A stretch of DNA of 64,000 nucleotides from the NCBI GenBank assembly GCA_002269645.1, contig NIVC01000230.1, forward strand, positions 124,001 to 188,000, read 5' to 3'. Under the pieces are notes generated by a model. The model searched no databases. It was not told the origin of the DNA and saw only the letters and a list, made by a program, of their open reading frames with translations. This document shows positions 1 through 64,000 of the stretch, piece after piece. Position numbers and translations under genes: made by a program. Within the stretch, counting starts at the first letter, position 1. Each line of letters starts with the position of its first letter. Source of the stretch: Macrostomum lignano (taxonomy: Eukaryota).

Positions 1-80
1 GTATTGGCGCGCTTGAATGTGCTTAGCTACTGTAGGATTCAGCGGAATGGGCAGATCTTTATGGACGCTGAAAGTTGTAC

Positions 81-200
81 ACTAAGACACTTGGAGAAAC
101 TAAGACACTTGGACACTAAGACACTTGGACACTAAGACACTTGGAGAAACTAAGACACTTGGACACTAACACACTTGGACACTAAGACACTTAGATACTA
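81..200. repeat. Short tandem array, ~16-bp unit (agacacttggacacta and variants)
   Basis: Repeated 'gacacttgga' units are directly visible. Confidence 0.85.
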
Positions 201-1379
201 AGAAAAAAATTAATTTTTTTCAAAGCCTCACTTTTCTATCCAAATATTTACCTTCAAGCGTCCATGGCTTTACAGTTCCCTGATTGGGGAAGGGGCGCCT
301 CGTTTACCTCGGCAACAAGAATTCAACGCCCATCTACTTGTACAATAATTCTACCCGAGCAACCCCGCCTTCTCAATTCCCAAAATTAGAGTCTTCATAT
401 AGCCAGTCAACTCCCAAAAGCCTTGTCTGACGCCATGTGCGGCCTCCTCCATCCTCATGGTTGCTTATTAAGGAAACATAGATGGAAGGAGCTTTAGAAG
501 GAATTGGAGAGAGTCGGAGTGCCTGGGTGTCTGCTTGTCTACAACACTCCAGCTGTCACTCTTCGCGTAATCCCTCTTCCTTCCCCAATTCTACTGCAGT
601 AGCCACCGAGTCACTTCCACTTCCCCAACAAATTGACCGATAATCTAGAAAGCCTTCTAATTCTTACCTAACCGGTTCTTAATACCGCGGGAAGCATGCA
701 CGCGGGAAGGAAATCAACCATATATGGCTTACTACTGAGGCAATGACTACCCGCAGGTGAAGAGTGGGATGGAATGATATAAAACTACACACTTGGTAGT
801 ACAATCAACGATGAGTCATCGACAGTTCAAGTCTATCCCGCAACTCGTGTAGCACCTTGCTTGGGGAGGGCGTTTACGGATTGCACTCGTTGACCTCGAT
901 GCAAGCTCCACATTTTATTTAGAGCTAGTATAATTTTTTGTTAAGCTAAGTTGCAAAGGGGGGGCATTTTACCAGCTCATTTTACAAGCTCACAAGCAAC
1001 ATTTTACAAGAAACACAAATCCACGCAAAAATAGGCTTCAATGGACGGCGGAATGAACATGATTGCGGCCTTGAAAAGTCATCTACAAAATTGAAGCATC
1101 ATTTAGAAGCAATTTTAGCCAATTCTGCGAAAGCCGCATGTGCAAAAATGATTTCGCTGATTGATTGGTGTTTAAACGGTAGAGCTTTTTGGGAATTGTG
1201 TATCGTGGTAGTAGCTAAGGCTTCTTGAGTAATGAGGTGGCGTGGGTGCTTGAAGTTTTCTGGGTCAGTGGTCGACACCGCGATCTTGCTGCAATTAGTA
1301 TGCAAACTCTAAGACAATTCGGTCCGTCCGGGAACGAACCATTGTGACCCTCTCGGTCATCGCCACCTCCAAGTGAATA

Positions 1380-1561
1380 TCGGCAGTGAGGAACGCTCAT
1401 TCTGCTTCTCCAGTGTTGAGAACGCGGAGCACTTCATCTGGGACTGCCCCACTATTACTCGTGTGAAGGTCTTTTTTCTTTTGCTTTGCTTTGAACGCAA
1501 AATTAATCAATTAAATTTTTCAGGGCAGCATTGCAAGACTTCACCCATCGGCTGCAGCTAA
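1380..1561 (+). mobile_element. Possible highly decayed 3' fragment of a non-LTR retrotransposon (zinc-binding motif)
   Basis: ORF 1373-1561 contains 'SFCFSSVENAEHFIWDCP', resembling the C-terminal CxxC...ExxxHxxxxC motif of LINE ORF2. The first Cys is missing and no RT motifs were recognised nearby. Confidence 0.3.
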
Positions 1562-2630
1562 CTCCCACACACCTTTACTATATACTATAATAGTTTCGCA
1601 GTCATTCAATTCCTTCTCGTTGGGCTTCGTGTAGGATTCTTGCACCTGCTCACAAAGGACGTTGCAATTCCCATCCATTGGTGTGCGACTGCAATCAAAT
1701 AATTTTCAAAGTGTTATGATTCACCCATATTTGGTAGGATCTGGAAATCTGTTTGCAAGATACTATATCCAGGGAGAAAATCTGCTAAGGGCAATATTTT
1801 TGCTATAGCTTTGTGATAATTGGTATTAAAGGTCTGGAGCTTAAGGAGAGTACTTATAAGTAGGACGATGGGAAACTATACATGTAGGTTTCTTGAAAAA
1901 TTTTAGGAGATGTAGCTGTTCTTCCAAAAATGCATTACACTGTAGATACGGTTTTCATTTTTTTCATTACAAAAATTGTTATTGCTTTTAATTTGAGACA
2001 GAGACCCAATGTTCATCTTTTGATTTGTTTTGCCTTTCCTGTAGCTCTGTTGATACAGTGTGTATTCATAGAGATTCCCGTTTCCAAAATTAGGATTGTA
2101 TGTTAATTTTACACATGCGTACAATCGTACACGTCCTAATGCCTAAAAACCATAAAATAGCACGGCTTGGCTCGGCTCACATAAAGCCAATGAGAGTGGA
2201 GCTGTGCCATTAATTTTTATGATTTTCACGTACGTCTGTATATAATTACGTAGGTTATTAGGCACAATTGCGTAAGGATATAAAATTAACATGGAATTAT
2301 ACTAATATACGAAAGCTATATATGAATAGCGAGCTATGAACCTACGAGTACTTGAGTACGTACGTGTAGTCCTTGGTCAGGTCTGGAGATTCAGGCGGAG
2401 AAGGTGTGTAGCGGCAGGATTAAAGGATTGGAAAACTTATGATGGGCGTGCAACAAAATGAATATGGTTGCAGCGATTTCTCTTCAAAACAAAATTCTCA
2501 AATAAGGACGAGATTTGCAGCATGCTCGATCTGTGAAAAATTGTTTTTACGTAATAAAAACTCGAAAGCGGTCTTCGAAAGAAAACCGGCCGCCCGCGGG
2601 CGACGCTGAAGACGCGTTTGAGCGCCTTCA

Positions 2631-4380
2631 TACTAGATTAGCGGCAGTTGGCCGCTGTCGACGACGGCGTCAGTTTTATCATTGCAGCCGGTCCCGACGT
2701 GTGGACGGCCGTCCGGACTCTGACGAGGCGCAAAAAGCGCGTGGCGCTGAACCTGGCCGGCGACGACCCGGAGGAGCGCCGAAATGAATTGCGCGACTTC
2801 TTCGCCGGCATCGTGAACGCGCCCGCGTCGCCGCTGCTTGGTTTTACACTCCACCGGACTCGCCGCTCCCAGCTGAGGAGGACTTCTGCACCAGACCAGT
2901 CACCACGGAGGACGTTGTGCTGTTCGCTCGGAAAACATCAGGCAGCAAGGCGCTCGGCCCCGACGAAGTTCCGGTCGAAGCGCTGCGGGTTCCGCTGTGT
3001 GGCCTCCCAGGTGCTCGCCGGCGCCTCTGCGCGCCCACCGAGTGGACCGTCGCGCATATTGTGCCGATCCCGAAGAAGGTAGGGACAACGCAGAAAGAAG
3101 ACCACCGCGATATCTCGCTGATGTCCTGCACCGCGAAGCTCTTCAACCGGCTGCTGCTCGATCGTCTGCAGTCGGTGCTGGACCCGTACCTGCGGTACGA
3201 GCAGAACGGATTCCGGCCCCAACGCGGTACAGTGACAGATCCTCGCACTCCACCGGGCCATCAACGCGCATCCGCCAGTATACGCTGATCATTGTCTTCG
3301 TTGATTTTCGAAAGGCGTTTGACTCGGTGCTGAGAGCCGCGCTTCCCTTCGTCCTTCGAGCCTACCGGGTCCCGCAGCTAATCGACGCTGTCATGGCGCT
3401 GTATTGCGACACCCGAGCTGCTGTGGTGACGGCGGACGGCCTGTCTGACCTGTTCGACACTTCCTCAGGAGTTCTGCAGGGCGACACGCTAGCGCCGTTC
3501 CTCTTCGTGCTGCTGCTGGACTAGGTGCTTCAGACCGCACTCCCTTCAGCTGACGACGGCTTTCTGCTGCGCAGACACATCGGTCGCCGTCACGGCGAAA
3601 AGCGCCTGAGCGTGCTTGGCTACGCCAACGACCTTGCCCTCCTGTCCTCGTCCGTCCAGCCCAGCGCCAGCGCCAGATCGACAGTCTGGTCGAGGTAGCA
3701 TTGAGCGTCAACACGCTGAAGACCGAGATGCTGACTGTGTGCTGGCCGACATCCCAGCGGACCTGACGTGCAGACGGGCAGACGACCAAGCTCGGTGTTA
3801 CCTCGATTACGCTGCTCGGCGATCTGGTACCTCACGTGGAGGAATACCTCCGGCGGCGCAGATGACTTGCCTGGGTGGCCTTCCGGCCGTTCTCCAGTCC
3901 GAAGAGCTGCCCGACCGCCAGAGGGCTCTCGGCTGTGGCTAGCGGTGGTCGAGACCGTCCTGCACGCCGAGACGTGGACGCTGACCGCGGTTACGCTGGA
4001 GTGGCAGCTGGGCTCGGCGCACTCAGGGCTGCTCCGTGCGGTCTTTCGAGCTGACGAGAGCGCGTCGGGACCGCGAGGCCCTGTACGATCGGGCCTAAGC
4101 TGCAGCGCCCGTCCATCATCCAGCTGTGCCGCGGCGGCGTATTCAACTGGCGGGCCACGTGATTCGGACCGAAAGCTACTGCCCCAACCTGTTCAGGACC
4201 TCCTGCTGCTTACCTTGCAGTGTCCAATATGGCAGGGTCAGACCCAAACCCGTCGACACTACATGTACGTGCATGGACAGCTAGCCGATCTCCTACACGA
4301 CGCCCGACACTACCAACATCGCGGACTTCGTCCGCTCTAAGGCTCTGCTGCGCGAAATGCATCTGACGAACCTTGATTTG
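2631..4380 (+). mobile_element. Degenerate 5'-truncated non-LTR retrotransposon (RTE-like reverse transcriptase)
   Basis: RT motifs are spread over several frames: KALGPDEVP; W..AHIVPIPKK; RDISLMSCTAKLFNRLL; EQNGFRP; FVDFRKAFDSV; GVLQGDTLAPFLF; LGYAND (a degenerate YADD). Frameshifts and stops are present. Boundaries are approximate and no TSD was found. Confidence 0.9.
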
Positions 4381-4966
4381 TGACTTGGCTGCGTAATTTG
4401 TTGTTTGTTACACTCCCCCGGCCGTGAGGAACTCGATCATATCCGGAGCTCCCATTCGCACCTCTAGTTTTGTTTAAATAGACTGCCGGAAGTTAGCACC
4501 TATTTACACAGCAAAACAACTCCAATGTTCCCCCGTCCTCACTCATATCATCCCTCAAACAGGAGATTATATATTAGCCGGAAAAGCGTTGGCAAAAAAT
4601 AAATTAAATAGGCTTTATTATTATGAAAACATTATTACAATTACGCTTCAGGAATTGCAAAGATATATATAGTAATATTTTGTAAAATATTTTACAGAGA
4701 GTACTTTAAATTTGTTATAAGTGCAAAAAGTATTTAACTGACCTCGAGCTTCTTTTAAATCAATTTGAGGACAACTTCGAAGGTCCTTCGAGAAGCTACT
4801 GTGCTATTAAACGAAAGCAGAAACTCGCATAATTGTCACTTTATAAATACACCAATACACTACCTAATTACCGATTATTTATTGCAAAACTTACTGTCAA
4901 CTTATTGGAGACAGTCATTCTGGTAGCTAAACTCTCCTTAAACAATCACAATCGCTATATTTGATA

Positions 4967-14156
<9,190 letters not shown>

Positions 14157-14529
14157 AGCATTGAGTCGCTCGATCGTGTTCCTCTATGACTTAAAATATC
14201 TATTGACCTGTGTGTGTGCTCAGTGAGTGCTCAGTCTGATTTAATTCATACGCATGCTGAGCACTTTCTCGAGGCTCAGGCTGAACTCGCAAGTTTCTTT
14301 TGCTGGCTTTTCTGTTATTTTTTATTACCTTCTGCCTGCCCGCACACACTAAAGATTTTGAGCTGGGTTTTTTTTTAGTTTCAGGAAACTTTAACTATTT
14401 CTTTAAGTATCTTTGAGTGTTTGTTAACCAGATAAAAAGCGACGTAAGAACCACTCTCTGTATAATTCTTTATAATTCCCGAGAAATTCTAGTTTTAAAG
14501 AGCAGCAGAAGTACTTAAAGTATAATTTT

Positions 14530-16480
14530 AAACACCCCGTTAAACCAATCTGGGAAATTGTCGTTAAACATCCCGATAAACCAATCGGAGAAACCTACCT
14601 TAAACATCCCCGATAAACCGATCGGAGAAACCTACCTTAAACATCCCCGATAAACCAATCGGAGAAACCTACCTTAAACATCCCCGATAAACCAATCGGA
14701 GAAGTCTACCTTAAACATCCCCGATAAACCGATCGGAGAAACCTACCTTAAACATCCCCGATAAACCAATCGGAGAAACCTACCTTAAACATCCCCGATA
14801 AACCAATCGGAGAAACCTACCTTAAACATCCCCGATAAACCAATCGGAGAAGTCTACCTTAAACATCCCCGATAAACCAATCGGAGAAACCTACCTTAAC
14901 ATCCCCGATAAACCAATCGGAGAAGTCTACCTTAAACATCCCCGATAAACCGATCGGAGAAACCTACCTTAAACATCCCCGATAAACCAATCGGAGAAAT
15001 CAACCTTAAACATACCCGATAAACCAATCGGAGAAACCTACCTTAAACATCCCCGATAAACCAATCGGAGAAATCAACCTTAAACATACCCGATAAACCA
15101 ATCGGAGAAACCTACCTTAAACATCCCCGATAAACCAATCGGAGAAATCAACCTTAAACATACCCGATAAACCAATCGGAGAAATCTACCTTAAACATAC
15201 CCGATAAACCAATCGGAGAAATCAACCTTAAACATCCCGATAAACCAATCGGAGAAACCTACCTTAAACATCCCCGATAAACCAATCGGAGAAATCTACC
15301 TTAAACATACCCGATAAACCAATCGGAGAAATCAACCTTAAACATCCCCGATAAACCAATCGGAGAAACCTACCTTAAACATCCCCGATAAACCAATCGG
15401 AGAAACCTACCTTAAACATCCCCGATAAACCAATCGGAGAAATCTACCTTAAACATACCCGATAAACCAATCGGAGAAATCAACCTTAAACATCCCCGAT
15501 AAACCAATCGGAGAAACCTACCTTAAACATCCCCGATAAACCAATCGGAGAAACCTACCTTAAACATCCCGATAAACCAATCGGAGAAACCTACCTTAAA
15601 CATCCCCGATAAACCAATCGGAGAAGTCTACCTTAAACATCCCCGATAAACCAATCGGAGAAACCTACCTTAAACATCCCCGATAAACCAATCGGAGAAG
15701 TCTACCTTAAACATCCCCGATAAACCGATCGGAGAAACCTACCTTAAACATCCCCGATAAACCAATCGGAGAAATCAACCTTAAACATACCCGATAAACC
15801 AATCGGAGAAACCTACCTTAAACATCCCCGATAAACCAATCGGAGAAATCAACCTTAAACATACCCGATAAACCAATCGGAGAAACCTACCTTAAACATC
15901 CCCGATAAACCAATCGGAGAAATCAACCTTAAACATACCCGATAAACCAATCGGAGAAATCTACCTTAAACATACCCGATAAACCAATCGGAGAAATCAA
16001 CCTTAAACATCCCCGATAAACCAATCGGAGAAACCTACCTTAAACATCCCGATAAACCAATCGGAGAAATCTACCTTAAACATACCCGATAAACCAATCG
16101 GAGAAATCAACCTTAAACATCCCGATAAACCAATCGGAGAAACCTACCTTAAACATCCCGATAAACCAATCGGAGAAACCTACCTTAAACATCCCCGATA
16201 AACCAATCGGAGAAATCTACCTTAAACATACCCGATAAACCAATCGGAGAAATCAACCTTAAACATCCCCGATAAACCAATCGGAGAAACCTACCTTAAA
16301 CATCCCCGATAAACCAATCGGAGAAACCTACCTTAAACATCCCCGATAAACCAATCGGAGAAACCTACCTTAAACATCCCCGATAAGCCAATCGGAGAAA
16401 CCTACCTTAAACATCCCCGATAAACCAATCAGAGAAATCTACCTTAAACCTTCCCGATAAGCCAATCGGAGAAACATCCC
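14530..16480. repeat. 39-40-bp satellite array (ttaaacatccccgataaaccaatcggagaaacctacc) downstream of PSMC5
   Basis: About 1.9 kb of head-to-tail units with a few recurring variants and no spacers. Confidence 0.96.
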
Positions 16481-17340
16481 AATCCCCATAAACCAGCTGC
16501 TCAAGTTAGTATTCAACAATCGGTAATACGGTTTTTGCGCCGCTCCATTCTGTTTTATTTCGCTTACTAATTTCTTGTCCCCGCGTTGTGTCGGTTTTGC
16601 TCCTATAAATAATTATTAATTTGTCATCGTTTTCTCCAAGCATCCGGGGCCTTATACTGTATTCAATACTTGTTTCGTAGACTCCATCATTAGTTTAGGA
16701 TGGTTAGTTGAGGGAACTGAAAATACAGGAGCGAGTGAAAGTTTAAATTAAACAATTTAATAGACTCTAAAGTATTTATCTTCTGTCAATTTTGGTTGTG
16801 CCTGAGTGTTATCTTTGTTAATATTTGAGGCATGAAGTATACCCAGCGGCACAAATGCATTGAAACCCCAAATCCTGCATATTATATATTCAGTTTGTCT
16901 GATTTTATAACTTTCAGAAACCTGCATAGCTGGCAGAAATGCTCATATGAAAAACTAAATCTAATCCTCTGTGTTGCCACTTGCTTGATAAATATAAAAA
17001 AATTGAAAATCGTTAAAACTAACACATTTTCACAATAATAAACACCCAGCACAATGTGAACAATTTGCGTGAATGAAAATGTATTAATAAATAATAAAAT
17101 AAAACAAAAATTAACTTTGTAAAACAGTTTCATTTTGGTGACTAAACAGGCAGTTTATATATAGCTTTGCAAACTTTCATTGCGTCAATTTTTACTGTAT
17201 TGATACCAGGGTATGTTTTCAACGAAAATGATATTTAATAATTAAAAATCCTCTAAGAATTCAAAAATGGCCTCAAAAGTGCAATGAGCATTGTATCAAT
17301 CAAGAGTGCAATGTGAATCGCTTCGATCAAAATTGCAATA

Positions 17341-18639
17341 CGAGGGTCAGTCAAAAAGTAATGATAATTTTGTTGTACCGCCTAAAATATCAGAGTTATT
17401 GAACTGCAACTGGTTTCATTTGAAAAAACATCTTTTGATCTTTATTTGACAGAGTTTTGGTTCTTCTAAAGTGATTGATGCTTGCATGGTGACACTCTAA
17501 TCACAGTATATCCTTTAAGCAATGGAAAATTCAAAAATCGAAGCTCATACTAACGTGAAATTTCTTGTATAGCTTGGTTGGAAGCCAGCCGAAATCATTG
17601 ACGCTTTGAAGAAGGTCTATGGGGACATTGCTCCACTAGATCCAACCATTTACTGCTGGATTCAGGCTTTTAAGGAAGGCCGAGAGTCCACGGAAGACGC
17701 CCAGCGGTCGGGAAGGCCCACAACATCGCGCACAGGGGAAAATGTGGTAGCTGTGCAGCCAGTGATTGAGCTGGATCGGCACGTGACCATAGACAATATT
17801 GCTGAAAAAGTGGGCATTGCTCATGGCAGTGCTCACTCCATTGTGATGGACTATCTTGGTCTGAGCAAGCTGAGTGCTTGCTGGGTCCCGCGGCTGTTGC
17901 GGCCTGAACACTGGGTTCAATGCACTGAGTGCGCCATCAACCTGCTGAACCGCTTGGACGCTGGTTCAGAAAACAGTTACCAGCGCTTAGTGACCGGGGA
18001 TGAAACATGAATATTTCAATACAATCCCGAGTCCAAGGTCCAATCCAAGGAGTGGCTGCCACGAGATTCAGCAGGCCCCAAGAAGTTCCATTCGGAATGG
18101 TCTGCAGCGAAGGTCTTGGCGACAATTCTCTGGGATGTTGAGGGAGTGGTGACGGTGGACTTCTTGGAAAGCCAGAAGACCATCAATGCCACCTATTATG
18201 AGTCGCTTCTGTAAAAGCTCCGCACCGAACTGGCCAAAAAGCAACCTGGCAAGTTGCACCTTGGGATTCTCTTTCACCACGACAAAGCACCAGCTCACAC
18301 TTCTCGGCTCTGCCATGAAGCCCTGCGAGATTTCTGCTGGGAAATCCTCCAGCATCTTCCATATAGCCCTGGTTTGGCTCTTTCGGACTTTTTTTGCTTC
18401 CCAAGCTGAAGGAAGCAATCAAAGGAGTCCAAGATGAGGACAAAGAGGCTGCCAAAAAGGCTACTGTACAGTGGCTTGCATCACAGCCTCCTGAGTTCTA
18501 CGCAAACGGCCTGGAGAGATGGCGACACTGCATGGAGAAGTGCCTGACCCTGGAGGGGGACTATGTTGAAAAGTAGATTTCCATTTAAAGTTTGAGACTC
18601 GTGAGAACAAAATTATCATTACTTTTTGACTGACCCTCG
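17341..18639 (+). mobile_element. Full-length (1299 bp) inactive mariner DNA transposon (DD34D type)
   Basis: Perfect 34-bp TIRs cgagggtcagtcaaaaagtaatgataattttgtt; TA TSDs at 17339-17340 and 18640-18641. Transposase remnants run from ATG 17522 to 18576: HTH region, WVPR, VTGDET, HHDKAPAH and YSPGLALSD (degenerate YSPDLAPSD), with several stops and a frameshift. Confidence 0.96.
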
Positions 18640-18659
18640 TAAGAACTACATCGAAAGTA

Positions 18660-18930
18660 CTTTCAAAAGTGCAATAAGAATCGCATAAAAAGTGCACTAA
18701 GCATCGCATCAAAGTGCAATAAGAATCGCATCAAAAGTGCAATAAGATTCGCATCAAAATTACAATAAGATTCGCATCAAAATTACAATAAGATTCGCAT
18801 CAAAATTACAATAAGATTCGCATCAAAAGTGCAATAAGAATCGCATCAAAATTACAATAAGATTCGCATCAAAAGTGCAATAAGAATCGCATCAATAGTG
18901 CAATGTGAATCGCATCAAAAGTGCAATAGG
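18660..18930. repeat. ~23-bp tandem array (aaaagtgcaataagaatcgcatc); related units also at ~17275-17340
   Basis: Units flank the mariner on both sides. Confidence 0.85.
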
Positions 18931-19559
18931 ATTTATTTATATCATTTATGAATTTTTGCATAATGTAATTAAACGATCTCAAAAGTGCAAGCAATTATAT
19001 CATTGCCTCAACAGCGCATTCAGAATCAACTCAAATCTTGGCCTGAGAATCACCTGAAAGCTTTCGATCCTAAAAAGATGTACTTTAATAATTTTACATG
19101 TAAACGAACAGCCTTATACAATAATTAGAAAGCGAAAAAGAGATTCCTGATTTAAGATTTACATGTTCTCGATTCAACTTGCCGAGAAACCGGTGTTGCT
19201 CATAGACAAAAATTCAATGGAAACACGTAAGACTTCGTTAATTGTCTTTTAGTTATTGAATAATTTGAAGGATTAAAGATTGGCACTGCCGAATGCAACG
19301 AGGCGGCTTTACAACTTTTTTTAGTTTTCAGTTACTGATTTCACGGATTTCTGATCGTATTAAACACCTAGTTTAATATATACAACTTTTCTTTTCGTCT
19401 GGACAGAATTCTTGACTTCGAGAATTTGAATCGATCAGCCGTTGATCGATCGATTTATTTATCCATCTGATTTGTGATTTGCAATAAATTGAAATCTCAG
19501 CTCTGAATGGCGCAAGCAAGGTGAGCTTAGGAACAGTTCTCTAATGGCGCTTTTTGATG

Positions 19560-21240
19560 ATCCCACAGTCTCAGATCTAATATAGGATCTGATCCCATAA
19601 TAAGATCCGATCCCACAGACTCTGATCCCCTAATGGAATCCGATCCCACAGTCTCTGATCCCATAATGGAATCCGATCCTACAGTCCCTGATCCCATAAT
19701 GGGATCCGATCCTACAGTCTCTGATCCCCTAATGGAATCCGATCCCACAGTCCCTGATCCCATAATAGGATCCGATCCCACAGTCCCTGATCCCATAATG
19801 GAATCCGATCCTACAGTCCCTGATCCCATAATGGGATCCGATCCTACAGTCTCTGATCCCCTAATGGAATCCGATCCCACAGTCCCTGATCCCATAATAG
19901 GATCCGATCCCACAGTCCCTGATCCCATAATGGAATCCGATCCTACAGTCCCTGATCCCATAATGGAATCCGATCCTACAGTCTCTGATCCCCTAATGGA
20001 ATCCGATCCCACAGTCCCTGATCCCATAATGGGATCCGATCCTACAGTCCCTGATCCCATAATGGAATCCGATCCCACAGTCCCTGATCCCCTAATAGGA
20101 TTCGATCCCGAAGTCCCTGATCCCCTAATAGGATCCGATCCCACAGTCCCTGATCCCCTAATAGGATTCGATCCCGAAGTCCCTGGTCCCCTAATAGGAT
20201 CCGATCCCACAGTCCCTGATCCCCTAATAGGATTCGATCCCGAAGTCCCTGATCCCCTAATGGAATCCGATCCTACAGTCTCTGATCCCATAATGGGATC
20301 CGATCCCACAGTCCCTGATCCCATAATGGAATCCGATCCCACAGTCCCTGATCCCCTAATGGAATCCGATCCCACAGTCCCTGATCCCCTAATAGGATTC
20401 GATCCCGAAGTCCCTGATCCCCTAATGGAATCCGATCCTACAGTCTCTGATCCCATAATGGGATCCGATCCCACAGTCCCTGATCCCATAATGGAATCCG
20501 ATCCCACAGTCCCTGATCCCCTAATAGGATCCGATCCCCCAGTCCCTGATCCCTTAATGGAATCCGATCCTACAGTCCCTGATCCCCTAATGGAATCCGA
20601 TCCCACAGTCCCTGATCCCATAATGGAATCCGATCCCACAGTCCCTGATCCCCTAATGGAATCCGATCCTACAGTCCCTGATTCCCTAATAGGATCCGAT
20701 CCTACAGTCCCTGATCCCCTAATAGGATCCGATCCCACAGTCCCTGATCCCCTAATGGAATCCGATCCTACAGTCCCTGATCCCCTAATAGGATCCGATC
20801 CCACAGTCCCTGATCCCCTAATGGAATCCGATCCTGCAGTCCCTGATCCCCTAATAGGATCCGATCCCCCAGTCCCTGATCCCATAATGGAATCCGATCC
20901 CACAGTCCCTGATCCCCTAATAGGATCCGATCCCACAGTCCCTGATCCCCTAATAGGATCTGATCCCACAGTCCCTGATCCCCTAATAGGATTCGATCCC
21001 GAAGTCCCTGGTCCCCTAGTAGGATCCGATCCTACAGTCCCTGATCCCCTAATGGAATCCGATCCTACAGTCCCTGATCCCCTAATAGGATCCGATCCCA
21101 CAGTCCCTGATCCTCTAATGGAATCCGATCCCACAGTCCCTGATCCCCTAATAGGATCCGATCCCACAGTCCCTGATCCCCTAATGGAATCCGATCCCAC
21201 AGTCCCTGATCCCCTAATAGGATTCGATCCCGAAATCCCT
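19560..21240. repeat. 30-bp minisatellite rich in GATC (ggatccgatcccacagtccctgatcccctaata-like), with long ORFs on both strands
   Basis: Strict 30-bp period; ORFs 19633-21450 (+) and 19527-21311 (-) are decapeptide repeats. Confidence 0.95.
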
Positions 21241-21711
21241 GATTTAATGTTTGTTGCGCACCTTTTCAAACAAGAATCAAGTCGCCAAGGCCCCCCGAAC
21301 TGTCGAGACATAAAAAATTCTGCCAGAAGGTCGGATTTTTCCTATTTAAGCGCTGCAAGTATATTAATTCAATGCACTGCGCCTCATTGCTGCCTTTCCA
21401 AGCCTCCAATTTTCATCAGCACACCAAAGACATGTCTGCATCAGCTCTGACAGCGTTGGTCACTGGCCTTCACCCAGACGGAGCTTCTGGACCTTCAACA
21501 GGTGGCTCCAGATGACCAGAGATGGAAATCCTGTTGCGAATTTTTTCAGTTTCTCTGATGAAGCTTCAAACTTCAAGTTTCACCGGCGACTTGATGCAAG
21601 TGTTTGCGAAGGTGCACAACAAAAAGTTTGCCAACGTGTTCTTGAATTCCTTAAATGTCACAGTCTAGGCCGGTCCTCCCTCTTGGGTAATGCGACAGCC
21701 GGAAATGGCTT

Positions 21712-22316
<605 letters not shown>

Positions 22317-22393
22317 TCAGCCAGCAAGACCAGCCCCACAAAGAGGAGCCCGAGTGGCCGCCCTATCCGCAAATCGAGTGCCCGCCGTGCGCC

Positions 22394-22915
22394 ATGCGCG
22401 GCTCCGAGCTGCTTGTCTCCGGCGTCAGTTCCGCTCCAAATCCTGCCGAGAAGAAGCAACGGAAGCAGAAGCAGCCGCGAGCAAAATCGAAAAAAGCCGT
22501 TCGATCGAATCGAGCCAGCGAGTTGCGCAAGCAGCAGCATCGCCAAGAAGCCGAATATCCCGACGGTCTGCAGGCTCAGCAGCAGCATCGCCAAGAAGTC
22601 GAATATCCCGACGGTCTGCAGGCTCAGCAGCAGCATCGCCAAGAAGCCGAATATCCTGACGGTCTGCAGGCTCAGCAGCAGCATCGCCAAGAAGCCGAAT
22701 ATCCCGACGGTCTGCAGGCTCAGCAGCAACAGCAGCCGTCGCCGCACCTGCGGCGCCTCTATAAAGGCCGCGGTCCGTCCGCCGTCTTCCTCGGGTCCAA
22801 CAGCGACAGCGACAGCGACAGCGACACGGACAGCGACTCCGGCGCTCTGCCCGATCTGCATCTGAAAATGATTGAACCATACAGGAGCTCCACTGGCCTG
22901 CCCAGGACGTCCGCG
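22394..22915 (+). other. Coding-like ORF segment of unknown affiliation with four 48-bp (16-aa) repeats and an SD tract
   Basis: GC-rich ORF; QQHRQEAEYPDGLQAQ x4 at ~22532-22723; NSDSDSDSDTDSDS; possible donor GTGCGT at 22916. Confidence 0.35.
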
Positions 22916-22934
22916 GTGCGTGTTCGCTGTGGCA

Positions 22935-23760
22935 ATCATCTACCTCCCTTCATCTGCCTCCTTCATCTGCCTCCCTTCATCTGCCTCCTTCATCTACCTC
23001 CCTTCATCTGCCTCCTTCATCTGCCTCCCTTCATCTGCCTCCTTCATCTGCCTCCCTTCATCTGCCTCCCTTCATCTGCCTCCTTCATCTACCTCCTTCA
23101 TCTCCCTGCCTTCATCTGCCTCCCTTCATCTGCCTCCTTCATCTGCCTCCTTCATCTGCCTCCTTCATCTGCCTCCTTCATCTCCCTGCCTTCATCTGCC
23201 ACCCTTCATCTGCCTCCCTTCATCTGCCTCCCTTCATCTACCTCCCTTCTTCTCCCCGCCTTCATCTGCCTCATTCATCTGCCTCCCTTCATCTGCCTCC
23301 CTTTATCTGCCTCCTTCATCTGCCTCCCTTCATCTGCCTCCCTTTATCTGCCTCCTTCATCTGCCTCCCTTTATCTGCCTCCTTCATCTGCCTCCCTTCA
23401 TCTGCCTCCCTTTATCTGCCTCCTTCATCTGCCTCCCTTCATCTGCCGCCCTTCATCTATCTCCCTTCATCCCCCCGCCTTCATCTGCCTCATTCATCTG
23501 CCTCCCTTCATCTACCTCCCTTCTTCTCCCCGCCTTCATCTGCCTCATTCATCTGCCTCCCTTCATCTGCCTCCCTTCTTCTGCCTCCCTTCATCTGCCT
23601 CCCTTCATCTCTCTTCCTTCATCTATCTTCCTTCATCTCTCTCCCTTGATCACCTTTCCTTCTGAATCCATTCATCTCCCTCCCTTCATTTCCTTCCCTT
23701 CTGAATCCCTTCATCTCTCTCCTTTCATCTCCGACCCTTCATCTCTCTAATCATCCCTAT
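22935..23760. repeat. Pyrimidine-rich 13-14-bp minisatellite (ctgcctcccttcat)
   Basis: Tandem units are visible. Confidence 0.93.
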
Positions 23761-23974
23761 CCCTTTGTCTCCTCTCTTTATTTTCACTTTCCTCTCTTTT
23801 TTGACTCTTCGTACCTTCATCTCCCTCCCTGCATCTCCCCCTTTGATTTTCCATACCCCTCAAGCTTTATCTCTCAGGCCCTTTATACTTAAAAATTTTA
23901 GCAGCGCTCAGTCGCATCACAGTCGAAAAATTCACCGGCAAGAAACGTTCGGTAAGCGAAGATATTATGCTAAA

Positions 23975-25392
23975 GGGGATGTGAACTTAAGAGTCAAAAT
24001 GGAGCCTAAAGCATTGGGTCCCGATTTCTCTACGCCAATCCCTTCATTTGGAGCCAAATAGCTCCCGTTATGCCGAAAACCCGACCACTTTAGCATTTGG
24101 GGATCTCTGTGGGGAGAAATTGGATAAATGGGTATTTCATGTGAACTTAAGGCTCTAGAATGGAGCCTAAAGCATTGGGTCCCGATTTCTCTACGCCAGT
24201 CCCTTCATTTGGAGCCAAATAGCTCCCGTTATGCCGAAAACCCGACCACTTTAGCATTTGGGGATCTCTGTGGGGGAGAAATGGGATAAATGGGGATTTC
24301 GAAGCTTTTGGTGGACCTGGAGCTGTGCCATAGTGGGCATGAGAGGCTGCCCGTTTGCAGCACGGCGGTTGCGGATCTCGTTCTGCAGCTCGATCGGGAG
24401 GCGGCTCCATAGGGCTTAGACGTGGCTGTCGAGGGTGCAGTGAGCTCGCCAAGGCCGAGAAGTTGGCCGATAGCGAGTCGGGGGGCGTTGGTGAAGGTCT
24501 CAAACTCGTCTACGTCGAAAGCGAAGCTGCATAATAGCGCGAGGCGTTGGAAGCAGGCATTCTTCTGCTCCTGGGTGTCGGCGCAGTTAGCCTGGAGGAC
24601 GCAGCAGGCCTCAGCGTAAGCGATGGGTTGGCAGGCATCGAGGGCGCCCAGCTTTCTGAGGGCGGAGCCGAATAGGAGACCGCGGAGTGGTTCGAACTTG
24701 TCGACGTTGAGACTAGATTGGTCGACGCGGTAGAGGAAAACGTCCCAGAACCCAGGGAATGCGACAGGGTCGATGCCGTCGAATGTCGGGAGACGAACTT
24801 TCGATCGCAATCACTCGTAGCAGACGACGACGCTGATGTCGTGCCAGGATAAATATAGCGGCGAGCTGTTCTATAAGCAACTGATTCTGCTGCATCATCG
24901 CAGTCATGGAGGTGAGGAGGGCGTTACCGTCGATGACAGGTGCAGCAGGTGATGAGACAGTGTTAGGGGATGAGACGGGAGGATCCATACTCGGGGGCAG
25001 CTGACGTTGCAGTCGGTGGGCCGCTGGGTTCGATGTGCGGCTGCCCCGCGGCAGGGGCCGCTTTAGAGGCCGCTTCAGCAGAGGCTGTGGTGTGGTCGTC
25101 CTGGAATTGATGGATCTGGTCGCCAGATGGGGCAGTCGTTCATCGCGTGATGACCATGCTAACGCTCAGGTAATCTGTTCACCTCGTCATTTAAAGATTT
25201 GAAGCTCCTAGAGTCTTAAGTTCACATGAAATCCCCATTTATCCCATTTCTCCCCACAGAGATCCCCAAATGCTAAAGTGGTCGGGTTTTCGGCATAACG
25301 GGAGCTATTTGGCTCCAAATGAAGGGACTGGCATAGAGAAATCGGGACCCAATGCTTCAGGCTCCATTCTAGAGCCTTAAGTTCACATCCCC
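23975..25392. mobile_element. Non-autonomous element with ~185-bp terminal inverted repeats enclosing a captured BEL/Pao gag fragment
   Basis: Left arm 23975-24300 is two tandem ~165-bp units; right arm 25208-25392 is their reverse complement. The interior on the minus strand encodes VRLPTFDGIDPVAFPGFWDVF...VDKFEPLRGLLFGSALRKL (DUF1759-like). No TSD was identified. Confidence 0.8.
24330..24988 (-). pseudogene. BEL/Pao-type gag fragment (DUF1759-like), frameshifted
   Basis: ORFs 24713-24988 and 24229-24810 (-); similar to the LPxFDG...W..F...L..xDKL.YL...L.G.A pattern. Confidence 0.7.
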
Positions 25393-25414
25393 TTCTTTAA
25401 TGACTACTTATAGA

Positions 25415-26963
25415 ATGGAAACAGCTGTTGGTCAGTAGTGTGGCAAGGGTGGACATCGTGTTTTTGACATGCAGCTCTGAGAAGTCCGCAACATGAGAAG
25501 CTTCAGCATGTTAAATACAAGCTCTAGAATGTTAAATACAAGCTCCAGAATGTTAAATACAAGCTCCAACATGTTAGATACAAGGCCACAACATGTTAGA
25601 TACAAGCTCCATCATGTTAGGCATAAGCTCGAGCATGTTAGACACAAACTCGAACATATTAGATACAAGCTCGATGCTCGAAAATGTTAGACACAAGCTC
25701 CAGAATGTTAGATACAAGCTCTACAGCATGTTAGACACAAGCTCCAGCATGTTAGATGTCGCCAAAGCTCCCCATCCCAGACTCCCTACCCACCGCAGAC
25801 ACAGCGCCGAAGACCCCTCAGCCGCGGCGGGCAGCGGCAGCAGCAGCCTGGACCTGCCACGCCTCCGCGAGCAGCTTCAAGAGACTGAGCGGCAACGATC
25901 GAAGCTTAAAAATCGACTGGCCGAGCTGGCCAAATTGATGTCCGAATCGATGGCCGAGGAGCACCGGCCGGACGATGCAGCTGTTGCTATGGAAACGGCC
26001 GCCGCCAAGCTGGCTACCGAGTCTACGGACTCGCGCTATCCGTCCGATCCGAGCGTTGAACATGACGACGAGGATCAGAGCGAATCTCTGGTGTCAGTCC
26101 CGGAGGCTGAGGACACAGTTGAAAATGTCGAGTTGCCTCCGTTGGAGGTTGAGAAGCCTCAGACGGAATCGGCCAGCGTTGCGATTCAGACTGACCAGCT
26201 GCTTGGGGTTGCGGCTAAACCGGATCTGTGCGACAGGGTGGGTGGTGATAGTTGAGAGCGGGCTGATTGATTGATTGACTGATTGACTGATTGATTGTTT
26301 AATTGACTGATTAATTAATTAATTGAGTGACTGATTGATTAATTAATTGATTGACTGACTGACTTACTGATTGATTGTTTAATTGACTGATTAATTAATT
26401 GATTAGCTGATTGATTGATTAATTGATTAATTGGTTGGTTGATTGACTGATTAACTAATTGATTGACTGACTGATTGATTGATTGACTGATTAATTGATT
26501 GACTGATTAATTAATTGACTGATTGACTGATTGATTGATTGAATGATTGATTGATTGACTGATTAATTGATTGATTGACTGATTGATTGATTGATTGACT
26601 GATTGATTGATTGATTGATTGACTGATTGATTAATTGATTGACTGATTGTTTGATTGACTGATTGATTGATTGACTGATTTATTGATTGATTTACTGATT
26701 GATTGATTGACTGACTGATTGATTGACTGATTGATTGATTGACTGATTGATTGATTGACTGATTGATCGATTGATTGACTGATTGATTGACTGACTGATT
26801 GGTTGATTGACTGATTAATTAATTAACTGACTGACTGATTGATTGATTGACTGATTGATTGATTGATTGATTGACTGATTTATTGACTGATTGATTGACT
26901 GATTGACTGATTGATTGATTGACTGATTGATTGATTGATTGACTGATTGATTGACTGATTGAC

Positions 26964-27008
<45 letters not shown>

Positions 27009-27103
27009 TATTGACTGATTGATTGATTGACTGATTGATTGATTGATTGATTGATTGATTTATTGACTGATTGATTGATTGACTGATTGAATGATTGATT
27101 GAC

Positions 27104-27136
<33 letters not shown>

Positions 27137-28341
27137 TATTGACTGATTGATTGATTGACTGATTGATTGATTGATTGATTGATTGATTAATTGATTGACT
27201 GATTGATTGACTGATTGACTGATTAATTGATTGACTGATTGATTGACTGATTGACTGATTAATTGATCGATTGATTGACTGACTGACTGATTGATTGACT
27301 GATTGATCGATGGATCGATTGAATAATGGTTTTATTTATTTAGTTATTTATTCATTACTTCATTTGTTTGGTTTTTCGATTAAAGCAGTAACTGTTTATT
27401 TAGTAGTTAGTCCAACATTAGCTAAGAATCGAATGCTCAGGCACCCCCCCCATCGATCAATTCCTCCCAGGCCACGCAGTCTGTCACCTCAGAGTCGCCT
27501 CAGAGCCAGCAACTGCTGGAAGCTCAAAGCCGTGAACGCCAGTCGCTGCTGGCCCGCCTGAAATCCGCGGCCGAGGACTGTGCCAACCTGCGGCTCGATC
27601 GCGAGGCGATGCGGCGACAGCTCGATGCGGCGCAGTTCGATCGGCGAATGGCGCTGGCCGAAGCCGAGGAGAGGCGGGCCGACTTGGCGACGGCGAGGCG
27701 AGAGGTCGACGACAGGGATGGACGGTTGGAGAGGATGGCGGCGAGTCAGGTGAGACATGATGGGATTTGAGTCTGTGATGATGGGATTTGAGTCTGTGAT
27801 GATGGGATTTGAGTCTGTGATGATGGGATTTGAGTCTGTGATGATGGGATTTGAGTCTGTGATGATAGGATTTGAGTCTGTGATGACCAATGCACAGAGA
27901 GTGTACATGCTTGATGATTAGAAAGTCAGGGCCGAGTTTTATTGCCAAATTCTCCAATTCTGTTTGGCCTCAGGTGCGCACAGAGAAGGAGGTTGGCAAT
28001 CTTCGAAGCCAGCTGTCAGAGCTGCGCCGTCAGCTGGACTCGGCCGAGAACAGTTGCCAAGCTGAAGCAGCCGAGAACCAGCGTCACCGGGCCAAGATCC
28101 TGAGCCTGGAGTCTCAGCTGGACAGCCGCATTCAGGAGCTCGCCGCGGTCACCAACGCGCTGATCGAGAAGCGACGCTCCGAAGAGGACCTGCTGGCTCG
28201 GGTGCAGCAGCTGCAGCGGCAGCTCTCCAGCTCCGAAGAGACCGTGACCAGACTCAAAGGGCAGTTGGAAACCGAGCAAACTCGACCGCGAGTTGCCGCG
28301 CCCCTGCCGCCGCCGCCGCCGCAGCCACCGCCGCCGCCGCC

Positions 28342-28387
<46 letters not shown>

Positions 28388-30048
28388 AAGCAGCCACCAG
28401 TTCTGCCTACAGTTGAAGAGGAGGTGCAAACAGCCGACACTGCGGCACCATGGCCTGAGGAGATGAATCAACGGATGGCAGAGCTGGATGCCAGGATTAA
28501 CCGGCTGATCGCTGGAGCTCGAGAGGGGGTCGGCGGTGGACCTTCGGAGCAGCGGCGGAGAGTGGGGTGGGTGCTGATTGGCGGGGAGTGGGGTGGATGC
28601 TGATTAGTGGGGAGTGGGGTGGGTGCTGATTGGCGGGGAGTGGGGTGGGTGCTGATAAGCGGGTAGCGGGGAGTGGGGTGGGTACATAGGCTTCTCCTTC
28701 ACTAATTCAGAATCCCAACTTCATCCCCGACCCCAATCCCACAGTGCCCCAGGCATCGAGCCAGAAGCAGACGAGCAGCCAGAGTCGGCAACCGCGCACC
28801 GCAGCAGCCAGCAAGTGGCCACTTCAACACCGCAGGCTCCCAGAATTGACACCCAAACTGAGCCAATGCCAACCAATCAGCGAATCGATTTGCTGCTGAA
28901 CCGAACTGAGCAGTTGGAGGCCAGCAACCAGCAGCTGGCAAAAGATGTTCGAATGCTCCGGCAGATGTGCGCAGATCTGCTGGAGTCCCGAAAGGAGCTC
29001 AAAAATGAACTGGCGGTTGCTAAGGTGAAGGAGAAAAATCGAATAACTTAGAGTTTCTTCCTAGATCAAGCCTCCCATGAGCCCAAACAGTTTTATTTAC
29101 TTAAATCCCATCATCACAGACTGAAATCCCATAATCACAGACTGAAATCCCATAATCACAGACTCAAATCCCATCATCACAGACTGAAATCCCATCATCA
29201 CAGACTCAAATCCCATCATCACAGACTCAAATCCCATCATCACAGACTCAAATCCCATCATCACAGACTCAAATCCCATCATCACAGACTGAAATCTCAT
29301 CATCACAGACTGAAATCTCATCATCACGGACAGCTGAAATCCCAATTTAACCCCATTTTTAAACCTCCATATTTTCGCCGCAGATGTCTGGCTCGACCTC
29401 AGCAGCCGCTAATCTGGAGAGCTCCGATGTGAGTCAGGCTCACCATCAGGGCCTGTCAGACTACCTGTTCCAGACTGAGACCCTGAGGGCGATGATTCTG
29501 CGTCAGCTACGCGACCTGCAGAACTCCAAGCAGCGGCTGCAGTTTAGGTGTGACAAATATGAGCTGGGAACACATTGATCACAATTTCAAATCTCACAGT
29601 CCCGATTTCAAATCTCATAGTCCCGATTTCAAATCTCATAGTCCCGATTTCAAATCTCACAGTCCCGATTTTAAATCTCACAGTCCCGATTTCGAATCTC
29701 ATAGTCCCGATTTCAAATCTCACTGTCTCAAATTCGCACGGCAGGTCTCAGCAGCGGGAGCTATCTCTGTCACAAGAGCTGCAGTCTCAGCAGGCCGCCG
29801 TTGACAGGTCTTGGCAAGCCTTGCAGGCGAGTCTGAGCGCATCTGCCCAGCCTAGGAACTCTTCATCAGTTGGGGCTTATCGCGATTTCTACCTGAGACG
29901 CGCTGGCAACATCGTCGCCTCCAAAGCCAAGGCCGCCGAGTCGACTCGCCTCATTGAAGCCATTCGCCGACACCCGCTGAGCGACGCCGTCAAACGATGC
30001 GGATGTCGGCACGCTGACAACTGCCCGATGAAGGCGGAATGGCAATGA
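25415..30048 (+). CDS. Coiled-coil protein with polyproline tract (paralog A), family unknown, ~705 aa
   Basis: Proposed exons are 25415-25430 (uncertain first exon METAV), 25756-26237, 27471-27749, 27974-28566, 28745-29024, 29384-29547 and 29745-30048. All are GT-AG and sum to an open frame. The 28566/28745 junction has alternatives. Heptad-rich segments are homologous to gene B. Confidence 0.75.
25495..25755. repeat. ~21-bp minisatellite (atgttagatacaagctccagc) ending at the acceptor of gene A exon 2
   Basis: Tandem units are visible. Confidence 0.85.
26268..27315. repeat. (GATT/GACT)n microsatellite, gene A intron
   Basis: About 1 kb of tetranucleotide repeats. Confidence 0.97.
27757..27885 (+). 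repeat. 21-bp minisatellite atgatgggatttgagtctgtg (~6 copies)
   Basis: Tandem units; reverse complement of the array at 29100-29335. Confidence 0.95.
29100..29335 (-). repeat. Same 21-bp minisatellite in inverted orientation (cacagactcaaatcccatcat, ~11 copies)
   Basis: Tandem units are visible. Confidence 0.95.
29575..29730. repeat. 21-bp minisatellite (cacagtcccgatttcaaatct), gene A last intron
   Basis: Tandem units are visible. Confidence 0.93.
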
Positions 30049-30270
30049 TGATAATAATAAAAATGGAAATATTACTACCATTCATGAAAATGATTTAAGA
30101 ATTTCAAATACAATGAATTGAAATAGAATTTGAACCGCCACCAGACTGACTTTGAAAAATAACAAAAAGTATAATAAATAAACAAAAATAAATTCAACCA
30201 TACAGAAAAGCAAACACAATTGAACGGAATGAATTTTGAAGTTTTGTTTATGCGAATTTTTTTGACAATT

Positions 30271-30855
30271 GCAGTTCTGTGACAGTGGCTTTGATTGGCT
30301 TGATTGTCTATGGCCGAGAGCAGTTCTGTGGCAGTGGCTTTGATTGGCTTGATTGTCTATGGCCGAGAGCAGTTCTGTGGCAGTGGCTTTGATTGGATTG
30401 ATTGTCTATGGCCGAGAGCAGTTCTGTGGCAGTGGCTTTGATTGGCTTGATTGTCTATGGCCGAGAGCAGTTCTGTGGCAGTGGCTTTGATTGGCTTGAT
30501 TGTCTATGGCCGAGAGCAGTTTTGTGACAGTGGCTTTGATTGATTTTCTATGGCCGAGAGCAGTTCTGTGACAGTGGCTTTGATTGGCTTGATTGTCTAT
30601 GGCCGAGAGCAGTTTTGTGACAGTGGCTTTGATTGGCTTGATTGTCTATGGCCGAGAGCAGTTCTGTGGGGACAGTGGCTTTGATTGATTGTCTATGGCC
30701 GAGAGCAGTTCTGTGACAGTGGCTTTTATTGGCTTGATTGTCTGTGGCCGAGCGCAGTTCTGTGGGGACAGTGGCTTTGATTGGCTTGATTGTCTGTGGC
30801 CGAGCGCAGTTCTGTGGGGACAGTGGCTTTGATTGGCTTTATTGTCTATGACCGA
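30271..30855. repeat. 49-bp tandem array (gcagttctgtggcagtggctttgattggcttgattgtctatggccgaga), ~11 copies
   Basis: Tandem units lie downstream of the gene A stop. Confidence 0.95.
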
Positions 30856-31247
30856 GTTATAAAGGCAAAACTTTCTATAGATTCTGAATATAATACAGAA
30901 TATTTTGTGGCCACTGCTGTCCTTGAGAAATATTCTTTGAGAAAAATTATACCAAAGAGATCCTCGAGCTCGGAGGATTTCCTTTTCTCATAAATATGTT
31001 TCTCAAAGTCAGTTCCTTCTCTCTGATGAGAAGTCTGGAGAGTCTTTGGATTACACCAAGCCCGACTAAAACTGACAATGAGCATGAGAAGTTCAATTAT
31101 CTTACCCTCGCCTTTGTTGAAGTCTTTAAATAATTATATATTTCAAGCATAAAGCATCGGACGTGAATACCGTTAGGACAGGGGGCTCATATCTCCGTAG
31201 TGTATTTTTTCCTATCCTTTTCAATTGCCGCCTATTTCTCCAGTGCT

Positions 31248-31830
31248 AACCCCATCCCCTTATCACTAACCCATCCCCATATCACTAACCCATCCCCATA
31301 TCACTAACCCCATCCCCATGTCACTAACCCCATCCCCATGTCACTAACCCCATCCCCATATCGCTAACCACATCCCCATATCACTAAACTATCCCCATAT
31401 CACTAAACTATCCCCATATCACTAAACTATCCCCATATCACTAACCCATCCCCATATCACTAACCCCATCCCCATATCACTAACCCCATCCCCATATCAC
31501 TAACCCCATCCCCATATCACTAACCCCATCCCCATATCACTAACCCATCCCCATATCACTAAACTATCCCCATATCACTAACCAATCCCCATATCACTAA
31601 CCCCATCCCATATCACTAACCCATCCCCATATCACTAACCCCATCCCATATCACTAACCCATCCCCATATCACTAACCCCATCCCCATGTCACTAACCAC
31701 ATCCCCATATCACTAACCCCATCCCCATATCACTAACCCCATCCCCATATCACTAACCCATCCCCATATCACTAACCCCATCCCCATATCACTAACCCCA
31801 TCCCCATATCACTAACCCATCCCCATCCCC
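31248..31830. repeat. 21-22-bp C-rich minisatellite (atcactaaccccatccccat) upstream of gene B
   Basis: Tandem units are visible. Confidence 0.95.
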
Positions 31831-32135
31831 TAATCGCTACCACATTCTGCGTGCACTTTATCTATAAATATCTATCTATACCTAGCCATATAAGAGCGCA
31901 AGTGCAGACTCAGCTATGGGTTGCAAATCAAATACTTTTACCAGACTCCTCGGCCATAGACAGCACAAGGCAAATCAGTGCTTGGCTTTCAGATTTTCTC
32001 TAATTAAATTTCAATCTGCACCCGAATAAAAATTCGCCAACTCACGCAGGCCGCTCAGAGGTCTGTTTGTGCAATTCATTTGAGTAACTTGGCACCAGCA
32101 ATAACACTAGCAACAGTAACTCGACGACTACAATA

Positions 32136-44448
<12,313 letters not shown>

Positions 44449-45539
44449 CCTGCCGCTTTACAATATTATGTATACCTCATTTTGTAGTAAAACATTCCCA
44501 AATTCTTTTCCTATTCGCTTATTCGGAGCAGCTGCCCTCATGCTGCAGCCGAATTACCTTTTTCCTGTCTTTATCTTACGGCGCAGTTGAACTTTGGTGC
44601 CAACGTCGTGAAAATTTGTTTTCATAAACTGTTTTCGTCCCTATAATTTTAAACGCAGACTCTGAACTTAAAATTTTGCAGCAAAAAGCCGGACGTTATA
44701 ATCGTCCACTTTTGTCAGTTGGCAACTATCTATACTTTAACTGCCTCTACGAACATTAATTATAACTGCACCGCTATGATGTGGTCAGAATTTATCAAAT
44801 TGTTTTGATTTGACTTAAAAAAGTTAATGTAAGATTCCACTTTTACACGTACACACAAGATCTTCCTGTAGTGATGTATGCTGCTGAAGGAAGCACGTCA
44901 TAAAATGGATTTGTAAGTGACATCCCTGCAGTAATGTGGAATGTACATGTACAGTAAATTGACTTCCGCGTTCACATGCTGCTATCAACAGGGCCATAAC
45001 TTATTAAAATATCAGGCGCATACACGTGTACACGCGTGTACATGTATGTACATGTATTGGTAATGTCAGTGAAAAAAACGCTCGATATAGATCGCTGAAA
45101 AGTATTGCATTTACATTTTCCAACACTCAATTAATTAGTCAAAGGCTGTTAATAAGGAATTTTTTCGATACATGTACATTTACAATGTATATAACATACT
45201 GGACTACTAAATGGACTAAGCTACCAGTATATTGTGTTCCTGTACGAATCGAAATTTCACTCCATTCATAATCATATCTTCATAATTATCTTCATCTACT
45301 ATCTTCACAAATTCAATAGGCGCGCCATTTCAGTATGTGCTTCCAGAGATTAGAATGAAATACATGTACATACACATGAACTGACCAATAGAAATAAAAG
45401 ATGAATATGCATGTACGCGTTTGTTCGTACATGTAGCTAGCTACTGGTATATAGCATGGGAAACCCGCACCAGCTAAGTTCTAGTAAGGATCCATGTGAC
45501 GACAATCATTTTAGTAATGTGTACAACAACAACAAAACT

Positions 45540-47347
45540 GCGCTGCATGTCAGCGTTACAGGGCGCGCCTCAGGGCCAGGTCACGAACAAAGTACGCCAC
45601 GCCTGGCCGCTGGGCGAATCCGCGGGGCGCCGGTGTCAGCCAGCAGGCAGTCGAAAAAACGCTGAGTGTGGGCCTGCCCCTACCGGTAGGGTGCCTGCAG
45701 CGTCACCTCCTGCTTTGGACCCCCAGGGAAATGAAACGGGAAAAAGCGAGTTAGCCTCCGCATCAACGGCAACCAGATTGCGTATGACCTGGCACCGGTG
45801 TACCTTGGAGCGTGACTGAACGGTCGGCTAACCTTCAAAAAGCATGCCGCAGGTGTCCGGGCTAGGATGGCGCCGACGACGGCCGCTGGCAGCCATGGCC
45901 AATCGCAGCACCGGCGCCGATCAGAGCATCAGAGCAGCATACGTCAGCACCATCCGCGCCGTGGTGGACTACGCGGCGGGCACCTGGTTGTGCGGCGCAG
46001 CCCCGTCTACAAGAAGATCTATCGAGAGGCGATCATTACTGGTTGCGTCCTGCCATCTAAAACTTGGAGAGTTCTCAGACTGGCGGACCTTCACCGATCT
46101 CCTTCGTAGCCTCTGAGAGAGCCGCCAGGCTTTGTGAACGGATCCTCCGCCTGGAGCTTAACGTGTCAGCCGTTACTACAGCACCTGCCACCTCAAGACC
46201 AAGGCTCAAGAACCGCACGCTCGAAGCACTCACACGGTCTAACAACAACCGGGACGCGGAAAGATTGGACGAGGTCACTAGAAGACCGTTCCGGAACTGC
46301 TGGCGCAGCGCTGTCACGGAGCTCCTGTCGGTCACGGTCCTCGATGCGCACCGGCGAGGCGATGCGGCGACTTTAGGCATCCCACCGTGGGAAGCTGCTG
46401 TCAACGATAAGGTCATCTTCAGCCTCGAAGCAGCTGCCTGCTGCCGCCGTTCGGACCCTCAGGTGGCTAGAAACGCGGCGGCGCTTGAGGTGCTCGGAAC
46501 GCCCCCGCCGGGCTGACATCTGTGTCTGGACAAATGGCTTCGTGGCTGAAGGCACTGGGCCAGGTGGTAGCGCGGCCATCGTCTGCACTGAGTTGGCAAC
46601 TTATGTGAAAAAACAACCAGCATGCAGGTACCTGCAGCTCCTTTGACGCGGGGATGATCGCTATCAGGATGGCCCTGGAATTCACCAAAGACGCAACCCG
46701 CCAAGGCAACCCGCCGACTCCCTGTCCTCGCTCACGGCACTACAATTGTAGGCACACAGGGCCAGGAAACTGCAACCGGTATCAGATGCTGGAACCTGCT
46801 GCTCGAAATCAGCCGCAACACCCCCCATTAATCTGGTCTGGGTGCCGGCGCACTGCGGCATCCCCCTCAAATGAGGCGGCAAACAGAGAGAGCTGCCGGG
46901 TTGGCCAGAAACCTGCAACAGAATGACGCACCGGTCTCCCTCAGCGTTGCCAAGACTGCCGTTCGGCGCGCCATGGAAGATAGCACCCTCCCGGCACGCT
47001 GGCCGGCCTTCAACGCGAGAAATCGGACAGAGCAGACGGCGGTGTGCGTGCCAGCTCAGGGCCGGTGCGTCGTCAATGCTCTGCGCCGAAGTTAGACACC
47101 GACTGGGTTTGACCGACTCCCCGCAATGTCCGGACTGCGGAGAGATTGACGACAGTGAACATGCTTTGTTCTGCTGCCCCCGTGGGGACGCTGGGCGCAT
47201 GATGCGCCTTGTCGGCAACGACAACCGAGCGCCTCCTTCGGGTTTCAGGACTCGGTCTCTCGCTCCTTCGGAGCATGGGGCGCTGGCCCCCGCCTGTATC
47301 GGCGCCGCCGCGCCGCAATGGCGAGTGCTGAATCAGAAGAAGAAGAA
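45540..47347 (+). mobile_element. Degenerate 5'-truncated I-group/Ingi-like LINE with RNase H domain
   Basis: Late RT and linker (AYVSTIRAVVDYA, IITGCVLPS); RNase H (VWTNGFVAEG, LVWVPAHCGIPSNEAAN); zinc knuckle CPDCGEIDDSEHALFCCP; (AAG)n tail at ~47333-47347. Many stops and frameshifts; the 5' end is approximate. Confidence 0.88.
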
Positions 47348-48421
47348 AAAGCACCTCCTGCACCGGCTGTGCAGTGGGTAGTACTACGTCTCGGCGGGGA
47401 TGAGGTGGCCTGCCAGCTGAAGTTGCCGATGTAATATATCCATGTAATGTACTATAAGTATTTGTGGCTAGCTAAACATAAATTTACATTGCACATGTAG
47501 TTAAAGGCTAAGCTGCATGTTACGTCACATGTAGATATTAAACAATGTATTTTGGCCATGAACTTTCAGCCCTTTACAAAAAGTTGCAACTTTAATCATC
47601 ACAGAAGATCAGTGTCAAAAATATAACGTCGCGCTTCTGCTAAGCAAAAACATGTTACTCGCTTTTCTGGAGAATTTTATTTTCCACAGCCAATCAAATA
47701 AACCACTCCATTTGTTTGAAACTTTGTTGGCGTTCTTGGCAACATTTCGGTTTTTATTGTCTGCCGCTTTTATGAAATAGAGATTTATGAAATAGCTAGA
47801 GTTAGACATAAGACATAACATAAATCAGTTGAAAGTACTACTCCAAGTCCAAGGGTGACCCACGTTGATTGTGCAGAAAAAAACAGAAATCAACAGCCCT
47901 TTAAGATCCAATAGCTTCCTTACGCCAGTTAGGATTAAAAAAATATTTTGGATTTTTCATACAACAAAACACCATTAGTAACATTAAACTGCTGTAGGCC
48001 TATTTGTAGTTAACTAGAAGAATAGTTTTTGAAAACTTCATAGCTAGATTTCCTAATTTTACAATCTATCTATAGTGCCTGATAGGGTAGGTGAATAGAA
48101 TATAAATTCTAGAAGTAGCCTAAGGCCTAGTATTGAATTTCAAGGCCTGACTAATACTTTGTTGTTTATACAATTGACATTGTATCATTAAGCAACATTA
48201 TTCTAGCTGCTCCATATATTTTTTCTATAAAAACTATTAATTTAATTGCTAAAATATTTTTACTTTAAATAGCAAAGATAGTTGTCTATTTGGTTATACT
48301 TTAAGTTTAACAAGTCCTTAGTTGTAGGCCTACCTAGTCCTAATTTATTTTTGTAGATCCCTCTGCTCTAGCTAGCTAGTTTAGGTTAGATAAGCATATT
48401 AATATATTTTTTGCTTGAAAA

Positions 48422-51400
48422 ATGTCTTTTGCAGGCTTCAAAAAACAGATCAGCAAAGCTAATCAGGTAAGCATTAGGCCCTAATAGTATTTTAATAATA
48501 GTGTTATTTTTTGCATAATTTGAATTTAAAATTGAAATAAATGATTATTAATACTTTTCCTTCTTTATTTAGCTTTTCAATGAGAAGCTTGCAGGAGCTA
48601 AGGGTACAGAGCTGGAATCAGATTTTGTGGAGATGGAACGGGTATGTTTTAATAAGCAATTTTAATTTTTTTTTAATTTAATTTTGTTTTCTAAATGTCA
48701 ACCTAAAACAAATAAATGGAACTTTATATTTCCATTGTAGAAAATTGATGTCACTGGCAAAATGATTGAAGAATTGATTACAAAAACTCAGGACTACCTG
48801 CAGCCAAATCCTAGTAAGTAAAGTCAGTTAAAAATATTTAAAAAATAAATTATACCTAGGAATAGTCATTTATGCATGATATATATTACTAAATTGTAGG
48901 CATTTAATAATATCAATGGATATTTTTTGATAAAAATCATATATTATATCATATATTTTTGTAAGACAGGGATCTTATTCAATCCCTAGTCTATATGCAT
49001 TTTAATCACCATGCTATATTCAGCTCAATTAAAAATCATAAACTTGCAAAAAAACCCACATTACACAGTGGCTCGGGCACGAATCTCGGCTGTAAAAGGT
49101 TTGAACAATCTGCAGAATAAAAGCCGCAACATGGCTTATCCTCAGCCTGAAGGTCTCTTAGGCGATGCAATGATCAAGCATGGCAAGGACCTGGGGCACA
49201 ACTCTTCACTGGGTAATCAATATTAATTTTTTTGTGCCAGAAAGTCCTAGGTTCGATTGCTAGAGTGGAGCTTGAATGGTTAACAACATACAGTAGTCAC
49301 ACAGACAGGAGAGTCACAGACAAGAGAGTCACACAGACAGGAGGGTTACACTGACAAGAGCCACACAGACAAGAGAGAGTCACACAGACAAGAGAGAGTC
49401 ACACAGACAAGAGAGTCACACAGACAAGAGAGAGTCACACAGACAAGAGAGTCACACAGACAAGAGAGTCACACAGACAAGAGAGTCACACAGACAAGAG
49501 AGTCACACAGACAAGAGAGTCACACAGACAAGAGAGTCACGCAGACAAGAGAGTCACACAGACAAGAGAGAGTCACGCAGACAAGAGAGTCACACAGACA
49601 GGAGAGTCACGCAGACAAGAGAGTCACACAGACAAGAGAGTCACACAGAAAAGAGAGAGTCACACAGACAAGAGAGTCACACAGACAAGAGAGAGTCACA
49701 CAGACAAGAGAGTCACACAGACAAAAGAGAGTCACACAGACAAGAGAGTCACACAGACAAGAGAGAGTCACACAGACAAGAGAGTCACACAGACAAGAGT
49801 CACACAGACAAGAGAGTCACACAGACAAGAGAGTCACACAGACAAGAGAGTCACACAGACAAGAGAGTCGCACAGACAAGAGAGTCACACAGACAAGAGA
49901 GTCACACAGACAAGAGAGAGTCACACAGACAAGAGAGTCACACAGACAAGAGAGAGTCACACAGACAAGAGAGTCACACAGACAAGAGAGAGTCACACAG
50001 ACAAGAGAGTCACACAGACAAGAGTCACACAGACAAGAGAGTCACACAGACAAGAGAGTCACACAGACAAGAGAGTCACACAGACAAGAGAGTCGCACAG
50101 ACAAGAGAGTCACACAGACAGGAGGGTTACACAGACAAGTCACACAGACAAGAGAGTCACACAGACAAGAGAGTCACACAGACAAGAGAGTCACACAGAC
50201 AAGAGAGTCACGCAGACAAGAGAGTCACACAGACAAGAGAGAGTCACGCAGACAAGAGAGTCACACAGACAAGAGAGAGTCACGCAGACAAGAGAGTCAC
50301 ACAGACAGGAGAGTCACGCAGACAAGAGAGTCACACAGACAAGAGAGTCACACAGACAAGAGAGAGTCACACAGACAAGAGAGTCAAACAGACAAGAGAG
50401 AGTCACACAGACAAGAGAGTCACACAGACAAGAGAGAGTCACACAGACAAGAGAGTCACACAGACAAGAGAGAGTCACACAGACAAGAGAGTCACACAGA
50501 CAAGAGTCACACAGACAAGAGAGTCACACAGACAAGAGAGTCACACAGACAAGAGAGTCGCACAGACAAGAGAGTCACACAGACAAGAGAGTCACACAGA
50601 CAAGAGAGAGTCACACAGACAAGAGAGTCACGCAGACAAGAGAGTCACACAGACAGGAGAGTCACACAGACAGGAGGGTTACACAGACAAGTCACACAGA
50701 CAAGAGAGTCACATTGACAAGAGTCACACAGACATGAGAGTCACACAGACATGAGAGTCACACAAACATGAGAGTCACACAAACATGAGAGTCACACTGA
50801 CAAGAAAGTCACACAGACAAGAGAGTCACACTGACAAGAAAGTCACACAGACAAGAGAGTCACACAGACAAGTCACACAGACAAGAGAGAGTCACACAGA
50901 CAAGAGAGTCACACTGACAAGAGTCACACAGACAGGAGAGTCACAAAAACATGAGAGTCACACTGACAAGAGTCACACAGACAGGAAAGTCACACAGACA
51001 GGAGAGTCACAAAAACATGAGAGTCACACTGACAAGAGAGAGTTACAAGAAACAGGAGTCTGTAGAACAATTAGTTTAGTATGTCAATATTTCAAGTGAT
51101 TAATGCCCCATTTCATCCACCTGTGTTTCCTAAGTTAGTTTAGTATTTGAATTTCAACAGTTTTTGGCGGTCCTATTCGCTTTCAAACTATAGCTGGTTT
51201 TCAGCCATTTTTAAAAAGAATTGACTGTCGTGAAAGAAGATTCAAATTTGCTGTGCAATTTACTCTTTCACGAAGTTAGTCAAAAACACTTTATTACCTG
51301 ACTACCTGTGGTTAGCCTGACACACTAAATCTTGCTTTTATCAGCAGCCTGGAATCTAGAGATATTTTAGCGCATTAAACTTCGTATTTTTATCTGGTCC

Positions 51401-54400
51401 ATTTTTCAACCAGTGTACAATTCTGTAAGTTCAGTGTACAGTCCCAGTGTGCGCAAAGTGACTGCAACAGTGCTACGTAGAAACATACATGCGCAACCTC
51501 CGAAATTCGGTCGGCCATGCGACTTAGTTTTAACAAAAATGCGACGTAGTTTTTGGCCCAAAATGCGACTTACATGTAAAAAAAAACCCTAAAGCAAAAT
51601 AAACGCAACTTTGGGTAAACGGCAGGAGTAACTATGACTGTCTTATTAAGCCAAAATGCCTCGTCAGCTACTTAGCACTACTACTTGGTTATTTTTTCGG
51701 GTGGGCATTTTTGCGACTTCCTTGGTTGGCCGCCAAATCGGTCGGCCGCATCGGCCGCCTCGGCCGACTGTTGCGCATGTATGCGTAGAAAGCATTTCAA
51801 ATTTGTGTTTTTATGTAAGGCACAAACAGGTTTAAATAGAATTACAGTTTGGCATTTGCACTGGGTCAAGTAATAGCTTTTCTTGAAAGCAGGCCAAACC
51901 TTTTAACTAATGGACCAAATGAGGTATCTTTTTCTAATTGCGATACCATTCGGGGTATCTTTTCTGATTGAGATGCCATAATGAGGGTATCTTTTCTGAT
52001 TGAAATGCCATCAGGAGGGTATCTTTTCTGATTGAGATGTCATCAGAAGGGTATCTTTTCTGATTGAGATGCCATCAGGAGGGTATCTTTTCTGATTGAG
52101 ATGTCATCAGAAGGGTATCTTTTCTGATTGAGATGCCATCAGGAGGGTGTCTTTTCTGATTGAGATGTCATCAGAAGGGTATCTTTTCTGATTGAGATGC
52201 CATCGGGAGGGTATCTTTTCTGATTGAGATGTCATCAGAAGGGTATCTTTTCTGATTGAGATGCCATCAGGAGGGTGTCTTTTCTGATTGAGATGCCATC
52301 AGTAGGGTATCTTTTTCTAATTGAGATACCATTCGAGGGTATCTTTTCTGAGATGCCATCATGAGGGTGTCTTTTCTGATTGAGATACCATCGAAGTACA
52401 AGCCTATTTTACGAATGAACATAAGCACAATCTAGCCACACCTCAGAAGCTACCGTCAATATCTGCAAAATTAAACAAAATGATTTTGAAACGCACCTGT
52501 GTCTTTTAGGAGAAGCTCTTGTTGAATGCGGCGACGCATACAAGCAGATGGCGGAGATCAAGTACAACTTGGAGGACGGGGTCAAGCAGAATTTCCTGGA
52601 TCCATTTAACAGCCTACTGCACCAGGATCTCAAGGAGATTAACGTGAGATTCCTGTTTATATTCGGTATCTTCTACCCAGCAGCTTTGGGTATTTTATTG
52701 GGTATCTACCCCAACTGTTTAGGGGTATTCTATTGGGGATCTACCCCAGCTGATTAGGAGTGTGTTATTGGGTATCTTCCCAGCTGTTTAGGAGTATTCT
52801 ATTTGGTGTCTCCCCAGCTGTTTAGGGGTATTCTACTGGGTATCCATCCCAGCTGTTTAGGAGTATTCTACTGGGTATCCATCCCAGCTGTTTAGGAGTA
52901 TTCTACTGGGTATCTCCCCAGCTGTTTAGGAGTATTCTACTGGGTATCCATCCCAGCTGTTTAGGGGTATTCTATCGGGTATCTCCCCAGCTGTTTAGGA
53001 GTATTCTATCGGGTATCTCCCCAGCTGTTTAGGAGTATTCTACTGGGTATCTCCCCAGCTGTTTAGGAGTATTCTACTGGGTATCTCCCCAGCTGTTTAG
53101 GAGTATTCTACTGGGTATCTCCCCAGCTGTTTAGGACTATTCTACTGGGTATCTCCCCAGCTGTTTAGGAGTATTCTACTGGGTATCTCCCCAGCTGTTA
53201 GGAGTATTCTACTGGGTATCTCCCCAGCTGTTAGGAGTATTCTACTGGATATCCATCCCAGCTGTTTAGGAGTATTCTACTGGGTATCCATCCCAGCTGT
53301 TTAGGAGTATTCTACTGGGTATCTCCCCAGCTGTTTAGGAGTATTCTACTGGGTATCTCCCCAGCTGTTTAGGAGTATTCTACTGGGTATCTCCCCAGCT
53401 GTTTAGGAGTATTCTACTGGGTATCCATCCCAGCTGTTTAGGAGTATTCTACTGAATATCTCCCCAGCTGTTTAGGAGTATTCTACTGGGTATCTCCCCA
53501 GCTGTTTAGGGGTATTCTACTGGGTATTTCCCCAGCTGTTTAGGAGTATTCTACTGGATATCTAAATCTCATATTTCAGCATCATCGCAAGAAGTTGCAA
53601 GGCCGCCGGCTAGACTACGACTGCAAGAAAAGAAAAGGTGCTCTTTAAACTTTTTGTCAGCAAAATTCTAATTTTATTTTCGACTTCTACTTTAAGTAGA
53701 CAATGCGTGTTTTTTCTATCTTTTTTGTTTCAAGGCTCGGGCAGAGCGCCGGCCGAAGACGATGTGCACGCGGCTGAACAGAAATTTGCCGAGAGCAAAT
53801 CCTTGACTGAAGGCGCCATGATTAACTTTCTCTCGTCAGATGTATGTCTGCTGATGTGCCCTTGGGTCTTTGCCTGCACTCAAATTGTCTGCTTCACACT
53901 GCCCGCTCACTGTGTCTAATCTCCCTCGTGTCTAATCTCCCTCGTGTCTAATCTCCCTCGTGTCTAATCTCCCTCCTGTCTAATCTCCCTCGTGTCTAAT
54001 CTCCCTCCTGTCTAATCTCCCTCCTGTCTAATCTCCCTCCTGTTTAATCTCCCTTCTGTCTAATCTCCCTCCTGTCTAATCTCCCTCCTGTCTAATCTCC
54101 CTCCTGTCTAATCTCCCTCCTGTCTAATCTCCCTCCTGTCTAATCTCCCTCCTGTCTAATCTCCCTCCTGTCTAATCTCCCTCCTGTCTAATCTCCCTCC
54201 TGTCTAATCTCCCTCCTGTCTAATCTCTCTTCCTTTCCCCTCCTCTCTTCCGCTTTCCACCCTCTTTTAGTTCCAATTGCTCTCCCCAAATATGCACTTG
54301 AATTGAACTTTACACCGTCAGTCAGAGCAGGTGTCAGCCCTGTTCGAGCTGGTCAGCGCAGAGCTCGCTTATCACCAGGAGGCCGCCAGGATCCTGTCGG

Positions 54401-56761
54401 AGGCGCAACAGCGCTTAGAAGAGAAGTAAGTGTCTGCGATGAGTCTGCAATCTACCACTCTGCAGTCTACCACACTGCAATCCACCACTGCAGTCTACCA
54501 CACTGCAATCTACCACACTGCAATCTACCACACTGCAATCTACCACACTGCAATCTACCACACTGCAATCTACCACACTGCAATCTACCACACTGTAATC
54601 TACCACACTGCAATCTACCACACTGCAATCTATTACACTGCAATCTACCACTCTGCAATCTACCACTCTGCAATCTACCCCACTGCAATCTACCTCACTG
54701 CAATCTACCTCACTGCAATCTACCACACTGCAATCTACCTCACTGCAATCTACCACACTGCAATCTACCACACTGCAATCTACCACTCTGCAATCTACCT
54801 CACTGCCAGTGCAGTCTACCTTACTGCAATCTACCACACTGCAATCTAACTCACTGCCACTGCAATCTATCTCACTGCAATCTACCACACTGCAATCTAC
54901 CACACTGCAATCTACCTCACTGCAATCTACCTCACTGCAATCTACCTCACTGCCACTGCAATCTACCACACTGCAATCTAACTCACTGCCACTGCAATCT
55001 ATCTCACTGCAATCTACCACACTGCAATCTACCTCACTGCAATCTACCTCACTGCAATCTACCTCACTGCAATCTACCTCACTGCCACTGCAATCTACCT
55101 TACTGCAATCTACCTCACTGCAGTCTACCTCACTGCAATCTACCTCACTGCAATCTACCTCACTGCAATCTACCTCACTGTAATCTACCACACTGCAATC
55201 TACCACACTGCAATCTACCTCACTGCAATCTACCTCACTGCAATCTACCACACTGCAATCTACCACACTGCAATCTACCTCACTGCAATCTACCTCACTG
55301 CAATCTACCTCACTGCCACCCCAGGCGGTCCGAGGCTGCCAGCAAGCCCAGGTCGGAGCGGCCCGCGGCCTCCATCACCGGTCGAACGTCGTCACGCGCT
55401 TCGGACACGTGGAAGACCGTCGGCGACGAGGACACCGAAGGCGGCGCTGTTGGAGGCGGCGGCCCAGCGATCAGCGTCAAACCTAGGCATCAGTCTACTT
55501 CGTGTGAGTGTACTGATGTGCTTCTCACCCAGTCTCACTCTCACCCAGTCTACTTCTCACCCTCTCACCCACTCTCCCTCTCGCCCACTCTCCCTCTCAC
55601 CCACTCTCCCTCTCACCCACTCTCCCTTTCACCCACTCTCCCTCTCGCCCACTCTCCCTCTCACCCACTCTCCCTCTCACCCACTCTCCCTCTCACCCAC
55701 TCTCCCTTTCACCCACTCTCCCTCTCGCCCACTCTCCCTCTCACCCACTCTCCCTCTCACCCACTCTCCCTCTCACCCACTCTCCCTCTCACCCACTCTC
55801 CCTCTCACCCACTCTCCCTCTCACCCACTCTCCCTCTCACCCACTCTCCCTCTGACCCACTCTCCCTCTGACCCACTCTCCCACTCTCCCTCTCGCCCAC
55901 TCTACCTCTCATCCACTCTCCCTCTCTCCCACTCTCCCTCTTGCCCACTTTACCTCTCACCCACTTTCCCTCTCACCCACTCTCCCTCTCACCCACTCTC
56001 CCTCTCACCCACTCTCCCTCTCACCCACTCTCCCTCTCACCCACTCTCCCTCTGACCCACTCTCCCTCTGACCCACTCTCCCACTCTCCCTCTCGCCCAC
56101 TCTACCTCTCATCCACTCTCCCTCTCTCCCACTCTCCCTCTTGCCCACTTTACCTCTCACCCACTTTCCCTCTCACCCACTCTCCCTCTCACCCACTCTT
56201 CCTCTCGCCCAGTCTCGTCAAAACTTTTATGTGTTAAAAATGCTACGAAAGATGGGAATTTTGTACAGATTAAAATCATATGATTCCTCATCCTGTTGCA
56301 GCTACTTCGTGTAAGTGTTTTCCTAGTCGAAACCTTCAGAAATAAATGATTATTTATCATTATCTACTATAAGTAGGAGCTCGGGTTTTGAACTACTAAA
56401 TCTATGAATTTCGTGCAATTTCATTATGTTTTTTCCAGCCAATATATCCGTCTATCTTTTTTAACTTTGCATACATCGTTAAACTTTTTTTCAATAAGTC
56501 TGCAATCCGCTTTTTGGGCATGATTAAGGCATGATTTATTTTAATGTTAATATTAGAACTAATTAGTCCGTTTGAAGCTACTTTCGCCTTTAACGGGCCT
56601 TGTAACAGTTGGGCGTTGCTAATAGGCGCTTACTTATGTCGGGTGATAATTAACTAGAAGTAAGAAAGAGGTTAGGTAGAGAGGAGAGAGTGATAAAGGT
56701 GAGAGTAAGAGAGGTGGGAGAGGGAGAGGCGAGAAAGGTGAGAGTGAGAGTAGTGAGAGAG

Positions 56762-56816
<55 letters not shown>

Positions 56817-56825
56817 GAGAGAGGT

Positions 56826-56858
<33 letters not shown>

Positions 56859-57014
56859 GAGAGCGAGAGAGAGAGAGAGAGAGAGGGAGAGAGGGAGGGA
56901 GAGAGAGAGAGAGAGGTAGAGAGAGGTAGAGAGAGAGAAAGAGGGAGAGAGAGAGAGAGAGCGAGAGAGAGAGAGAGAGAGGGGGAGAGAGAGAGAGAGA
57001 GAGAGGGAGAGAGG

Positions 57015-57078
<64 letters not shown>

Positions 57079-57105
57079 GAGAGAGAGAGAGAGGTAGAGA
57101 GAGGT

Positions 57106-57144
<39 letters not shown>

Positions 57145-57233
57145 GAGAGAGCGAGAGAGAGAGAGAGAGAGAGAAAGAGAGGGAGGGAGAGAGAGAGAGA
57201 GAGGGAGAGAGAGAGAGAGAGAGGGAGAGAGAG

Positions 57234-57282
<49 letters not shown>

Positions 57283-57324
57283 TAGAGAGAGAGAGAGAGA
57301 GAGGGAGAGATAGAGAGAGAGAGG

Positions 57325-57397
<73 letters not shown>

Positions 57398-57753
57398 GAG
57401 GTGAGAAAAGCAACTGCAATTTCAGTCTGAGGCATCGGTAACCCCAGTCATTGGGGTTTTAGACTTGCAGGCCCTTACAAATCAAAATGACACAAAGATG
57501 AAAGTAGAAAAGCGGCAATAAATGAATATGTCTATGGCTCAATCCCACAGCTACAAAGGCTGCCACGCCCACCTGCCGAGCGCTGTTTGCCTTCACGGCT
57601 GACAACAACACTGAGTTGGCCTTCGACGAGGGTGACGTCATTCAGCTGGTGTCTCGAGTAGACGATAACTGGTACGAAGGCGAGCTGAAAGGCAACAGAG
57701 GATGTTTTCCCGTCAATTATGTTGACGTGATTGTTCCCCTGCCGGAGGAGTGA
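48422..57753 (+). CDS. endoA: Endophilin A (N-BAR + SH3), 10 clear coding exons
   Basis: Exons are 48422-48466 (MSFAGFKKQISKANQ), 48573-48641, 48741-48813, 49069-49212, 52510-52643, 53580-53637, 53735-53841, 54322-54425, 55325-55503 and 57551-57753. Motifs are YLQPNP, YPQPEGLLG, VKQNFLDP, HHRKKLQGRRLDYD, and SH3 ALFAF...ELAFDEGD...WYEGE...FPVNYV. The single invertebrate-type gene corresponds to SH3GL1/2/3. Confidence 0.96.
49295..51055. repeat. 17-19-bp minisatellite (gagtcacacagacaaga), endophilin intron 4
   Basis: About 1.7 kb tandem array. Confidence 0.96.
51484..51783. mobile_element. hAT-type MITE, young copy, carrying a 28S rRNA-like segment (51613-51675)
   Basis: Perfect 13-bp TIRs catacatgcgcaa / ttgcgcatgtatg; perfect 8-bp TSD cgtagaaa at 51476-51483 and 51784-51791; 300 bp. 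Confidence 0.95.
51613..51675 (+). rRNA. 28S rRNA-derived fragment (helix 69-71 region, R2/I-PpoI target), non-functional, inside a MITE
   Basis: gggtaaacggcaggagtaactatgactgtctta-tta-agccaaaatgcctcgtcagctacttag versus conserved eukaryotic 28S GGGTAAACGGCGGGAGTAACTATGACTCTCTTA-AGGT-AGCCAAATGCCTCGTCATCTAATTAG (reference recalled, aligned by eye): 31/33 and about 24/26 matches either side of the core. Confidence 0.85.
51920..52390. repeat. ~34-bp minisatellite (gagggtatcttttctgattgagatgccatcag)
   Basis: Tandem units in endophilin intron 4. Confidence 0.93.
52690..53560. repeat. ~34-bp minisatellite (gggtatctccccagctgtttaggagtattctact)
   Basis: Tandem units in endophilin intron 5. Confidence 0.95.
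53913..54228. repeat. 16-bp minisatellite (gtctaatctccctcct)
   Basis: Tandem units in endophilin intron 7. Confidence 0.95.
54440..55320. repeat. 15-bp minisatellite (cactgcaatctacca/t)
   Basis: Tandem units in endophilin intron 8; the source of the HCNLP ORF. Confidence 0.95.
55540..56205. repeat. 15-bp pyrimidine-rich minisatellite (ctcacccactctccct-like)
   Basis: Tandem units in endophilin intron 9. Confidence 0.95.
56302..56310 (+). CDS. Candidate 9-nt frame-preserving microexon of endophilin (CTACTTCGT)
   Basis: tcctcatcctgttgcag|CTACTTCGT|gtaagt; phase 1 at both ends, matching the flanking exons. Confidence 0.5.
56755..57395. repeat. (GA)n microsatellite
   Basis: Long dinucleotide run in the last endophilin intron. 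Confidence 0.97.
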
Positions 57754-58039
57754 TCGATCGGTTGAATCATTGATTGGTTAATTAATTAATTAATTAATTG
57801 ATAAATTTCAAGTGTCAATGGTCTGCTTGATAACCGGTTGGTTGGAACATTATTATCAATAATAGTCACACTATATTCGTATTTATATGTCTTATGTCTC
57901 ATTTTAAACTAATTTGATTATTAAATCATTAAAGCTCTTCATTCCTAACCCTGTGATTTTTCTGTTTAAATTTTATAAAGTTCCCAATTTCTTAGGGTCA
58001 TTGTTTCTCAGAATCAATTCACTACAATATAAATAACTA

Positions 58040-58920
58040 TTTCTTGGAATTGTCAAGTCCTGTTCCCTAGAATCGTCAAGTCCTATTTCTTAGAATCGTC
58101 AAGTCCTATTTCTTAGAATAGTCAAGTCCTATTTCTTAGAATCGTCAAGTCCTATTTCTTAGAATCGTCAAGTCCTATTTCTTAGAATCGTCAATTTCTA
58201 TTTTCTAGAATCGTCAAGTCCTATTTCTTAGAATCGTCAAGTCCTATTTCTTAGAATAGTCAAGTCCTATTTCTTAGAATCGTCAATTTCTATTTTCTAG
58301 AATCGTCAAGTCCTATTTCTTAGAATCGTCAATTTCTATTTTCTAGAATCGTCAAGTCCTATTTCTTAGAATAGTCAAGTCCTATTTCTTAGAATCGTCA
58401 AGTCCTATTTCTTAGAATCGTCAAGTCCTATTTCTTAGAATCGTCAAGTCCTATTTCTTAGAATCGTCAATTTCTATTTTCTAGAATCGTCAAGTCCTAT
58501 TTCTTAGAATCGTCAAGTCCTATTTCTTAGAATAGTCAAGTCCTATTTCTTAGAATCGTCAATTTCTATTTTCTAGAATCGTCAAGTCCTATTTCTTAGA
58601 ATCGTCAATTTCTATTTTCTAGAATCGTCAAGTCCTATTTCTTAGAATAGTCAAGTCCTATTTCTTAGAATCGTCAATTCCTACTTCTTAGAATTGTCAA
58701 GTCCTATTTCCTAGAATCGTCAAGTCATATTTCTTAGACTCAATAAGCCATGTTTCTCAGAATCGTCAATTCATATTTCCTAGAATCGTCGAGTCCTATC
58801 TCTTAGAACTGTCAAGTCCTATTTCTTAGAATCATCAAGTCCTATTTCTTAGAATCTTCAAGTCCTATTTCTTAGAATCATCAAGCCCTATTTCTTAGAA
58901 TCATCAAGTCCCACTTCTCG
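58040..58920. repeat. 23-bp minisatellite (tagaatcgtcaagtcctatttct)
   Basis: Tandem units downstream of endophilin. Confidence 0.95.
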
Positions 58921-60224
58921 TAATAGTCCATTACCAATTAAAACAAAAAATCAATAGATTTTAAGCAAACATCTTAAAAATCCGGTCCAGTAATTCATAT
59001 TTATTGCTGAGCATAAAATTTCTGCTTCAATTTGTTTATTATTCCGCCATGAAATTGTTGCCGAATGCAAACTAACTTCTGTTAGTAACTGTGACAAAAA
59101 GTTTTTATACGAATAAAATAGCTTAATGCAAATGTTCTGCTTGCAGCTTTTATATATATTCACTTTCAATAGTCGCTGATTTGAGTAAGTGCTGTCGCTC
59201 TGTACGAATATGTTTTACTTCAGTAGAATAACTTTGCTGCATAATCTCACATTTAGTTTTTTTATTATATCTTGTACTTTTATATTGGTTTCTTGCTATC
59301 AACATAAAAATGGCAGAGTCTAGGCCAGACAATATTAGCCAATAAAAATATTTCATTAAATAACGTTTTATCTTGTTTTTTCATTAAATTTCATTCATAA
59401 TCGGTTTTTTAGATAATTTTTACTATATACGTGTACGATTCTTACCTTGCTACTGATTTGAGTAGCAATTAAAGCAAATTTGCTGATTTATTTTGTCTAT
59501 GCTTGTATAATTTTAGTCAATTTATATATGAATAATCAGTGTACACATTGGAAGCTGCTGAAAAATTATAAGCTATTCATAAATTTATTTGTTTCTTTTT
59601 ATTAAAATTTTCTTGCTTTTTATACCAATTTTTAGTAGTATCTTGTTTATTTTCCTGCTACTTTCACAGATCTTAGTTTCACTAAATATTATAGACGCTA
59701 TCTATGCAGAGAACAGGGAATTCAGAATTTCATAGCGAATCTCATCAGGAATCTCATAGCAATTCTCATCCGGAATCTCTTAGAGATCTCATTAGATCGT
59801 ATAAGGTATTCATACCTTGAATCTTTTAAGCTTTCTAATTTTGTCAGGAATATCATAGAGCCGTATGCCATCACCAAAGGTCTCTAATTAGTAAATAAAT
59901 AAAACATCTTTCAGAGAATTCTTGCATCTCTGCTTGGTAGAGGCGGCCGCCAGCTTGCTGTGAGTTTTGAGTCATTCTTTCACACTATTAGATAGTCCAA
60001 TCTCTTATGCTATGAGCTTATTTGCGCGGTAATTTTGTTCAACTCTTGCCTAGTCCAATAAAAAATAATTATTATAATAATTAACCGACTCAAATCGACA
60101 TAATTAAACTTTATGTTCAGTAAGCTAAACAATTTTGCTTGAATGCGATTAAACTGTCAATGTTTCTTTTGTTAATCTCTGTGCGCTACCTGGTTAGTTT
60201 CTGACTAGAATTGTGAAATTAAGG

Positions 60225-60620
60225 ATCTTCCCGGGATTCCCCATTTAAGAATCTCCTTGGGATTCTCCACTTCAGAATGTCCCCGTGATTCCCCATTCAA
60301 GAATATCCTTTGGATTCTCCACTTCAGAATGTCCCCTGGATTCCCCATTCAAGAATCTCCTTGGGATTCCCCACTTCAGAATGTCCCCTAGATTCCCCAT
60401 TCAAGAATCTCCTTGGGATTCCCCACTTCAGAATGTCCCGGGATTCCCCATTCAAGAATCTCCTTTGGATTCTCCACTTCAGAATGTCCCCTGGATTCCC
60501 CATTTAAGAATCTCCTTGGGATTCCCCACTTCAGAATGTCCCCTGGATTCCCCATTTAAGAATCTCCTTTGGATTCCCCACTTCAGAATGTCCCCGGGAT
60601 TCCCCATTCAAGAATCTCTA
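60225..60620. repeat. ~47-50-bp dimeric minisatellite (ggattccccattcaagaatctcct / ggattccccacttcagaatgtcccc) just upstream of the HSD17B4 ATG
   Basis: Alternating related subunits are visible. Confidence 0.9.
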
Positions 60621-61041
60621 TAAATCCATGTAAATAAAGATTCTAAATTTAAATTCCACTGTAAATTGCCCTCCACTCATTCCAGTCCCGAACCCGCTTA
60701 GCAACAGCAGCCATGGCGTCGAGTTTGTCAACTTGCTCGGCCGCTCCGACCGGTCAGCTCAGATTCGACAATCGGGTTGCCATAGTAACCGGAGCCGGCG
60801 CCGGCCTAGGCCGACAGTACGCTCTGTACTTTGCCGCCAGAGGCGCCAGCGTGGTGGTGAACGACCTTGGCGGCGGCATCCACGGCGGGGACAGCGGCGA
60901 CAGCAGGCCGGCCGACCTGGTGGTCCGGGAGATCCAATCAGCTGGCGGCACCGCCGTGGCCAACTACAGCTCTGTGGAAGATGGAGAGGCCGTTGTCAAG
61001 ACGGCCATTGATCGGTTAGCGAGGGGCCGGATGCGCGCTAG

Positions 61042-61465
61042 AAATACCCTATTAAAATAAATAACCGCTACGAATACCCCACTCAAATAAATACCCACTA
61101 GAAATACCCTACTCGAATAAATACCCGCTAGAAATACCCTACTCGAATAAATACCCGCTAGAAATATCCTATTCAAATAAATACCCACTAGAAATACCCT
61201 AATCAAATAGATACCCCCTAGAAATACCCCACTCAAATAAATACCCACTAGAAATACCATACTAGAATAAATACCCGCTAGAAATACCCTACCTAAATGA
61301 ATACTCGCTAGAAACACCCTACTTAAATAAATACCTACTATAAATACCCTACTCGAATAAATACCCGCTAGAAATATCCTATTCAAATAAATACCCACTA
61401 GAAATACCCTAATCAAATAGATACCCCCTAGAAATACCCTACTCAAATAAATACCCACTAAAACT
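61042..61465. repeat. 30-bp minisatellite (ctagaaataccctactcgaataaatacccg), HSD17B4 intron 1
   Basis: Tandem units are visible. Confidence 0.93.
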
Positions 61466-62099
61466 ACCCCTAATTAAAACAAAAATTTTCAATCCGGAAA
61501 AAACCGCCGCAGCTTCGGCCGGGTTGACATCCTGGTGAACAATGCCGGCATCCTGCGGGACAAATCGGTGCAGAACATGACGGATCAAGACTGGGATTTG
61601 GTTCATCGAGTGCACATGAGAGGCAGCTTCCTGGTCACCAGAGCCGCTTGGCCGCACATGCGCAGACAGAAATTCGGTCGCATTATTATGACGTCATCGG
61701 CCGCGGGAATCTACGGGAATTTCGGCCAGAGTAATTATAGTTCGGCCAAGCTGGGCTTGCTCGGACTGTCCAACACTCTGGCCTTGGAGGGCAGGAAGTA
61801 CGGCATCCTGTGCAACACCATCGCTCCCATTGCCGGGTCCAGACTCACCGAGTCTGTCATGCCGCCTGATCTCATTGACCAGCTCAAGCCCGAGTATGTT
61901 GCACCTCTGGTGCTGTACCTGTGCCACGACTGCTGTCAGGACAGCGGCGGCCTGTACGAAGTTGGGGCCGGCTGGATTGGCAAACTGCGCTGGGAGCGAA
62001 CCAAGGGAGCCATTGTGCGCTCGGCTGGGAACCCGGCCACGCCCGAGTGCGTGCGGGACAACTGGGCCCGGATCTGCGACTTCTCTGTGGGTTCCGGCT

Positions 62100-63185
<1,086 letters not shown>

Positions 63186-64000
63186 GTGTATGTGTGTTTG
63201 CGTAGACTCTCCGTCGGTTTAAAACCCTCGTTAGCGGGACCTTTCGATTACATGGACCCTTTAAGTGGACCACTTTAAATTTCCTCGATGGGAAGTACAG
63301 AGAGGGTTTATCTTGACTGACTGCATAGTCTGAAAGGCAGCCATTACTGTGGCCAAAGTCCCTCTACTTAAAGTAGTTTAGATTTTAAGTATTGAGTATT
63401 TTAGTTTACAAGGACCTTTAACACAGTCCACCCAAACCACATCGCTGAGGTCCACCTAACCCGAAAACAGACAAATTTCATACATACATAGTGTATGTTT
63501 TGTTTGTATGAAAACTTATTTTTTATGATATAGCTCTTTAAAATGCGTGTTTAAGCACATTGTGGCATTTTTGAGTTGCAGAAGCAAGCTTACTAAACAG
63601 GCCGAAGTGATTGGAATGTAAAATAAAATTGAAGTTTCTGCTACAAACGAAGCTCCGATGTAGCCCATAATGACTAAAAATTCACGAGATGGTTTTATTT
63701 ATTACTTGTGGTTTCTGAAACAAAACTGTTCACTGATATTCCTGTCGCTATCATACTTGGAATAAATGCTTCATCAAGTGTTGATTTTAGAGAACCTAGA
63801 TTGAAGGCTATACATGACTACATAATTTCTCATGCTGCATTTGCAGCATTGCTTAATTTAAGGAGACATAAAGACAACAGCCTTGCTTACAGCACGGACT
63901 CCTAAAATAGTTTGTGTGCTTTATATTCAAACGTTTACAGCTTCGGCAACCGATAGGATAGGGCTGGATAATGAAACTTTAAAAGCCGAACCATCCTGAC

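What the first reader, a model, noticed from the sequence alone, without database searches (positions are those of the whole stretch)
51484..51783. hAT-type MITE family carrying the 28S rRNA R2/I-PpoI target site with its cleavage core altered
Seen: a 300-bp element (13-bp TIRs, perfect 8-bp TSD) occurs twice, here and at 8283-8580, each time in an intron of a housekeeping gene. Its centre (51613-51675; 8412-8473) matches the conserved 28S helix 69-71 segment at 31/33 and about 24/26 nt on either side of a short core. In both copies the core AGGT is replaced by TTA (CTTAAGGTAGCC becomes CTTATTAAG[C/G]C). Known: this is the target of R2 retrotransposons (TTAAGG/TAGCC) and of I-PpoI, and the Pokey transposon inserts in this same stretch. 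Weaker resemblance to upstream 28S sequence may extend to ~51540. Inference: a DNA transposon captured the most parasitised rDNA site and is dispersing an altered version. It could be a relic of rDNA-targeted transposition, a binding decoy for R2-type proteins, or a source of rRNA-matching small RNAs, since both copies are sense to their host pre-mRNA. The substitutions in the H69 stem are not compensatory, which argues against an rRNA structural mimic. I know of no described MITE of this kind but could not search for one.
Basis: partly seen in the sequence, partly recalled or inferred. Interest (0 to 1): 0.85.

Follow-up and report, generated by a model that had tools for sequence, protein, structure and literature searches.

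The report
Flatworm transposon carrying 28S rRNA fragment
A 300-bp non-autonomous DNA transposon of the flatworm Macrostomum lignano does carry a 63-base piece of the 28S rRNA gene spanning the R2 insertion site with its centre scrambled, but that piece decays as fast as the rest of the element, so it is most likely passively captured filler DNA and not a working decoy.

Summary
The window is Macrostomum lignano. Two about 300-bp elements (51484-51783; 8283-8580) have 13-14-bp TIRs and 8-bp TSDs. Both lie in introns, one in a BAR-domain gene and one in PSMC5 intron 1. A third, truncated relative sits at 9429-9571 on the minus strand. Each carries a 63-nt patch that matches eukaryotic 28S (58-73 bits against at most 30 for 500 shuffles). 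The patch lies inside the standard R2 target, and its mismatches cluster at the R2 nick.

Capture by a class II element holds. The hAT assignment rests on TSD length alone, and the TIR does not fit the hAT motif. No evidence supports a decoy, small-RNA or rRNA-mimic role. The patch diverges at the same rate as the arms, both between copies A and B (87% against 85-88%) and between copy A and its homeolog (4/63 against 12/235).

Two features point to microhomology-primed template switching as the capture route. The only TIR-like 14-mer in the whole LSU starts 2 nt after the patch. A TTTGGGT direct repeat brackets the captured block.

Genome-wide copy number, the autonomous partner and the presence of R2 could not be tested. 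Modest interest: a new instance of rDNA capture by a transposon.

The parts
51484..51783 (+). MITE copy B (300 bp). It lies in an intron of a BAR-domain (endophilin-like) gene on the + strand and keeps 22 CpGs.
51476..51483 (.). Left TSD of copy B, CGTAGAAA. The right copy is at 51784-51791 and is identical.
51484..51497 (+). Left TIR, CATACATGCGCAAC. It is 100% complementary to the right TIR at 51770-51783.
   Evidence: I1
51770..51783 (+). Right TIR, GTTGCGCATGTATG.
51517..51585 (+). Three tandem 22-24-bp subterminal units (ATGCGACTTAGTTTT...). The TGCGACTT motif recurs at 51712 in the right arm. These are candidate transposase-binding repeats (inferred).
   Evidence: D1, D3, D4
51613..51675 (+). 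63-nt patch derived from 28S, equal to LSU positions 2212-2274 of L003 and to the H69-H71 region. It lies inside the 84-bp R2 target duplex used in vitro.
51646..51653 (+). Scrambled core. 28S AGGTAGCC reads TTAAGCCA here, so 7 of the 11 mismatches to 28S fall in 9 nt that straddle the R2 nick (TTAAGG|TAGCC).
51609..51616 (+). CTTTGGGT, the left member of a direct repeat that brackets the captured block. The right member, TTTCGGGT, is at 51695-51702. GGGT is also the first 4 nt of the patch, and 28S reads CGGGT there.
   Evidence: read directly (D5 in copy A)
8283..8580 (+). MITE copy A (298 bp), in PSMC5 intron 1. 16 of B's 22 CpGs are TpG/CpA here. The copy is present at 100% identity in L001 and L002 and at 94.6% in the homeolog L123.
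8412..8474 (+). 28S-derived patch of copy A.
9429..9571 (-). Copy C, a truncated or diverged relative. It matches profile positions 93-225, has a right end TTGCACATGT..ATGTATG and no left TIR. It is antisense to PSMC5 and lies 100-240 bp upstream of exon 2.
9477..9539 (-). 28S-derived patch of copy C. The flanks are almost identical to 28S (44/45). The core differs from both 28S and the A/B copies (TACAGTATGATAACAGCT).
4967..4978 (+). PSMC5 exon 1 (ATGGCAGCCGTG|GTAAGC, encoding MAAV). It defines intron 1, which contains copies A and C.

Best explanation
This is a family of non-autonomous class II transposons (MITEs making an 8-bp TSD; superfamily hAT or P-like, undecided) in Macrostomum lignano. 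The central block is filler DNA copied from the 28S rRNA gene.

Shown:
- TIRs, TSDs and sharp copy boundaries.
- A 63-nt stretch of 28S homology.
- Insertions A and C predate the split of the M. lignano homeologs.
- The 28S patch diverges at the same rate as the arms.

Inferred: the patch was acquired once, by template switching during double-strand-gap repair after an excision, or by some other aberrant event involving an element end. The switch was primed by microhomology, for two reasons. First, the only sequence in the whole LSU that resembles the element's right TIR (GACGCGCATGAATG against GTTGCGCATGTATG, 11/14) starts 2 nt after the patch and has the same orientation. Second, the captured block is bracketed by a TTTGGGT direct repeat that overlaps the CGGGT with which the patch begins in 28S.

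The scrambled core and the local CTACTT(A/G)G duplication are read as errors of this low-fidelity synthesis or of later repair. The patch is then carried passively. The element is mobilised in trans through its TIRs and its TGCGACTT / GGTCGGCC subterminal repeats.
For: - Structure.
- 28S homology far above chance and confined to 63 nt.
- No RNA family, tRNA or coding signal.
- Equal decay of patch and arms: 87.3% against 85.2%/87.6% for A against B, and 4/63 against 12/235 for A against its homeolog.
- Shared left junction (AAYTTT|GGGTAAAC) and shared downstream TATTTGGGTGGG in A, B and C, which argue for a single capture.
- A unique TIR-like 14-mer at LSU 2276-2289, next to the patch at 2212-2274.
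- The review of rDNA-TE interplay regards such rDNA modules in non-autonomous TEs as modular reshuffling that is mostly of no benefit to the TE: PMC10946416.
Against: - Mismatches to 28S are not spread evenly. In B 7 of 11 lie in 9 nt and in C 9 of 11 lie in 17 nt, both over the R2 nick (permutation p about 1e-3, with windows chosen post hoc). The two lineages have different cores.
- Copy C keeps flanks that are 44/45 identical to 28S although its arms are only about 60% like those of A and B. Part of this may come from C lying in a slowly evolving region next to an exon, about 98% identical between homeologs.
- Only three loci and their homeologs could be examined.
- The current structure has 13-21 nt of spacer plus the right arm between the patch and the TIR, so the TIR-microhomology model needs at least one further rearrangement.
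Confidence: 0.62

Rival explanations
1. Scarred endonuclease target, landing pad or decoy. In this reading the MITE acquired an intact R2/I-PpoI-type target. A site-specific nuclease (an R2 endonuclease or a homing endonuclease) recognised the conserved flanks in MITE copies and cut the core. Error-prone repair scrambled the core independently in different lineages, and only cleavage-resistant masters amplified. The retained flanks might still bind R2 protein.
For: Changes cluster exactly over the nick TTAAGG|TAGCC in two lineages that have different cores, while the flanks stay 28S-like. The patch lies wholly inside the 84-bp duplex that suffices for R2 targeting in vitro. R2 lineages exist in Platyhelminthes.
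Against: No R2 element or homing endonuclease was seen in the window or the loci. R2 is not documented for Macrostomum, and the known planarian and liver-fluke R2 families have lost target specificity. The flanks are not protected from decay in A against B or in A against its homeolog. B and C share three derived core states, which is compatible with one ancestral event followed by drift. The window sizes of the clustering test were chosen after seeing the data.
Confidence: 0.1
2. Relic of residence in rDNA and use of a cryptic end. In this reading an ancestor of the family sat in or beside the 28S gene. The transposase used the TIR-like 28S sequence GACGCGCATGAATG as a substitute right end and mobilised the adjoining 28S stretch. 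Later rearrangements moved the patch to the interior.
For: The only LSU 14-mer with at least 10/14 identity to the right TIR lies 2 nt after the patch, in the matching orientation. A precedent for a DNA transposon living in this 28S region is Pokey.
Against: The patch is internal, separated from the right TIR by about 94 nt of genuine arm carrying the family's own repeats. No 28S sequence lies next to either TIR. No rDNA-resident copy is available. Several extra steps are needed.
Confidence: 0.15
3. Functional RNA module. In this reading the patch acts at the RNA level when transcribed within host introns, as an rRNA-helix mimic, as a sponge for snoRNAs or ribosome-assembly factors, or as a source of rRNA-matching small RNAs.
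For: Copies A and B are sense to their host pre-mRNAs. The whole element folds better than shuffles do (z = -4.9).
Against: There is no Rfam match on either strand. The H69 stem register is broken in A and C. Copy C is antisense to its host gene. The patch evolves neutrally. The fold z-score is explained by the TIRs and subterminal palindromes.
Confidence: 0.04
4. Chance resemblance to 28S.
For: None beyond the short length of the match.
Against: The match scores 73 bits against a maximum of 30 in 500 shuffles. The same 63 nt match in three copies. A gapped MITE-specific pattern hits no true rDNA locus.
Confidence: 0.01

Closest known systems
Pokey / mPok (piggyBac DNA transposon and its MITEs, Daphnia)
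   Same: A class II element and MITEs associated with the same conserved 28S stretch. They carry rDNA-derived internal sequence (PMC3849761, PMC10946416).
   Different: Pokey inserts into the 28S TTAA, makes TTAA duplications, and its captured module comes from the IGS. Here the TSD is 8 bp, the copies sit in gene introns, and the captured module is the 28S coding sequence itself.
SINE28 (mammalian SINE derived from 28S rRNA)
   Same: A dispersed repeat that contains a 28S fragment (Longo et al. 2015, as cited in PMC10946416).
   Different: SINE28 is a retroposon. The element here has TIRs and fixed 8-bp TSDs, so it moves as DNA. I did not compare which part of 28S SINE28 carries.
[quoted passage not shown]
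   Same: A mobile element that carries an imperfect copy of 28S sequence from around the R2 site (PMC5035012).
   Different: Those are autonomous non-LTR retrotransposons, in which the 28S-like tract plausibly serves target priming. No such role can be assigned to a cut-and-paste MITE.
5S-derived SINEs, Cassandra / Ajax TRIMs
   Same: An rDNA-derived module inside non-autonomous TEs.
   Different: There the module is the 5S Pol III promoter and clearly benefits the TE. The 63-nt 28S patch here has no known promoter function.
Filler DNA and host-fragment capture in internally deleted DNA transposons (Ds, P-element derivatives, Pack-MULEs, hAT transduplication)
   Same: From established knowledge: short ectopic patches flanked by microhomology and local slippage duplications arise during gap repair. 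The TTTGGGT bracket and the CTACTT(A/G)G duplication look like this.
   Different: The donor here is a multicopy rRNA gene, and the patch sits beside a TIR-like donor motif.

Membership tests
MITE / non-autonomous class II transposon | Terminal inverted repeats | tested here: met
   14/14 in copy B and 12/13 in copy A. The TIR 13-mer occurs only at the four element ends in the window.
MITE / non-autonomous class II transposon | Target-site duplication of fixed length | tested here: met
   8 bp. CGTAGAAA is perfect for copy B. AGAGTGGA is perfect for copy A in homeolog L123.
MITE / non-autonomous class II transposon | Small size with no coding capacity | tested here: met
   298-300 bp. The longest ORF is 61 aa and has 0 hits among 1.84 billion representatives.
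MITE / non-autonomous class II transposon | Many dispersed copies and an empty site showing mobility | tested here: inconclusive
   There are two full copies and one fragment in 64 kb. All three other PSMC5 loci (L001, L002, L123) carry copies A and C, so no empty site was seen. Genome-wide copy number could not be reached.
hAT superfamily | 8-bp TSD | tested here: met
hAT superfamily | Terminal motif 5'-YARNG and TSD consensus nTnnnnAn (recalled from established knowledge) | tested here: not met
   The termini read CATAC. The TSDs are CGTAGAAA and AGAGTGGA, neither with T at position 2, and only the first has A at position 7.
hAT superfamily | Autonomous partner encoding a hAT transposase with the same ends | not testable with these tools
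   No M. lignano genome search was available. The TIR is absent elsewhere in the window and the loci.
P superfamily | 7-8-bp TSD with termini starting CA.. (recalled) | tested here: inconclusive
   The TSD length and the CAT start are compatible. No transposase evidence exists.
Eukaryotic LSU rRNA (as a gene or a structural mimic) | Match to the Rfam LSU model and conserved H69-H71 pairing | tested here: not met
   No Rfam hit. The H69 stem register is broken in A and C. Only sequence homology over 63 nt remains.
R2 target site | Intact cleavage core TTAAGG|TAGCC with its 28S flanks | tested here: not met
   The flanks are present, but the core is altered in all copies.
Pokey/mPok (piggyBac) | TTAA target duplication | tested here: not met
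   The TSDs are 8 bp and are not TTAA.
SINE (including SINE28 and 5S/tRNA SINEs) | Pol III head or poly(A)/simple-repeat tail, with no TIRs | tested here: not met
   No tRNA, no 5S, 7SL or snRNA match, and TIRs are present.

The most novel reading that the evidence does not exclude
The MITE family disperses the two protein-recognition flanks of the universal R2/I-PpoI 28S target through gene introns. The cores are scars of repeated cleavage by a resident 28S-specific endonuclease. The copies would then be cleavage-immune decoys or former extra-ribosomal landing pads for an rDNA-specific parasite.
Probability: 0.1. Interest if true: 0.75.

Novelty: new member of a known kind. Interest (0 to 1): 0.35.

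Why it matters
The finding adds a class II MITE that carries 28S coding sequence to the short list of transposons with rDNA-derived modules. That list so far holds 5S SINEs, Cassandra/Ajax, SINE28 and Pokey with its IGS repeats. The MITE also offers a concrete, testable reason why this 28S stretch was captured: a sequence mimicking the element's own TIR starts 2 nt after it. If the minority reading were right, and the cores are scars of a site-specific nuclease, it would be the first sign that the R2 target can be parasitised outside rDNA by a second mobile element. In practice, such copies can contaminate 28S-based read mapping and small-RNA annotation in Macrostomum.

Tried and rejected
- Rfam on the element (E up to 10) and on the whole window: no rRNA, snoRNA or other family. 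ARAGORN found nothing. The snoRNA and SINE ideas were dropped.
- Exact and gapped MITE patterns in metagenome contigs and viral contigs: 0 hits. The family was not found outside the M. lignano loci.
- Harvesting more M. lignano DNA: a mariner-like ORF query gave 0 hits and an RT piece gave 3 weak non-Macrostomum hits.
- The MITE's 60-aa ORF against 1.84 billion representatives: 0 hits.
- Extension of 28S homology upstream to about 51540: nothing above noise.
- H69 mimicry: B can form a shifted 5-bp stem, but A and C cannot.
- A 25-nt similarity at 30846-30870: chance level.
- Resemblance of the patch's right flank to the element's own AAAATGCGACTTAG repeats (D2/D3): only two shared A/B changes point that way, so it was judged unconvincing.
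- Literature strings for the TIR and the altered core: no paper holds them. No description of Macrostomum TE families was found.
Full report
ORGANISM AND CONTEXT. A hand-spliced PSMC5 (26S proteasome Rpt6) from window 9.7-12.9 kb is 99% identical to a Macrostomum lignano protein, P0004. Two contigs of assembly GCA_002269645.1 (L001, L002) are about 99% identical to window 229-24000. A third contig (L123) is a 93-97% identical homeolog. The window is therefore M. lignano, a flatworm that underwent a recent whole-genome duplication (PMC5704211, abstract). GC content is 45.5% and CpG observed/expected is 0.80.

THE ELEMENTS. Copy B (51484-51783) has perfect 14-bp TIRs (CATACATGCGCAAC / GTTGCGCATGTATG) and a perfect 8-bp TSD, CGTAGAAA. 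Copy A (8283-8580) has 13-bp TIRs with one mismatch. Its TSD is 7/8 in the window but a perfect AGAGTGGA on both sides in the homeolog L123, so the TSD was perfect at insertion.

A and B are 85% identical, and similarity stops exactly at the TIRs. BLASTN and an nhmmer profile find one further relative, copy C, on the minus strand at about 9429-9571. C matches profile positions 93-225 (E 6e-15). It has a right end TTGCACATGT..ATGTATG and no recognisable left TIR.

The left arm carries three tandem 22-24-bp units built around TGCGACTT, and that motif recurs in the right arm. GGTCGGCC-type motifs lie next to both TIRs. This is the usual look of transposase-binding subterminal repeats, which is an inference. 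There is no tRNA, no Rfam family and no ORF with any relative.

LOCATION. B lies between two exons that match consecutive parts of the Pfam BAR domain (profile 53-95 at 49.0-49.2 kb and profile 108-139 at 52.55-52.65 kb). It is therefore in an intron of an endophilin-like gene on the + strand.

The paralog protein P0124 begins MAAV|EVVSGPHS. Its first exon, ATGGCAGCCGTG|GTAAGC, is present unchanged in the window at 4967-4978. A and C therefore lie in PSMC5 intron 1.

The other annotated isoform, P0004, starts at the acceptor near 9670. M. lignano uses a spliced leader that ends in ATG (PMC8629364), so the same stretch may also act as an outron (inferred). A and B are sense to their host genes and C is antisense.

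THE 28S PATCH. L003 holds a complete 18S-5.8S-28S unit according to Rfam. Against that single 3353-nt LSU, B scores 73.4 bits (87.5% over 64 columns), A 58.1 and C 60.8. The best scores of 500 shuffles of B averaged 20.9, with a maximum of 30.1.

Homology is confined to LSU 2212-2274, from GGGTAAACGGC to CTAATTAG. All four 63-mers align without gaps.

The patch lies wholly inside the 84-bp duplex used as an R2 target in vitro (bioRxiv 10.1101/2024.11.11.623112). The R2 first-strand nick is TTAAGG|TAGCC, as shown by the pre-cleaved oligonucleotides in PMC13000458 Table 1.

IS THE CORE CHANGE NON-RANDOM? Yes. In B, 7 of the 11 mismatches to 28S lie within 9 nt. In C, 9 of 11 lie within 17 nt. 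Both clusters are over the nick (permutation p about 7e-4 and 9e-4, though I chose the window sizes after seeing the data). A and B share one core (CTTA-T-TAAG, a 9-nt palindrome). C has another (TACAGTATGATAACAGCT). B and C share three derived states, which is about what chance gives.

IS THE PATCH UNDER CONSTRAINT? No sign of it where a fair test is possible.
- A against B: left arm 85.2%, patch 87.3%, right arm 87.6%.
- A against its homeolog A' in L123: 4 differences in 63 patch positions and 12 in 235 arm positions.
- C against its homeolog: one difference in the patch. However, that whole exon-proximal region is about 98% identical apart from indels, which also explains why C's flanks still look so much like 28S (44/45).

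The caveat is that only three loci were examined.

HOW WAS IT CAPTURED? Three features bear on this.
- A, B and C share the same left junction (AAYTTT|GGGTAAAC) and the same downstream block (GTATNTATTTGGGTGGG), so there was one capture.
- The captured block is bracketed by a direct repeat: CTTTGGGT...TTTCGGGT in B, CTTTGGGT...ATTTGGGT in A, and TTTTGGGT...ATTTGGGT in C. The GGGT of the left member is also the first four bases of the patch, and 28S reads CGGGT there. The spacer after the patch contains a local duplication of CTACTT(A/G)G. This is the signature of template switching at microhomologies with slippage.
- The whole LSU contains exactly one 14-mer with at least 10/14 identity to the right TIR in that orientation. 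It is GACGCGCATGAATG at 2276-2289 (11/14, including GCGCATG), and it starts 2 nt after the patch. By my own estimate, placing one hit at random in 3.3 kb would put it this close to a patch boundary about 1% of the time or less, and this is a post hoc figure. The motif is conserved in all 112 rDNA loci examined.

I therefore think this stretch of 28S was copied because it sits beside a mimic of the element's own end, not because it is the R2 site. The mimic could have acted as a misprimed template during gap repair or as a cryptic transposase substrate. The present structure, with the patch separated from the TIR by a spacer and the right arm, needs at least one more rearrangement, so this step is inferred and not shown.

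AGE. A and C are present in both homeologs, so they predate that split. A and A' differ by 5.4% and A and B by 15%. The family was thus active before the genome duplication. Whether B is younger is unknown.

SUPERFAMILY. An 8-bp TSD fits hAT but also P-like elements. The termini (CATAC) and both TSDs fail the canonical hAT motifs, which I recall from general knowledge. No transposase could be searched for. 'hAT-type' is unproven.

COMPARISON WITH WHAT IS KNOWN. The 2024 review of rDNA-TE interplay lists the following rDNA-derived TE modules: 5S-promoter SINEs, Cassandra/Ajax TRIMs, SINE28 (28S) and Pokey/mPok (IGS repeats). It considers most such modules to be neutral products of modular reshuffling (PMC10946416). 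Fish R2 families that carry 28S-like 3' UTRs are another precedent (PMC5035012).

No class II MITE with a 28S coding fragment is listed. No paper in the library contains the TIR or the altered-core string. Macrostomum repeat families have not been catalogued in the papers I checked. This is a new member of a known kind.

WHAT REMAINS OPEN. The repeated scrambling of exactly the nick region in two lineages is not fully explained by one sloppy capture. A scarred endonuclease target is the most interesting reading that the evidence does not exclude, and I give it about 10%. R2 occurs in flatworms, but the planarian and liver-fluke families have lost target specificity, and nothing is known for Macrostomum. 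Copy number, the autonomous partner, rDNA-resident copies, small RNAs and protein binding could not be addressed with the available collections.

Noticed in passing
window 7639-7905 (TSD CTTATAGC at 7631-7638 and 7906-7913): A different 267-bp MITE with TIR CCCTATTGCAGCC.. and an 8-bp TSD is present in the window but precisely absent from L001, which shows the empty site AAAGCTTATAGCTGAAAG. Transposons making 8-bp TSDs have therefore been active very recently in M. lignano.
   Followed up: partly
L001 6024-6686 (TSD ACATAGCC); empty site at window about 6085-6092: A 663-bp element with perfect 21-bp TIRs (CCATAGTCAGGAAGGTGGCAG) and GGCGCACA-type subterminal repeats is present in L001 and absent from the window. 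It sits next to an older related end.
   Followed up: partly
window 8283-8580 against 51484-51783: CpG decay is strongly asymmetric. 16 of B's 22 CpGs are TpG/CpA in A, and none of A's 3 CpGs has decayed in B. This accounts for up to 16 of the 40 substitutions. It hints at germline cytosine methylation or some other CpG-specific mutation process in this flatworm.
   Followed up: partly
window 61036-61469: A 30-bp minisatellite (14.5 copies) lies between the two short-chain-dehydrogenase exons at 60.7-62.1 kb. The reverse complement of its unit (GGTATTTATTTGAGTAGGGTATTTCTAGCG) resembles the MITE segment GGTATTTATTTGGGTGGGCATTTTTGC. It may be a MITE-seeded array.
   Followed up: partly
L003 5936-5949 (LSU 2276-2289): The universally conserved 28S sequence GACGCGCATGAATG is 11/14 identical to the MITE right TIR and starts 2 nt after the captured stretch. 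It is the only such match in the LSU.
   Followed up: yes
window 4967-4978 and about 9670: PSMC5 is annotated in two forms. One has a cis-spliced 4-codon first exon (MAAV, P0124). The other starts at exon 2 (P0004, marked 'partial'), consistent with SL trans-splicing supplying the ATG. Both forms use the same acceptor, which lies just downstream of MITE fragment C.
   Followed up: partly
window 9429-9720 against L123 14200-14540: The 250 bp upstream of PSMC5 exon 2, which includes MITE fragment C, is about 98% identical between homeologs apart from three indels. Copy A, 1 kb further upstream, is only about 94.6% identical. This may be a constrained regulatory or splice-proximal region built partly from the transposon.
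   Followed up: no
window 33399-41672 (+): A single open frame of 2757 codons encodes a Ser/Lys/Glu/Asp/Arg-rich, highly repetitive protein with units of about 110 aa such as ...RRASRESVRKSSEFQRRASKDSRKSEDRSSKHSD.... It was not characterised.
   Followed up: no
window 27890-28603 and 42553-43692 (+): Two paralogous coiled-coil ORF segments share VRTEKEVGNLRSQLSELRRQLDSAENSCQAE.., which indicates a local gene duplication.
   Followed up: no
window 11.7-12.5, 13.0-14.0, 14.5-16.5, 19.6-21.3, 22.2-23.8, 54.3-57.4 and 61.9-63.3 kb: Introns and intergenic DNA are packed with long tandem arrays, which show up as long repetitive pseudo-ORFs on both strands. Array lengths differ between the window, L001, L002 and L123.
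   Followed up: no
window 2500-4340 and 45500-47400 (+); 17606-18010 (+); 24229-24990 (-): Degraded transposon remnants: two non-LTR retrotransposon fragments (an RT motif FVDFRKAFDS and a C-terminal CCHC knuckle followed by an A-run), a mariner-like N-terminal ORF, and a Gag-like ORF. These identifications were made by eye only.
   Followed up: no
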